Source: Botryllus schlosseri (Eukaryota). From it: a stretch of 64,000 nt of DNA. Both the position numbers and the translations under genes were made by a program. Where the stretch lies: positions 15,624,001 to 15,688,000 of the forward strand of contig CM119373.1 of NCBI GenBank assembly GCA_051294905.1. Reading direction: 5' to 3'. Shown piece after piece: positions 1-64,000 of this stretch. The notes below the pieces were generated by a model that did not search any database, was not told where the DNA came from, and saw nothing but the letters and a program-made list of their open reading frames with translations. Position 1 is the first letter of the stretch, and the number at the start of each line of letters is the position of its first letter.

Positions 1-377
1 TATCGACTCATTAAAGAAAATGCATATAACATCACCAATAATATTAAAGACTAGCTTCAGAAAGTGAGTTGGGATGAGATCGGGTCCTACTGCTTTGTTA
101 CTTTTCATTTCAGATAATACGATCGCAACTTCTCCTTTACTTGTCGGCTCAAGAAAAATGGATTTCTGAGGGCGTTTCAGACAATACGATCGCAACTTCT
201 CCTTTACTTGTCGGCTCAAGAAAAATGGATTTCTGAGGGCCAGGACTCAAGTACGAGAGAAAGTCATCGGAGGAGTCTGGTATTGAAGCTGCAAGATCAG
301 GACCAATGTTGCAAAAATACTGATTGAACTTTTCTGCTACTGCAAGCTGGTCTTTGATGATGCTGCCATTCTCGAGT
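1..377 (-). mobile_element. L2/CR1-type LINE fragment (ORF2, endonuclease-RT linker), runs off the window start
   Basis: Reverse complement is nearly identical to 4076-4385 (ENGSIIKDQLAVAEKFNQYFCNIGPDLA...). Contains a 67-bp tandem duplication (108-174 / 175-241). Confidence 0.9.
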
Positions 378-502
378 GAGTGAATTTGTCGGGCCTTCAA
401 GGCTTATGGCTATGACTTGTCAAGATGTCGCAAACGGGTTTGTGACTTGGTAATTTAGCACAGCACAAGAAATCCGTAAGTGTGCAGAAGAAGAGCTTAT
501 GG

Positions 503-2346
503 CAGTGATTCTTAACCTTGCCTCCAGCGCCCCCCAGGGGGCGCTGGCGATTTTGAAGGGGGCGGAAACGCTCAGGGGGCGATATGGGGGGCGCTGGGCT
601 CAGGGGGGCGGTATGGGGGGCGCTGGAGAAAAATGGCTTCGCAGTAGATGATGTGGTGGTAGGACATCTCCCTAATGAGTATTCAGAGAAAATTAATACC
701 GAAAACTTCGACATATAGGTTTAATTGACAATTGGCGCCTAAATGACTGGCACCGAATGTTCCTGCCTTGGCAATCTGAAACCCAGAAGACGAATTCCAT
801 CTGGCAGGGAAAAATTACATGACAGTGAAGAAATCCCAATTTGAAATCGTGTGCGTCTTTTAGTTAAGTACGATTGGGCGACAGGGATATCTAAAGCTAG
901 ATATTCCTGTTGGACGATATCCCTGTTGGACGATTCTATATTTTTTGATATAGCAGACAGGAGGTCACGAAATAACATCATGCAACGAAGTCATACCAAC
1001 GGGTTCGCCCGCCCGAATATGTTTAATTATTAGTTACGGGCCGTACAGTTTCCAAGACACCTGACAATGTTCGCTCTACGTTGTGACGAGTCTGCGCACA
1101 CTCAACAACTCACTGCGCAGACCCTTGGACAACAGTGCGTAACGACTAAAAAAAGGTCATAACTTCGGATTTGTTGTGCGCAACGTTGATTTTCTGTGCG
1201 CAGATACCGTGTCAGCACTGCGCACGTGCGCAGCTTAGAGGGAACATTGCACCTCACTCAGCTTTAACGGTAAATCTGGTAACGTGAGCATAGAGGACAA
1301 GAAATTGATTGCAATATATATGCAATTCCCGATCTTACTGGCCGATTTTATCATGAATTATCGAAAGGTTTCGCGCTTCGCACTGGTTTGCCAAACAGTA
1401 CAGCTGATTTCGTGGCTAGAGCGAACAACATGATGGGGGGCGGTCGGTTTATCACCCTATGGGAGCCCAAGACCCAAGTTTTTTTCCGGGGAGGGGGGGG
1501 GGCTGACGAAGTTCCGTTTCGTTCCTGCCAACGGGTATACGCACGAAGATGTATAATTATTATTGAGGGGTCCTACCTTTTCAATCACACATCACTCAGC
1601 TCTACCAGTAAATCTGTTTACGTGAGCAGAGAGAGTATAAAAATTGATATCAGTATACATGCAATTCCCGATCATATTGACCAATTCAATCATTAATTAT
1701 TGGACCTGAATAGCTGACTCAGTGAACGGACACCCAATGTAGATGACTAGTATCAGCAAATAGTGGATAGCCGAAGGAGGGTCTGGCCGCGAAGCCCCCC
1801 GGAAGTCTGGCTTATCACCCGATGGGGGGCCCAAGACCAACGTTTTTTTTTGGGGGGGGGGGGTGACGAAGTGCTGTTACGGCCCTGGTAACGAATTAAT
1901 TGTACCTACGAGCACGCCCGAATATGTTTAATTAATAAGTACGTGCCCTTTATTTACCCATACAACAGCTCACTCAGCGCTACTGGTAAATCTGATTAGG
2001 TGGGCTGAGAGGATAGAAAGTTTATAGCGACTTATATATGTAATTACCACCTACTCATTCATGCATTATAGAAAATCTTGGTACCTTCGGGCGACCAGGC
2101 CACACAAACTTTGCCTACCATCGAAATCACGCTACGGCGTTCTTGGGGGCGAAGCCCTCAGAAGTTTGGTTTATCACGCTTTGGGTGCGCAAGGCAATCG
2201 TTTTTCGGGGGTAGACGAAGTGCTGTTACGGCCCTCCTTCTTGGTCATTGTCTTTATTACATTCATTACAATATGAGGTTGGGGGGCGCTGGAGCACGAA
2301 AATTTTTGAAAGGGGGCGCTGGAGGAAAAAAGGTTAAGAACCACTG
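503..2346. mobile_element. Non-autonomous hAT element with internal ~340-bp diverged tandem units
   Basis: Termini CAGTGATTCTTAACC ... GGTTAAGAACCACTG. Perfect 8-bp TSD GCTTATGG (495-502, 2347-2354). Three internal units anchored on CACTCAGC..TAAATCTG near 1255, 1593 and 1971. Confidence 0.9.
1067..1249. mobile_element. Small MITE (CAATGTTC..CTCTA family) nested in the hAT element
   Basis: Inverted termini CAATGTTCGCTCTACG / CTTAGAGGGAACATTG. Related left ends occur near 3998 and 10851. No exact TSD. Confidence 0.6.
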
Positions 2347-2611
2347 GCTTATGGCAATGAAACGCAACATTGGACGTTTTCGATCACGTTTGACGAATTA
2401 ACTTCTACACGAAACAGGCGGTACACGAATTTAAACGCTCATTATCCGGGTGGCCTTCCGTCGCTGATGGGTTTCAGTCGTCTTGCCGGGAGCATGTTTC
2501 TGCGTCAATACTACAAGGAATAAATGTTGTGTGTGTAGCTTGTATGTGTATTTTACTATACTTTGCTAATCCCGGGATTGAGAAGCGCAAATCCCGGGAA
2601 ATTCCGATCCC

Positions 2612-3443
2612 GAAGTCCCAACCCTACTCCCAATGGAGGACTCGACAACATTAACGTGCGCGAGGACCTTCGTCGCCAACTGGGTGGCACGCTTCGGTAT
2701 TCCAGCACACATTTCTTCGGATCGGGGACCGCAATTTACTTCGCATTTGTGGGCCCAAGTCAATCAGCTATTAGGCGTTCTCCTACATAGAACGACCAGT
2801 TTCCACCCACAAGCCAATGGCCTTGTGGAACGCTTCCATAGGCATTTGAAAAGTTCCCTCATGGCGAGACTCACTGGTCCAAACTGGCTGGATGAGCTAC
2901 CATGGGTTCTTTTAGGCATCCGCACAACACCTAAAAGAGGATTTGGACGCCTCTTCGGCCGAGCTTGTGTACGGTGCTCCATTGACGGTTCCGGGCGATT
3001 TTGTTACTTTTTCAGGAGAGAGCGCACATCGGGATTTGCCAACGTTACAGGAGAAGATTCGCAATCTCCTTCCAGCACGTCCTATGTCGCGACACGGCAT
3101 GGTCAAAACCGCATTTCCGGCAAGCTTGGAAGAATGCACATACGTCTTCGTTCGAAAGGATGCACACCGACCAACATTGACCAAACCTTACGACGGACCG
3201 TACAAGGTTCTGAAGAAATCATCGAAATCATTTACGCTATCCATGGGCGGCAGAGCAGAAGTGGTGTCCGTCGATCGTCTGAAGCCGGCGTATATGGACT
3301 TGAACGAACCAGTAAAAGTAGCACAACCTGCGAGACGGGGCAGACCACCGCGGCAAGCAAGTGGGATCGAACAACCGCGCGATCTTCAACATGCAAGAAG
3401 ATCAAAACGCAACAGGCATCCTCCATCTCGCTACGGTTCCTGA
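2612..3443 (+). pseudogene. Ty3/gypsy (CsRn1-like) integrase, 5'-truncated, one +1 frameshift near 2933
   Basis: SDRGPQFTS...FHPQANGLVERFHRHLK core; after the frameshift LDASSAELVYG and a GPY/F motif (KPYDGPYKVL). Truncated upstream by a hAT-like right end (..CCCAACCCTA near 2606). Confidence 0.9.
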
Positions 3444-3469
3444 GGATTCCCGTCGCTGGAGGGGGATGG

Positions 3470-3628
3470 TGTAGCTCTACAAGGCGCGCTCGTAGATCGT
3501 GTCAATTATTTGATTAGCAATTTGTGAATGCTACCGCGTCCCTTTTCTAATGCATGCATGTTGATGCGTTTTACGGTCCGTTACTCTTTTCGCTCGCAAT
3601 AAACGGAGCTCTCGCTTCAGCACCAACA
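3470..3628 (+). repeat. 3' LTR of the gypsy relic (~159 bp)
   Basis: Follows the polypurine tract GGAGGGGGATGG, begins TGT, contains AATAAA and ends ACA. No partner LTR is in the window, so the end is approximate. Confidence 0.65.
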
Positions 3629-4075
3629 AATGTGAAACATCGATCTTAGGAAAACCGATATTCACAGGCCTATAGCTTCATTGGAATGCATTTAATCCTA
3701 GACGCAGAAAAATATACGACATAGGCACTCTCGTGCATATATCGTTAATGATATGCTCGGGTAAAAAGCTGAACTAGAGCTTTCGACATCATCCGCAAAA
3801 TCTTACTTGATAACGTTTACCCTTAATACGTCATCAATCGCGGCACAGAGGTAAAAATACCGCAATTCAACGCAAACAAGTCAGCAGAGTGTACCGAACG
3901 AAGAACCTATGATGTTTGTATCAGTCTACCATGGATTGGTCCCATTTCCACCCGCATTGAAAAACAACTGATTTCCGCGGTCAGAAAGTATTACGACCAA
4001 TGTTCCCTCGAATATCCACGAATCTGCGCGGTTCCACCAACTCATTGCGCGGTCATTTGGACAAGAGTGTGCACT

Positions 4076-6072
4076 ACTCGAGAATGGCAGCATCATCAAA
4101 GACCAGCTTGCAGTAGCAGAAAAGTTTAATCAGTATTTTTGCAACATTGGTCCGGATCTTGCAGCTTCAATACCATACTCCTCCGATGACTTTCTCTCGT
4201 ACTTGAGTCCTGGCCCTCAGAAATCCATTTTTCTTGAGCCGACTAGTAAAGGAGAAGTTGCGATCGTATCATCTGAAATGAAAAGTAACAAAGCAGTAGG
4301 ACCCGATCTCATCCCAACTCACTTTCTGAAGCTAGTCTTTAATATTATTGGTGATGTTATATGCATTTTCTTTAATGAGTCGATACGTCTAGGCATTTTC
4401 CCAGATGCGCTGAAAACTGCCAGAGTAATGCCAGTGTTTAAGAAAGGCTGTAAAAAGCTAATTTCTAACTACCGACCAATATCTGTTTTGCCAAATCTTG
4501 CCACGGTTTTTGAGAAACTGATTGACTGCCGACTAAAGAACTTTTTTGAATTGAATGCAGTACTGTCTCCGACTCAGCATGGATTCAGATCCAACCACAA
4601 CACCAACCATGCAATACTATCAATTGTAACGGACTTTTACAAAACCATCAAGCAAAAAGAAAGTGGCTGCAGCATTTTTATCGATCTCCGCAAAGCTTTC
4701 GACACAGTTAACCACAGAATCTTAAGATACAAGCTAGAACACTATGGAATCAGGGGTATTGCAGCAACTCTACTTGAAGGCTACCTGGCAAACCGCAAAC
4801 AATTTGTTAAACTGGGGTCATTAAGAACGACTACCAGAGATATAACTTGTGGAGTGCCACAAGGCTCAGTCCTTGGGCCGACTTTTTCCTCATTTATATT
4901 AACGACATTGTTAATGCATCTTTATTCCGCACAACGCTATTTGCTGATGATACTCACCTCTTCATAACCTCCAACACTGTCGATGGTTTGCATGCATCTG
5001 TGAATATGGAACTCCCAAAAGTGTCGAGATGGCTCCAAGCAAACAAACTAAGTTTGAATGCAGATAAGACCGAGATGCTCGTTTTAAATAATGTCAGTCA
5101 TAATTTCACTGTGAACGTCAATCATAAACAAATCTCAATATGTGACTCAGCAAAATATCTCGGCGTCACCATTGATTCCAAATTGTCTTGGAAGCAGCAT
5201 ATTGAATGCACAATATCAAAACTAGCTCGGTGTGTGGGAATAATGACCCGTCTCCAATCTTTGGTTTCCAGATCAGTGCTACGAACCATCTACTTCTCTC
5301 TTTTCCACTCTCATCTGCAATATGGAATCGTAGTATGGGGAAATGCATGCACAACATTTTTGTGCAGAATTCGAACCCTGCAAAACCGTGCGATACGGCT
5401 GATCTCATCTGTACCTTTACGTACCAATTTATCGCCTTACTACCGTAAGCATCGAATTTTGCGAGTTGATGAACTATATCGCTTCGAAGTATCAAAAGTT
5501 GTTCACAAATATTTTTCCAATAGTCTGCCTACTGTGTTTGATGACTTTTTCATACCTGCTAAACATGTCCATTCCCATCACACGAGATCCTCGTCTTAAG
5601 GAAACATCTACTTACCCCCACCCAATAGCAACCTAACCCCCACCCAATAGCAACCTAACTAAGAGAGATCTATCGACTACTCGGGACCTATCATCTGGAA
5701 TGCATTACCACCACATATCCGTGAATTGCCTTATAATAGATTCAAAAAAGCCCTACTTGATCACCTCTTGTCGTTACACTAACACTGTTGCCCTACCTCG
5801 CCCAGACATTCCTTTATTGATCATTTGCCACCATTGTTTGATTTTTTTTCTATTTTCCTTTAACTAAACATTTCTTTACAGCCAGACTGTTCAGAGTCAA
5901 GTGTACTTGTTTGATGCTCGTGTGATCAGACTAGATGACCTTCACGGTCTTATCGAGCATTCCTATCTAATACCGAATACTGTGCAGGTGCACGCATATT
6001 TTCTGTACCACCATCACTGCCGTTTGTTATGTATTTTGGTTCGATGAAAATAAAGACTCTCTCTCTCTCTCC
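4076..6072 (+). mobile_element. 5'-truncated L2/CR1-clade LINE: RT domain, 3' UTR and (CT)n tail
   Basis: NYRPISVL, QHGFR, FIDLRKAFDTVNH, GVPQGSVLGP and FADD motifs. Frameshift near 4880, stop at 5597, 22-bp tandem duplication at 5615-5658. 3' end has GACTAGATGACC..GGTC hairpin, AATAAA and CT repeats. Confidence 0.92.
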
Positions 6073-6459
6073 TTCTGTGTGTACTGTGCAGTCACGCCTG
6101 TACTCCTTATTTACCCGAAAATTATCCGGTAATGTGTAGTGTGGATTTAAAAAATGTTCACTTCAGCTCGACTCAAGAATTACCCACTTTTTCACGATAA
6201 TATCTGGAATTGAGTAGAAAAAACGGTCATCACTTTGACTCGACTCCCGATTTTCTCAAATTTTGCGAAACTCTGACGTTCGCTGCGATGGACTCGAGTA
6301 TTGTTTATCGCATTTTAATAGATTTTCCAGAAAAAAAGGTGGTGTTGCTTCGTCAGATTTCCGAACCACAGGTGAATACTTTTTGTGCGTGGCTCGTGTC
6401 TTTCTGTGCGCGCAGACTTTGTCGGCAGCGCGAGCAGGTGCACGCGCGCAGCTTTAAGT

Positions 6460-8362
6460 CGGATAGATACGCAACACCCGTCGTCACGCTTGCTTGCCCG
6501 GAGGAAATTACTGCTCAGAAATCTGAACGCAACATAATTGCTAACCCCATAGCTGAGGACCCGCGCGCTTAAATTCAATAAAGTTGATCTTATTTGAAAG
6601 CTACTGTCGCACTGATTCCGAAAATATACATTAAAATCCAATCAGAGCAACGGAACTCCCTTTAAATACACCTCAAAGTCTTAAAATCGGCATTGTTCTA
6701 AACCAGTGGTTCTCAACCTTTTTCACCTCGCGGACCGGTAAAATTTCAAAAAATGTCTGGCGGACCGGTGAACTTTAATAATTGAAATGAAGCCAAAATG
6801 TAGTGTATGCAACCGTTTTTTACAATTATATAGTGCTAGATAGTGAAATTTAGAGGGTTTTGATCGCATTCAATTATTATTCATGATGGCATCCATGTGA
6901 TTTTATGGTAGTGAGTCTGCCGAGTCGAGGTAAAATTGCCTTGTCCAGATACACGTGCTACCGCCGAGAGACCTTTTCAGTCTTTCGCGCCGAACCCCGT
7001 GGGCTTAACCGACCACGCCAATACTAATAATATTCTTCTCTATGACAATATCGAGAAAAGAGTCGTATCGGAGTAGAACCAAGCACCTTTTCGTGCTACA
7101 TTGCTCATGCTCATTGCCCACTGCCACCAGGAGCAGGCTACTCTGGCAACTACCTATACGAATACAATGCGTGCCGCAAGAAAACACATTACAGCAGCTA
7201 TACCGGCCATCCGCAAATCCGGGCCGAAAAAGCACTTCGTCAGACCAACCCAAAAACGCTGGTCTTGGGGCGCCCACGGGGTGATAAGACAAACTTCCGG
7301 GGCTTCACTCCCAGACCCTACAGTTGGTTGGATGTTTTCACCTGTACTTGTGAGCACATCCATTCTACTCAGCGTAAGCAGCGAGTTTACGTAGCTTAAT
7401 TGCGCCAATAGCGAAAATTTTCGATCATTCACGAGTGAAGCGGTTTTCTCGCGGTCGAATTTTTGGCCAACCTTTCGGATTCCCATGTTAACCTAAGCTT
7501 CATTATGCCTTGGTACGCCGTGGCGTGGTAATGGCTGACGCCGTATTTCTCAGAGTAGGGCACCTAATAGTCTAAGCAAGACATTTAGGGATACTAAATC
7601 GTGCAAAGCGCGAAAAGAAATTGAAAAATGTTGGAAAAAGTTTCAAATATGCTATGATTTATGTTCATTTGCGAAATAATTTTGAGCCCTATTCAAGCTG
7701 GCCCCTCTCCAATTGGGCGGTTTGGGGTGCCCCCGTTACGGTCCTGCACAAAATGAATGAATCAAAAACCAATGATCAAACTGTGCTGTTTAGCGATGAG
7801 TCGGCTCGTATCTGTTCTGTGCACTTGTCACTTGCTTGTCGTCAAATGACACGTCTTAGACTTTAAGTCAAATCGAACATGTTTCTAGCCCTAATGTTAC
7901 CTCACGAAGTAATGAATCAGTTTAAAATTTGATGTTTCATTTATTTTATCAATGAACAAGCCTTCAACATTGCATCTTGAAATTGAAGTATAAAATTCTA
8001 ATATGCCTGGCGGACCGGCAGGAATGTCGTCGCGGACCGGCGCTTGAGAACCACTGTTCTAAACGATCGCAGCGACGTAGCACAATGACCATAACAATGG
8101 GCCTTGCGTGGTTGCGATTGTTCAGAACAATGCCGATTTTCAGACTTTGAGGTGTATTTCGAGGGGTTCCATTGTCCTGATTAGATTTTAATGTAAATTT
8201 TCGGAATCAGTGCGACAGTAGCTTTCATATAAGATCAACTGTATTTAATTTGAGCACGCGGGTCTTCAGCTATGGTATTAGCTATTGTGTTGCGTTCAAA
8301 TTGCTGAGCAGTAATTTCTTCCGAGCAAGCAAGAGTGACGACGGGTGTTGCGTATCTATCCG
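6460..8362. mobile_element. Foldback element with ~240-bp inverted arms (6460-6699, 8124-8362), split by a hAT insertion
   Basis: CGGATAGATACGCAACACCCGTCGTCAC... is mirrored as ...GTGACGACGGGTGTTGCGTATCTATCCG. Similarity continues along both arms. Confidence 0.8.
6704..8056. mobile_element. Non-autonomous hAT element (1,353 bp)
   Basis: CAGTGGTTCTCAA termini with subterminal GCGGACCGG; perfect 8-bp TSD TTCTAAAC. Confidence 0.92.
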
Positions 8363-8496
8363 TAGGTTAGTTATCCATAGTTAAAGGGAGCATTGGTTAC
8401 GACACAGTGAAGACCAACGTGATTTTTACGACAACCCAACTGCCCCCTGCAACTTTTTAGGACGTTCCTCCTGAAATTCAAAGAAATAATGTAGTG

Positions 8497-9390
8497 CAGG
8501 GGTGTCAAACATACGGCCCGCGGGTCGCATCCGGCCCGCCAGACGATTTCATCCGGCCCGCGAAGCAATTCTGAGTATATTGAATTTTCTTTTATATATT
8601 TTCAAGCACATTTGTAACAAATGTTGAGATATCTTGCAGGAAATACTTCCATATTTATAATGCCCATTACCCGACGACAGCGCTGTGGTTTCACTCTAGT
8701 TACCACTATAGTAACAAGTCCGTGAAATCAACATCCAATTTCAAGAAGGCAAAAAGTGCACACTCAGTTCGTAGTTTTATATAAATATGGACCAAAAAGG
8801 TAATTCTTCACAGAAGCGAGAACGCCAATGCGGAACCGTTATAGACAGGGAAAATATATTAGTTGCACATATATATAATTGAAAGATTTATGGTCGCACT
8901 GCTGTGTCAATTTTGATCCAATATATCCCCAGACATCAGAGAAACCGGACTCGCGGTTTAATAATAATAAACCAAACTCTAACGTCCGCGTTTCCAATTA
9001 AATGTCTTGTATTTCTCGCAACCCATATGGAGGGCTACCGCAACCCATATGGAGGGCTAACGCCAGACTACGACTAAATCAAAGGGAGCATAGAATATGG
9101 CTACTTACATCTTCGTTAACGCCACTGTTTCAGCAGTTCTTAACTGAATTCAACTGGCAATCATCGTATTTTAGCCAATTCCATTGTTCGCAAATAGAGG
9201 TTATGCGACTTGCTACTCCTACTTTAAAAATCGATCCGTTTATTATCTATATATGCTTTTAAGGTATTCACTATTCATATGAAAAGCAAGAGCACGAGGT
9301 AACATTTTGGAATCAGTTGACTGGTCCGGCCCGCGAGCGATTTGAAGGCTTGAATCCGGCCCGCGACGCAATTTGAGTTTGACACCCCTG
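8497..9390. mobile_element. hAT MITE (CAGGGGTGTCAAAC family)
   Basis: Inverted termini, subterminal CCGGCCCGC repeats, perfect 8-bp TSD ATGTAGTG. Confidence 0.92.
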
Positions 9391-9820
9391 ATGTAGTGTA
9401 TAGGTATCAGAGTTGAATCAATTGCAATTTGTAATTGATCTGAATGTAATTATTACATTTTTTTCATGTAATTGCAATTGTATTGGACCTTTTCTATTCT
9501 GTGTAATTGTAATTGTAATTTGATCAAAATTTTACTCAATTACAATCTCAATTACATTTTCATGGAAACCTGACAATCACAACATAAAATAATCATTTAA
9601 TCAATCATTTATTCGTCGCACCAGTGAAAATCCGGTACGAACCAGGATGATGACGGGGGGCCTTGAGGCCTTAGTAAACAGTCACCACATGTAATAATTA
9701 GCCTATTTACATCGGTGTTCTATGCTTGCTGCGTTATAATTAGATAATTCAGTCACGCTAAACTGTTTCCCATATATCAGTGTCAACAGAAAACTTTGTG
9801 AATTACAATATAGGCTAAAC

Positions 9821-10136
9821 CAGTGGCTCTCAAAAACTGGGGGCGTGCCCCCTTGGGCGGCGTGAAAGCATCTGAACGGGGCGCGACGGTCCAGTGAACT
9901 GAAATCTTTTCCGCGCTTGGCCCGATTCACCTCCGTTTTATGGTTATTGCTCGGTGTATAGTCTGAATTTCGTATTGGAGAATTCTCTCGTCAACAGTCA
10001 TAACCTTCCATACCATCAAACTATATGTAAGGATTGCTAACTTTCTGGTTTCATTGAGTGCTATGACGATAAGGGGGGGCACGAAATATTCACTGTCATA
10101 AAGGGGGGCGTGTCTAAAAAAGTTAGAGAACCAGTG
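9821..10136. mobile_element. hAT MITE (316 bp), nested
   Basis: CAGTGGCTCTC ... GAGAACCAGTG termini; TSD GGCTAAAC / GGGTAAAC (7/8). Confidence 0.8.
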
Positions 10137-10575
10137 GGGTAAACTAAATCTTAATATTCCAAAAATGGATGAACAGCAAATAAACTCTTCTGAAATCTAT
10201 GCTGAACCATTTCCTACACCACGGTCAAAGTTTTTTTAATCTCTGACAAGTACCGAGGCTTTTTGCAACAATAAAAAAGTTTCCAACCAAGGCTTCATCA
10301 AACTTGATCACGCATTTGTAGAGATGTTATCCCAATATTATCTCTAATCCGGCCAAATTTACTGGGGCCAGAAACTTTTTCGCACCCTAATGTTTATCAA
10401 ATGCAATCTAACAGTTTCCGAGCAACTGAAAATGTAAATGCGAACCAAAATATTGTAATTCTTAGTTATCAGGAGGTTCTTTCCTTTTGCATTTATTTTA
10501 ATTTCACGCAACTTATCGGTATCATCCTTATCGCTGACGCCTTTCCAATTACATTTCATTATCCTGACTCGGCTC

Positions 10576-10668
10576 TGAGCGAGATAGTGTAATGGTTATG
10601 CGTCCGACTTCAAGATCGGTAGGTCGTGGGGCTATCCTGCTAGGCGCTCAGCAATCACGGATAGCATG
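10576..10668 (+). mobile_element. Internally deleted copy of the tRNA-derived SINE
   Basis: Matches the 16059 SINE head and the GCTATCCTGCTAGGCGCTCAGCAATCACGGATAGCATGG segment; the B-box region is deleted. Confidence 0.8.
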
Positions 10669-10934
10669 GATTACATTACATTACATTAATTACATTTTTA
10701 GCATTGAGTAATTGTAATTGTAATGTAATTGAAACATGGAAGTAATTGTAATTGTAATTGAATTAAAATATTGTAATTGATCCAACTCTGGTAGGTAGCC
10801 TATATAAGAGCCACTGTGATTGTGGCTATACGTGGGAAGAACGTCACAATCAATGTTCCCGTAGTGCTGACACGGTCTCTGCGCACAGAAAATCTAAGCT
10901 GTCCACAAAAAATCTGAAGTGATGACTTTATTTT

Positions 10935-11520
10935 TAGTCGTTACGCACCGTAGTCTGAGTTCGTGAGTGCGCGCAGACTCGTGAAAAATGATAGTGGACA
11001 TTGGTCACAACGTTTCCAGAAACGCACAACGCAGCATTTCCCTAAATTTATTAGAACACGCTCATCACGCTCGTAAAAAAAACTCACCCTTGACTCATGC
11101 CCTGAAACTGGAATCACAGCATGCAAAGCCCATGAATTCTGCTATTGGCGAACACTTGTTGGATATTCGCGTTTGTGTGAATAATTATCGAGAAGACAGA
11201 TTTCGCGTTGTCGGGAGGGGTTGTTCACACTTTCACTTGTGTGACTTGGAGTCGACTTTTATGAAAACACGCCAGCCAAGGCTGTGTGTCACCAGAAGGA
11301 GCTCGTCTACCATCTAAAATAGTTCATTGACCACTCTCTTATTGTAAATTTCATAACGATGACGTCATATTTTGGGAGACGATTGTTGATATATAATGTT
11401 CTTTCCAATTATCTATTAGTTGTTGCTGACGGATTACCAGTGACGAGTGTCAGCCGAACATATTAATATGCTATTCAATTGTATATAGAAGTTCTGTACC
11501 TCCAAAAAGCTCTTTGAAGC
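10935..11520 (+). mobile_element. Penelope-like element 3' fragment (GIY-YIG endonuclease C-terminus plus 3' region)
   Basis: SAIGEHLL...C...Y..D.F.VV...FHL..LE..F.K...P.LC, then HQKELVYHLK after a frameshift. The downstream ~230 bp is homologous to 44180-44410 and ~27200-27350. Confidence 0.8.
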
Positions 11521-11582
11521 ACACATTTAGTTCAAAATGCAATCCATATAATTACCTTATTTCGGCACTTCTTGCGCATACT

Positions 11583-11679
11583 TCACCATGCACAGTTTGA
11601 TGGCGGCTTGAAGTATGGAATCCGGAGCCATAAATAGTTAGTGGCGGCAATCCAACATGCACTGTTATCGGCAGCTCCA
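11583..11679 (-). CDS. Predicted small secreted protein, exon 3 (IGAADNSACWIAATNYLWLRIPYFKPPSNCAW*)
   Basis: Preceded by a 71-nt T-rich intron (11680-11750) with GTCAGT donor, CTGAC branch-like site and ACAG acceptor. Phase 2 matches exon 2; TGA at 11583-11585. Confidence 0.7.
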
Positions 11680-11750
11680 CTGTTCGTAAATCAAAGTCAG
11701 GATTGTACACAAAGTGCAGCAAATTACGAAAATGAAATGAGTGTACTGAC

Positions 11751-11943
11751 ATGCAAGTCGACGAGGAAACGTCTCTGTACCACTTCGTATCCCGAATGAC
11801 CATGTCGACTACAGACTGCAGCGAGTTCAGGACGCCACTGGATGATTCGACAAGCTCATCGCATTCCCCGAAAAAATTAGCCAGTTCTTGCGCGAGATGT
11901 GGCGCTTGTCTTTTCTTTCTTCTTCCCCAACGTGGGTGGCATC
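11751..11943 (-). CDS. Predicted small secreted protein, exon 2 (GCHPRWGRRKKRQAPHLAQELANFFGECDEL...VSSSTC)
   Basis: AG acceptor at 11944-11945; the frame opens only just upstream of the acceptor; phase 1 in and phase 2 out; polybasic RRKKR site. Confidence 0.72.
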
Positions 11944-12341
11944 CTAATGGTAAGTATGTACGTTATGTGTTTGGGATTTTTCACAGGCAACGAGTTGATG
12001 ATATAGAAAAAAATATTCAACTTGACATCGGGCGTTAGTGTCTCACTCATAATCATAATGCTTGAAACACAATTGAAGAAAGAGACATGGTATTTAATCA
12101 AGATGGTGAAGCTCTTGTAAATTTATTATGATGTATTTATGCCGAGTGCCGAGTCAACTCACGGCGGTAATATCAATTCTACGTTTGGTCACGGACTCAG
12201 GGGATGGTTAATTGTCCTATAAATATGCAATTAGGAATCTGTAGTCCTCTATGCAAATACTGATACTATATTGCCCCTTGGACAAAAATAAACTACGTCC
12301 TTTCCTTTCCTGTGGCTTAATAGGCCGTAGCCCTACGAGAG

Positions 12342-12663
12342 CAGTGGTTCTCAATGTTTTTTCGACACGACCTATTTATGATAGTGTAAAATTTCACGCC
12401 ATCTTATCGTCGCGAAAATCTTTCTTAAATTCTCATCAGCAATTGAACGAACTGCCTCGCACCGCCGATACATCATATCAGCCTGATTTCAAACATCTTG
12501 CAGCCCATGTGGAGCCGTATTACCAGCAGCCCGTATCAGCACACAATAATAAATTTCATTCCATAGTCTATATTTCATTGTTTCATCATTTATTTTTAAT
12601 TTTTTTGGTCGCGTCCTATTTCAGGCGAAAATGTTTTACATGCGTCTCGCGGATGAAACCCCT
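12342..12663 (+). mobile_element. Degenerate hAT (Buster/Charlie-like) MITE in intron 1 of the secreted-protein gene
   Basis: CAGTGGTTCTCAA left end; internal RTADTSYQPDFKHLA resembles a Buster-type transposase C-terminus; no TSD. Confidence 0.5.
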
Positions 12664-12767
12664 GACTCATAGCTTAACATATAGTTCAATTACCCTATAA
12701 TTTTAATCATATAATACAGTTAAAGGGAAAGTAAATAACGAATGCAAATACAAGTTGTAGAGTATAT

Positions 12768-13266
12768 CAGCGGCGGGCAACATACGGCCCGCGGGATGGA
12801 TCCGACCCGCAGCGGGATTTTGAGCGGCCCGCGGACAGCTTCCAGCGTTACATGATAATGTGGCTCACGGCTCGAATCTACATGCATTGGCGTGCAAACG
12901 TTTTTGAACATTAGCATTTATTAGACGAAGCTGCATTCCAATCGAACTAATGTTCAAGTGCAGTCGTTGCTAAGGGGCTGTAGGCCTACGTCCAACATGC
13001 AGCCAGAGTTCAAAGAACTTGTTGACAACTTCGATAGACCACATATATCTCATTGACTTCAAGAGATTTTGAAGTACATTACTTGATAATTTCATTGGCT
13101 ACTGTTTTTGATCTGTATGCTTTACGCTTGAAATTAACATTAATACGATTTGTTTTTTATATAGGTGGATAAATACGCAAAAAATGTATCGATTCGGGAA
13201 TCCGGCCCGCCAAGTGCTTTATTGGTTCATATCCGGCCCGCCGACAGGAGAAGTTGCCCGCCCCTG
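12768..13266 (+). mobile_element. hAT (Buster/Charlie-like) MITE retaining the transposase C-terminal codons
   Basis: CAGCGGCGGGCAAC ... GTTGCCCGCCCCTG; TSD GAGTATAT / GACTATAT; internal SNMQPEFKELVDNFDRPHISH*. Confidence 0.85.
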
Positions 13267-13490
13267 GACTATATGGTGCTCACAGAGCAACATCAACAAT
13301 GATATATTCTACAGTCCTTCATTGCGAACCGATTTGTTAAGTAGAAATTAAATGTGAATGTCTTGCCCGCCCTCAAACATCATCTAATTAAGAGACTAAT
13401 CATATAGCATAGGCTACCCATCAATCCTATAAATTAGCAAGTTTTGGCGTTCCATTTGCATTCTATAACATAATATATGTCGTACATTAC

Positions 13491-13554
13491 CGTTACACAG
13501 GTCCAAAGCTACAAGTAACGCTACTCCAAGAACAATGACTGCCTTCACAGGCAT
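13491..13554 (-). CDS. Predicted small secreted protein, exon 1 (signal peptide MPVKAVIVLGVALLVALDLCN)
   Basis: ATG in AGCAACATG context; basic residue plus hydrophobic core; donor G/GTAATG, phase 1. Confidence 0.72.
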
Positions 13555-13584
13555 GTTGCTTTTCTTTGCATCGAGGTGCGAAAG

Positions 13585-13619
13585 ATGACTGCACTGCGTG
13601 AGAGCCTTGAAGGCTTATA
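13585..13619 (-). promoter_or_regulatory. Candidate TATA box plus initiator for the secreted-protein gene
   Basis: Minus-strand TATAAG (13614-13619) lies 29 nt upstream of the A in an Inr-like GCAGTC (13590), which is 36 nt before the ATG. Confidence 0.5.
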
Positions 13620-14055
13620 TGCAATACGTAAATTCAGACACGTTTTACTACGGCGACGGGTGGGCGATAATATCACCAAATAGCATCAACTGCAGAATAT
13701 CTAAGGAATGTGTTTCAGTGTTATTATAATTTTAATATTGGCCGTTTTTGGGCGATGTTTGTAGACATGTTTATGTCTAAATGATCGAGTTTTTTATGTT
13801 GTTTCTTCAGCCATTTCCAGGAATTTAATACATGCATTCAGGAAATAAGTATATAAAAAAGCCTTACCAAAATTCTCGAGCGCTCTCCGTATCGTTCGAC
13901 CTCACGAGGTTGCTTCAAACTATGTAAAATAGTAAATGTAAGCCTAATATTTTCTATTCTTATTACCAACCAAAAAAGGCATGAACAGATTGTGTAGATC
14001 GCCCGTAGAATACATATGTCCTTCATTAAATATTGTACCAACCGAGGGTAGACAT

Positions 14056-14992
14056 TAGGGATGGTGTGAACCTCTGAAAGGTTCAGGTTCGTGTGAACGC
14101 GAACCTTTTTGAAAGGTTCTGTGTGAACGCGAACGTGAACCTCGTGACGTCATATTGCTAATTCCAACCCCATCTTTCAATGAAGTGATAGCCTATATTA
14201 ATGTACACGATACCTAGCGACGACTCGGGCCACATAATGCCACAATGCTGAAGTACATTTTGGCGTTTTAAACGTCGCTAAATGTATCAATTGAGGCAAT
14301 CAAATGATATAATACTCCCATAAAATCAATATCATCCGTCGCTTTGCCAATAATTTCGACGAGGAGTTGCCAGGGAATATAAGCTTACGCCTTAACGGTC
14401 TTGACCAGACCGGACATGCATGTATTCGGTGCATGAGTATTGCTACATTGATATTGAGCAGAGTGTAAAACAGGTTTTTACACTTGCTACCGATATTAGG
14501 CTACCCCAAAAGGTAGCCAACACTTTAATCGCACGGGTTTGGACTTAATGATACTGTAAACATATGAAGTGAAGATTGACCCCGTACGCTAGCAAGATTT
14601 GTTACATCAAAAAACGATATCGATCTAATTGATTGGTTGAATAAGCATCATTCGCTTTCTACATGTTATGTATGTCGCTCGTGATGTTGTGTGATTGCGG
14701 GTCGAGCTCACAGCAGAGAGTCACTAAATATTCACAAACGGGAAGTTGGATATTTCAAGCAAAATTTTGTAACAATCTTTGAGATTGTCAAGGTGAATGC
14801 TCGGTTAGAGTTGGTTTTTTGTGCTGCCGACGTCATTCATAGAGTGGCCCGCCGTTGAAATGCAATAAATTCGAACCAAGTATGTCATTATGAAGTGAAA
14901 ATTGTAATATACGAAAAAGGTTCACAGTGTAGAGCCTTCCCGAGGTTCACACACAGAACGCGAACGTGAACCTCGCGTTCACACCATCCCTA
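14056..14992. mobile_element. hAT (Ac-type, TAGGG termini) non-autonomous element
   Basis: TAGGGATGGTGTGAAC ... GTTCACACCATCCCTA; subterminal GAACGCGAAC repeats; TSD GTAGACAT / GTAAACAT. Confidence 0.9.
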
Positions 14993-15446
14993 GTAAACAT
15001 TCCAGTAATTTGTAGTATAATGGATGGTATGATAGCATTTGTATTCCACTGTCTCGATTAGGGTGGCATTTAAAACAAATGGTGTTTTAAAACACTGAAT
15101 AGAACATGCCTTTTATAAACAACAAAATGTTTTTTTTTCTAAGTTGCATATTTGTACCATAATTGTGTAAATATCATCTTCAAAAGCATGCAGTATGAGC
15201 CTACGGACGATTTGGACGATTTGTAACCGGTATATTCGCAGTGACCGATTTACGATACGGTGTGATTGGAAGCCTCGAAAGCGTCGTAGGTTCAGCAACT
15301 ATCCAACGTATATATAGACCAGTGGTTTTTAACGTTGCCTCCAGCGCCCCCCAAAGGGCGCTGGCGATTTTGAAGGGGGCGGAAACGCTCAGGGGGCGAT
15401 ATAGGAGGCGCTGAAGAAAAATATCTTCGCAGTAGATGATTTAGTA

Positions 15447-16433
15447 CAGGGCCGGCCAACCTTTTCAGCCAAAGGGCCACATTCGATTGACAAAATATCG
15501 CGCGGGCCACTTACCGCGCGAAGCGCGAAAATTTTTTGAAGTTCATAGGTCAATAATATTGTCACTTGACTATATTGCGAGCCTGCCGTATATCGCTGGG
15601 CTAAGTTTGCGAGGACTGGGCTATTCGGCGCATGGACATATCGATATCGAAAGCTGCGACCAACATGCGTCAATCTTTCCGTGCCTAGGTTTCATAGTCA
15701 ACGATCTTACTGCGAGCGCAAACGCAAGGTCGCATATGTTGAACGACACTTTGTCCCGTAATCGCGAGTATAGTTAGACTCAATCTGATACCTCAGGCAT
15801 TCTTCCATTTTCACAAAAAGGGCAACAATATTAAAAACAAGGAATCGAGTGACAACATGTTGCGCTAAGCTTGCAGAAAATTTTTACTTTTGATAAATCT
15901 ACCGCAAATTATTCTGCTTTATTGTAGTGTACGAAGATATACCAATATGTGACTGGCTGATGGATCTGTCAATGCGTCGGAACTGATATTTTAGTCATCA
16001 CATCTCAAGTGTTGCGGCCAAACTAATCAAATTTTTGGTTGGCCTTGCAAGTTCACAACCGAGCGAGATAGTGTAATGGTTATGCGTCCGGCTTCTCGAG
16101 CGGTAGGTCGTGGGTTCGATCCCCGGCCGGGTCATACCAAAGACTCGAAAAATGGTATCCGCAGCTATCCTGCTAGGCGCTCAGCAATCACGGATAGCAT
16201 GGAGGAGAAAAAAAAACGGGGGCGCAGACTAGATGACCTCATGGGGCCGTATCGCAACTCCGTCGCCAAAGCATCTCGATGGTGCAGGCGAGAAAGAATA
16301 TCATATCTCTCTCTCTCTCTCTCTCTGTGCAATCCATTTTTGATATTAGAAATTTCGGAAATTACCTCGCGGGCCACTCAAAACCTTCTCGCGGGCCACA
16401 TGTGGCCCGCGGGCCACGGGTTGGCCGGCCCTG
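15447..16433. mobile_element. hAT MITE (CAGGGCCGGCCAACC family), nested
   Basis: Perfect inverted termini; 8-bp TSD ATTTAGTA. A related right end occurs at ~21490-21632. Confidence 0.92.
16059..16326 (+). mobile_element. tRNA-derived SINE with LINE-like 3' tail
   Basis: A-box-like TAGTGTAATGG (16069-16079), B-box GGTTCGATCCC (16113-16123), CAGACTAGATGACCT (16225-16239), terminal (CT)n. Confidence 0.85.
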
Positions 16434-16605
16434 ATTTAGTAGTACGACATCTCCCTAATGAGTATTCAGAGCAAATTAACATTCAACAAAACACGTTTAA
16501 TCCCGCGATTTTCGTCGCGCTACGCGACGATGTTTGCTACATATGTTTTTATTAATATAGTGGGTTATTTTAATTCATTTAAAATGAATTGCGCGTACTT
16601 TTAGG

Positions 16606-17501
16606 CAGTGTTGGGATCAAGTCACTACCTTCGAGTCACGAGTCATTTCGAGTCATTGCACATTTTGACTCGAGTCAAGTCAAGTCAATCGATTTTCAAA
16701 TATGACTCATGTCAAGTCAAGTCACTCCATTTTTGGAGGTGACTCGAGTCAAGTCGAGTCAAGTCAAGTCACGAGTCAAGTCAAAATTCAAGTCAAGTTG
16801 CCTTTTCGAAGTATGAGGCATGATAACGTCATTGCATTTTGCTAGCTGTCTGATATACAGATTTAGTGTTCATTGATTTTGAACCGATGAACGCATATAG
16901 AGTTAAATATACACCAAGAAGGCGCTGTATCGATCACATGTAAGTTCAACTGCTAAACCTCAGTTTATAGTTACCAGCCAAGATAGAGAATATAGATACG
17001 AATTGATAAGATGCAATACATTGCGCATTTACAAATCGATATGATAGGCTACAATTCGAGCCAGCGCCAATGGTTGAGGACTATATAAACTATATTCGAA
17101 TTGAGTTTCAATAAAACAAGAGGTTTGGTTAAGGTAAAAACAGAGAACAAAATTTACTTTACTATACTAGTTTACGACAACGTAAGCTGTAAGCTTCGAT
17201 CAAGTCGTTTGCGGTCAATTCATTTGTGAGAGCATAATGGAGGCTCAGTAAAACGCACGATCATTAAATGATTGGTCGCTCTCACGGGTTACACCAGCGT
17301 TTGGCGAACAATACGAACATATGCAAGATGCAGTGATTTTGATCAAAGCCGATTACTTGATGACTTGAAATTGACTCGTGAATTTTGCTCCGAGTCACGA
17401 GTCAATCCACATTTCTGATAAGCCGAGTCAAGTCAAGTCAAGTCATTTTAGCAAAGTGATTCGAGTCAATTCAAGTCTTGACTCGAGTCATTCCAACACT
17501 G
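16606..17501. mobile_element. hAT-like element with GACTCGAGTC/AAGTC subterminal arrays
   Basis: CAGTGTTGG(G/A)AT termini; perfect 8-bp TSD CTTTTAGG. Confidence 0.9.
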
Positions 17502-17549
17502 CTTTTAGGTCGCCAATTTCCCGTTAAAACACTGCCGTCAGTAGTAGGT

Positions 17550-17935
17550 ATGATCGGTCGCGAATCGCCATTGGTTCTTATGGGTGCGGCGGCGATTCGC
17601 CTGGAAACTCGTGGTGGCATGCGGCTCTTATTTCTTATGGGTGCGGTCGCATGATAGCATTACGGAGATAGGGATCGGTCGCATGCTAACGTTTTCGGGT
17701 ATAGGCGGCGGCGGCATGCTAACGTGAAAACTCGTGGTGGCATGCTAATGTTTTTTGGTACGTGCGGCGACATGCTAACGACGATAAATGTGTCTGTCAT
17801 GTATTCTTACGGGGTCTGTGGTGACTCGCCATGTGTTCTTATGGGTGCGGTCGCATGCGGCTATTGCGTCTTATGGATGCGGCGATGATTCGTACTTTCG
17901 GTATAGACCGCGGGCGGCATGTCGTACTTTCACCA
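17550..17935. repeat. Degenerate ~30-bp tandem array (CTTATGGGTGCGGTCGCATGC-like)
   Basis: About ten diverged copies are visible by eye. Confidence 0.65.
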
Positions 17936-17969
17936 AAAAGGGTGTGAAATAGTTGGCTAAATCTAGGAA

Positions 17970-18485
17970 TCACTAGCAAGGTAATATTTGGTAATTAGTT
18001 TGCCAGAGAGCCGGCGTAGACGGCGATACGAATATCAACAATAACAACGGTCGCAAACTAACACTTCAAATACGTGTGAAATAGTTTGCAAAACCCCGCG
18101 ATCGCTGACAAGATAATGTCTCGGACATAACCATCTTTCGCGACTTGGTGTTACAGGCATATCGATCGCTCACGCGGTGAAATTTTCGTAAGCAGTTTGT
18201 CACAGAGCTTGATTTCACTCGTAAAGATTTAATAAGTAACGAATAACAGACCGCCAGTGTCGGTAACTTGAATAGCGACAAATTGTCACTTATTTCTACT
18301 CTAACCCTAATCCTTTGTGAAGTGTACGCTTATTCAAAAAGGCGTGAAATAATTCTAAAATCCTACGACCGCTCACAGGGTAATGCTCCAGACATAGCGA
18401 TCGCTCATGTCCGCTCACAAGGTAATATTTCCGTAACTAGTTTGTCACAGAGTCGTCGCAGACGGTGATTCGTAAACCAACAATT
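17970..18485. repeat. Degenerate tandem repeats (CGCTCACAAGGTAAT...AGTTTGTCACAGAG)
   Basis: Motif recurs near 17975, 18100, 18165, 18370 and 18410. Confidence 0.55.
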
Positions 18486-19377
18486 TGACACTTTCTGGTG
18501 GTCGCTATATGTTTTGACACTTCGGAACGTGGTCGACTTTAGTTGTATGATAAGAATCATGCGAATATACAAGTAATGTGTCAATTTGTCAACTTGAAAT
18601 GAAACTCACTAAACAACTCAAGTTGATTCGTATCTTAATGTTTTAATTCGGTACAACTCTGATCCTTTTAGAAATTCTTTTAATAATGCGATCTTTTGAA
18701 TCGACCGTAACCTGAATATTACTGACGTCGACTTTCAATACGAACCATTGCGCGGGTCACTTGAGTGACGATTACCTTTTTATAGTCGTCCGATAGGAAC
18801 GAACCGGATTCGGTAACGGTGAAAACAAGTCTTATCTTACAACTCATCAAAATCGATATCAATTACGTCATGAAAACTAAGAGTGCATTCATGTCCTAGC
18901 TGCGCGATTTTTTTTCAAAGTTAATGAATGAATTCGGTCAATAATATTTTTACATGTATGTATTGCAGGTCACCTATGCATACCGTTGGGCTCATTTGGC
19001 AATGACAGGATTATTTGGCGCTTGGACATATCAATATCAAAGATTTCGGTGAACAAGCGTCTAACACAGTGGTTTCCAATCTTTTTATACTTATCGCCCC
19101 CTTATCAATCTCGACACAATCCCCCCTTATCAATCACGACACAAAGCCCCCTTATTTAGGGATCCGAAAAAGAGGTGATATAACCGGGAAATTTATTCAT
19201 ATAACTCTGATCGCTGGCTAATGTATTAACAAAAATGTAACTTTCAGAGGGGGGTTTACGCGTCTACTTTCAATTGAGTTGACCTTTTTTCGGGTCATAT
19301 TCAGAATAAGCAGTGCATATTTGGCCGTATTAATTAAATATATCTCACTGAACGTTCTAACATTTCGTCCCCTATCG

Positions 19378-21055
19378 CAGTGGTTCCTAACCTTGCCTCC
19401 AGGGGCGCTGGCGATTTTGAAGGGGGCGGAAACGCTCAGGGGGCGAGAAGAAAAATGGCTTTGCAGTAGATGATGTGGTAGTAGGACATATCCTTAATGA
19501 GTATTTAGAGCAAATTAACATTCAACAGAACACGTCAAATCCCGAAATGTTTGGTTGCGCTACGCTACGCGACGATGTTTGCTACATATATGTTTTCATA
19601 AATGCAGTGGGTTATTATAATTCATATAAACGAATTGCGCTTACTTTTAAATCGCCAATTTACCGTTAAAACACTACCGTCACGCTTGCTACGGTTATTT
19701 TCAACAACATGTTTCGAATTAGGTATCATATCCCGCAGCGCACAGCGTGTGAAAATCGAAGAAGGAGGAGGCACTGTATATCACTTTGGAGAGTGAGAGC
19801 CCCGTGTACATAAAATGAGTTTTGAAGCTTTGTCCACGAAATGAATTACTAAATATATTTGTATTTGAGATCTACAAAATTAACTCGTCAGAATATTTCT
19901 TCATCCTATCATAAAGCATGATACTATCTAGTGTTGTGGTTCACAGCCTCACATGAACGTTATATAATATGAGTCGCTCTGTTTGGAATACATTCATGTT
20001 AAAATTAAATACATGGTACAGTACTAAATTAAATGTGAGCAGATATATGCATCCCATTCGCAGTTGACTTACTTTTTGGTACACAAAGCACTAAGACAAA
20101 ATCCAATACCAATAATTTCCCCGTATTGCCAATCGCCGATGTGAATTCTGGATGGTTCGAACCACAGGGAATGATACCGTACCCGATTGTTGTTATAACA
20201 ACCTTTATTTGACCCTGAATATACCACACACAATTATTATATGGTGTATTTTAGTCGAATGGTCCTCGAGCGCGATTAAAGCGCGAAATATTTACAATAC
20301 CAAAGTTCCGAAAAAAACGACCGGACTTTGACCTCTCACCAGGACCAAAACTGCTGTAACCCAAACCCCGAATCGGTGAGCTCGAAGGGTGCCCTAAAGT
20401 ATTTCGGTGAATCAACATCAATTACACATCATATTTTGACGCTTCCACCACGGAAGAATACGCATAATTATATAAATAGGCATATCGGCGTCGGTCATTA
20501 TCACGCCACGATGCACGAAGACACAAGACATATGTAGTTCCGGTCAATACGGGACTCTTTCGACTATATAGCGGACAAGAGGTAACAATATAACAACATG
20601 TAACGAATTAAATGTACCAACGGGCACGCCCGAATACGTTCAATTATTAATTACGTGGCCTTTATTTTCCAATACAACAGCTCACTCAGCGCTTCTGGTA
20701 AATCTGATTACGTGGCCTGAGAGGATCAGAAGTTTATAGTGACATGTATATGCAATTGCCACCTATTCATTCGTGCATTATAGAAAATGTTGACGCCTAT
20801 AGGGCGGCCAGGCCACACGAACTTTGCTGACCATCGAAATCACGCGACGGGGTTCTTGGGAGCGAAGCCCTGAGAAGTTTGGTTAATGACGCTATGGGTA
20901 CGCAAGACAATCGTTTTAGGGGGGCTGACGAAGTACTGTTACGGCTCTCCCTCTTACCCATTGTCTTCATTACAGTACTTACAATATGAGCGGGGCGCTG
21001 GAGCACGATAATGTTTGAAAAGGGGCGCTGGAGGAAAAAAGGTTAAGAACCACTG
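19378..21055. mobile_element. Non-autonomous hAT element of the same family as 503-2346
   Basis: CAGTGGTTCCTAACC ... GGTTAAGAACCACTG; perfect TSD CCCTATCG; 20600-21055 aligns with 1890-2346. Confidence 0.92.
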
Positions 21056-21864
21056 CCCTATCGCATCCCAGTCGCCCCATTTGGTAATTTCACCTCCTTC
21101 TTTCTCAAAATCTCCCACGTTGGGAACCACTTGCCAAACATTTTGTGCATATTTTTCATCGCCGACAATCTTTCTGCGAGTGTGCACAGACGCGAAGTCA
21201 ACTGTTGCACGACCGTTCTATAATAATTGCGACTATAGTTCGACTCAATTCTGTAAATTGGGCGTATTTCGAATTTCCAGGCGGGTCACCAATACTAAAA
21301 GAACGTAATTGAGAGAAAATAAATTGGCCGAACTGCTAAGAAAAATATTAGGTCAATTGAATCTTCCACGAAATATTCTAATTCATGGTCATATACGAAG
21401 ACCTATCGAAAATGTGGCTGGCTCCCGGTTACAAAAATGTGTCTAAATTGATATTTTAGTCATTACCATCCCAAATTCCGAGGTCAGGGTAACCAAATTT
21501 TTGGTTAGCCTTATAATTAACAATAAATTACCTGGGTAATTTACTTTTTGATATAATACCTAATTTTTGAAATTACCTTGCGGGCCACTCAAAACCTTCT
21601 CACTGGCCACATTTGCGGGTTGACCGCCCCTGAAGTAAGTGGTAATGTTTGTAGACTATCTGTAATTCCAGCTTTCAGAGATGGTGAGTAGGGAAGTACT
21701 TGTACTTTTCCAGAGAACTCAAGTAGTTTATTGCAGACATGCACCAGATAATCAAGTGTTTATGACATAGGACTGTTTCAACTTCAAGACAGTTTCAGAA
21801 TAAAGCAATAATAGACCTTGAATAATAACTTGATACTTCTGCAATTTTACTCGCTTGGACGCAG

Positions 21865-22413
21865 AAACGTCACTTTTGCATTGGTTCGGCTTGGTTCCTA
21901 TAATATTCCACTCGAAGCCCTCGTTATTGGGCTGTGGTCTGACCTTGAGAAGTGTCTCGATGCCTACGGGACTCGGCAATTTTTTTCAATTTATTTTCCC
22001 GTACGTTAATTTAACATCACGAAGGTAATTTCATTCATGAGATTGGTATTACTTATTTGCTCGAGTTACAACCGTAGCGCCTGAAACGGAATTTTACGAA
22101 GCTTTTCGATAAAATCCAACACATGGTCTAATTTCGAATGGTGAATTGTGAAGCTCAAATAGTCAGACTTCGCAAATATTAGATTGCTTTTGCTATTTTT
22201 TCATCGCAATAAGTCATTCTGGACTGCTAAACTGTATTTGTAGGATATATGTGAAACTGGTACCTTTCATCAAGGCCATTGAAAAAAGTACATCTCAACA
22301 TTTTATTAGCACTAAATTTCTACTCAATTGCAAGAAGGGGAATTGAAGGCCCAGTTTGCTTGAAAACTGAAAACTCTGAAGTAGAAGTAGATGCAGTCCA
22401 AATAGATAATTAG
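21865..22413 (+). CDS. Candidate spliced coding segments (21865-22000, 22244-22259, 22310-22413) of an unknown gene
   Basis: GT-AG junctions give a continuous frame ending in TAG: NVTFALVRLGSYNIPLEALVIGLWSDLEKCLDAYGTRQFFSIYFP/DICET/ALNFYSIARRGIEGPVCLK...DN*. No family recognised. Confidence 0.35.
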
Positions 22414-23709
22414 TCTACCTAATTACTTGATTAAGTATAGTGCAAGCACGCATAACCTACTTCAGTACTCCAAAATGTTCAAGTACTTCGCAATCGAGTC
22501 CCTCCCCGTAAAAAGTGACTACGATTTTGGACTACTTTTACCAGTAATTACCAGTTTCAGTTTTAGATATACAATTCGGAATAAAATAAACTAGCTCGTT
22601 CACCTACTTGGAAATCTCTCCTTTAACATGTACTTGAGTGGAACAAGTAAATTTCATTTAATTATTCTACATGTATTATACGTGACCATGTTTAAGAATA
22701 ACATAATAACTTTTCGTTATATTTGAAGTCTGTCAAATATCAGTAAATGTTACGGTAACATCTATTCGCTAAATCGAGCTCGTTCAGTTTGATCATCTTG
22801 AATAACGATATTCATTCGGCGGTCTCGTTAGTGATAGCCTTGAAACTTAATTTGAATCAGTGTTAGATGACATTATAGCGATAGGGAGTTACGGCATTTT
22901 AATATTAGCTACATTACGACACCAAATTTCGTTGGTTCTACCCGTTTAAATATCATGTTCTAATATACTGTGTGTACGGACTAAATATAAATATGGATAT
23001 GTTTTTGCTATTTACAAAATACTTCGCTCAGTAACCAATTTATCGTGGATTCCAAACCGCTAAACTTATGAATCAGGAAAAATACATCAAGGTGTGTTAA
23101 GTTGCGGTATTATGTACCTAGTAATTGGCGCGAGTAATCCCGCTTCTGCTGATTCAAACTGAGATTCAAGGCTATCACTGACGAGACGGCCGAATGAATA
23201 TCGTTAGTCAAGAAACGAAATTTGGTGACCCAAGGTAGCTAATGTTAAACTGCCGTAATTCCCTATCGCTATAATGTCATCTAACACTGATCCAACTTTC
23301 AAGGCGATCACTGACGTGGTCGCCGAATGAATATCGTTAGTTCAGTTGATCAAACAGAACGAGCTCGGCGTAGCGAATATGAGGTCACCTAAACATATAC
23401 TGTTACTTTACAGACATAAAATATAACATAAAGTAATTATGTCAGTAATAAAATATGTTCAAGTATACAAGTAGAATTATTATTAAATAAGATTTACTTG
23501 GTCCACTCAAGTACAAGTCAAAGGAGGGATTTCCAAGTAGGTGAATGAGCTAGTTTTTTTTTCGAATTTTATCTAAAACTGTTAAGTATACTCGTAAAAG
23601 TAGTTTAAAGCCGTACACACTTTTTACGGGGAGGGACTCGATCGCGAAACTCAAGTCGGTTTTGCCTGCTTCCATCATACTTAATCAAGTGTTTATCTAT
23701 TTAGACTGC
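22393..23709. repeat. Long imperfect inverted repeat (foldback), arms ~22393-22935 and ~23215-23709
   Basis: For example GAGTCCCTCCCCGTAAAAAGTG vs CACTTTTTACGGGGAGGGACTC, and AGATGACATTATAGCGATAGGG vs CCCTATCGCTATAATGTCATCT. Confidence 0.85.
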
Positions 23710-26429
23710 TTTAACCGAATATATTGGCATAACGCCATTTTAATAATATTCAATAACGAGTTTATAAAACCTTACCTATTTCCCTGAAATGAAACTAGAT
23801 AAGACCTTTGGTGCGTCGTCTATTTGTCGTGTGAAACGTAGATAACAGAAATAAATCGTACGATGTTTGGTGCACATAATCTCTCGTGGCTATAATATAT
23901 ATACGAATGTAATACCACGTAGATTCAATTCAGTCATATATTTCGCTGCAATTCATTGATTCCAATGATATATATACAATGGCTGTACACTGCCACGCCC
24001 CTCAACGCTATAAGATAGGTTCCCGGCAAAATCAGTCCGTCGCAGGATATGCTTGAGTAGAGGTACGGGATTCCGTATACCGACTGTGGTGTAGTGCTGC
24101 AATCGACCTTGTCAGCGTAATAATTCACTGATTTTCCCTAATTGGCTTAGTTTTAGCTGGTTTCTTGAGCATAGTGAGGCAGTGCTGCATGTAATACAAC
24201 TTAACGATGCACATTTATCAAAGTACCGACTAGCTGCGAGGCATTTTAGCATCGGTTGCAACCATGCATGTACGACACAGCCTAAAAAATTACCAGAGAC
24301 TGTGCGTGAGCGTCAACATAGATGTGCAGAATCTGGAAGGATTGTTAAAAGAGGATTTGAACATTTTCTGGCATCATTTACCTCACTTGATTTCTTAAAA
24401 GAAAAGGGTTGATTACGATAATTGTGTGAGCAACTAAGTTGTTTTATATAGTATAGTATCAATATTATAGCGATTGTACCTTCATAATATAAAAATCGGA
24501 ACTAACCGAAAACTATCCCCATCAATGATGAGAATCGGCATTTTTCCAAACAATATTCCATCGGCAAAACAATGCACTAAAATGACATTGAGGATAATCA
24601 CTCATAGTTGGTATTGTTCACATCTACCTGGCGCGATATGTCGTACTCCACTCAACAGTTGAATCTTTCACACCGGATGTGCGAAAACGTCTACCAATGC
24701 TCATTTATTCAAAATATACCTGGTAAACGTTTTGGTACTTCTTCCATATAAACTACACGTTGTGAAGTGTTCCCCATGAATTGCCTGTAAACCTTGAAAA
24801 TAAACAAGGAGTACTCGTCAAGATTGATAGCTGGAAGGATTGTACAAAATAGATGATTTGTGCATTTGCGAGCAACATTCTATGGCGTCTTATTCATTGA
24901 AAGGTTATGAAATGATTTTGTAACCATCATTGCATAGTGTGTACGTCTATGGTATTTTATGTAAAACCTTCATAATTTTTCGCTATTTTATTCACGCTTT
25001 ATGACCTGAGCATGAGCATTAACTTGTATTTGTATATACTGGTGCCTCAAATGCCCAGGTTAATTTCCCAGCAATGTAACTCCATAATCCTCCGTTGCGC
25101 GATCTCTCTCTTGAATATACTCATGCTCATACATATTGCATATGCGGTAATACGGAAAATAGTTATTTAACTTGATTTCAATAGTAGTTGACTGGCAAAA
25201 CTTCGACATAGCAAATTCCCATTTTGTAAATGTCTAATGCAAAAAAATTTTACAGAACCGTTATTGACCAATTTGAAAATTGAAGTCTGTTCTAACTTTC
25301 AAGAATGGATTGTTCGTGTATTGAAACAGCCGCAAAGCAACCCACAACCGCGAGGAAATTGAAAATAATTTAGGGGTCTTAATAAAAGTGCAAATCATTA
25401 TCTTATGGGATTCTGGCACGGCAGGCACTCCATGAGAAACAACCATGTCATGTTCCACTCTGCTTCGCACATTGAGATATTTCGAAAGATTGTAGTCAAA
25501 ATGAATATTACTTTACGATTGGTGCCGGGTTGGATTGATACTCATTGGGTCGATTGATGCGGAGAAAAATAGTCTTGCTGAGAAACTATGCATATTATCC
25601 GAGTGCGAGAGGTGAGGAGATGGACACTACAATGCAATCTGCGGATAATTTTGTGAATACGACACCAAGTTCAGCTACAACTGCCATTTAAGCAATATTG
25701 CATTACAGATAATATTGCTTCACTTGTACTAGCTGGAAAAAGATATGCCGCTACTGCAATATTGGAGATATTCTCATACCGCAGAAACAGCAACGCCCAA
25801 AGCAACGAAATTCGTGAGCAGGGAAGCTTATCAAGGAGACAAGAAAACAACAGCAATGATAAATTTGATACGGACATTTTTGCCAATCCATCGAGCAGAC
25901 TATACCTCATTATCATCAAGACATTGAGTCTTGATCCGTTATTGGAATCATTTTTAGCCTGATCAGGAAGTCTGGCCGTACCTGCGATATGGTAATTTTC
26001 AAAGAATTATTGATTTCTAAAGAGGCTTGAAACATACTAGTGTTCAAACGCCACGGAACTTGATGCTTCAATGCCCTCTGATGCTAAACATCATGTAAAA
26101 CCGCTGCTCTACCATCCAACTGCAGTCCTGTTATTGTCATTAAGAGAGAATAGAAACGCTCGAAAACATAACATTTGAGAAAATGTATTTTTGTTACGTG
26201 ACAAGAAACATTGACGTTATAAACTATTAGGCACAGTTATTTGATTGTTCATAATAGCACAGCACACTTTCATAAATTACAGAAAAAATATATGCACTAT
26301 TGTGCACATTAGATGGATAGATGCAGTACATTTATGGAATGGTACATATAACATAGGTATATCTGAGATTGTAATTCGCATAAACATGAGAATCCCTTTT
26401 TGCTACATATTGACCTGACTTGAAAGCTT

Positions 26430-27350
26430 TCCGTTGACTAAGATTTTGGTTCTTGTTATTCTGAATTTTGATGACAACAATTCTGACCTATTAACAAAAT
26501 ATGTTTATACAGTTTTCAAGTGTTATAGTAAATGAAATATCTATACCCTGCATAAAATTCTCATTGATATTATGGTGTTGGCATCCTGATAGAAATTTAG
26601 TCATAACTAGTATCAGCGCATTTAGGAGTCCGTGAGGTATTTAAGCTGTTAAAAATCCTGCGTCTGTAATACCCATCCGATGACACATTGTTATGACGCT
26701 CGGATTTGATAAAATTCTTCCATGATCACCTCGACTGTTGAAGGAATAGATGGTCATGTGTAAGTCCGGAAATATGTTGAGTGAAGGAGATTGTTGGACA
26801 GTCTCTATTCTGTCCTATTCTTCGAAGTCACCATCTTGCAAGTCAACTATGATTGTAAGAGTTGACAAACTGGACATGGACGGTATTGCAATTAAATTAC
26901 TATGCAAAGTAGCCTATACGCTGTGAACAATCATTTATATATCATTGGCTGTGCACAAGTCCATCAAACCTGAAATGGACAGTGGCAGGAACTTTCTACC
27001 TATTGTGGGTCGCTCTCGCGCATACATACACTTATCAGATATGCCATCACATCATTGTACTTATGAAGTAGTTCGAAAAAGTAGGTTAAGATCAGATTTC
27101 GCAGACGGTTGTTAGTCAATTGGATGTTGAAGCAGAAAATGAACGGTCTGAAAAGAACTCAAGTAGTATGAAGAAATAAGTTAGACTAGACTTTGTATAC
27201 ATTTGTTCGTCAATTGTATACTATCTATGAGCTGCTGACGATTACTCCTGACGAGTATCAAACAAAAATAATCAAATTTCTTAAATTGTATATAGGAGCA
27301 TTCTAATCACAAGATGAATCTCCACAACAAAGGAATAAGGACTATTGTTA
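26430..27350 (+). mobile_element. Highly decayed Penelope-like fragment
   Basis: The 27200-27350 segment is homologous to the Penelope 3' regions at 11.4 and 44.3 kb (GCTGACGATTAC..CTGACGA). Upstream coding remnants are only faintly recognisable. Confidence 0.45.
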
Positions 27351-28899
27351 CTTCAAAAACGTGATAGTTTTTGCGAAGTCCTCAAGTAGGTTTTGCCTAC
27401 TTTCACAACTTCAGAAGGCCTGACTTCATAGTCAATTTTAGAACTTGCCTGAATTGACTTGAAAAATTTAGAAATTACTTCTTGATTAAAAATTTGCAAT
27501 GACTCGAAGAGAGTGACCTGATCCCAACTCTACCTCGTACTATGAAGTCTTCACAATTATTTGCTACTGCGAGACCACCTCCGATCACAATGTTCATCAC
27601 GTAGGCATACTGGTACATCAGTTTCGTCCAATGATATATATACAATGATTGGAAACTGCCGTGAGCTCTGCGTTTCAGCGTGTTCCTGGTCACGCTTCAT
27701 CGCATACACAGTTGTGCTGTAAACAAAGGCTTCCTCAGCAATACTTCCTTGAGAAACTAGCGATGATATATAATTCATTGGGTATATTTATCAGTGGCGA
27801 TTAGCGTTAACGTGTTAAATAGGTTTAAAAGCGCATTTCTTTCTCGCGTCTGGGATTTTTTCTGAATATGCTAGCGGACCGCTGCCATATAAACGTTGAT
27901 TCACGTACACGTATTTCGTAGAGTCGTACACCTAGTTCACAAGATAAATTTCGCGCGTCATGCGCGTATCGCAAATCCAATTCACACATTGACGACTCAC
28001 AATTATACGCAATCCCCGTGATGTAGCCTTGTGACGACCAACGAGGCTTATGTTCCCACAGTCGCGGACGTTCAACCATTGTTGCAAAGTGACACAACCT
28101 TCATTACAACTTGAGGTGTCGCTTTTCCATCATATTGCTAAATCGATAACATCATATATAATTAAATATCAAGCAGACGTAGGTATTAGAGAAGTAATTC
28201 TAGTTATTTTGAGTACTCGAGTAGGTTTGCCTACTTCCTCTGGTGATTGTGTTTTCATTCTACTCAACTCACCATTACGAAAACATCACATCTTGGTTTT
28301 TGCCAGGGATATCTGGATATCCCTTGGGTTTTGAAGGTTTTTGAAAATAGCACCCACTTATTCAATGGTCATTTTGCGGTAGTCACCTAGCTTCACCTTG
28401 CAATTTCAAAAGTGACTATTTCCGACTGACTCCGAACGAACAATCAAATCCAATTTCAGAACTTTTTAAAAGTACTCTACAGATATATATTTTCGCTACT
28501 TCTATTAGAACCTGAGTAAATCATTGTAGCAAAACTTCCACTACTTCAGTAGCAACGCTGCATACATCACCCACCTCTAAAAAATGTCACCTATCCATGA
28601 TCATTCCACAAAATCTCGATGCCTTACAATACAGAATTGAATTTTCAGGATTCCATCATGTTATGTAAAGAAATGAGGAATGATGAAACAAGATACATAC
28701 AATTCACAGATGGAACATTTACGAATACATAATATAATCCTCAAATCCCTAATTCATGTGTATATGACCGAAATAATGATGCATGCATTTGAAAAAAGTA
28801 ACATTAAGATGCAACTGTACAGAACTAGATCGATGAAAAAATAACCATGCGGACAACAAAAACAGTTTATGCGGGATTTTTTAGGCAAGAACAGTGCTA

Positions 28900-30900
28900 T
28901 AGATATCAATTTTTGTCATCTTCAGCTTGGGAAAAGTATTTGGATGACGTCCTTCAAAAATGTAGCAGTACACTCGCTTTCGTTGGCTCAAAAATGGCCA
29001 ATTACGACCCGAATGATGCCGTATCCCCTCTTGATGAAATCTGCCTTGTTTAGATGTTTGTCCATCTTTGCTTGCTCTTGCCCGAATCATTGGTCGGATG
29101 GATGGGGAACATCCTTTTTCCATAATTTTATATGATATCAAGGTGTCACCAAATTCATTAATATCTGTAGTGCAGAATATGGATTCGGCTATTTGACCGT
29201 ACCAGTCCAGGGTTATTAAATGCAATATGGCTTCAAGTCGGCGTTGTAGCTGAACTTGGTCGATGTCTTCATAATGTCGAACCACTTGTAAATACCTGCA
29301 AACCATGCAATCAATCAATCAATCAGGTTTATTAATATTTTGATCGTTTCAAAACATCACAAGACTTCGATACAATGAAAAGATAGGAAGGTGTCGAAAC
29401 AACTTAGAGTAGCCATTAAGATCAGACACCCACCTTAGCCTAGGCGAAGTAAATAAGAAGCATGCACACTGAATGAAAAGTAATGCAGATAATGTAAGAC
29501 GCAAGCGACAAAATGGGATGGCATGTGGCTGAGGGCGAGGTAGAAGGCAGAAGTTCTCCTCGCTCGCATAATACGCACAACACTATTAGACAGAAGCTGA
29601 GCAGCAAAAATCTCCCGTATCTTTGCCAAGCTTTGCATACGAAAATGTGCATCCGTCAGTTTGCAGCATCTCAATTCCGTCGGTTCAAACAGCCGTAAAA
29701 TGCCGCGATCGAATAAATTTACCATCATTGTTGAGAAGTTTCGTACCACCAGTGCGGCTGGCGTAGAGGTTGTTACGTACGGTTTTTAACAAATGGGGAG
29801 GGTTGAAAATCAGAAATATCTCATGCTGGGGGTTGAATATATTTTTGCATTTGTAAGGATACTCTAAGTTCAAGTTATTCAGCTCTTGGAACATCTTGCG
29901 ACACCAGCAACAAACGCAGCTACCCGAAATCCACAATCCTCCAAGATGCCGACACATTTCCAGAATATACTCGAAAGTTGAAATGAAGGCACCGACTTTG
30001 TTGCGTAGTATGCCAAGGCTTTGGAAACAGACGTTACCAGGCCACTGGCATAAACTTGAAGAGCGTGTGTAGCTGGTTCATCATCATCTACAGGCTAGAC
30101 TCCCCAAGAAAAACGAATCCTACCATCCCGTCTTTCATTGTACTGAATACAATATTCTCTTTCACTGAAAATGCCAAAAATCAGAAGTAGTTAGACACAT
30201 GAAACTTCACAGTGAACAGCATTGCTGAAATATTCGCGACGAAGTCTTCGACACAGCTATAAAGTCATGAGAACACAATCTAGCCAATATACAGGCAAAT
30301 TTAAGGTTGGAATGGCTCCAATTTTCAAATTGATCGATTTGTGTCCTGTCCGCAAGAGCAAATGCATTAGAAATTAAAACGAAACTCATTTTGTCAGTTT
30401 TACCAGTCAACTACCATGGGAATGAAAATATATAGTCAAGGTAGCCTACCACTCTGTAGTGCTTATGCAATGATGAAGAGTACAGTATAGAATCACTTCC
30501 TCACCTTTCAACAAATCAGGTGACGCGAATGAAGTTCGCAAATCTTTAAATCGTCTTTTTTGTACAATTGATCCAGCCACGGATCTTGGCGCATGCTTCT
30601 AATAAATTTCTCAAGGTTTTCCGCCCATTTATAGGCCTATTTGGCTCCAGGGCAAAAACGTTTTGCTGGAACTTTAAACAAATGCGCATTGGCAGAAGTT
30701 TTAGCACACCCTGGTATGCAACACTATCTCCCCATTCTGACGCAACCAACTATTCATCAATCAACTATTAGTGAGAAAAAGGAGTTATAAATATTATTGC
30801 TTTCTGTTAAATGAGTCTCATCGAATTTTCAGGTTGGCCACCCACTTACACAAGCATCTTAATCAGCTTCGCTTTCAAGATATCAGATGTCGTAATTGAT
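28900..30900 (-). pseudogene. P-element/THAP9-type transposase relic
   Basis: ATHALQVYASGL...LAYYATK...FWKCVGILE; IFLIFNPPHLLKTVRNNL; KLTDAHF...KIRE.FAAQLLSNSV. Many stops and frameshifts; ends not defined. Confidence 0.8.
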
Positions 30901-31194
30901 GCTTACAAATGTTCGAATCTCAATCTGTCTTAATTATCCAAGCTTTTTTACGCTGATCCACAGATGCAAAAACCTAAGCAGCTAGTCAGTACCTGAATAT
31001 TGCGCATTGGCGGAAGTTTCATTAGACCTTAGTATGCAGCACTTTCTCACTATGCTCGCAAAACCTATTAACAATCAACCAACAAACGAAAAAACAGTGA
31101 AATACCTGCCAGCAAAGGTGATAGCAGTACTCAACCACGGTCAACATTACTCAATGAAGTGTCCGCAGTCACGCAGAAACTTAGACACACTTCC

Positions 31195-31446
31195 TTCATA
31201 ACATCGGCTGATAACTATCTAAAATTCGTTCTCTACGTGAATGCCTAATCGCGTCGAGCAAGTGCGACGGTGGAGATATCGTGCCATGTAACGGGTTAAG
31301 CAGCCGCGGCAGCTGGTCTTGTAGAAATTTCAATAAATTGCAGCTCCATTACGGTGGCGTTCTGAAGGAAATGACCGCGGCCAAAAATTTTTGTTCGTTT
31401 TCACCTTCAATTTGAGACCACATCATTTTTAGAGCGCAGTGCCCCT
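31195..31446. mobile_element. Right half of a Kolobok-like MITE
   Basis: Aligns with 62090-62278; ends GCAGTGCCCCT followed by TTAA. Confidence 0.7.
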
Positions 31447-31830
31447 TTAAGTAGCATTCCCGGATAGGGTCTTGCATTTATTTCGATTTCAGAGACGGTG
31501 GTGTGTGCGTGCATGGAAGTGTGTCAATAGCGGAATTAATTGATTTAGTATGTCAGAGCTATGTGGTAAAATTGTATTGTTTTGGGAAATTTTAGTGGTC
31601 GTTGAACAGGTTAATTATAATTAGAAATTGCTAGTAGTTTTGTGTGAATTCCATGTTGCTTACTGTCATTTTGTTTTCTCAGTGATATAGCCATTAATTC
31701 GTGATAAAGTCTGAGTTCGTATTTCTGGCGGAATCCTCGTCTGTGTGCAGTGCGACATTTGCGTGTACGGGCAACGGAGAAGGTAATCATTTCCAATTCT
31801 CGCATGAGCTATTGCTATTCACTGTGAGAT

Positions 31831-33785
31831 GTGGAAGTAGAATTTATGAAATTGTGTAGTGGTAAAGTGTACCAGTCAAAAAGTGATACCGATATGTCCA
31901 AAGAAAAGAATACGGAACTTGACGTGATAGATAGAACATTGGCAATATTTAAAGATGTACCTAATCCTTCGACTAAAAAGGGTAAACCTCTCGGTGCGCG
32001 CGCAAAGGAGGGTCACTTAAAAGTTGAACCAACCACGGAACGGGCCAGTAGTACGTTTCCCCGGGTAGATGCTGACCACGAGCTCGGAGCCGTTGGCGGA
32101 GTAAAGGGGGTTGCGTCTGCGGCATCGGCAGACGATGTCGCGGAATTGGGGGACAAAATGCCCCACCGATCTGGTAGGGAAAGTAGTGATTCAGAACCCT
32201 GTGATATGGGGGAAACGAACGTGATGCGCCCAAGCAACAGCCAATACGAGGTGAACATAAAAATATTCGCGAGTTAAGTGACGGGGGAACCCAGTACAAC
32301 TCAGTTTCGATGTGCTTACAGAGGCGGACGCACTGTATGTGCCACCTCGGGGAAATAATTTCGGCGAAAATAGTGGGCATCAGAATAGATTACCACTTGA
32401 CAGCGGAGTGCGCCAGGAACCTCAAGGGGTGGTTCCGAAACCTAGAGCAGGGAGACAGAGCAGCCGTCCAGAAGGGCCGGGAGTGAGTAGAGATCCCTCT
32501 CCGCGAAAACGAAAGTGTACTGGTTTGAGACGAGTCGATGGGCCGGAACATTTGACAGGGCGCAGCTCAAAGGCTCAGGAGGTAGAAGGTCGGAACGTCC
32601 AGACTCCGATAGCACGTGACCGAGGCCGTGAGCGCGAGGCAGAAGTTCGCAATGTTGATACTTGATCAAGCGGAAGCAGAGGACTTTCGAGGGTTTATGA
32701 AACGATGGCAGAGTCAAGCGATGAGGGGCCTTTGCCCCCACGACGACTGGTCATGTCGGATCACAGAGACAGTGTGCGTAGCAGGCGGTACACGAGAGAA
32801 GTGGAGAGTAGTGATAGCGAACCTCTGGTTAGAAGCAAGGGTAGGAGGCGCGAGATCACTATCAATCGTCCATTTAACAAGCTTGAGCCGGCGCGGTATT
32901 TCAGAATATTAGAGCATCAGCTCGAGGGTGAGAATGTACGGTCACAAAAAGCTAGATATCTCATTTTGTTGAAGAACTTGAATGATGCACACTTAGCCAC
33001 TATTGAGGGGAGTATTCCTAGCCCACATGATCCTAATTGTTACGATTTGCTTAAAAAGGTTTTGTTGGACCGTTTTGATGCTCCGATTAATCAGAAGTTC
33101 AATAACTTTTATGCCGAGGCAGTTCCGGGCATGAACCCCAGATCTTTGAAATCGCTGATTAATGTATGCGCAGGGTCCGATAATTCGCCGTATATCGTGG
33201 GAATCAAGCGCCACACGTTCTTGGAGTACTGTAGGCCCGACATTGCTTTCATGTTACGTGCAATTCCGACAGACGATTTCGACACTATGTGTCACCGCGC
33301 GGTTGAGCTGTTTAATGGGGGATCAAATCCGGGTAGCAGTTCCATTCAAACTAATGAGGTCAGCGTGGAAAAACAGGGAAAGAAGCGCGTGCTTAGATCT
33401 GAGGAAGATACGCAGTTGATCGAGTCGATGAGTAGGCAACTTGTTATTATGGAGAAGCAAATGGCGGAGTTGAAGGTAGCTGGTGTTAAAGTGCAACCAA
33501 GAGGAGTTAGTGAGAGGCCTGTAAATGAGCCGTCGAGAAATGATGCTGGATCAGGCGGAGGTAGCAATGGCAATTCGGACAATGGCCGCACGTGGCAGGA
33601 TCATCCTGAGTCACACCGCGGTCGCGGAAGAGGGTTTTACACCGTGTGGTCGCGGAAGGGAGTATTACCGTGGCGGTAATGTTTGTGCTGGTAGCGGTAG
33701 TAATACCGAATGGACATGCCAAAATCATCATCGGTATGATGATCGGAGCTACTCATGTTATGCCGGGTGTAAATATTGGTCCTAG
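31831..33785 (+). pseudogene. Ty3/gypsy gag (CsRn1-like), frameshifted
   Basis: N-terminal MKLCSGKVY; capsid-like region (F.ILEHQL...SQKARY...PNCYDLLKKVLLDRF); C-x2-H-x9-C-x3-C motif at 33717-33770. Confidence 0.8.
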
Positions 33786-34783
33786 TATAAATTCTTTTGA
33801 TTTTGAGTATCTGGCTTATGTGTTTGATAAATTAAATGGTTTTGATTTCTTGAGTGACAGTGGTTCCATGATTTCAAATTTACCAGCGAGTAAACACGTG
33901 ATTCGGCATTATACGCCGAAATGGCAATTTCGGGGAGCAAATGTGTCTGTGATTAATGCTCATGGCACTAAAACTTTGATGTTGCAGTTCGATGATAATG
34001 AGCCACTTGAATGTCCTTTTGTAATAACGGAAGTGTCGAAGCCAATATTGGGTTTGAATTTCATGAAAAAGCATAAGTTGCTTTTGGATCCGGAGCTTGA
34101 TGAGCTCGCGACTTGTGACCGCAGTGTTGTTATTAAATTGTCTCAAAATAAATTTTCGTCTATCGTCGCGCATATTGATGCAAGTGAACGCACGCCATAC
34201 GCCGATTTACTTGAAGAGTTTCCGGAGATCTTGGTCCGGCAGCCTGTGAAACGGCGCGATATGAAACATGACATGAGAATAAAAACGTTCGGTTATTTAA
34301 AATCTCCAAAACCGCGGTCGATCCCACCTCAGTATTTATTAGAAGTTGGGCGGCAAATTAATGATATGTTGGAGCGCGGTGTAATTTCAAAATCGGATTC
34401 GGATTTTTGCTCGCCGATCGTGTGTGCTCCAAAGCAGAGTCACGTTGAGGGGAAACCTCTCGGTGTACTGCTGTGCATCGATTATCGGTATTTGAATTCG
34501 CATGCTGCCCCTCAATGTTATCCATTACCGAATATTGCGTCAATGCGAACGCAGATAGCAGGGACCAAATAAGTCTTTTCCGCGCCTCATATTGCGAGCG
34601 CGTATCGTAATATCGAGGTCAGTTGTAATTTCAGTATAATATGTGTCTGAGGTTTTCGGTCCAGTGGGGATCATGCAAATTGGCATATGAACTGCTTGGT
34701 GACATTCCTAATCCTTTTCTGTATTGTGATGATATTGTTGTGGCAACGCCCGACGAGAAGTCTCATTTGGCGACGTTGCATGT

Positions 34784-37700
34784 TGTGGGACGCCCTGCGC
34801 CCTCTCACGGTTCATACACTTTGTAAGATACAACATCATTATGGTACATCGCCCATATCTGTATATCACGTGACTTATATCTTTCTTCTCGCTACCACGT
34901 GACTTACCATTTATCAGCTCGTGCATCTCATTTTACAAGCTAGACTCATCTGCGATATCCTACTGTATATTCCATACATATTCGACCAATATATCTATCT
35001 GAGGCAATGATGTCGTTGCATTCACGTTGAAGTTGTCAGATCCAGGACTAACACAGGGACGTGCGTCTACTACGAAAAAGAGCTAAGTATATCTACCCAG
35101 CCACACATTACGTGGGACTCAGGTTGCAACTCTAGCAGGTTATCAGACGACACACCCTCCCATATGGTGCACGCTCGTGAGATGATTTCAGCTTCAACGA
35201 AGGACGAATCGCCTCCTACACAATTGGACTAACAACTGCTATGGAGCCATCCAGGACTTTTCCACCCTTACACGGTAAATCCGTTTACTTGACTTCGAAT
35301 TTCGGGAATGCATTTTGCAGTGAGAATGATTTATCTCACTTGGCTTTATCGGCTAGCAGCAAATTTCCTCGTTATTGCTCGATTCGTGCTTTCCATATAA
35401 TTATGTTCGTTGTTTGTGGTCCTATATTCATCGCCATGACATTCAGAGAACCAGATTTGAGTGATACTCTGACACTGACAGAACATTGTGCATTGGTTTC
35501 GTTTTTATATTACGGCCTTAAAAACTATTATTTGAATCTTAGCGTTTTGTTTTCTAACGAAATTATCACATCCATTCCTCGTCGGGAATTACACTCTCGA
35601 TCGCCCGGTACAATTGCTTCTCTCTCCCGTGAAATCGAATAATTACTACCGATTAACTATTTACTATTTCCATATATACAACTTCACTTTCGCACGAATA
35701 GCCTACCTTAGTCGTGTAACATACCATTTGCTTACAGTTGTTTGATTGTTTAACACCCCCATTTCGATTCTGATTATAAATTTTGCGGTTTTTCCTACCT
35801 TCATATTACCGCGTAAATCACTGCCAACCACAGTGGAAATTTACCAATCTATTTTTTTGCTCGTTTTTTTTAAATTCACGGCATCTCCGTGGAACATAAC
35901 TACCAATTCCAGGATATTAATTTTTGTGATTTCATATGTCATTCATGCGACACTGACTTCCGCGCGTATTTAAGCGCTACCCTTTTTAACTACCGTAACT
36001 ATATACCGTCAATGTTACTTCGATAAAAATAGTGACGCGGCTTTTCGCCGGACTATAGCATAGCATTCCATCGGGATTCTATATGATGTTCCGCGGCAAA
36101 ATCTGCTATTTTTAACCGAAAATTTAGATTTCGGCTTTGAATTATTGAAATATACCAGTATCACTGGGAATGGCGATTTTATAACTAACTTAACTCTGCA
36201 TAACGCAACTTCATCTTATCTCACTACACGTATTCGCATAACCTCGCTTTTGCTTCAATTACCCATAATCATAATTCGATTTTAATCACATATTAGCGTT
36301 ACTTCTAACTCAGCGCTTTGCTGGAATTTATAAATACGGAAGTTACTTCCCTATTTTCTTCAAACCTTGACTTCCTTACTTTCTTTATACTAGGTCTTTG
36401 ACATTTTCGCTTACTTCTAATTACCTATACTTAAATAAGGCCGCTTTAACACGGTGACAAATTGTCATTTTTTCCCGTAATTTACGTCCTTATATACTTA
36501 CCCGCGATAATGTCATCTGAACATACTCAGATTTTGCAACCTATAGTTACAGGCGATTAGCTATACATATCTTTTACCTTTATACATTGTACATTGTACA
36601 TTTCATGGCATTGCTACCTATTACTGACATCTGGTCACCTATCCGTGAAACGTTTGTATAGTCACGAATCTGTTAAATTTTGAATATCACGTTGCCCATT
36701 GTCGCTACTCGGGGGAACTCGTTAATTAAGGTTAGGGTCGAAGTACCGGGTCTACGATTTCACTTTTGCTCCTGGGATCGTGTGTAATGAGTGGGTTTGG
36801 CCATGTTATCTCGCCAAATCGTTTTTAGACATGGGAATTGCTTGTGCGTGGCTCAGCGATTCTACCGGCCGGGGAATCTATGGGTTGTAAACATGCGATT
36901 TTAACTCATGCTATAAACTTCCATCATTACATAACGAAGTTGAGGTGAAATTCGGTCGACTCGCGTCTCGCCCGTACGCTTTTTTATCGAAATGATCCAC
37001 GATCGGACACTATTAGTGTATATACGTTTTTTTTGGATAAATTATTTATCCAGTGTTGGGGAATTTGACCTAATACTTAGACTGTCGTTTAGACGTATCT
37101 TACCGGTCGATACGTCATCAGGCATTGCCATGTGTAAGTCTTCGAAGCACATTATACTGGGGTAGTCGGGCGCACGTTCTTACACTTGCGATATGTAAGT
37201 GGCGTGCAGTGATGATTAATTATTATTTTTATCCCTTCTTTCGATCCGTTAGTGGACCAAATTCTTGATTAAATCACGTCAATTTATCTCCGGAAACCTT
37301 TTTATATATCTGGATAGCATATGGCGCACAGATTCATCGATGTGTCTGGATTTGTGGCATACCATGCTGTGTACATCGCTAGGGACTTTTTTTTCGACAT
37401 GACTGCGGTTCGCAGCACTAAACACTAACAATGCCATTATGCTACCTAACAATACACACATTTGTCATTACTTAAGCTATTGTTATTACCTCTCTTTACA
37501 TTTTGTACATTCTACTTTCACGACGTTACTTCGTAATTTATGACGAAGTCCCCGCGTTACGCTACGATTACATTCATCTTTACATGCTTTGATGCTAAAT
37601 ATTCCATTACTATACTTTTGAACCGATCAAAACACCCGGATAACCCGGCATAATTTCCATTCACTTCGATATTCCGTAAATTTTTATTAACTTCTACTTG

Positions 37701-39653
37701 AAATCTCAAATTACTCACAAGGCTTATATAACCGCCTTGCGTCGCTCCGTCACGTATGGAATCGATTCAATAATTAGTACTTACGCTCACATTATAGCGT
37801 ATACTCCCTATCGGTGCAGATTTTCACCACCTCATATCTGGTTCACTGACGAACGATGTGTTTTTGTATTTTACTTTCTTTCAATTTGTCATCTCCATTA
37901 TTGCTATGATGTTATGCTAATTACCACCTTGTGAAATATCATCTTGCTGCCGATATTGCTTATAATGCATTCTAGAATTCGTCGTCGCCTGCCACGGGTC
38001 TATCGCGAACCGCCGAAATGCTCTCTACTACACAACAACCTCTGCTAAGCCGACGCCGCCCTATCCGACATTACGGGAATTTCAAGTTCCGTATGGCGCT
38101 TTGGTAAAACCACGTATTATACGCATTTTAAAGCCGACTTGAACAGTCGTGAAGAAAATTCGCACAGCAGGCGATACGCGTTTTAACCTTGGCGGAGTGA
38201 ACTAATTTGATCTAAATACAATCCTTAATGAGCAATGAGCATTGACTGTTAATTATTCCAGGCAGGTTCGCGGCCCCCGGTGCATGGCTTAACTGTATAT
38301 AAATAATTATTCGGTCTTCCAAAAGACTGATGGACTGTTCACTTTTCAATCGCGGCGAATTTCGTAATCCCCATAGACTCGATTATGATTCATGACTTTT
38401 ATCTATCTCTCCCACGCGGACTTATTAGCATTTCAAGATTCATTCGTATAGGCTACCCATTAGCGAATGCGTCAATACGACTGTTCTTGCCGAAAATATA
38501 TACGGCTCGCATAATTTCGGCCCCCGGTCTTTGTGACTATTTCAATGGTCGTTAATCTTAATGGTTCAGGAAATTTCCCACAAATCTCGCCATTTTAAGC
38601 GGTTCGACTACCAGATCATCATTTGAGTAATTTTTTCTATTCAACTCCATTGACTCATAAAAGCAGTCTCTGGTCGCTAGAAAACCCAGACACCAGTTTC
38701 CTACTTTCGTTACTTCCTATACCACGTGTTTCGATTACTTTCAAAAGTGGTTTTGACTTTAATATGCTCCCAAACCATACACTACATTCCGCTTATAGGA
38801 TTTTGCATGTACAAATAACATACACTCATTTTCGAGTTACCACCAATTTGTTCTAGCGTATGACGCATTCGCCAGACGTAATGTCAATTCCTTTGTGTAC
38901 ATATTTTTTTCTTCTTTCGTTTATTGTTCTTTTAATAAAACACAAAAATTGCCTCAGATATGACCAATTCGCCTTTTTGACTATATTTAATCTAACCCTT
39001 AACGTGTTATCAATACACTATCTCATATATGGTTTCATTGCTATCATGTTGTATAAATATTGCAACATCAGGCTACAATATTGCATTTTAAATTGGTGTT
39101 ATCGCCTTTCTACCAATACTTTATTAACTACACACTTCGGCCTTACCACGTTAACCATACGCTATGTTTTTTTATGTTCCAATTACTATGTTTTGTAATT
39201 GTACTGCTATTCAATGCATGTACATTTCATTTTGTATTGTCGCTATAATCACGCCTTTTTAGCAGGAGGCGATGTGGGACGCCCTGCGCCCTCTCACGGT
39301 TTATACACTTTGTAAGATACAACATCATTATGGTACATCGCCCATATCTGTATATCACGTGACTTATATCTTTCTTCTCGCTACCACGTGACTTACCATT
39401 TATCAGCTCGTGCATCTCATTTTACAAGCTAGACTCATCTGCGATATCCTACTGTATATTCCATACATATTCGACCAATATATCTATCTGAGGCAATGAT
39501 GTCGTTGCATTCACGTTGAAGTTGTCAGATCCAGGACTAACACAGGGACGTGCGTCTACTACGAAAAAGAGCTAAGTATATCTACCCAGCCACACATTAC
39601 GTGGGACTCAGGTTGCAACTCTAGCAGGTTATCAGACGACACACCCTCCCATA
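34784..39653 (+). mobile_element. Young non-autonomous LTR element (LARD-like, 4,870 bp) inserted into the gypsy RT
   Basis: 381-bp LTRs (34784-35164, 39273-39653) differing at one position; 4-bp TSD ATGT; PBS-like TGGTGCACGC at 35165; PPT AGCAGGAGGCGA at 39261-39272; no gag/pol-like ORF internally. Confidence 0.93.
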
Positions 39654-40155
39654 ATGTGATTTTGAAAAGTTAAAAAAAGTGAATCTCGTTCTTTCTCTAT
39701 TGAGAAGTGTAAGTTCGGAGCAGATTCAGTTCGATTTCCCGGGTTTTTGATTGACAAGGATGGCATCAGACCAGATCTCAGGCGAGTTGAGGCTATTGTG
39801 AAATTTCCAGTGCCAACAACTATTCGCGAGGTGAGACGAATGATCAGCATGGTGAATTATTATTTGAGAAGTATCAAGAATTTCTCAGCTAATATGCAGC
39901 CGTTGTATGATTTATTGAAAGGAACAAATGCTCGAAGTAAGCTAAAATGGTCCATTGCGGCGCAGAGTGCATTTGAGCAGATCAAAGCAGCTTTGATAGA
40001 TACAGCGAGATTGACTTTTCCGACATTCCAAGGCCCCATACAGCTTGTGACGGATGCTAGTAAAGTGGCGTTGGGTGCGGTCATCAATGAGTACCACAAT
40101 GGCCGGTATGTACCTCTGGCTTTCTTCAGCAAGAGTTTAACCGAGTCTCAGCCAC

Positions 40156-41596
40156 GGGCGTAGCCAGAGAGGGGCGAAATGGGCGATCGCTCCCCTCAAA
40201 TTTTAGGAAAATTTTTGTAAAATCAATAGATATAACAATATTTTTGGGCAGGTGAATGCAACCTGAAAATTTTCTTCGCGCGATTTAGTGGCCAAACAGC
40301 AGGTGTTGATTTTATTATCGGTATTCCGAAAAACATTCTTCCGCAAATACCCATAGTTGAATTTAGCTGCATTCTCAATTATGATAATACAAGATAAATT
40401 CTATAGAGTAGCCCGAGGTCGTTGAGTTGATTGAGTCTATGGGTGTCAGTTCAGTATGGGGATTGGGGACTGTTAGTTCTGTTAGCAATTTCCGTTCCGG
40501 GACACACGAAGACATAATAGAGTAGGCTATACACGCGACTCCGCAAAGTGCACTCTCGGAATAATTGACGGCCATAAAACCGACGCATGTATTCCGAAGC
40601 CTTCTTCGATATAGATTTTCGTTTGCTTAAATGGCTGGCGCCTAATGATCTTGTCCCTGCAATCAGACCCCTCCTACATAAGTGCGTTTTTTTTCATTTG
40701 GTCTTGTATATCAGCGATTCCAATCTTTAAAAGTGGCGTCAATCTTTATCAGAGGTTACTAAACAACCGTGCTTCAAAAGTAATTATAATAAGAATGGAC
40801 ACCACTAATACACACGCGCCAATAATAATTATCAAATTATTTCATTTAATCAAAAAAACTTAACGCTCCGCGCGACCAGACCCGAGATTCACACTCATCG
40901 TTAATTACGTAATGTCTGCGATTTGGGCTCACCCTTGAAACGATCGCCGAATACAAGCTAGTTGGCAACTCTAAGCTTCCATAGCGGATGTGTGTGTGTG
41001 TCTAAGAATGATCGTGTGCATAAAGAGGTAGTAATGAAATTGCCCACGGAAGGATCATCGGATCTGCGAGGTGTTCCCACGGGGGTGCTCCTCAAAAATA
41101 ATTAGCCCCCTATAAAAAATGTTTTTCTATAGCTACGTGGCTACGACCTTGCGTGTGAGTGATCTTTTGAATGGTGACAGCTTTCTCCGCAAGCCATGAA
41201 GTAACAGTTATAAATGACAACGGTCCCGCCTGGCGCCCACCCTCTAGAAATTCATAAATAGTCTTGTCATGTGGCATCAACATATAGTTCAAGATGTACA
41301 ATTAAGTGCCCCCTGAGTGTTCGATGACATCACTTCTATCAGCCCTTCCGGTAAATCTGACGATGGAAACGTATTTGCAATACGCAAGTATTAATCTAAT
41401 GAACCAATTCCATTCACTAACCAATAAAAATTTTCGCGCTTCGCGCTAAAGTTTTTACCTCCGAGTTTTTCACAATCATAATTTTATCGCATAACTTCAT
41501 GCCTGTGAGCGGAATATATGCATAACGATTGACCCAGATGTTGTGTTAATCATCCAATAAGGACCAAAGACCATCGTTTTTTTTTTACCTATTTTC
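40156..41596. mobile_element. Composite insertion in the gypsy RNase H
   Basis: Host frame breaks at FSKSLTESQ and resumes at QRRWS. The insert starts with a GGGCGTAGCCAG MITE-like end; no clear TSD. Confidence 0.55.
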
Positions 41597-42101
41597 CAGC
41601 GAAGATGGTCATAGCGGCGAAAAGAGAGACGTACGCTGTATACATTTCTCAGCAAAATTTTCGAGATTTTTGCATGGGCAGGTCAGTGAGTTTGGTCACA
41701 GATTGTCAAGTGTTGGCTAGGATGGTTATCAACCCAAAGGAGTGTGCTGATCCAGCCATGTGCCGGTATCTTGAATACATTAATTACTTTGTAAATAAAT
41801 CTACATGTATCCGCGGTATTTTCAACTCCGTTTCCAATTGTTTGTCCCGTATTGCGATTAATGAATTTGTCGTACCAGATGGCTTGAAGCCTGATTTTAT
41901 CAAGCGTATTGCAGTTGTACAAAGGCAGGACAAGGAATTAATAGAATTTCGTGAGAGTAATTTGGCTGAAACCGGTTTGAAGTTGAGAGAGTTGAAATTA
42001 GTTGGGTGTGAGATGTGCGTGATTTGCCACGTCCCAGATATCAACGTTATCACAGAATGCGTCTGCAATTCGACGTGTTTGGGTTCTACGTCACATGAGA
42101 C

Positions 42102-42143
42102 TATAGATAACTAAGGTAAACCGGTTTACCTTAGTTATCTATA
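42102..42143. repeat. Perfect 42-bp palindrome flanked by a 7-bp direct repeat
   Basis: TATAGATAACTAAGGTAAACC/GGTTTACCTTAGTTATCTATA, with ATGAGAC at 42095-42101 and 42144-42150. Confidence 0.95.
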
Positions 42144-42925
42144 ATGAGACGGGAGTTGTTTGAACATTTGCAGTGCATTCCTTGTCGCATCCCGGTATTC
42201 GTGCGACGTTGGCGTTGGCCAAACGGCATTACGTATTCCCTGATATGGATCGTTGGTTACGAGAATCTGTGAGGGCTTGTCCGATGCGTAGCAAGAGTAA
42301 AATTATTCGTCATGTGCGTTCCGCTTTAAAACATGTGCCGCGCCGTAGTGATCGTTATGCCGGACCCGCTTCGTGAAACAGCAGATGGTAATCGATAGTT
42401 TTTTATCATTGTTGATCGGGTCACAAATTATACTAATGTAATCCCCATGAAAAGACAAGATACTGACACGGTGATCCGTACTTTGATTGATGGTTTTGTA
42501 AAAGATCGTGAAGCACCTATGGTTATAAGGTCAGACCGGGGCTCAGTGTTTACTTCGTATGAATGGGAAAAGTTCATGTCGGTCCTATTGAATGTAAACA
42601 TTCATTTGCGTTGGCACTTTCGCCACAGCAGAATTTTATCTCCGAGACGGGGATTCGACGAATAAAGCGCGGTTTGTGATGCGCTAATATTCCCGCGGCG
42701 TGGGATAGACTATTGCCTTTTGTGATTTCGTCATTGAACGCCTCTGTGCGCGAGGAATATGATTATTCCGCTGCGGAAATGACGTATGGGGAAAACGTGC
42801 GGTTGCCTGGAACCATTTGTCAGGATTTAGGAACCCCTTTTTTTCGATTTAAAAGAAGTTATTTGCACTCCGCCCTCGTATAAATACAGGATACTTGTTT
42901 TGCCCGTGTGTATTGTCCATGTTTC

Positions 42926-43190
42926 TTAATCAGGAATGCCATTGTCAATCAAAACGGAATAGATTTTGTCAAGTTCCGCCCTGATCCTAACATTTGTACA
43001 TATCATTAGAGCTCGGTGAACTAGAGTCAATATCAAATTTAATTTTCGTTGACACGAGATTGCTATTAAACGCGTATTTTTCAGATTAATTCCTGAACTA
43101 ATGGATATACATTCCCGAGGCATATTGCCAGTCCTGTACGTAGACAGAACCTTTTGGAGCACTCCGTCTGGCAATAATATGTTCCTCACT
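42926..43190 (-). mobile_element. Penelope-like RT C-terminal fragment
   Basis: RKLNLILTLVHRALMIC...ELDKIYSVLIDNG.P motif. Confidence 0.75.
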
Positions 43191-43502
43191 ACCTTGCCCC
43201 TGGTGGGCCAATTGCTACAGGGTAATCTTCGAAGCTTCGAGACTGGTACTGAAATACTCGATAGCTAACTACACTGTTTGTACATAAACTGCACAAAATC
43301 GACAATACACAATGACAAAAGGTGTCCATTTACTCTAGTGAAGAGAACAACAAAAGTGGCAGAGTCAAACGGACAGTCAATTCAAAATTCAGCACAGACG
43401 CATCAAAGAGTATGGCAGAACACAGGAAAAAAGCAGTCAATTCACAATTTACACCAAGGCAGTGCGAAAATACGATGTAGAACACTTCCGAACCACTTGC
43501 AA

Positions 43503-43857
43503 TCAATTCAAAATCTGATTCAAGACACGAATGCAGCTGTAAGGATCCGATCGATCGAATTCGGCTGGCACGCGCTGTAAAGTTATCTGCGGTGCCTCCG
43601 TGGGACGCGCGGTAGCCGAGACCAACGCGGCTTTATGCCGGCCGTGAAACTTTGGCGATTTCGCCACCGTGGTTTCCTTCGAACGCTGAATCGGCACGTT
43701 GGTGTGCCACAGAGCTTTTCTCGGCGCCAAGACCTTGCGGATTTTTGGGGCAGAAGCACTGCTCCGTGGTATCGATTTGGCAGGGTCACGGTTTTCGGAC
43801 CCTAACCGCTTGCTTGGCAATCGTGGAGACGCGACGCGTTCTCTGTAGGACATCTCC
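43503..43857 (-). CDS. ASPM: ASPM/abnormal spindle, predicted terminal coding exon
   Basis: Pyrimidine-rich CACAG acceptor; phase 2 fits the previous exon. Terminal SDPYSCIRVLNQILN* echoes the recalled vertebrate ending TNPLQAIQMVMDTL. Confidence 0.6.
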
Positions 43858-44139
43858 CTGTGAATGCAAAGGATAGAAATAAAGGCGTGCGTTGATACGT
43901 TGGCATGACCGATGGCTGATTCGGACATCGGTCTGGCAACTGATTGAAGATTTAAGTTGGTCACAGCCGTCACTGATAGCAGAGGTGGTCTCTGAAAATG
44001 GTGGCAATGACTGGGTCGCAAACTTTCGTTGATAACATTCGTAGCTGGTGCAGCGCGTTTTTGATGTGGAGTCAGTAACAACCAAGATTTCAAGGCTCCA
44101 ACGGTGAGATGAAACTAACAAAACTATGATTTTTGAATA

Positions 44140-44410
44140 GTATATTCTGATAGTCTGTGCCAACAGAAGGAGTTCGTGTACCATCTAAAAATAGCGCTCT
44201 CTTCGCCCCGTTTATTCAAAATTTCATGCCTGTGACGTTATATTTTGTGATCCGATTGTTGATATGCAATGTTTTTTTCCAATTCTCTACTAGTTGCCGA
44301 CGATTACCCCTGACGATTGTCATCCGAAAATACTCGGGTTCATTTCAATATCTGTATACTATTCAAGTAGATATTGAAGTTCTATACATCCAAGAAGCTC
44401 TTCAACTAAA
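44140..44410 (+). mobile_element. Penelope-like 3' end in the last ASPM intron (antisense to ASPM)
   Basis: LCQQKEFVYHLKI terminus; homologous to 11290-11520. Confidence 0.75.
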
Positions 44411-44597
44411 ATTTTTGTTAATAAAATAACTCCCTGCGAGCAGACCGTATATTTTCCGTACTCGAAAACATTGACCCTCGATAATACACTCAAATCATTA
44501 CAACCGATACTCGACTGTCGTTCGAGTATTCGAAGGATTGCAGCCAGCCCTAATCGCAACACTCTGCGAGAACTATTGAGAAGAATATCTGACTTAC

Positions 44598-44710
44598 AAG
44601 CACGACGAATTCAGAGTTGCGTTTGAAACGTTGAAGCTCATCCCTGACGAACTGGTCAAAAACGAAGTCGACGATTTCCGCTTGTTCACCTGAATCTTCT
44701 CTTTTTGCGC
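44598..44710 (-). CDS. ASPM: ASPM exon (AQKEKIQVNKRKSSTSFLTSSS...)
   Basis: CTAAT branch-like site, CCAG acceptor, GTAAGT donor; phase 0 to 2. Confidence 0.7.
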
Positions 44711-45407
44711 CTGGTTAGGATTAGAATTAGCATGTTTCATAGTTTGGATTTGACACAGGACAAACACGTAACCAAATTCGTGAATCTTACAGTCAACTGT
44801 TGGGTTGAGTTGCAAACATTCCGTAAGCACTCAAAATAACACCAGACTGAAGCATACCCTATGGGTCTACGCTGGTATCTGATGATAATTTCGAAAATTT
44901 ACGATATACTACTTAGCATTAGCTGTTTGGCGTTAGTCGCTATGACCCTACTCGCAATTATGCTGCCTCCAGTGATTGACAAAGTTCATTCAAACTGTTA
45001 CACTTTCCTCAAAAATGATCGATAAAAGATTAGATAATTATATTCGTATTTCCAAGGAGCAAATTCGGGTTCAATTATTTGAAAAAAACAAGATCCTTTT
45101 CAGTTATAACACCGTGTAACTAAATTTTGTAAAAGTTTTAGTAGCATAAAAAATTTTATGGGTAGAGTTTCGTTATTTGAAATTTTCACCAAAACAAAAT
45201 TTTTGAAGAGGACTTTGGAAGAATTATCCCTTTTTCTCATTTTCGGTTTCACTCAAATTTCTCTGTCTCAATCACCATAATTCTGTATTGGACTTGCAAA
45301 CGCGCGGACCAGAAGTATCATGCCCGAATGTAGCCTATTCATACATTAAAATGCAACACATTGTAGCTACAACAAATATTAAATGCGGAATTCGTGAAGA
45401 GTCCTAC

Positions 45408-45485
45408 CTTGAGCTGCATCTTGTTTTTGGTCTCTTTTGCGATGTATTTGATCATATCCAGAGATTTTCCTTTGCTTTTCAGTAT
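45408..45485 (-). CDS. ASPM: ASPM exon (ILKSKGKSLDMIKYIAKETKNKMQLK)
   Basis: TTCAG acceptor, GTAGGA donor, 26 whole codons; resembles the recalled ASPM/Asp C-terminal helix. Confidence 0.72.
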
Positions 45486-46053
45486 CTGAAGCAAACACAG
45501 ACTGGTGACGGATGATGTTTGAAAACGAAAAGGAAACAAAATCGCCGATACAAGGATTCAAGAAAAGCCGAAACCACAGATTTGTGGCACAGGCTCTGAA
45601 TAGTAGTGCATTCATAATGATGTTGATTAACTGGAAGACTCTTCGTCTGTCTCTTATCAAAAGTTAGCGACAAGATAAATGAAATAGAACAGATTAAAAT
45701 TCAAAACCAGCGTACTATCAAGCGACAATATCAGGTTTAAGAATGACATCAACAGAAACTGATCTGTAGTAACCATACAGCATGTAGCAGTGGACATTGC
45801 AGCGCATGAGACACGAAAAATTGCCTACGCATATAGTTAGCGAATGTAGTAATGCAGAAAAATGGCATAATCCCAGTGTGGGACGGAACTTTTTGTGTCA
45901 GAGGAAGTCAGATCATAGTCGTTACCAGTAAATATACAATGCCGTCAAATTTAACTTGCGTGCAAATGCGATGCAAATTCAGTTAAGTTCCCGTTGATGT
46001 GCCAATGTTACACATATTGGTGTCACTCACAGAATCAGTCACCCAGTCGATAC

Positions 46054-46752
46054 CAGGGTTGCAATGACGCTAGTCATGACTCGAATTGAGTCACGATTTT
46101 TGGGTTCTTGGCATTTTTTCAAAGGCATGACTCGACGCGAGTCATTATGACTCGAGACTATGGCGGCCAAGACAGACATGTCATTGTAACTTTAAAGGGT
46201 TGTAACCAAGTCACAAGGCTCCGAGGCACCAGTCAATCTCTCTTTTATAGTTTTGACTCGAGTCAAGTTGAGTTATCTTCAATTCACCACTGAGTCAAGT
46301 CCAAGTCAGCAAGCAGAGGGACGAGTCCGAGTCTTGGTATTATGACTCGAGTCAGAGTCCAAGTCATTGTGTTGACTGCTCAGTTTCCAGTTTACGTATT
46401 GTTAAACCCACTTTTTTATAACTCTGTTTGGTGATATCGAATGGTTCGCATTTATAATATACTAATTTTCCTCACTTTTAGCAGTTTCTGGTCGCATTTT
46501 CAAGTACCAGTACCAATAGACGAAATCCCAAGAGCGTGTTGGCTTTACTATTCTACAAATTACAATGTAATGTCTGTCTTGGCCGACTGAGTCTCGAGTT
46601 ATATGACTTGATTCGAGTCATGCGCAATGACTCGAGTTCAAGTCGAGTCAAGACGCAGATTGACTGGAGTGGAGTCATTTCCGTATTTTGAGAAAATGAC
46701 TGGAGTCAAGTATGGTCATCAAAAAATCATGACTCGATTCATTACAACCCTG
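46054..46752. mobile_element. hAT-like MITE with GACTCGAGTC arrays (intronic)
   Basis: CAGGGTTGCAATGA ... TCATTACAACCCTG; no TSD recognisable. Confidence 0.65.
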
Positions 46753-46802
46753 GAATAATGTTCCACTCCTGGAGCAACGAACGCTATAACAAGAAATCAA
46801 AC

Positions 46803-46994
46803 CTCCGCATATTTCGCCTCCCTGCAGAATTCGATCAGCAAGGCCGCCGCAGAGCAAAACACGATCGTGTGCGACGGATCGCGAACTCCCCTCTCCCGAA
46901 AACGAGACAACACGGTCACCAGCATTTCTATCGGCGCAGCGCCTTGGTCGTCGGTGGCCAACACTTGAGAAGTTTGCGATCGCGTACTGGGATT
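46803..46994 (-). CDS. ASPM: ASPM exon, C-terminal ARM/HEAT-like region (NPSTRSQ...IEMLVTVLSRFRERG...IVFCSAAALL..YAE)
   Basis: 64 whole codons between AG and GT; aligns with recalled IDILLELLQIYREK..SIFTKTCCLL. Confidence 0.8.
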
Positions 46995-47173
46995 CTGGCG
47001 TAAACAGAACACAACTTCATTTACGGACATGATGTGACGTACAGTGCTACTGATATTCCGTACCTTGCGGTCACTATTAGGGCTGAGCACAATGATTCAC
47101 ATACTCGAATCTGAATCGAGTATTAATTCTATAATGATTACAGTCGAGTGGTGAAAAATGAGTTTTTCAAGTA

Positions 47174-48881
47174 CCGTAACACGGGGTGACTTTAGCACTG
47201 CCAGGTGACTTTGGCCGAAAACCAATATTCGTTTCTATCACACACATCGAACAATATATCGATGTATGAGTACTTTGAGATATTGTTTAGGAACAATCTG
47301 CATCAATAGAGTGCTATTATTGCAAATTTCATGTTTGATACAACACTTTTACATGTTCGCAGCCATTTTTATATTGACAGGTATGATAAGAAATTTCACC
47401 ACACTTTTTACGTACTCAAACTTTTGTTTGGTTTACATGCAAAGTAGGTGTTTGAGGCAATTTCCTTTCATTTGCAGACAAAGGCTATGTACCTGACAAC
47501 ATTTATCGGGTTTTCTGGGCGAAAATACAGTTCATTATTTCAAAATTGTCAAAATCCTGTGGCTGATCAATTTTTTTATTTTTTTGCAATTTATGGGGTG
47601 ACTTTGGCCAGCAATTTAGAGTCAGCTAAAATGGGTATTTTTAGCATCAAGATTAATCTCGGTATCCGTATCTTCTAAATAATTAAATGCCAAGGAAGTA
47701 TAGAAAAAAGCTTGGTGCCAGGAGTTATAAAGACTACACCGCAGATGAGATCCAAGCGGCACTAAGAATGATCGAGGAAGGAATGTCCGAAAGATCTGTG
47801 AGTGAAATAACTGGTATTCAGAGAGGGACTTTACAGAATAAAAGGATAGGAAAGCATCCGAAATCACCAGGAGGCCAGCCTGTTTTATTGCCAGATTTGG
47901 AGAAGAAAATAGCAGACCATTGTATGGCGCAGGCAGATTTTGGATTTGCTGTTGACAAATTTTGCTTTAGGAAAAGTATCTCGGAAGAGGAGGTTGCGAG
48001 GATAATTGCCATACAAGAGGAGAAGAAGGCTTCAAAACGGAGGAAAAATGGTGACCAACCATCAAAATCCCAACAAAAATGAGTTGAATTAGTCACGAGC
48101 ACTCATCATGAAAGTTATGACGATTCTTCAGAAGCAGAAAATTTCCAGGAAGATTTGTGTGATGATACAGTTGAAGTGGGAGCATTAGGGGAGGAGTTGA
48201 AAGCAAAACCAAAAGCTGGCCAGTATGTAATAATTGAGTATGAGGGAGAATTATTTCCAGGTGTTGTGGAGAGTACAGAACAGCATGGTGCAAAAGTCAG
48301 TGTTATGCAAAAATCGGGAAGCAATTGGAAATAACCAATTCAAAAAGATCTGATATTCTATTACTGGAAACATATTAAACAGAATCTCCGACCCAGACTC
48401 ACTGAATGCTCATGTCATGGAATCTACAAAGGGAATGAACTTGAAGGACATTGGCATTGAACTACTTTTTGTCATTGATTTGTTTAATTTCGTTGTAAGT
48501 TCTTCGAAGATTTTTGTGGTTTTGCGTTGAATTAAAGTCTGAAAAGTCGCCATTGGTTGGATACTTCTTTTTTTAAAGACTGTAGATGGCCAAAGTCGAC
48601 TTCTCAGCTTGTGTCATTGGCATATATGACTGCTAGATGTCCTGGAAGTAGAAAATATGATTCTCGGCTAAAGACACCCCATTGCCGGGTGACTTTGGCC
48701 ACCACAGAAAAATTGAAAAAAAATGATCGAAAACATGACAATAATTTTCTTTTTCATATTTAATCCATAGATCTAACCCTTCCGCCCATAACAAAGTTGA
48801 AGAAGGCAGAAAATCATAACGTACCATAAAATAATTTAACATTGAATGTAAAAAGTGGTACAAAGTCACCCCGTGTTACGG
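47174..48881 (+). mobile_element. pogo/Tigger-like internal-deletion derivative (1,708 bp)
   Basis: TIR CCGTAACACGGGGTGACTTT; TA TSD; ORF 47687-48082 encodes a psq-type HTH and the start of a CENP-B-type HTH; DDE core absent; transposase C-terminal remnant at 48100-48460. Confidence 0.88.
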
Positions 48882-49519
48882 TACTGAAATTTTGTGCCCC
48901 TCGCCACTAAGAGTTGATTTATCGATCAGAATCACAGCTCCGACGCTATTTTCTCCTGTAAACCTCAATTGGGCGAATCGCAGTATAAGTAACGTGTCGT
49001 ACAAAACTACACACGCTAGCAAAATGACATATATCTACGAAGTGAAATGCAATAGGTAGGCCTATGATCGAAAAAAGACCAAATAATCTTTAAAATGATA
49101 TAGAAAGGGCATAACATTCTTTGTGGTCGCATAAAAGGCACATATCTGAACAAATTCTAGGTGTTATACCACAGCATGACATCATAACAAGCAGTTCTCT
49201 GATAAATCAAGATTTTACAGTTCAAAAGTTATCAAATTGTGATATATTTCAACTGAAACTTGTAATTGGAGGCCATAAATTCCAGTGAATGTAAGAAATT
49301 ACGGTGGTTCCAGTCCAACGGGTGTACTTGTGGTCCGAGAAAACAAATTTTTCTTCTTAGCTATAAAGTTCCCCATAAATAAATTTGACAGTACTAGACA
49401 TTGCGTCACTTTGAAATTTTTTGCAGTGATGACCTCATCGTATTAGCCTACAAATACGACACAGGCAGATACTGATATTTCTCAGTAGACAGACAGTAGC
49501 CTGTAATGAAAATCCACTA

Positions 49520-50835
49520 CCGTAAACCGGGGTAACTTTGGACTTAAGGGTAACTTTGGACACTAAGCAGTAAAAGATTTAAATGGTTATTGATGGAAAA
49601 TGGTTGCCGCTGGATGTCCAATTCTTTTTCATGAGGCAAGAGTACCACAAGTAGTTTCAATAAAAGATGGATTCATTTCACTACCAGTTAAACTTGACCC
49701 AACATTGATAAATTACTGGCGGGGGTCAATTTCATCAAAATTGATGGCCATTAAACTTCTTACAACCAAACATAGATAGCATGTGATTCATAGATTCAAA
49801 ACTTGGCAGCAGATACCTCTAAGTAGTCTTAATCCATGGCAAAAATCTCAGTGGGCCCACCCTTGGATCAATACAAGAAAATGTGATGTCCAAAGTTGCC
49901 CCGTCAAATTTTATCAGAATGGGGCAACTTTGGACAGTGGAAAATGTGATATTGAGAGCTCTGGAAAGTGGCTGCTTCATCTGTGTCAAAGTGTATCGTC
50001 AACTATAGTCATTATGACCGGCCTGGTGGCTTTTTAAAATGGAATGAGAAGGTCAACAAATTAAGAGTTTGCCAAAATATGAAAAATGGGTAGGTAATGA
50101 GGTTAGGCAATGAGCTGAGAGATTGTAATCGGGCGTAAGCTACTTCAAAAACTTATCCCATACTCCTAAAGATGTGCCTGCTGAATATGGGATATCGTAA
50201 AGTATGACAAATATATCCATCAGAGGACATAATAAAGGGAAAGTGATTCTTTTAAAGAACAGTAACATCTTTGAAATCGGCAATAATTCACGGTAACATG
50301 CTTAATGTTTGCTGTCGGTTGCTGACACTGCCAGTGTGATACCCCGCATCACCATAGATATGTTATTTATAAGTCCCAAATGGTGAAGGCATGAGGGAAA
50401 ATTGAGATAAGGGATGAATAAGGAGGCATTACCCTTCATAAACTACCTAATTTTTGTCTTTTTTTGGGGGGGTGGATTAGGTAAAAATCATGCAATAGGC
50501 CAGACATAAACTATTTTGTTTCAGTTTTAGCCACTGCTCTCATCAACTCTTGCCAAATAAGCCTCATTTACGAGGTTTCATAAACAATAGAGTGTAAAGG
50601 CATACAAAAAACTACATTGTCCAAAGTTACCCCACATGCAGGGGTAACTTTGGACACGGATAATTTACGAAAATAAAAGGTACTTATTTATGATCATGAA
50701 GATTTTCGATTAGGTAATTCTGATCTTTGCTCCATGACCCATGAAAAACACAAAACTTGCCTCCCCTACACCCCAGCATTTCCAAGATACAGAGCGGAAT
50801 TGTTGAAAATTGTCCAAAGTTACCCCGGTTTACGG
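49520..50835. mobile_element. pogo-like non-autonomous element (1,316 bp)
   Basis: TIR CCGTAAACCGGGGTAACTTTGGAC; TA TSD; internal copies of GGGGTAACTTTGGAC. Confidence 0.88.
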
Positions 50836-50968
50836 TACCTGAAATATCGGAGAGGCTCTACTGCTACACCATAAATCAATACTATGCAAAATAAAATTAA
50901 GTCCTTGGTCTTTCAGTGTTAATTACGGCATCAACGATAACCTATACATGGGAAGTGTGGTCACTCAC

Positions 50969-51123
50969 TTGCAACAAGTTGAGCAAGATGCTGATGGAAA
51001 AGTGCTGCACGAATGACGCGTGAAAGCTACGATTGGAAGAGCTGATCAGCTTGCAGAGCACGAGGGTGCCTCCTTCGTCTGAAATCCTATCGCAACAGTA
51101 CGGCAACAGCTTCGAAAGCGATA
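50969..51123 (-). CDS. ASPM: ASPM exon (SLSKLLPYCCDRISDEGG...SSNRS...ILLNLLQ)
   Basis: TTTCAG acceptor, GTGAGT donor, phase 1 to 0; matches recalled TRLSPLCCENM...RSCNRS...VLLNV. Confidence 0.9.
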
Positions 51124-51239
51124 CTGAAACGGAATATCGAATGGTGTTACTCATGAGTGATTTCAAAATCTAATGAACAAGACGTAATTCTGGCTGCACG
51201 TGTTATTGGAAGCACCGCACAATGCAAATATCCACTCAC

Positions 51240-51424
51240 TGAGGTCCTCCAGGCACGAGTACACGACGTCATACGATTTGGAGTCGAGCAGGAGGGCGAG
51301 ATTGGAATTCATTCTGTTGCAGATTTTTCGTTCCGGGTGTTGTCTCGCGATATGGGTGGCTTTCATGCACTTCTCCTTGGCGGTCACAAGCTTGGCGTTC
51401 ATGATGTGTTTCCGTACTTGGTAT
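51240..51424 (-). CDS. ASPM: ASPM exon (YQVRKHIMNAKL...SNLALLLDSKSYDVVYSCLEDL)
   Basis: CGCAG acceptor, GTGAGT donor, phase 2 to 1; joins the giant exon as VYRG-YQVRK. Confidence 0.88.
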
Positions 51425-52422
51425 CTGCGAAAAGTTAAATGTTCATCGTGTGATACTTTAGCAGTAGCAGGTGTGGGAGTGATTTTGTATGTGTGAACAG
51501 CCTTTAGAACAGTCACCCCCCAGTTAGAGACAACTACTTTTGTGTTCAAGAACGGTAGATGTCCTTAAACCGAACGGAGGTGTCAAATTAAAGATACTGC
51601 CAAGTGATAATTTTATCTTCAATTTCAGCCAACATCATATTCTACAGAGCACTTTCCCATAAATGATATATTTGATTAATTTCAGGGTTAATGATATGGA
51701 TTTGGTTTGAGGGGCAGTGATATAAAACCAGAAACCACTGGGCTACAGTTTGAATATAGTTGATTATAATAAGTAATAGGCCTACACATATAATTAGAGT
51801 TTGGTTTTGATTGGGGTTAGGATACGGTGAACGTGCCCTCATTACAATCCATTACTGCAACACACTAAGTCATCGCATTATTGGTTTTTCGTCTATCAGT
51901 CCTGATACTTGGAAAATAGGGCCAGGAACTGTCAGGACTATGGAAAATTACGATATTATGAATGTAAGCCATTCTATGTCACTCGAACAGTGTTGAAAAA
52001 AGTGGGTTGAAATTGATTGAACTGAAAATTAAACACTGAATACAATGACTTGGACTTACAACAGCACGACTCGCACTCGAGTCAAACCTATAAAAGTGAG
52101 ATCGACTTGTGACTCAGAACCTGACTTGGGGTGACGACCCTGGCCATCAGTCATTTTTCGCTTTCCGCGAAATTGCAAACTTGGAAGTCCATATTCCCGA
52201 TTAACTGCCAAAAGTGCTCAACACCTCCACAACAACTACTTTCTGAAACTACTCAGTCAAGTAGTTTTTTCAGACCCAACATTTTCTATCTCTCTTGTTT
52301 GAAACTGCTGCTACTTCTACTTGCAAGGTTCCGTATCTGAGCAGAAATTGACAGTGTGACTTCTCCTTCTACTAAAGTAGCAACACTGAATACTTAACAG
52401 TACAGCAACAAACAAAACTCAC

Positions 52423-55400
52423 CCACGATACACTCGTTGAACAAGACAAGCTGCATTTTCCTTGGATCTCTCTCGCAGAATCAGCCTCCATCTCCGTTGG
52501 ACAGCAATGGTAGCAGCGCGTAGAGTTCTAAATTTCCGCACCGCGATAAATCTTCGCACGTGAGACTGAATGACGACGATGGATCGGAGATGAAGGAAAT
52601 CGTATCGTTTGGCCGTTTCTCTCAATTCTACGAGTCGCTTGCCAGCCGCCCGCATTCTCCAAAACGACTGAATCACCACAACACTCTTCAGTATCTTTTT
52701 ATATTGCAGGCGCTGCCGTCTCATTTCGAGCACTGCTCTCCATTGCCGCTGAATTTTAATTGTAGATTTTAGAATCTTGAGGTACCGCTGGTGTTGAAGT
52801 CTCATTTCAAGTACTGCTCTCCATCTCTGCTGAATCATGACAGCGCTTTGTTGCACCTTTCGGAATTTATTTTGTTGCTGCCTCATTTCGATCATTGCTC
52901 TCCATCTTTGCTGAATCACGAGTGCACTGCTCTGCATTGTTTGATATTCCTTTCTTTGCAATCTCATTTTGAGCATTGCTCTCCAACTACGCTGGATAAC
53001 AAGGCAGTACCGGCGGGTCCTCGTGTATTCTTCACTTTGAGATCTCATTTCAAGCGTTGCTTTCCATTTTCGCTGTATCACAACAGTACTTCTTACAATC
53101 AGTTGATACCTTCTTCTTTGCGATCTCATTTGAAGGGTTGCCCTCCATTTTCGCTGGATGAAAATCGTGCTACCTTTGAGCTTGTGGTACTCATTTTGCA
53201 TTGATCTCATTTCAAGAGTCGCTCTCCATCTTTGCTGAATCACAGAGGCACTGCTTTGCAGCTCAAGGTATTTCTCCTGCTGGGATCGCATTGTCAATGT
53301 CGCTCTCCACCTCCGTTGCACCGCAAGTGCTGACAGCTGGAGCTGTCGATATTCCTCTCGATCAGATCTCATTTTGAGCATTGCTCTCCACCATCGCTGT
53401 ATCACAACCACTGTGACCCTGATTTCTTGATACGCTTGCTTTTGTCTTCTCATTTTGAGCGTTGCTCGCCATTTTCGCTGTATCAAAAGCACACTTTGGC
53501 GCATATCGAGATAGTCTCTACGTTCACAGTCGCTTTGAAGCCTTGATCTCCATTTTTGTTGAATCACAACAGAGCATTCTTGAAGTTTACGGAATTTGCT
53601 TCGTTCCATTCTCATTTCGAGTGTCGCTCTCCATTTCCGTTGAATCACAAGAGCACTTCTCAGCTGTTCTTGATATTTATTCTGTTGCGATCTCATTTTG
53701 AGCGTCGCCCTCCATTTGCGCTGAAGCACAAGTGCACTTCTTTGCAGTTTCTGATATCCGTTTTGCTCCATTCTCATTTCAAGAGTTGCTCTCCACTTCC
53801 GCTGAATCACGAGAGCACTCCTTTGCAGTTCTTGATATTCATTCCGTTGCAATCTCATTCTAAGTGTCGCCCTCCATTTTCGTTGAATCACAACGGCACA
53901 GTCTCGAAGTTTACGGAATTCGCTTTGCTCCATTCTCATTTCGAACGTCGCTCTCCATTTCCGCTGAATCACAAGAGCACTTCTTTGCAGATCCTGATAT
54001 TCATGGTGTTGCGATCTCATTTCAAGTGTTGCTCTCCATTTTCGCTGAATCACAACAGAGCATTCTTGAAGTTTCTGGAACTTGTTCTGTTCCATTCTCA
54101 TTTCAAGCGTCGCCTTCCATTTTCGTTGAATCACAAGAGCACTTCGCAGCTGATTTTGATATTCATTCCGTTGCGTCCTCATTTCAAGCGTCGCCTTCCA
54201 TTTTCGTTGAATCACAAGAGCACTTCGCAGCTGATTTTGATATTCATTCCGTTGCGTCCTCATTTCAAGCGTCGCCTTCCATTTTCGTTGAATCACAAGA
54301 GCACTTCGCAGCTGATTTTGATATTCATTCCGTTGCGTCCTCATTTCAAGCGTCGCCTTCCATTTTCGTTGAATCACAAGAGCACTTCGCAGCTGATTTT
54401 GATATTCATTCCGTTGCGTCCTCATTTCAAGCGTCGCCTTCCATTTTCGTTGAATCACAAGAGCACTTCGCAGCTGATTTTGATATTCATTCCGTTGCGT
54501 CCTCATTTCAAGCGTCGCCTTCCATTTTCGTTGAATCACAAGAGCACTTCGCAGCTGATTTTGATATTCATTCCGTTGCGTCCTCATTTCAAGCGTCGCC
54601 TTCCATTTTCGTTGAATCACAAGAGCACTTCGCAGCTGATTTTGATATTCATTCCGTTGCGTCCTCATTTCAAGCGTCGCCTTCCATTTTCGTTGAATCA
54701 CAAGAGCACTTCGCAGCTGATTTTGATATTCATTCCGTTGCGTCCTCATTTCAAGCGTCGCCTTCCATTTTCGTTGAATCACAAGAGCACTTCGCAGCTG
54801 ATTTTGATATTCATTCCGTTGCGTCCTCATTTCAAGCGTCGCCTTCCATTTTCGTTGAATCACAAGAGCACTTCGCAGCTGATTTTGATATTCATTCCGT
54901 TGCGTCCTCATTTCAAGCGTCGCCTTCCATTTTCGTTGAATCACAAGAGCACTTCGCAGCTGATTTTGATATTCATTCCGTTGCGTCCTCATTTCAAGCG
55001 TCGCCTTCCATTTTCGTTGAATCACAAGAGCACTTCGCAGCTGATTTTGATATTCATTCCGTTGCGTCCTCATTTCAAGCGTCGCCTTCCATTTTCGTTG
55101 AATCACAAGAGCACTTCGCAGCTGATTTTGATATTCATTCCGTTGCGTCCTCATTTCAAGCGTCGCCTTCCATTTTCGTTGAATCACAAGAGCACTTCGC
55201 AGCTGATTTTGATATTCATTCCGTTGCGTCCTCATTTCAAGCGTCGCCTTCCATTTTCGTTGAATCACAAGAGCACTTCGCAGCTGATTTTGATATTCAT
55301 TCCGTTGCGTCCTCATTTCAAGCGTCGCCTTCCATTTTCGTTGAATCACAAGAGCACTTCGCAGCTGATTTTGATATTCATTCCGTTGCGTCCTCATTTC

Positions 55401-58056
55401 AAGCGTCGCCTTCCATTTTCGTTGAATCACAAGAGCACTTCGCAGCTGATTTTGATATTCATTCCGTTGCGTCCTCATTTCAAGCGTCGCCTTCCATTTT
55501 CGTTGAATCACAAGAGCACTTCGCAGCTGATTTTGATATTCATTCCGTTGCGTCCTCATTTCAAGCGTCGCCTTCCATTTTCGTTGAATCACAAGAGCAC
55601 TTCGCAGCTGATTTTGATATTCATTCCATTGCGTCCTCATTTCAAGCGTCGCCTTCCATTTTCGTTGAATCACAAGAGCACTTCGCAGCTGATTTTGATA
55701 TTCATTCCATTGCGTCCTCATTTCAAGCGTCGCCTTCCATTTTCGTTGAATCACAAGAGCACTTCGCAGCTGATTTTGATATTCATTCCGTTGCGTCCTC
55801 ATTTCAAGCGTCGCCTTCCATTTTCGTTGAATCACAACGGCACAGTCTCGAAGTTTACGGAATTCGCTTTGCTCCATTCTCATTTCGAGCGTTGCTCTCC
55901 ATTTCCGCTGAATCACCAAGGAGCTTTCTTGAAGTTTCCGCAACTTGCTTTGTTCCATTCTCATTTCAAGCGTTGCTCTCCATTTTCGCTGAATCGTTAG
56001 AGCATTTCTTCGAACTGTTTGGTAATAATTCTGTTGCAATCTCATTTCACACATTGCCCTCCTTGTTCGCTGAATTACAATAGCACTATTTCGCAGCTTC
56101 TGATATTCATTCTGTTCGATTCTCATTTTGAGCGTTGCCCGCCATTTTTGCTGAATCACAACAGCGCTTCTTTGGAGCTTCTGATATTCGTTCTGCTGCA
56201 ATCGCATCTCGAACGTGGCTCTCCATTTTCGTTGAATCACAATAGCACTTCTACAAAGCTTTTGATATTCACTCTGCTGCAGTCTCATTTCGAAGGTCGC
56301 TCTCCATCTTTGCTGAATCACAATCGAGCTTCTTTGCAGCTGCAAATATTTGTTCCGTTGCGACCTCATTTCGAGCGTCGCCCTCCATTTTGTCTGTATC
56401 AAAACAGCACTTCTTCGAATTGCTTGGTATTCGTTCTGTTGCAATCTCATTTGAAACGTTGCCCGCCATCTCTGCTGAACCACGACGGCACTTCTTTGCA
56501 ACTCCTGATATGCGTTTCGTTGCAGTTTCATTTCAATCATTGCCCGCAGTCGTCGCTGGATTACAAGGACTGATTTACGCAGTTTTTGATAATGCTTCCG
56601 TTGAACCCTCATTTCAAGAATTGCTCTCCATTTCCGCTGAACCAAAAGAGCACTTCTTTGCAGTTTCTGATATTCATTCTGTTGCAATCTCATTTCAAGC
56701 GTTGCTCTCAACCTGCGTTGTATCACAAGTGCAGCTCTTCGCATATTCTGATATCGTTGACGTTGCAGTCTCATTTCCCGGATTGCTCGCCATCGTCTCT
56801 GCGAGACAAGCGAAGCTTCCCTCAAACTCTGATATTTCGTTCTTTGTAATCTCATTTCTAGGATCGCTCTCCATCTCCGTTGCGTGACAATCGAAGCATT
56901 TCTCAGTGTCTGATATTTCATTCTTTGCAATCTCATTTTCAGCGTTGCTCTCCACTTCCGCTGAATCACAAGCGAAGCGTTTTTCAAAACGATGTACTTG
57001 TTTAATTGAGATCTCATTTCGAGCGTTGCTCTCCACCTGAGCTGAATCACAACAGCGCTCTTGCGCATCTCCTTGTATTCTTTTTGTTGTAATCTCATTT
57101 CGAGCGTCGCTCTCCACCTGCGCTGAATCACAAGGGCAGCTTTTTTCAGATCTAGATATTCTTTGCGTTGCGATCTCATTTCAAGAGTAGCCCTCCACTT
57201 TTGCTGAATAACAACAGCTCTTCTGCGCATCTCCAGGTATTCTTTTCGGCGCAATCTCATTTCAAGCATCGCTCTCCACTTTCGCTGAATCTTGATAGCG
57301 CGTCCACGGGACTCGAGGTATTCTCTTCGTAGCAATCTCATTTCGAGAGTCGCTTTCCATCTCTCCTGGATTAAAGCAACACTTCGGAGCATTTCCCGGT
57401 ATTGTTTTTGCTGCAATCTCATTTCCAGCGTTGCTCTCCACCTATGCTGAATCACAAGTGAAGCTTTTTTCAGATCAAGATACTCGTTCAGTTGTGATCT
57501 CATTTCAAGCTTTGCTCTCCACCTTTGCTGAATCACAAGTGAAGCTTTCTTGAGATCAAGATACTCATTTCGTTGCGATCTCATTTCGAGCGTCGCTCGC
57601 CACCTTTGCTGAATCACAACAGCTCGTCCACGCATCTCCAGGTATTCTTTTTGGCGCGATCTCATTTCAAGTGTCGCTCTCCACTTTTGCTGTATCACCA
57701 CAGCACCAGCCAACACTGCTCTATACTTTACACGCTGTTTCCTCATTTCAAGAGTTGCTTTCCAGCGTTGTTGTATCGAGATGGCCGAGGCAATCTCCAG
57801 TCTTCTTCGAGAGATAGTTTTTCGAGCTATAAAGCCACGGATATACGATTGCAATCTTACAATGCAACATTTTGTATCGAGGTATTTTTGCCGCTGTGAT
57901 TTCATCGCGGTGTAGCTTCTCCATTGTGCTTGTATGATTCTGGCGGAACTGTGTTCCAAACGCCTTCTCTCTCTTAACTTTCTTGTGACTTGTCGAGACC
58001 GCCATAGTCTCTGGATCAGCATGGCCGCAGATACCTCCTTCAAGTGACGATACTTT
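52423..58056 (-). CDS. ASPM: ASPM giant IQ-repeat exon (5,634 nt, about 70 IQ motifs)
   Basis: Uninterrupted frame of IQxxWR repeats; TTCTAG acceptor and GTGAGT donor, phase 2 to 2; flanked by CH-domain and C-terminal ASPM exons. Confidence 0.95.
54098..55837. repeat. Coding minisatellite: 21 near-identical 81-bp units plus a partial unit
   Basis: Unit encodes KWKATLEMRTQRNEYQNQLRSALVIQR; only two units differ (R to W, near 55628 and 55709). Confidence 0.97.
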
Positions 58057-58588
58057 CTAGAAGTGAAATGACATGGTTTGAAAACTTTGTAAAAATTGAA
58101 TACAAAAGTGAAATATACACTGAAATAATATATGTTATTCACAATGCAAATATACGAAAACGCAACCTTCAGGGGCGGTCGTCAGCAAATGAGTATTTAC
58201 AAAAACTTGAGTGAAACTACGTTACATACATCCCAATATGATACAGTACAAATATAATAAAACACAAAATACAGGCAAATTAGTGGCCTGCTTCGGCTGA
58301 AAGTCTTGGTGTAGCACAGAATGCTGAACGACACCCTGTTGGTGACAAGTGGCTTTATGATTTCAGCATTAGACCACTGGACTAGAATCTAAAATTTATA
58401 CCGGTACTAAATCATTGCGCTTAGCTATACTAGAAATGCAATAATCCTAGTATGCACGCACACGCTTGATGATGTTAATACATCTGAGTCATTCATTACA
58501 CACTAGGATGGTCCTTAAAAACGAATTTTGGAAAGGGATGTTTTGGCAGGGTCAGACCAAAAACTTGAAAACTTTTCAAATTTTGTAC

Positions 58589-58909
58589 CTGAATGCTCTC
58601 TGTATGATGATAGCAGATTCCCGTTTCGTCGTGAAAACTGCGACTTCTTTCCTGGCCAGTAGCGTGGCTTTCCACCGACGCTGCAGGACAGTGACGGCGC
58701 TTCTTTGCATCATGTAGGCATCTCGAGCCATCTTTCCGATTCGGTAATTGCGATACGATCGTTGGATTTTCAAAACTGCCTCCCTCTTCTTGACAAAGGC
58801 TTTACGAATCAGTAAGCATCTCCAATGGTTTTGAATTACCAGGGCCGCACACGTTCTGGCTTTGCGTTCTGCCAGCAGGTGCGTGCTTCGTTTTCTTTCC
58901 AAGTAGCCG
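58589..58909 (-). CDS. ASPM: ASPM exon, 4 IQ motifs
   Basis: TTTTAG acceptor, GTACAA donor, phase 2 to 2; IQNHWR, IQRSYR, LQRRWK, IQRAFR. Confidence 0.92.
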
Positions 58910-59133
58910 CTAAAAAAGGTGATTCCGAGATCAATTCAGTGTTGGATCATAATATTATGCAACAAAACACAGGTCTGGCTGGTAAGGGGGGGGGGGGGGG
59001 TTGCAACCTTTTTACTACTCACGGCTGCATTTCGATTATTTACCTACTGCCGCATTCCATGGAATAGCCGTAATTGGACGCAAAATACCTATGTTAAACT
59101 GTCCATCTCCATTTCCAGTAAACTCTGCACTAA

Positions 59134-60787
59134 GGGCGTCTTCACACTGGAGTTTCCGAACCGATTCCGAAACAGTTGCCGTCATAGGCGCCGAACGCTA
59201 ATTTTCCTTAGGCATGCGAGTTCGATGACGTCACAAAGGAATGACGTCATGATCCGACGGAATTGATAATTAGGGATAATATAGCATCAATTCATGAGGG
59301 TTAAGTGGGCTGCATAAATGCCGATTATGCAATATCTTCGTGTTAACAAACTTGCGCGTATGATAAGTGCTGTCAATTAGCGAGTCCCTGCCGCTAGCGA
59401 ACAATTAAATACGGCGCTTATCAATGCGTATTACGTAACCTCGGCGACGATTTGCGCAAGGCAAAATGTCAGAGTAGTTATGGAATCTGTTCTATAATGG
59501 CACCGATTTCAGGTTGTTCAAACCTTTCTCGTCTTTTACAACTCAAGCCTTGACAGTTGACACACATCTTCTGATGATTATGTTTAGGTATATTAGCGGA
59601 ATTCACTTACGCATGCACGGCGCACTCACAATCGCACATGTGTGTGGGGGTAAGATGAGACAAAATCATGGGGGTAAGATGAGACATGGGTATCAGAGGG
59701 CTTTTCTATTGAAGGCCTCGGAAGATTAAAAATTTACTGTTGAAGGCACACAAATTGTATTATTTATCTAGTAGTTGACCAGATGTTGCATTACAAGACA
59801 AAATAATAACGAAAAGTTCTCTTATTGTTGCTGGATCTCATGGTTAATTGGTTTTCGATGTCATTTATATGTGTATATGATGTAGCCTACCAATTCTTTT
59901 CAAAAATGACTTATTTCATGATTATTATATTTTATTCACGATGTTGCTGGTTGATTCATCATTTGGGGTGAATTGGTGGTGTAATGAGCATGAATTGCTT
60001 GGTGTCTCATCTTAAACACAGTGTGTCTCATCTTACCCTCACCTGGGGGTAAGTTGAGACATTTGAGCAAGGATTTTCGAGGGCCAAGAAATCCATCAAT
60101 ATGTTGTTCAATATAACTCAAGCCATCGTCATGGAAAGTAGAGATCACAGGCTTTCTATTGGTACCAAAATTAATCCTCAGAAGGCATTACTCTTCGAGT
60201 GGCCTTGAATTATCAGAAAAGTGTCTCATCTTGGCCTCCTCTCCCCTACTTCTGGTATACTGCAGAGTGGTTTCTTGTAACGTATTGTAGTTTAAAAATG
60301 GTGAGGAAAAAGGTGTACAATATTATTTGAAAACTATCACGAAGCTCAATAATAAATCAATTCGCGAAGAATTCAAAATCATTTTGAGGATGCGAATGAA
60401 TCCCCCTCTCATGCACCACTGCTGAACATTATTATTTCTAGCCATTTTGTTGTATAAATATAATAATTTCATGAGTAATCAAAATAATAATGACTAACAT
60501 CAAGTGTCATGATCACCTGCCGTCCTTGAAAGACACCAGCAGTACCGGTACCGTCAGGACTCAGTACCGGTACCGTAAGACAATATGAATGGCGAGTTTT
60601 CGAAAAACACGCAATTATTGACAGTTAGGTGAAATGAGTACGGCGCCACATACGTTCATATTGCACATATTTCGAAAATATTTACGGAGAATAATACGTT
60701 CACACCAGAGGGGTTACGTTCGTATTGAGTGATTTCGATAAATGTTTACCGGATAGAATGTTACCAAAACTCAGTATGAAGACACCC
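59134..60787. mobile_element. PIF/Harbinger-like non-autonomous element (1,654 bp), intronic
   Basis: TIR GGGCGTCTTCACACTG vs GGGTGTCTTCATACTG (14/16); 3-bp TSD TAA on both sides. Confidence 0.75.
59641..60246. mobile_element. pogo-like MITE nested in the Harbinger-like element
   Basis: Repeated GGGGTAAGATGAGACA in both orientations; right end ..CCTCTCCCC followed by TA; left end degenerate. Confidence 0.6.
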
Positions 60788-60973
60788 TAAGCTACTTTGC
60801 ATATCGGCATAGCCTGCTGTACGCACTGAAATTGTGAGTGGTAATGTTCTGAATAGTTACTGAGAGTGGTTATGGTCGCATGAAATGTCGAGCTTCAAGA
60901 AACGATATAGACTAACCAATCCTTCAGTGTAACCTTCAGCAGTGCGATGAGAGTCTGAAAAAGTATCACATAC

Positions 60974-61255
60974 CGGAAGAAAGCCTGGATCTTGACGGCA
61001 GATTTCCTCATTTCTAGAAACTGCAGTCGGACTGGTCTGGCTTCACGACGCAGTCTCCACATTCTCTGAATGAGAACGGCCGCCATTCTCCTTCTCTCGA
61101 TCTCTTTACGAAGTAGATATTTGCGGAAGGCCTTTTGTATCACGACAGCGGCTTGGTTTTGTCGTCTTCGCAATTCTGCAGCCGTCCTACGGGCTTCGAG
61201 AGCTTGTTTCTTGAAACGATATGCTCGCCAGACAATTTGAATCGTTCTTGCAGCA
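60974..61255 (-). CDS. ASPM: ASPM exon, first 4 IQ motifs (AARTIQIVWRAY...IQAFFR)
   Basis: (CT)n-ATAG acceptor, GTATGT donor, phase 2 to 2. Confidence 0.92.
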
Positions 61256-61610
61256 CTATGAGAGAGAGAGAAGTCGAATATTTAAATGTTCGCACTGGTT
61301 GACCGACACACAAAAGACTATGATACAAATTAAACCTCCAAATTTGGAATAGTGTATTTTTGCTGTCAGTAATATGAAATCTAACAAATTGTAGATTTGA
61401 AATTAAAGAAGACTAGGATTGTAACACGTCGAGATTTTTTGGTTGACTCAACGCGTCGAATGCTGACACTTTGTGTATCTGTCACATGGTAATACTATAG
61501 AATGTCACTGTGTGCACAACATGGTTGAAGGATTCTGCAAATCAACAAATTGTTCTATGAAAAAAATCCATGTCTCATATCACCTAGGGTCACCGTATGT
61601 CTTCCTTTAA

Positions 61611-62278
61611 GAGGAGGCGCTGCACTCTAAAAATGAAGTGGTCTCAAATTGAAGGGCAAAACGAATAAAAAATTTTGGCCGCAGCTATTTTCTTCAGAAT
61701 GCCGCCGTAATTGAGCTGCCATCTATTGAAATTTCCATAGGGTTCCTCCACGCTCCAGCAGTCAAGCAGAGATCGAAGTTTATGTAGCTGTCAGCCGATG
61801 TTTTGAAGGAAATATGTCATACACGCCAAAGTGGTTTAGGTACCGCCTTCAACGGAAGATGTCCAGTCAGGAAATTTATGACGAAATCGGGCCTAGTGTA
61901 TTCTATTTCTTTAGCACAGTAATAGATCATGTCCTATTCTTATGTATAAAACATTGTTAGACATGATCTATTTCTGTCTTGAAGAAATAGAATACCCTAA
62001 GACCGATTTTGACATAAATCTCCTGACTGGACCTCTTCCCTTGAACGCGGTATCTAAACCACCTTGGCGTGTACGACATATTTCCTTCATAACATCGGCT
62101 GACAACTACATAAAGTTCGATCTCTGCGTGACTGCTGGAGCGTGGAACCCCTGTAGAAATTTCAATAAATTGCAGCTCCATTACGGTGGCGTTCTGAAAA
62201 AAATGGCTGCGGCCAAAACTTTGTACTCGTTTTGCCCTTCAATTTGAGACCACATCAATTTTAAAGGGCAGTGCCCCT
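61611..62278. mobile_element. Kolobok-like MITE with ~135-bp inverted arms, intronic
   Basis: Arms share GTGGTCTCAAATTGAAGGGCAAAACG / CGTTTTGCCCTTCAATTTGAGACCAC; TTAA on both flanks; purine termini. Confidence 0.7.
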
Positions 62279-62533
62279 TTAAAATGCGCTGAAAACTGGA
62301 GACCGATGCACCGAACGCCACAGTTGAGAGCAGAGATGGGAATTTTTCAGTAGTCAACACAGTAGTCACAGAAGTATGGTAAGTATTCCCATAAGTATCT
62401 TCCATTGATAAGCCGCTTGGATCCGGGTACTCAAATCGTTGTGCCCTGCACCATGAGCGCCATAAATATAATATATCCGTAGAATACAAGACAAAAAGTC
62501 GAAGGCAGGTGTATGGAATACAAACAAACTCAC

Positions 62534-62694
62534 CGATCTTGTGAGCTAATGTCCAAGAGTCTGGAGCAGAGGAAGGATAACAACAAGCGGACCACTTTCT
62601 CATCCGGAATCGTATTGCAAATGTCGTCGATACGCAACAGGTTCGGGATGCCGCCCATTGCGTACAACGCCTTTTGGACCAACCGAAGATTTGC
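62534..62694 (-). CDS. ASPM: ASPM exon, end of second CH domain (GGIPNLL..DICNTIPDEKVV..LLSFLCSRLLD)
   Basis: Highly diagnostic NTIPDEKVV...SFLC.RLLD motif; GT-AG, phase 0 to 2. Confidence 0.95.
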
Positions 62695-63480
62695 CTGAAC
62701 GAGATTATAATTGTCTAGCTGCGTTTAGATGTCATTACCGAGCATTTTGCAGTGAAATGTCCCCTGTCGCCAAGTCTAAATATCCAGCTCAGCTTACAAT
62801 AGCAACAAATAACACAGAAACTGTCACAAAAAACACCGTGAACTAAGCTTAGTATCACAACCGAACATTTAATCTAAGATTGTCACCAGTCATTTTGCCC
62901 CGCAATTTCGTAAGTAGGATTAGTTAGATTAGTAAGATTATCTGGTAAAAGTAAGCAGTCCATCGACGAAATCTAGTTTTTGAAAAGTACTCGAGTACTC
63001 TTCAGCTCTTTCATTTCAAACTTACACTCAGAGTCACTTTATCACGTCTTAGAAAAGCTACCTCGACTTGCAATAGAGCAGAAATTTAGTTTACTGTACC
63101 GCTGTACTATGATCATCAGTTCACTGTGACATTTTATATCCCTATCCTACAGCTCTGCTTTCATTCAACCTTTTTCTCCTATTCATGATATGAACTATGC
63201 AATGTTTGCAATGCTGAGATTTTCACCATTAAAATTACCAGAGGCGAAGTAATATAATTATGACCATCACATGCCAATAGAAAATCTTATAAGAAGTCAT
63301 TGAAGAGGCCATTGGAGGTACAGACTTGAAGCACACAATAGAATAATATATTCAATCATTGATATTGAAAATTATTTAAAATACATTATTATTTGCTGAC
63401 GACTACCCCTGGCGAGAGTCAGTCAAAACTATTCAGGTGTATTTCAATATCAATATACCATATATACACATGGAACACAC

Positions 63481-63552
63481 CTTCTCGTTTTTCAGCAGCG
63501 TTGCCTGATCAGCCGGAGAACCCGCTGATGACACCGGAGTCTCATTTGAGCC
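63481..63552 (-). CDS. ASPM: ASPM exon (GSNETPVSSAGSPADQATLLKNEK)
   Basis: CTGCAG acceptor, GTGTGT donor, 24 whole codons; LLKNEK-ANL matches recalled LLENEK-KNF. Confidence 0.8.
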
Positions 63553-63616
63553 CTGCAGAAAAAAACATCCGCATTGAAAAACATCCATACCCTTAGTCAA
63601 AGAAAATTAAACTCAC

Positions 63617-63847
63617 ACTCGGTTCGTTGAGGCCTTTCATATTAAAAGTGGTCGCCATATTGACGTGAGCGATATTGACGAGACCGGACTGGTACTGGCT
63701 GATCAGACATGCCAGGACACGTCCGTCGCTGAAGGAAGCCGCGAAATTGTACACGGGTATCAATTTGAAGGCGCAGACAAGCCGAGACCATTCCAGTAAT
63801 AGCCGAGAGATGGTAGACAGCGCGGATTTTGAGCCTGGGACAGTTTT
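63617..63847 (-). CDS. ASPM: ASPM exon, second CH domain start (LLLEWSRLVCAF...VYNFAASFSDGRVLACLI)
   Basis: SFSDGRVL CH motif; TTTCAG acceptor, GTGAGT donor, 77 whole codons. The gene continues beyond the window end. Confidence 0.93.
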
Positions 63848-64000
63848 CTGAAAAAGATACCGACATAGTCAATGGCTGGGCATCAAGTTACGATGAAATA
63901 AAAAGAGTGACTCAGCTAGAGTTGTATGGATGGAATCGCCGGAAGAAGAGTTTCAAAATGCGCAAGTAGAAGCAGACCTAACGGCCTTTAAAAATCTGCA

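What the first reader, a model, noticed from the sequence alone, without database searches (positions are those of the whole stretch)
11583..13619. Hidden three-exon gene for an unrecognised 117-aa secreted precursor
Seen: joining 13554-13491, 11943-11751 and 11679-11583 at GT-AG sites gives MPVKAVIVLGVALLVALDLCNG-CHPRWGRRKKR-QAPHLAQELANFFGECDELVESSSGVLNSLQSVVDMVIRDTKWYRDVSSSTCIGAADNSACWIAATNYLWLRIPYFKPPSNCAW*. Phases match (1, 2) and there is a TATA/Inr pair upstream. The ORF track shows only fragments of it. Established: hydrophobic signal peptide architecture, R-x-K-R furin-type cleavage, and N-terminal Gln often cyclising to pyroglutamate. Inference: an 84-aa, probably helical, two-disulfide mature peptide (hormone, pheromone or defence peptide). 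I cannot place it in any family. The gene remains intact in heavy TE debris, which suggests selection.
Basis: partly seen in the sequence, partly recalled or inferred. Interest (0 to 1): 0.82.

Follow-up and report, generated by a model that had tools for sequence, protein, structure and literature searches.

The report
Front end of tunicate secreted-protein gene
The three exons are real and transcribed, but they are only the first three exons of a longer gene from an uncharacterised tunicate-only family of furin-cut secreted proteins, and the reading frame of this copy is broken in exon 3.

Summary
One contig of a public run skips intron 2 exactly, so the locus is transcribed and spliced.

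It is not an orphan hormone gene. Exon 2 has at least 17 paralogues in this genome. Its only database relatives are uncharacterised tunicate proteins (Styela, Ciona) of 160-1190 aa. All share one plan: signal peptide, a Cys right after it, an R-x-K/R-R site, helical four-Cys module 1, usually a second furin site, module 2, then EGF, WxxW, TIL or TSP1 domains.

Paralogues, tunicate homologues and the RNA contig all carry one more base at 11629/11630.

In the family frame a TAA (11559-11557) sits one base before a conserved donor. Exons 4 and 5 (second furin site, module 2) lie about 22 kb further on, outside the window.

Most likely this is a recently truncated or decaying family member, which would still yield signal peptide, pro-peptide and module 1. 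No Pfam family and no solved or predicted fold matched the modules.

The scan's notes for this genome held nothing else on this family.

The parts
13614..13620 (-). TATA-like box (ATATAAG) in a promoter block conserved with the nearest paralogue
   Evidence: Sequence. The block TGCATAT..AAGCCTTCAAGGC aligns with paralogue L025 upstream of its exon 1. The transcription start was not mapped.
13491..13554 (-). Coding part of exon 1: the signal peptide (Met1 to the first base of the Gly22 codon); donor ACG|GTAATG, phase 1
   Evidence: The paralogue has a homologous exon 1 with an identical donor. No read or contig covered it.
11944..13490 (-). Intron 1 (1547 nt, GT..AG), mostly repeat copies
   Evidence: Repeat-like multi-copy coverage at 12201-12382 and 12929-13292. 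The junction was not observed directly.
11751..11943 (-). Exon 2: Cys23, pro-peptide, the R-R-K-K-R site, and the first two thirds of module 1 (FFG.C ... IRDT.WY ... C)
   Evidence: Covered by the X23 contig over 11751-11939. The donor position two bases after the Cys codon is shared by at least 11 paralogues.
11680..11750 (-). Intron 2 (71 nt, GT..AG), confirmed as spliced out
   Evidence: The X23 contig joins 11679 to 11751 ('skips 71', ends CT..AC on the + strand).
11556..11679 (-). Exon 3: the last third of module 1. It ends at a conserved donor G|GTAAT (phase 1 in the family frame)
   Evidence: The contig alignment runs exactly to 11556 and then leaves the stretch. The paralogue has its donor at the same place.
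11629..11630 (-). Site of a 1-nt deletion relative to the family: the assembly has TTTATGG where the RNA contig and paralogue have TTTATTG.
   Evidence: one base put in behind 11629; paralogue L002/L025 continues in the other frame; the homologue P0003 reads ...KYLLDRNSPFF..ANCMVKWA.
11583..11585 (-).
11557..11559 (-). TAA in the family frame, one base before the exon-3 donor; the paralogue has GCA (Ala) here. It ends the ORF at 126 codons (...KYAQEVPK)
11291..11563 (.). High-copy repeat that begins just beyond exon 3. It is not part of the gene but marks where homology to the paralogue ends (about 11513) and where the 22-kb intron 3 starts

Best explanation
The stretch holds the promoter and exons 1-3 of a multi-exon gene from a tunicate-restricted, uncharacterised family of secreted precursor proteins. 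The family plan is: signal peptide; a Cys exposed at the new N-terminus; a short pro-peptide ending in R-x-K/R-R; helical four-Cys module 1; usually a second R-x-K/R-R site; helical four-Cys module 2; then variable extracellular domains. Inferred mechanism: signal peptidase cuts after Gly22, and a furin-type convertase cuts after Arg33 and releases module 1. In full-length relatives a second cut separates module 1 from module 2 and the C-terminal domains. This particular copy is damaged. In the family frame a TAA sits one base before the exon-3 donor. Exons 4 and 5 lie about 22 kb away, outside the window, and would follow in frame. So the locus can at most make signal peptide, pro-peptide and module 1. 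I read it as a recently truncated, probably decaying paralogue. Sub-claims: belongs to the family and is incomplete as a three-exon model, about 0.95; tail is a frameshift product, about 0.9; copy is non-functional or on its way there, about 0.55.
For: Model and splicing. Family in the same genome: 18 loci on 7 contigs, none with internal stops in exon 2. Database relatives are all tunicate 'uncharacterized protein' entries (Styela clava, Ciona savignyi, Ciona intestinalis) or transcript-derived proteins. In them the domain sits directly after the signal peptide of 160-1186-aa proteins that carry EGF, Mucin2_WxxW, TIL or TSP1/LDL-receptor domains. Frame: the paralogue continues ...NYLLTLDSTLQAATKICMVKWAQQ in the frame the window only reaches with one extra base. 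The RNA contig has that base. P0003 aligns in the same frame. Continuation: exon-4 and exon-5 homologues lie at C3:15613564-15613695 and 15613401-15613499, on the same strand and 21.9 kb beyond the donor. They have a matching acceptor phase and a second RRKR site. Signs of damage: the TAA; an invariant Cys changed to Ser in exon 4 and a 30-nt in-frame deletion in exon 5; dN/dS about 1.07 for the tail; zero reads on the exons in three bulk RNA runs, and only one contig of depth about 5 in X23. Fold: the AlphaFold2 model of a homologue's two modules is all-helical, with mean pLDDT 79 and pTM 0.77.
Against: Several results point to retained constraint. Of 9 listed differences between the RNA contig and the assembly, 6 are synonymous and 3 are not (by my hand binomial, 6 or more of 9 synonymous has a chance of roughly 0.015-0.05 under neutrality). 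dN/dS against the paralogue is 0.40 for residues 23-102 and 0.39 for exons 4+5. Relative-rate counts are not significantly skewed: 8 vs 4 in module 1 and 4 vs 4 in module 2. The truncated ORF ends only about 6 codons before the second furin site. It therefore encodes almost exactly the module-1 polypeptide that processing of a full-length precursor would release, so it could be functional. The exon 3-to-4 junction, the intron-1 junction and the TAA in the RNA allele were not seen directly. The 1-nt deletion could be an assembly error. Signal-peptide and furin cleavage are inferred from sequence only.
Confidence: 0.6

Rival explanations
1. Functional short gene. The TAA is old and fixed, and the locus now encodes a 126-aa precursor (in the allele without the deletion) that yields only the furin-released 93-aa module-1 polypeptide. 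That would be a small secreted protein born by truncation of a multidomain precursor. The frameshifted 117-aa version would be a null or variant allele.
For: The 6:3 synonymous excess among allelic differences. Core dN/dS of 0.40. The transcript is present and correctly spliced. The stop falls just before the second furin site, so module 1 is kept whole. The contig alignment runs through the TAA to 11556 without being clipped, which suggests the divergent allele has the TAA too (this is an inference).
Against: Exons 4+5 show the same dN/dS (0.39) as the part still translated, so most of the constraint dates from before the truncation. The tail after the indel site has dN/dS about 1.07. A frameshift that removes the fourth invariant Cys is present in the reference haplotype. 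Expression is barely detectable. A stop upstream of further splice junctions would normally expose the mRNA to nonsense-mediated decay (general knowledge; not tested in this animal).
Confidence: 0.27
2. Full-length functional family member. The 1-nt deletion is an assembly error or a rare allele and the TAA is haplotype-specific, so other alleles encode signal peptide, module 1, module 2 and C-terminal domains.
For: The RNA contig lacks the deletion. Apart from the TAA, exons 3, 4 and 5 are in frame with conserved splice phases. dN/dS of exons 4+5 is 0.39 and relative rates are balanced.
Against: The TAA differs from the paralogue's codon at two bases and appears to be shared by the RNA allele. 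The invariant Cys of module 2 is Ser.
Confidence: 0.1
3. One reading: a complete, family-less three-exon gene for a 117-aa prohormone, pheromone or defence-peptide precursor with an 84-aa pyroGlu peptide kept intact by selection.
For: The ORF, splice sites, signal peptide and furin site exist. Intron 2 is spliced.
Against: It has a large family and long homologues. The tail is out of frame relative to all relatives and to the RNA contig. Downstream exons exist. The Gln is not conserved.
Confidence: 0.03

Closest known systems
Uncharacterised tunicate proteins: Styela clava XP_039252381.1 (LOC120329695), XP_077975153.1 and XP_039251446; Ciona savignyi H2YVX0; Ciona intestinalis LOC100177026 and LOC101243400
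   Same: They have a signal peptide ending in Gly/Ala followed by Cys, then a polybasic R-x-K/R-R site. Module 1 shares the invariant F, C, D..W, C, CW and C positions (tblastn to the window 34-46% identity, E down to 2.4e-12; profile E 1.9e-17). They usually have a second furin-type site and then module 2.
   Different: They are 285-501 aa (other family members reach 1186 aa) and carry EGF, TIL or other Cys-rich C-terminal domains. The ORF of the window copy stops inside exon 3. None has a described function, and a full-text search for their locus names and accessions found no paper.
Nearest paralogue in the same genome, 52 kb downstream on the same strand (G000:C3:15581192-15584257 and upstream exon 1; loci L002, L025, L042)
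   Same: The promoter block, exon 1, exon 2 (68% aa identity), intron 2, exon 3 and all splice positions are homologous at the DNA level (73% over 640 nt). It has the same shortened module 2.
   Different: The paralogue has an uninterrupted frame through exons 1-5, a 2.5-kb rather than 22-kb intron 3, and keeps the module-2 Cys.
Proprotein-convertase-processed secreted precursors in general (prohormones, and pro-regions of matrix and mucin-type proteins)
   Same: A signal peptide plus R-x-K/R-R sites that bracket a folded segment. The logic of releasing pieces from one precursor is the same (sequence; established knowledge of furin specificity).
   Different: There is no sequence or fold relation to any of them. 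No short conserved amidated peptide is evident, and cleavage is untested.
Hedgehog and Spitz-type ligands with an N-terminal Cys exposed by signal peptidase (a lead from memory, not tested)
   Same: A Cys is the first residue after the predicted signal-peptide cut in every family member, followed within a few residues by basic residues.
   Different: There is no homology. N-acylation was not tested. Here a furin site would detach the Cys-bearing peptide from the folded module.

Membership tests
Tunicate signal-peptide / Cys / furin / module-1 / furin / module-2 family (unnamed; Styela LOC120329695, Ciona LOC100177026 and relatives) | Significant sequence similarity of module 1 to family members | tested here: met
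   The window exon 2 matches P0003 at E 2.4e-12 and P0002 at E 1.8e-10 by tblastn. A profile of the genome's paralogues hits Styela proteins at E 1.9e-17 and 3e-13 among 1.84 billion representatives.
Tunicate signal-peptide / Cys / furin / module-1 / furin / module-2 family (unnamed; Styela LOC120329695, Ciona LOC100177026 and relatives) | Signal peptide whose predicted cut (small residues at -3 and -1) exposes a Cys at +1, followed by R-x-K/R-R | tested here: met
   The window has ...LDLCNG|CHPRWGRRKKR|Q. The same layout is present in 8 close paralogues and in the database homologues. Cleavage itself is inferred; SignalP and ProP were not available.
Tunicate signal-peptide / Cys / furin / module-1 / furin / module-2 family (unnamed; Styela LOC120329695, Ciona LOC100177026 and relatives) | Four invariant Cys of module 1 (FF..C, ...C, .CW., ...C..W) in one reading frame | tested here: not met
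   The first three are present in the assembled frame. The fourth (KLCMVKY) is reached only in the family frame, after the 1-nt deletion site at 11629/30. It is met in the RNA-contig allele.
Tunicate signal-peptide / Cys / furin / module-1 / furin / module-2 family (unnamed; Styela LOC120329695, Ciona LOC100177026 and relatives) | Conserved exon structure: phase-1 junction in the Gly/Ala codon before the Cys; phase-2 donor two bases after the second Cys codon; phase-1 donor after module 1 | tested here: met
Tunicate signal-peptide / Cys / furin / module-1 / furin / module-2 family (unnamed; Styela LOC120329695, Ciona LOC100177026 and relatives) | Second furin-type site and module 2 downstream, in frame | tested here: inconclusive
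   Both are present 21.9 kb downstream (..YRRKR|STEY.., YPSL.., locus L043) with matching phase, but they lie behind the TAA and one invariant Cys is replaced by Ser. The splice from exon 3 to exon 4 was not observed.
Neuropeptide / peptide-hormone precursors | A short conserved bioactive peptide flanked by dibasic sites (often with Gly for amidation); expression in neurons or endocrine cells | tested here: not met
   The conserved part is a 90-100-aa folded helical module inside long multidomain proteins. The peptide between signal peptide and furin site varies from 5 to about 25 residues with only the Cys fixed. The site of expression is unknown.
Known helical disulfide folds (saposin-like, helical cytokines and others) | Structural match of the predicted module to a solved or predicted member | tested here: not met
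   Foldseek against PDB: best E 0.95. AlphaFold DB clusters: best E 0.42. VIA-align against 48,161 chains: best Z 3.5. ESM Atlas: TM at most 0.30. PDB sequence profile and Pfam: nothing. A weak search result does not prove a new fold.

The most novel reading that the evidence does not exclude
The family is a tunicate invention: polyprotein-like secreted precursors whose two helical four-Cys modules have a fold not yet seen elsewhere, are bracketed by furin sites, and sit in front of shuffled adhesive or receptor-type domains. The invariant Cys exposed by signal peptidase might serve as a lipid or disulfide tether that furin cleavage releases. On this reading the window copy would be a natural experiment in which a nonsense mutation just before the second furin site has turned a multidomain precursor into a small stand-alone secreted module-1 protein, that is, the birth of a peptide-like gene by truncation.
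Probability: 0.2. Interest if true: 0.55.

Novelty: new member of a known kind. Interest (0 to 1): 0.3.

Why it matters
For annotation, the locus should not be entered as a 117-aa orphan prohormone. It is the 5' part of a paralogue of a lineage-restricted family, with a frameshifted tail in the reference haplotype and a premature stop.

More broadly, the work exposes a tunicate-only family that nobody appears to have described. It has at least 18 loci here, plus members in Styela and Ciona. Its two N-terminal modules match no Pfam family and no solved or predicted fold found here, are flanked by convertase sites, and are combined with EGF, WxxW, TIL, TSP1 or LDL-receptor domains.

That family is a reasonable target for expression mapping and structure work in ascidians, and is more interesting than this damaged copy.

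Tried and rejected
1. Word-indexed protein search with the exon-2 open frame found no candidate. The exact product is not in that collection.

2. Looking for module-2 or C-terminal exons inside the window found none on either strand. For a while this suggested a 3'-truncated partial duplicate. A whole-genome search then found exons 4-5 outside the window, so that idea was rejected.

Exons beyond exon 5 are therefore unknown.

4. The top HMM hit P0001 (7162 aa, E 4e-28) and P0007 and P0013-P0019 are spurious. They are sums of many 6-10-bit matches in repeat proteins.

5. Profile-profile comparison gave no support for modules 1 and 2 being internal duplicates (probability 4%).

6. Searches by ESM Atlas features, Pfam and PDB sequence, and four fold libraries, found no relative.

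7. Literature searches for the family, by topic and by locus names, found nothing relevant.

8. Earlier notes of this scan hold nothing on this family.

9. Three raw-read RNA runs (X6, X7, X8; about 1-1.5 billion letters sampled from each) gave zero depth on the exons. This shows low or tissue-restricted expression, not absence.

10. The spliced protein was not folded or searched as a whole.
Full report
**Observation.** On the minus strand, 13554-13491, 11943-11751 and 11679-11583 join into a 354-nt ORF.
- The donors are ACG|GTAATG and CAT|GTCAGT, the acceptors are ..CCATTAG| and ..CGAACAG|, and the phases are 1 and 2.
- A TATA-like ATATAAG lies at 13620-13614.
- The plain ORF list shows only fragments of this gene.
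- The description is therefore accurate.

**Transcription.** Both run searches listed only runs of one coded organism. Four runs were laid on 11200-13900.
- In X23 (assembled contigs, probably RNA) one 363-nt contig of depth about 5 lies on 11556-11679 and 11751-11939. It skips exactly 11680-11750 (CT..AC on the + strand, GT..AG on the gene strand), so intron 2 is confirmed.
- The genome holds no intron-less copy, so the contig must come from spliced RNA.
- The contig differs from the window at 14 bases (about 4.5%) and has one extra base behind 11629.
- Its alignment stops exactly at 11556, with 28 more letters that do not lie on the stretch. At the other end 21 letters are unaligned.
- Three raw-read RNA runs gave no reads on the exons; their coverage is confined to repeat copies.
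- Expression is therefore low or restricted. The intron-1 junction and whatever follows exon 3 were not seen.

**A family, not an orphan.** The 63-aa exon-2 peptide finds 13 further open frames in the same 495-Mb genome. The best, at 68% identity, lies 52 kb downstream on the same strand.
- A profile of eight copies (A1) finds 18 loci on contigs C2, C3, C4, C7, C11, C12 and C14.
- All start with Gly/Ala-Cys. After 5-60 residues comes R-x-K/R-R, then ..L..FF..C......S..S..D..[IV]RD..W[YF]......C.
- In at least 11 copies the donor sits two bases after the last Cys codon.

**Database relatives.** The same profile, run against 1.84 billion protein representatives, gives 19 hits.
- Eight are spurious sums of tiny repeat matches.
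- The other eleven carry the domain directly behind a signal peptide, in proteins of 115-1186 aa.
- The named ones are 'uncharacterized protein' entries of Styela clava and Ciona savignyi. A second search adds two from Ciona intestinalis. The rest are transcript-derived.
- The genome is therefore very probably a tunicate's. The 4.5% allelic divergence fits what is known of such animals (my own knowledge).
- Pfam sees only EGF, Mucin2_WxxW, TIL and TSP1/LDL-receptor domains in the C-terminal halves, and nothing in the first 250 residues or so.

**The C-terminus is out of frame.** After ...CWIAATNYL the paralogue continues LTLDSTLQAATKICMVKWAQQ in a frame the window reaches only with one more base.
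- The homologue P0003 reads ...KYLLDRNSPFFRSTANCMVKWA there.
- The RNA contig carries the extra base.
- Read with X at the break, the family frame gives ...NYLXAPDSILQAAIKLCMVKYAQEVPK and then TAA at 11559-11557. The paralogue has GCA there.
- One base later comes the donor G|GTAAT, which is conserved in the paralogue.

**The gene continues outside the window.** No further family exon lies in the 64 kb.
- The paralogue's exon-4 and exon-5 peptides, however, match G000:C3:15613564-15613695 (61% identity) and 15613401-15613499 (64%). Both are on the same strand, 21.9 kb beyond the exon-3 donor.
- No other exon-2 copy lies in between.
- Locus L043 shows a pyrimidine-rich acceptor in the right phase, then ..GWYRRKR|STEYKSKTQGCVDKN..YPSL.. 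and a conserved donor, followed by exon 5.
- Apart from the TAA, the ORF would run on in frame.
- In this copy the invariant module-2 Cys (H..[YF]CR) is Ser, and exon 5 has a 30-nt in-frame deletion relative to the paralogue.

**Family architecture and mechanism.** Across the alignment, module 1 has invariant F, C, D, W, C, CW and C positions, and module 2 has four invariant Cys.
- By my reading of the sequences, most members have a second R/K-x-K/R-R site in the linker between the modules.
- An AlphaFold2 model of P0003 residues 27-265, built with 37 family rows, is all-helical. Mean pLDDT is 79, pTM 0.77, and both modules are near 90.
- No fold relative was found: Foldseek against PDB had best E 0.95; AlphaFold DB clusters best E 0.42; VIA-align best Z 3.5; Atlas TM at most 0.30; and the PDB sequence profile gave nothing.
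- The two modules are not detectably related to each other.
- Inferred sequence of events: signal peptidase cuts after the small -3/-1 residues and exposes the Cys, and a furin-type convertase removes the short Cys peptide. Where a second site exists, it separates module 1 from the rest. None of these cleavages was tested.

**State of this copy.** Against the paralogue, Nei-Gojobori dN/dS is 0.40 for residues 23-102, 1.07 for the tail in the family frame, and 0.39 for exons 4+5. dS is about 0.4-0.6.
- Relative-rate counts with other paralogues as outgroups are 8 vs 4 for module 1 and 4 vs 4 for module 2. Neither is significant.
- Of 9 listed allelic differences, 6 are synonymous.
- The gene was therefore constrained along its whole length for most of its history, and the stop and the deletion are recent.
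- The truncated ORF still covers all of module 1 and ends about 6 codons before the second furin site.
- I put about 0.55 on a decaying or null copy, about 0.27 on a functional module-1-only gene, and about 0.1 on an intact full-length allele existing elsewhere.

**Novelty.** The locus is a damaged member of a lineage-restricted secreted-protein family whose members already sit in databases without name or literature. The family itself, with its two modules that match no known family or fold, is the more interesting object.

**Limits.**
- Only one read-laying run was available.
- The kind of run X23 is a guess by the tool.
- Five of the 14 contig differences were not listed.
- The presence of the TAA in the RNA allele is inferred only from the unclipped alignment.
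- Sequence beyond exon 5 could not be fetched.
- The spliced protein itself was neither folded nor searched as one piece.

Noticed in passing
window 11291-11563: A high-copy repeat starts just beyond the exon-3 donor. All four runs cover it at 90-95% likeness with many loose ends (summed word depth in X23 up to about 5800). Homology to the paralogue ends at about 11513.
   Followed up: partly
window 12201-12382 (intron 1): A second repeat block. In run X6 more than 130 reads end in A-runs behind 12309-12311, like the 3' end of a retroposon or SINE transcribed from other copies.
   Followed up: no
window 12770-13292 (intron 1): A third repeat block with GC-rich ends (GGGCGGGCAAC... near 13262 and ...GTTGCCCGCC near 12775 on the minus strand) that look like short terminal inverted repeats of a MITE. 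The repeat finder at minimum length 16 did not report them.
   Followed up: partly
window 16606-17477, 14058-14239, 1065-1232 and 10860-11005: These stretches share 77-89% DNA identity with sequence flanking the paralogue 52 kb away (L025 7606-8709, 9178-9370, 8040-8210). The same transposon families populate both loci.
   Followed up: no
G000:C3:15581192-15584257 plus upstream exon 1 (loci L002, L025, L042), outside the window: A tandem paralogue on the same strand with an uninterrupted frame through exons 1-5 and only a 2.5-kb intron 3. Both copies share a shortened module 2 compared with the C14 and C4 paralogues.
   Followed up: partly
G000:C4:24523860-24524042 and C4:24653329-24653514 (L030, L031): Two family copies lack the Cys that closes exon 2 (...SSSEDQY...SDSGYRY), and for one of them no later exons were found. 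They are probably further decayed members.
   Followed up: no
Proteins P0021 and P0012 (Ciona): Their C-terminal part ends in a ..CHFCC.GDLCN.. pattern, which by eye resembles a Ly6/uPAR three-finger domain. This would be another C-terminal partner for the two N-terminal modules. It was not tested.
   Followed up: no

Follow-up and report, generated by a model that had tools for sequence, protein, structure and literature searches.

The gene described here is, with a probability of about 0.8, the single-copy ASPM/Asp gene of a tunicate, in which the ancestral triplet array of IQ motifs has been rebuilt in its interior with the 27-aa member of the triplet, and to which a young block of 21 copies has been added. 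It is coded on the minus strand of the window (the whole stretch of 64,000 nucleotides that was analysed), and all features given below are on that strand. An open frame of 1907 codons at 58142..52419 contains the giant IQ exon, which is 5634 bp long (52423..58056, 1878 codons) and was delimited by open frame, splice sites, an RNA-like junction, and phmmer matches. The acceptor ...ttctAG precedes position 58056 and the donor G|GTGAGT follows position 52423. In run X15, an RNA-like contig connects 58589 with 58056, skipping 532 bases with CT..AC ends, equal to GT..AG on the minus strand. Acceptor, donor, and junction together show the exon limits of the original prediction, 52423-58056, to be exact.

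Two smaller IQ exons precede the giant exon. Exon A (60974..61255) starts the array with four IQ motifs and reaches 42 bits with Pfam IQ, against a cut-off of 20.3. Exon B (58589..58909), recognised from RNA-like contigs, splice sites, and translation, adds four IQ motifs that vary in both type and spacing. Positions 58910 and 58589 are where RNA-like contigs of X15 and X18 end or join, and the loose ends of these contigs at 58910 match the 3' end of exon A.

A regular-expression count in the open frame gave 68 IQ-like motifs, with 62 spacings of exactly 27 aa. Read unit by unit, the giant exon has 70 IQ-like motifs, 67 of them in a single 27-aa register and three C-terminal. With the eight motifs of exons A and B, the whole array consists of 78 IQ-like motifs in 2078 aa free of stop codons. 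The predicted numbers of about 70 motifs in a 5.6-kb exon and eight in the two preceding exons were thereby reproduced (70 + 8 = 78), and the nearly constant spacing of 27 aa predicted with them was borne out by the strict register of the 67 units. Spacings along the array are 34, 23, 27, 30, 23, 27, 27, 19, 27, 27, and 26 aa, then 27 aa throughout, and finally 34, 23, and 20 aa; a single spacing of 54 aa inside the 27-aa run spans one degenerate unit. No length change was found among the giant-exon units in the unit table. Tandem Repeats Finder reported an 81-bp period with 34.6-46.6 copies and scores of up to 3617, and this periodicity is far above chance. The same program recognized an old higher-order duplication of about four units at 57075..57764, with a period of 324 bp and 74-79% identity. 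Best partners in it are units 5 and 10, 6 and 11, and 8 and 12, which are 79-84% identical.

On the evidence of sequence, the gene is a single-copy orthologue of ASPM/Asp with the domain order of the family: ASH domain, two CH domains, IQ array, and a conserved armadillo/HEAT-like region at the C-terminus. All these parts were found in family order, in agreement with the original assignment to ASPM. The ASH domain (ASPM-SPD2-Hydin, PF15780, 39 bits at a cut-off of 27) is located at G000:C3:15717851-15718015, equivalent to window positions 93851-94015, that is, about 36 kb upstream of the array, on the strand of the gene and just beyond the window edge. The N-termini of orthologues match this region too in tblastn. 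A CH-domain exon lies at 63596..63868, with limits taken from the open frame; besides its tblastn matches, it has a Pfam CH score of 23 bits (cut-off 26, E 9e-5), which is only partial as introns divide the domain. A further exon, 62533..62724, was assigned by tblastn to ASPM orthologues (46-56% identity) as coding for the end of the second CH domain; its limits were taken from the open frame or from the alignment and are not mapped splice sites. The CH region as a whole is colinear with ASPM orthologues at 45-65% identity (tblastn).

Downstream of the array, two C-terminal exons were identified within 50960..51393 (matched parts 51393..51241 and 51115..50960) by tblastn and by a profile of 70 ASPM tails, of which positions 18-66 (E 2e-4) and 70-121 (E 1.5e-9) are matched colinearly. 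A probable further C-terminal exon at 46806..46931 matches profile positions 133-168, also colinearly, with an E value of 0.012 that is weak alone. The same profile gave no match for the last part of the ASPM tail.

ASPM/Asp proteins were the best database matches in phmmer, with E values down to 1e-234 for the giant exon and 1e-251 for the IQ array. No protein retrieved exceeds about 47% identity summed across the non-IQ exons, or about 40% identity to the array. The top matches include an open frame of 6.9 kb from a metagenome contig (P0122) and a transcript of run SRR6474597 (P0212). Solved structures contain no sequence match to the array, and in the protein atlas only generic IQ clusters were matched, under the atlas's own reliability mark. 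A second copy or paralogue was rejected, as no second array was detected in the 495-Mb genome.

The host genome carries domains GH6 (C9:15025585-15025875) and GT2 (C9:15029174-15029719), both intron-split and on the minus strand. GT2 is 3.3 kb upstream of GH6 on this strand, within one chromosome-scale contig, which is the architecture of tunicate cellulose synthase, and a second GT2/GH6 pair is situated at C9 15068570 and 15088346. Among animals, the fused GT2+GH6 cellulose synthase is not known outside tunicates. Mitochondrial COX1 (PF00115) had no match in the assembly. Protein database searches returned no tunicate ASPM, and no papers on a tunicate ASPM were found in the literature.

The type of the units was determined with position matrices computed from 11 triplet-type species. 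With each species left out in turn, the matrices separated the 27-aa class in 93 of 93 cases when 23 positions were used and in 84 of 93 when 16 core positions were used. All distinct interior units of the present array (39 with 23 positions, 36 with 16 core positions) fell into the 27-aa class, with a mean margin of 23 nats, as did all insect units tested. Units at the array edges were scored as 23-aa types, and mixed units are confined to the array ends, namely exons A and B together with the first three giant-exon units on one side and the last three IQs on the other. Alternation of 23-23-27 aa was not found along the array; its 66 spacings of 27 aa and its interior of one class make it a uniform 27-aa array. 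Units of the giant exon keep I4, Q5, R9, and R15 and carry A where the canonical motif has G. Pfam IQ (PF00612) gives 44 bits on the giant exon as a sum, with no single unit reaching the cut-off of 20.3. As interior units are all of one type, most of them must stem from duplication specific to this lineage. The derived feature of the gene, as read from the unit types, is the composition of the array, built from the 27-aa unit alone instead of the triplet.

Units 28-48 (54141..55841), 21 tandem copies of 81 bp, form a block much younger than the remainder, according to unit-by-unit DNA identities. Eighteen of its 21 copies are 100% identical at the DNA level (units 31-48, 54141..55598) and three are nearly so: a single C>T is common to units 29 and 30, and unit 28 differs at two positions. 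The block is a very recent expansion with a putative copy number taken from the assembly, and 18 of its copies are without substitution because it is so young. It is nevertheless conceivable, if rather doubtful, that the run of 21 units arose in assembly or represents a rare, expanded allele and that the usual protein has about 57-60 IQ motifs. Eighteen units with no substitution at all would fit this, as would the word depth of the unit in two RNA-like sets, 44 and 24 where the flanks have 12-16 and about 6, respectively, an excess of only about 3-4.6-fold instead of about 20-fold, such depths not being copy numbers. The DNA contig set X12 likewise has no contig on the block, where gaps in contig sets prove nothing. 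Against an artefact, a contig of 111 nt without mismatch, the length of an 81+30 loop at k=31, was found in the independent run X18 and shows that a different sample has two or more identical copies in tandem. The block is moreover in frame, at 1.7 kb would be spanned by long reads of usual length, and lies within an otherwise clean chromosome-scale contig. The private C>T common to units 29 and 30 is as expected from real stepwise duplication. The contig comparison covered half of the young block, and raw RNA reads there numbered four (run X23). A contig of X15 leaves unit 28 at 55776 and probably originates from the similar units 51-52, outside the compared stretch.

Two histories of the array as a whole were considered, namely the rebuilding of a long triplet array, which is the reading preferred here, and the independent expansion of a short "invertebrate-type" Asp array to mammalian size, with an IQ number convergent with that of mammals. 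The latter is unlikely. In its favour, the single-type interior indicates that the bulk of the units came from duplication within this lineage, and the arrays of insects that share this unit type contain only about 20-41 such units. By the same count, however, long 23-23-27 arrays were found in sponge (88 IQ), crinoid (86), crayfish (89), brachiopod (59), bivalves and limpet (54-62), and vertebrates (70-92), overall with about 55-90 IQ in 1300-2300 aa. Mixed 23- and 27-type units are kept at both ends of the present array, like in triplet arrays, and its terminal spacings of 34-23-20 aa are close to the 23-18-23 aa of other animals' arrays. Vertebrates, moreover, and not insects, form the sister group of tunicates.

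Comparison shows that the ancestral animal array is a triplet of 73 aa, made up of two units of 23 aa and one of 27 aa. As long triplet arrays extend from sponge to vertebrates, the long array is ancestral, and fly and worm are reduced outliers. The label "invertebrate-type" is not supported, since sponge, crinoid, molluscs, and crustaceans share the triplet with vertebrates. The independent, convergent expansion of the original prediction is likewise not supported for the large number of motifs and survives in the narrow sense that most of the present units were amplified independently. The predicted much longer rod is longer than that of the fly and no longer than those of frog, ray, and sponge. 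Many IQ motifs outside mammals had reportedly been noted already by Ponting in 2006. Published numbers of IQ motifs are 2 in C. elegans, 24 in Drosophila, about 60 in mouse, and 74-81 in human, with a higher-order repeat in the last (PMC374243, PMC10047693, PMC10436222), and the numbers of the original prediction for C. elegans (2), Drosophila (24), and human (over 70, with the higher-order repeat) agree with them. The objection drawn from such numbers to tying brain size to IQ number is sound, though already made in reviews, according to which IQ number is constant across diverse mammals and its expansion is not primate-specific (PMC3123551).

Vertebrate ASPM (human MCPH5) has the same domain order as the present gene, and its non-IQ exons are 43-46% identical. 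The single giant IQ exon of human, exon 18, has about 4.7 kb (PMC3459963), against 5.6 kb here; IQs number 74-81 against 78, and the array measures about 2080 aa here and about 1750-2150 aa in mammal, frog, and ray. The vertebrate arrays differ in their 23-23-27 aa order (23-27 in hagfish), whereas here the interior is of 27 aa and 23-aa units occur in the giant exon at its ends only. The block of 21 near-identical units is a feature of the present gene. Insect Asp (Drosophila, beetles, bugs, caddisflies, cockroaches) has uniform 27-aa spacing and the 27-aa unit class, as here, and supplies the best-scoring database matches to the array, but with about 17-41 units in 780-1400 aa, compared with 66 consecutive spacings of 27 aa here. 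Because the host lineages are far apart and nearer relatives of each (crustaceans; vertebrates and crinoid) keep the triplet, the likeness to insects is convergent.

The array is transcribed, and purifying selection acts on it. The RNA-like contig sets X15 and X18 span many pieces of the exons and the 58589|58056 junction, and the intron is covered in neither set. Among 29 listed exon SNPs between individuals, 18 are synonymous and 11 nonsynonymous, with mostly conservative replacements. The 42 old units have pS 0.67, pN 0.28, dS of about 1.7, and dN/dS of 0.21; Q5 is invariant in them, and W8, R9, A10, M14, R15, and Y21 are nearly so. The open frame, pN/pS, and the splice junction seen in RNA-like contigs led to the rejection of a pseudogene. 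Exon-skipping isoforms of ASPM are known in human and might also occur here. That most of the giant exon is skipped or removed by internal splicing, leaving a working protein with few IQ motifs, is very improbable here, since many of its parts and its 5' junction are covered by RNA-like contigs, purifying selection acts along it, and the one X18 contig that departs from it, at 56618, is probably chimeric, its foreign part being absent from the genome and no acceptor AG being present there. An internal splice at 56618 was rejected for this reason.

The array was built by unequal crossing-over in steps of 81 bp, with most copies old and one block of 21 copies young. Seven units were predicted by AlphaFold2 to form one uninterrupted helix (pLDDT 93.6). 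By analogy with Asp/ASPM, known as calmodulin-binding proteins of spindle poles and microtubule minus ends, and with known IQ arrays, the region of about 2080 aa may form one continuous alpha-helix holding about 78 putative calmodulin or calmodulin-like light chains. The resulting stiff rod would measure about 0.3 µm between the microtubule-binding N-terminus and the C-terminal region and would serve in minus-end cross-linking and spindle-pole focusing. Myosin lever arms (myosin V, with six IQ) likewise have tandem IQs on one helix, an expected light chain per motif, and a stiff rod. They have 1-6 motifs and a motor domain, whereas the present protein has tens of motifs, a predicted binding of light chains, and no motor domain. 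A period of 27 residues equals 7.5 helical turns, which would place adjacent light chains on opposite faces of the helix, unlike in the triplet geometry. Tentatively, and with the odds against it, the 27-only array may be a functional redesign and not drift. In that case the triplet rod was rebuilt twice from its 27-residue member, in hexapods and in this tunicate lineage, with a half-turn offset per unit and perhaps another light chain, and steps of 81 bp would still be altering its length in this species, as a natural polymorphism of a spindle-pole protein. In tunicates the 27-only state is known from the present genome alone.

The IQ number of ASPM was once read as tracking brain size. In this comparison, long arrays are the general animal condition, and what varies between lineages is the architecture of the repeat. 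The accepted view of ASPM function is unaffected by the findings on the array. The 23-23-27 triplet is conserved from sponge to vertebrates, and insects and, independently, a chordate have exchanged it for the 27-aa unit alone. If polymorphic, the in-frame, substitution-free block of 21 copies would provide a natural series of rod lengths.

The ASPM/Asp orthologue has an open frame of 1907 codons on the minus strand (58142..52419), which contains the giant IQ exon (58056..52423, minus) with splice sites at both limits. The acceptor consists of a pyrimidine-rich tract and an AG ending at 58057, and the donor is the consensus G/GTGAGT directly after 52423, with the stop codon of the open frame falling within it; the exon limits of the original prediction are therefore exact. 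When the translation was split into 27-codon pieces, 67 units were found back to back in a single register, with three extra IQ motifs in a differing register at the C-terminal end of the exon. A loose IQ pattern gave 68 motifs on the open frame, with 62 spacings of exactly 27, and Tandem Repeats Finder reported an 81-bp period in the giant exon with a score of up to 3617. Four IQ motifs each are present in exon A (61255..60974) and exon B (58909..58589), which lie upstream, also on the minus strand. Joined by splicing, these two exons and the giant one encode 2078 residues with no stop and 78 IQ-like motifs, the very number counted by hand from the sequence, and the observation itself was borne out in every detail. 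Spacings are mixed at the start (34, 23, 27, 30, 23, 27, 27, 19) and at the end (34, 23, 20) of the array. GC and AT skew on the plus strand are strongly negative over 52000-58000, across the giant exon, for which the purine-rich K/R/E/Q codons of the minus-strand repeat are a simple cause.

In tblastn with ASPM of frog, hare, ray, scallop, limpet, crinoid, and sponge, colinear exons were found from 94,039 (numbered on beyond the window on the same contig) down to 50,945. An ASH domain (Pfam, 39 bits) lies at 93,851-94,015 in the same numbering and a CH domain match (Pfam) at 63,868..63,596. A profile built from 70 ASPM tails placed the C-terminal region, in order, at 51393..51241, 51115..50960, and 46931..46806. 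The identification as ASPM holds, as the ASH, CH, and C-terminal exons are colinear with those of orthologues. The gene extends over at least 47 kb, with its 5' third outside the window; the poorly conserved N-terminal exons were sought at 76-92 kb and not placed. From the mapped parts, we infer a protein of about 3400-3700 residues. Mobile-element open frames occur downstream of the gene and next to it (2633-5599 and 31831-34572): an integrase-like frame (2633-3517), a non-LTR reverse transcriptase (4203-5599), and gag and protease/pol-like frames (32705-34572). A fused GT2 and GH6 cellulose synthase is known, among animals, from tunicates alone, and the genome carries one. On a chromosome-scale contig other than that of the window (C9), a GH6 domain lies 3.3 kb downstream of GT2 on the same strand in an intron-split gene. 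Two such minus-strand loci, each with GT2 followed by GH6 and with introns, are present at C9:15025585-15029719 and C9:15068570-15088831, with about 40-60 kb between them, which suggests a tandem duplication of tunicate CesA in this genome.

The identical motif count was run on more than 300 retrieved homologues, with names looked up for the key ones. A 23-23-27 aa triplet spacing was found in the sponge Dysidea (88 IQ in an array of 2284 aa), the crinoid Antedon (86 IQ), Procambarus (89 IQ, 2134 aa), Lottia, three bivalves, Lingula, Penaeus, a sea spider, and vertebrates from ray to mammals (70-92 IQ). Insects have uniform 27-aa spacing (17-41 such spacings, arrays of 780-1400 aa), and the centipede array is of mixed type. 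Because it is common to crustaceans, chelicerates, molluscs, an echinoderm, vertebrates, and a sponge, the triplet is, on this comparison, the ancestral state, and uniform 27-aa spacing is derived. In the sea-squirt protein, 66 spacings are of 27 aa, and no run of this kind among these homologues was longer. Its array of about 2080 aa is near the top of the length range, yet it has equals in sponge, crayfish, and ray. The proposed convergence with mammals is not upheld, as a large IQ number is the rule among invertebrates (sponge 88, crinoid 86, crayfish 89), and the label "invertebrate-type" is not supported, since the 27-aa unit is derived and shared with insects, not general to invertebrates. 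The further argument, that there is no simple link between IQ number and brain size, had been made in the literature before. Further deviations from the triplet are about 30 successive 23-aa units in crinoid P0202 and strictly alternating 23-27 in hagfish P0038, and the copepod Lepeophtheirus has still another spacing pattern. Proteins P0122 and P0131, open frames on ENA metagenome contigs (2290 and 1770 aa, respectively), are nearly all perfectly regular 23-23-27 array (92 and 72 motifs) and are probably giant ASPM exons of eukaryotes in metagenome assemblies.

The window unit consensus ALVIQRKWRATLEMRtQRNEYQnqlRS is like the 27-aa member of the triplet of other phyla and like the insect unit. 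Each of the three triplet classes was given a position matrix made from 11 species; with every species left out in turn, the matrices recognised the 27-aa class in 93/93 cases with 23 positions and 84/93 with 16 core positions only. All distinct interior window units (39/39 or 36/36) fell in the 27-aa class, as did all insect units tested. Several units at the edges, which comprise exons A and B, units 1-3 of the giant exon, and the final IQs, had 23-aa-type scores. The array ends thus retain the ancestral mixture, and in the interior a single unit type has displaced the others. For most units, the proposed lineage-specific expansion does hold. Uniform 27-aa arrays would then arise from the 27-aa member of the triplet.

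Most units have 60-85% DNA identity to their nearest partner. Near the 5' end, about four units were duplicated long ago (324-bp period), and pairs related at a distance include units 27/51 (93%) and 49/55 (86%). Units 28-48 (55841..54141) form a block of 81-bp tandem copies in which 18 agree in every base, two neighbours have a single C>T in common, and one differs at two positions; this block must be very recent. It contributes about 20 motifs and 540 aa, and without it the array is of ordinary size (about 1550 aa, 57-58 motifs). A mismatch-free contig of 111 nt in the RNA-like set X18 has the exact length of a perfect 81-bp tandem in a k=31 graph, and therefore at least two identical units are in tandem in another sample. 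Unit word depth is only about 3-4.6x that of the flanks in X18 and a second RNA-like set, X15, such depths not being copy numbers, and the DNA set X12 has zero contigs on the block, a kind of hole in coverage that proves nothing. There is a hint only that copy number may differ among individuals.

Contig sets and reads were mapped over 54990-58960 only. X15 and X18, from separate studies and RNA-like in behaviour, cover parts of the giant exon and exon B and leave the intron 58057-58588 empty, while X12 covers it. A 2270-nt X15 contig splices 58589 to 58056, the ends being GT..AG on the strand of the gene, and loose ends of X15 and X18 contigs at 58910 continue into the end of exon A. Run X23 supplied four raw RNA reads, too few for use. 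One X18 contig matches 56400-56618 and then runs on for 248 nt absent from the window and the whole assembly; an internal splice at 56618 was rejected, as there is no acceptor AG at the break, and the contig is probably chimeric. Differences between individuals (about 1.2% in the exon and 4% in the intron) are at a level in keeping with a broadcast-spawning marine invertebrate. Within the intron that precedes the giant exon (58096-58164), X12 has 136 other letters in place of 67 bases, an indel polymorphism between individuals. Of 29 differences between individuals listed for the exon, 18 are synonymous and 11 not, the replacements being mostly K/R, I/L, and A/V. In a comparison of 42 older units, synonymous change is close to saturation (pS 0.67, dS about 1.7) and replacement change is not (pN 0.28), with dN/dS of 0.21; Q5 is invariant, and I4, W8, R9, A10, L12, M14, R15, and Y21 are nearly so. 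No unit of the array has gained or lost a codon, so that the length of the unit, too, is conserved. The 495-Mb assembly contains the array in a single copy.

Seven units were modelled in AlphaFold2 as one unbroken helix (pLDDT 93.6). By analogy with Drosophila Asp and IQ lever arms, one calmodulin-like light chain per unit is predicted, and the array would be a rod some 0.3 um long (2078 residues x 0.15 nm). The 27-residue period equals 7.5 turns and would place successive light chains on opposite sides, while in the 73-residue triplet the pattern would advance by about 100 degrees instead. Disruption of the Asp-calmodulin interaction leaves spindle poles unfocused and centrosomes detached (PMC4674283; PMC10047693).

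Modestly new are a chordate with a uniform 27-aa array, the probable origin of such arrays from the 27-aa member of the triplet, and a very young in-frame block of 21 copies.

Follow-up and report, generated by a model that had tools for sequence, protein, structure and literature searches.

The gene and its large IQ exon

The window, i.e. the whole stretch of 64,000 nucleotides analysed here, carries on its minus strand a tunicate gene which the domains encoded by its exons identify as orthologous to ASPM/asp: the ASH domain, the CH exons, the IQ array and the C-terminal exons follow each other collinearly. The ASH domain (PF15780, 39 bits, above cut-off) lies on the same strand about 36 kb upstream, at G000:C3:15717851-15718015 (minus strand), and residues 31-139 of fish ASPM match by tblastn at this site. 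Two calponin-homology (CH) exons, at 63832-63647 and 62691-62533 on the minus strand, were found by tblastn with the CH residues of fish and lizard ASPM, with E values down to 1e-11; the Pfam profiles CH and CAMSAP_CH gave weak scores, below cut-off, on a single CH exon piece, as expected for a fragment. Further downstream, an exon with four IQ motifs (58589..58902, minus strand; 58902 is the end of the open reading frame) has 58589 as its last base, followed by a donor GT at 58588-58587. Next comes the large IQ exon (52423..58056, minus strand), which is bordered by an acceptor AG at 58058-58057 and a donor GT at 52422-52421, and whose 5,634 nt, or 1,878 codons, encode about 68 IQ-type units of 27 amino acids in one unbroken register. 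This exon is transcribed: RNA contigs from two other studies (X5 and X6, see below) join it to the upstream exon, splicing base 58589 to base 58056. For the C-terminal Armadillo/HEAT-like region of ASPM, tblastn gave one short exon match (51121-50924, minus strand; the E values with lizard and fish ASPM were 8e-5 and 5e-4).

The IQ profile PF00612 matches the large exon with an E value of 8e-12, and the upstream exons match it as well. When the C-terminal 548 residues of the exon were used in a protein search, the named proteins among the best 120 matches were nearly all Asp/ASPM, and most of those listed carry ASH, CH and IQ domains or a subset of them. The identification of the gene as ASPM, put forward in an earlier note based on the sequence alone, is thus well founded. 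No recognisable tunicate orthologue was present among the named proteins of these 120 matches, which cover a length window of 1,032-3,285 amino acids that may exclude such a protein.

An array of near-identical units within the exon

Inside the large exon, positions 54097 to 55837 (minus strand) consist of a perfect head-to-tail array of 1,741 bp, i.e. 21.49 copies of an 81-bp unit as determined by period-81 self-identity; the same period of 81 was called here by Tandem Repeats Finder. Each unit keeps the reading frame, its 81 nt corresponding to 27 codons and to one IQ unit, QRNEYQNQLRSALVIQRKWKATLEMRT. Cutting the register from 54098, which is where the earlier note had the array begin, one base to the right of the actual start, yields 21 units with 0-1 mismatch each relative to the first one, and the mean pairwise difference between array units is about 0.2%. 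The additional 0.49 unit lies at the coding-5' edge (55798..55837, minus strand): it is a stretch of 40 nt within the flanking unit 28 which encodes the IQ core, VIQRKWKATLEMR, and is identical to the array units. There is only one variant in the array, a G>A change on the + strand at 55629 and again at 55710. On the coding strand CAACGG becomes CAATGG; this C>T transition within a CpG replaces Arg by Trp, giving QWNEY in place of QRNEY. It affects two adjacent units (55551..55712, minus strand), coding units 30 and 31, which are the second and third from the coding-5' edge. The array is therefore a minisatellite in the usual sense of head-to-tail, near-identical units of about 10-100 bp (21.49 x 81 bp, 0-1 mismatch), and a candidate coding VNTR in that the unit length is divisible by three and no stop interrupts the frame of the expressed exon. 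Long spurious open frames are present on the opposite strand of the array and constitute a hazard for annotators, and collapse of such an array is to be expected in short-read or k-mer assemblies.

The rest of the exon has a different appearance. Its 42 non-array units are 7-53/81 nt apart in pairwise comparison, with a mean of 30, and the longest exact period-81 run outside the array is 23 nt. The nearest outside relative of the array unit is unit 55 (53607..53687, minus strand), which differs from it by 12/81 nt, affecting 5 codons synonymously and 5 non-synonymously. Divergence within the exon is lowest in the immediate flanks of the array: unit 28 (55794..55874, minus strand; EQSEFRKLRDCAVVIQRKWKATLEMRT) and unit 52 (53850..53930, minus strand) differ by 7/81 nt only, and units 27 and 50 by 13/81. 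These low values point to older duplications around the array site, with units 28 and 52 as partners in one of them. The earlier description of 21 near-identical 81-bp units in an ASPM exon, with an Arg to Trp change in two adjacent units near the coding-5' edge as sole variant, agrees with what we found by three means (Tandem Repeats Finder, register cut and self-identity); its statement that the surrounding IQ units are well diverged is correct on average but does not apply to the immediate flanks.

Three array units score 25.3 bits against PF00612 (cut-off 20.3), in three separate stretches, one per unit. A query of six units gave no match among PDB sequences. Six units are predicted to fold as a single helix, with a pLDDT of 94. 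By analogy with the family, we infer that each array unit is one putative calmodulin or light-chain binding IQ motif on a continuous alpha-helix. Twenty extra units would then lengthen the protein by 540 residues and provide 20 predicted light-chain sites; according to this model, the rod that separates the CH domains from the C-terminal region would gain about 80 nm.

Read depth and the allelic state of the array

Six array copies together with the 5' flank were compared with read-derived contigs. One of the data sets, X1, consists of DNA contigs, which cover the intron; contigs identical to the reference are found there beside a second haplotype, and X1 is probably the animal from which the assembly was made. 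Two others, X5 (from a 2018 study) and X6 (from a 2020 study), consist of spliced RNA contigs with SNPs of their own. In X1 the array forms a contig of about 111 nt, that is, a cycle of 81 words (of 31 letters), with a word depth of 223.6. The flank has a depth of 18.4-20.1 where both alleles are present and of 7.9-12.7 on single-haplotype contigs, so that the excess of array words over the diploid flank (around 19) is 11-12-fold. A 21-unit allele is expected to contribute a mean of 20.36 copies of each cycle word and a one-unit allele 1.12. The observed depth corresponds to 223.6/9.6 = 23.3 haploid equivalents, which suggests that one haplotype has 21 units and the other about 1-5; with two 21-unit alleles a depth of about 390 would be expected, and X1 shows roughly half of this. 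In the RNA sets the array words have a depth of 23.4 against a flank median of about 17.5 (X5) and of 26 against about 18.7 (X6), i.e. about 1.3-1.4 times the flank, and both samples thus look unexpanded, with about 1-2 units. It should be kept in mind that all these depths are means over Logan contigs rather than copy numbers, that a contig filter may hide some contigs, that RNA depth is uneven (6.5-49 between flank bins), and that the array-side contig of X6 possibly represents a junction rather than the cycle.

The number of 21 units is the assembly's own count, since no read or contig spanning the array was seen among the runs compared. Raw reads of a bulk RNA-seq run, X23, were few, with only 4 on 2.9 kb. 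A search of the genome itself revealed neither the array unit at another place nor an alternative haplotig with a second allele, and there is no N anywhere in the window. Protein searches brought no sequence of a second assembly or of a related species with which the array could be compared; a query joining the 3' flank to two array units, so as to bridge an unexpanded array, retrieved one unrelated insect protein and none from B. schlosseri. Between the two X1 haplotypes, 36 differences were counted over about 2.4 kb of flanking exon (about 1.5%). Six of the differences between haplotypes, clustered at 56544-56562, were considered as a possible tract of gene conversion between units, but neither version matches another unit and the idea was rejected.

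The explanation that we favour, and hold to be probable, is that a single IQ unit of ASPM/asp has genuinely undergone a very recent in-frame minisatellite expansion, which is apparently polymorphic. The sequenced animal seems to be heterozygous for the long allele, which the animals behind the two RNA sets seem to lack or to carry only rarely; this would make it a length variant that segregates rather than one that is fixed. The exact genotype of 21 plus a few units is what we infer, as are the exchange mechanism, the seed and any effect on the spindle discussed below. That the expansion is recent, as the earlier note had proposed, is supported by the difference of about 0.2% between units compared with about 1.5% between the flank haplotypes. 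The length polymorphism which it predicted receives indirect support from the half-height depth in X1 and the low array depth in RNA, but in the form of two states only, about 21 units and a few. The main alternative that it named was an error of the assembly in copy number, with one or a few true units on both haplotypes and an array inflated by the assembler. Perfect tandem arrays are indeed classic sites of such errors, and the lack of a spanning read is in keeping with one. However, the comparison with the flanking exon that the same note had proposed as a check (223.6 against about 19 in X1) finds the expansion in the reads themselves, and the resulting 11-fold excess requires about 22-23 units per diploid genome; besides, the window belongs to a 38 Mb contig without N here, typical of long-read assemblies with reads longer than 1.7 kb. 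We consider an artefact of this kind very improbable. A wrong or shared count is unlikely too, if somewhat less so: the expansion would be real, but either about 11 units per haplotype would have been doubled, or X1 would be another animal with two alleles summing to about 22 units. The depth ratio indeed gives only the sum of the two haplotypes, about 23, and X1 is probably, not certainly, the source of the assembly. Yet this sum is only slightly above the 21.5 units of the assembly, and the remainder is similar to the near-single-copy level of two other samples; a long-read assembler would hardly be expected to double an array of 0.9 kb, and X1 does contain contigs identical to the reference beside the second haplotype.

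Two further possibilities concern the distribution of the long allele rather than its length. The 21-unit array could be fixed in the species and the low depth of array words in RNA could result from contig building or filtering, considering that Logan depths are contig means, that some records are filtered out and that RNA coverage is uneven. But the same pipeline did produce a high-depth cycle contig for X1, where moreover the depth is about half of that expected from two 21-unit alleles, and two independent RNA studies concur in giving about 1.3-1.4 times the flank; we regard fixation as having little probability. Alternatively, the expansion could be somatic or clonal, having occurred in a cell lineage of the animal or colony without being a germline allele. 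It was seen in one DNA sample only, and tandem arrays can change mitotically. Nevertheless, the depth fits a whole haplotype (about half of the alleles), the assembler resolved one clean haplotype, and the duplicated Arg>Trp change implies steps separated by a point mutation, which are easier to accommodate in germline time. We consider a somatic origin very improbable as well.

Origin of the array, known parallels and significance

If the array is a young segregating expansion, as we think, its growth could have proceeded as follows. An allele without the expansion probably contains about 1.5 units: two neighbouring IQ units would share identical 40-nt cores (VIQRKWKATLEMR), 81 nt apart. This exact direct repeat of 40 nt is the likely seed of a first unequal exchange, and no other site of the exon would serve as well, the longest exact period-81 run outside the array being much shorter. 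Mispairing on the 40-nt identity would duplicate one 81-bp unit, either through unequal exchange between sister chromatids or homologues or through slippage during replication. With perfect 81-bp copies in place, more unequal exchanges may have brought the array up to 21 units. During this growth, a C>T change of the methyl-CpG type (Arg>Trp) would have arisen in one unit, to be copied to the neighbouring one by a one-unit duplication or a short conversion. The presence of this change in two adjacent units suggests that the array grew in at least two steps, and the near-identity of its units, which are 0-1/81 nt apart compared with a mean of 30/81 for the others, argues for its youth.

In many respects the gene resembles ASPM and Drosophila Asp. 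The domain order agrees (ASH, CH, a long IQ array in a huge exon and, as far as the one short exon match shows, an Armadillo-like C-terminus); tandem duplication of IQ units has clearly enlarged the array, and a helical structure and the binding of calmodulin or light chains are predicted for these units. There are differences as well: the unit in B. schlosseri is a uniform 27 amino acids, whereas mammalian ASPM IQ units are of mixed lengths, and the known differences in IQ number are old, exist between species and involve diverged units, whereas the B. schlosseri array comprises 21 units identical in DNA and apparently segregates within a species. The number of IQ motifs ranges from 2 in C. 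elegans and 24 in the fly to about 60 in mouse and 74-81 in human (PMC374243, PMC10047693), and is equal in all primates (PMC374243). Calmodulin is a ligand of the Asp/ASPM IQ motifs, and pole focusing in flies depends on this interaction (PMC10047693). No report of intraspecific polymorphism in ASPM IQ number, or of a tunicate ASPM, was found in the literature searched, which does not prove that none exists.

Coding VNTRs, such as the zinc-finger arrays of PRDM9 and the kringle IV-2 repeats of LPA, provide another parallel. As in the tandem-repeat exons of mucins (PMC13345508), the units are head-to-tail, tens of bases long, a multiple of three and near-identical, and copy number shifts by unequal exchange or slippage generate alleles of different protein length. 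Those systems, however, are long-standing and hypervariable, with many alleles, whereas only two states (few, about 21) are evidenced here; and their hosts are secreted, structural or DNA-binding proteins, whereas the host is here a conserved protein of the mitotic spindle. As to the protein, the lever arm of the myosin V type also has tandem IQs on a single helix decorated by calmodulin, about 6 of them, of 23-25 residues each and fixed in number. The likeness lies in consecutive IQs on one uninterrupted helix (a predicted one in our case), with the number of units setting the length of the rod; unlike myosin, the present protein has no motor domain, and its light-chain binding is predicted.

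Differences in ASPM IQ number have been discussed for twenty years, initially as a trait correlating with brain size (PMC374243). The present host combines a minute brain with an IQ array of mammalian size. Up to now, the steps by which IQ arrays grow could be inferred from old and diverged repeats only, whereas here a growth step is still fresh, with its putative seed, its perfect copies and a first mutation that is already duplicated. One may speculate that ASPM IQ arrays grow in sudden bursts and that the present allele is such a burst caught while still segregating, although at this point we find the idea rather doubtful. If it is true, a viable and expressed ASPM variant exists which is 540 residues longer than its allelic partner (20 IQs, a rod of about 80 nm), nature would provide an allelic series in which to ask whether IQ-array length influences spindle-pole organisation or spindle size, and the long allele might be under selection or drive. 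Confirmation of the allelic length difference would in any case mean that long and short ASPM rods occur in one genetic background, which would offer a direct way to probe the role of IQ number at spindle poles.

The array and its host gene

An 81-bp period extends across 53.6-57.7 kb (Tandem Repeats Finder), and period-81 self-identity delimits within it a perfect array, coded on the minus strand, at 54097-55837 (1,741 nt, i.e. 21.49 units). When the + strand is cut in register from 54098, 21 consecutive units show 0-1 mismatch to the first; the longest exact period-81 run elsewhere does not exceed 23 nt, and the window contains no N. The extra 0.49 unit consists of 40 nt of IQ-core coding sequence within unit 28, a unit flanking the array (numbered from the coding-5′ side of the exon). 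Variation among the units is confined to a G>A change (+ strand) at 55629 and 55710, on the coding strand a CpG transition (CAACGG>CAATGG) changing Arg to Trp in the second and third units from the array's coding-5′ edge. The earlier note's description of 21 near-identical units with one Arg>Trp variant is thus borne out. The stop-free repeat also creates, on the + strand of 53556-56083, two long spurious open frames (814 and 739 aa), a trap for gene callers.

Several results agree that the gene is an ASPM/asp orthologue. The ASH domain (PF15780) has a match on the exon's strand, about 36 kb farther upstream. Searched by tblastn with fish and lizard ASPM, the minus strand shows collinear exons that correspond to ASH, the conserved middle, CH (63832-62533), the start of the IQ series and a single exon of the C-terminus (51121-50924). 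IQ motifs are recognised by Pfam in the large exon as well as in two exons upstream of it, and a database search with the last 548 residues of the exon matched almost exclusively Asp/ASPM proteins.

The array lies in an open frame at 52419-58142 (minus), in which the large IQ exon occupies 52423-58056 (acceptor AG 58058-58057, donor GT 52422-52421). Contigs of two sequencing runs, X5 and X6, depart from the stretch at 58058 and resume with letters found from 58591 on; once two ambiguous bases are resolved, this is a GT-AG intron at 58588-58057 which joins an upstream IQ exon to 58056. Contigs that cross a spliced intron identify both runs as RNA and show expression and splicing of the exon. 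It holds about 68 IQ-type units of exactly 27 aa, back to back with zero indels. Over 52635-57818 (minus), 63 consecutive units keep the exact 27-aa (81-nt) register, yet their mean DNA difference is 37%, which suggests strong constraint on unit length. The 2018 (X5) and 2020 (X6) RNA assemblies cover the exon well, but from a bulk RNA-seq run of 2026 (X23), of which about 6% was read, just 4 reads fell on the 2.9 kb of 55308-58250, so expression of the gene in that sample is weak.

Copy number in sequencing reads

The main alternative raised earlier was an error of copy number in the assembly. Contigs were compared with a partial array of six copies plus the 5′ flank. X1 is a DNA run, since the intron is covered; it yields reference-identical contigs and a second haplotype with 36 differences in about 2.4 kb, and is probably the source animal of the assembly. 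The depth of its 31-letter words is 18.4-20.1 in flanking contigs with both alleles and 7.9-12.7 in single-haplotype contigs. Its array appears as one contig of about 111 nt, equal to a closed cycle of 81 such words, at a depth of 223.6, these depths being means over contigs and not copy numbers, and taken behind a filter that may hide records. Two 21-unit alleles would be expected at about 390 and an artefact with few true units at about 20-60, a range that opposes the assembly-error reading; the reads thus contain the expansion, and apparently only one haplotype carries it. Averaged over the cycle words, the computed copy count is 20.36 with the assembled allele and 1.12 if the allele has a single unit, and the 23.3 haploid equivalents found (223.6/9.6) correspond to the assembled allele together with some 1-5 units on the second haplotype.

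X5 and X6 carry their own SNPs and therefore represent genotypes other than the reference. Their array-word depths (23.4 and 26) are only 1.3-1.4 times their flank medians (about 17.5 and 18.7), where a 21-unit allele would give about 20-fold; this fits unexpanded alleles of 1-2 units, with the reservation that RNA coverage is uneven and that the X6 array contig may be a junction piece and not a cycle. We consider it very probable that the expansion is real and, on indirect evidence, likely that it is heterozygous or polymorphic. The length polymorphism predicted earlier gains this indirect support from the word depths, which fit two unequal haplotypes in X1 and unexpanded alleles in X5 and X6; the figure of 21 is the assembly's own count.

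The 36 X1 differences (55838-58250, about 1.5%) lie mostly in coding sequence and denote very high heterozygosity, as is reported for tunicates generally. One X1 contig of haplotype depth (11) skips 67 nt at 58096-58164, within the intron that immediately precedes the IQ exon, probably because of a heterozygous indel. At 56542-56562, six or seven differences are packed into about 20 nt, and at most of these sites the second X1 haplotype and both RNA samples agree against the reference, so that it is the assembled (expanded) haplotype that stands apart there. Inter-unit conversion is not an obvious source of this cluster: either version is without a match in any other unit.

Age and growth of the array

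The non-array units of the exon differ pairwise by 7-53 of 81 nt (mean 30); the one closest to an array unit, unit 55 (53607-53687), differs from it at 12. Older duplications are visible in the immediate flanks (unit 28 versus 52, 7/81; unit 27 versus 50, 13/81); repeated turnover has therefore affected the exon's middle, and the 21 copies are its most recent product, far younger than any other. Towards the coding-5′ end, an older higher-order repeat occupies 57075-57764 (period 324, i.e. four units; 74-79% matches), and units 6/11, 7/8 and 8/12 in this area are 10-12/81 nt apart.

Mean pairwise difference among the array units is about 0.2% (two variant units in 21, one site in 81), which supports the recent expansion proposed earlier. 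Alleles diverge by about 1.5% in the flank, so that the array is far younger than their coalescence in the population; this is what an unfixed variant would show. In a single-unit allele, two perfect 40-nt direct copies would stand 81 nt apart; no better substrate for misalignment exists in the whole exon, and this repeat may have been the seed of the expansion. Since two adjacent units share the Arg>Trp mutation, it must have arisen in an already existing array and then have been copied to the neighbouring unit by a one-unit duplication or a short conversion, which implies growth in at least two steps. Unequal exchange between sister chromatids or homologues and replication slippage are the standard mechanisms for such arrays; the data fit exchange and slippage alike and do not tell them apart.

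Consequences for the protein

Three array units score 25.3 bits against the IQ profile (cut-off 20.3), with one stretch per unit, and six units are predicted to form a single uninterrupted helix (pLDDT 94; single sequence, indicative only). With 0.15 nm per residue, the 540 residues of twenty extra units amount to about 80 nm of helix, and the long allele is predicted to offer 20 more light-chain sites. Asp/ASPM proteins bind calmodulin through their IQ motifs, and flies need the Asp-calmodulin complex to focus spindle poles and to attach centrosomes (PMC10047693). Provided that the inferred genotype is right, a heterozygote can at least live with the long allele.

ASPM has a species-dependent number of IQ motifs: 2 in C. 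elegans, 24 in fly, about 60 in mouse and 74-81 in human (PMC374243, PMC10047693). One number is common to all primates examined, whose arrays have been called the largest known (PMC374243, PMC10047693). In the literature searched, ASPM was nowhere reported to differ in IQ number within a species or to have identical IQ units. In its mechanism the array is a coding minisatellite of the ordinary type, as are mucin repeat exons (PMC13345508); what makes it of interest is its host, ASPM, and an expansion caught fresh.
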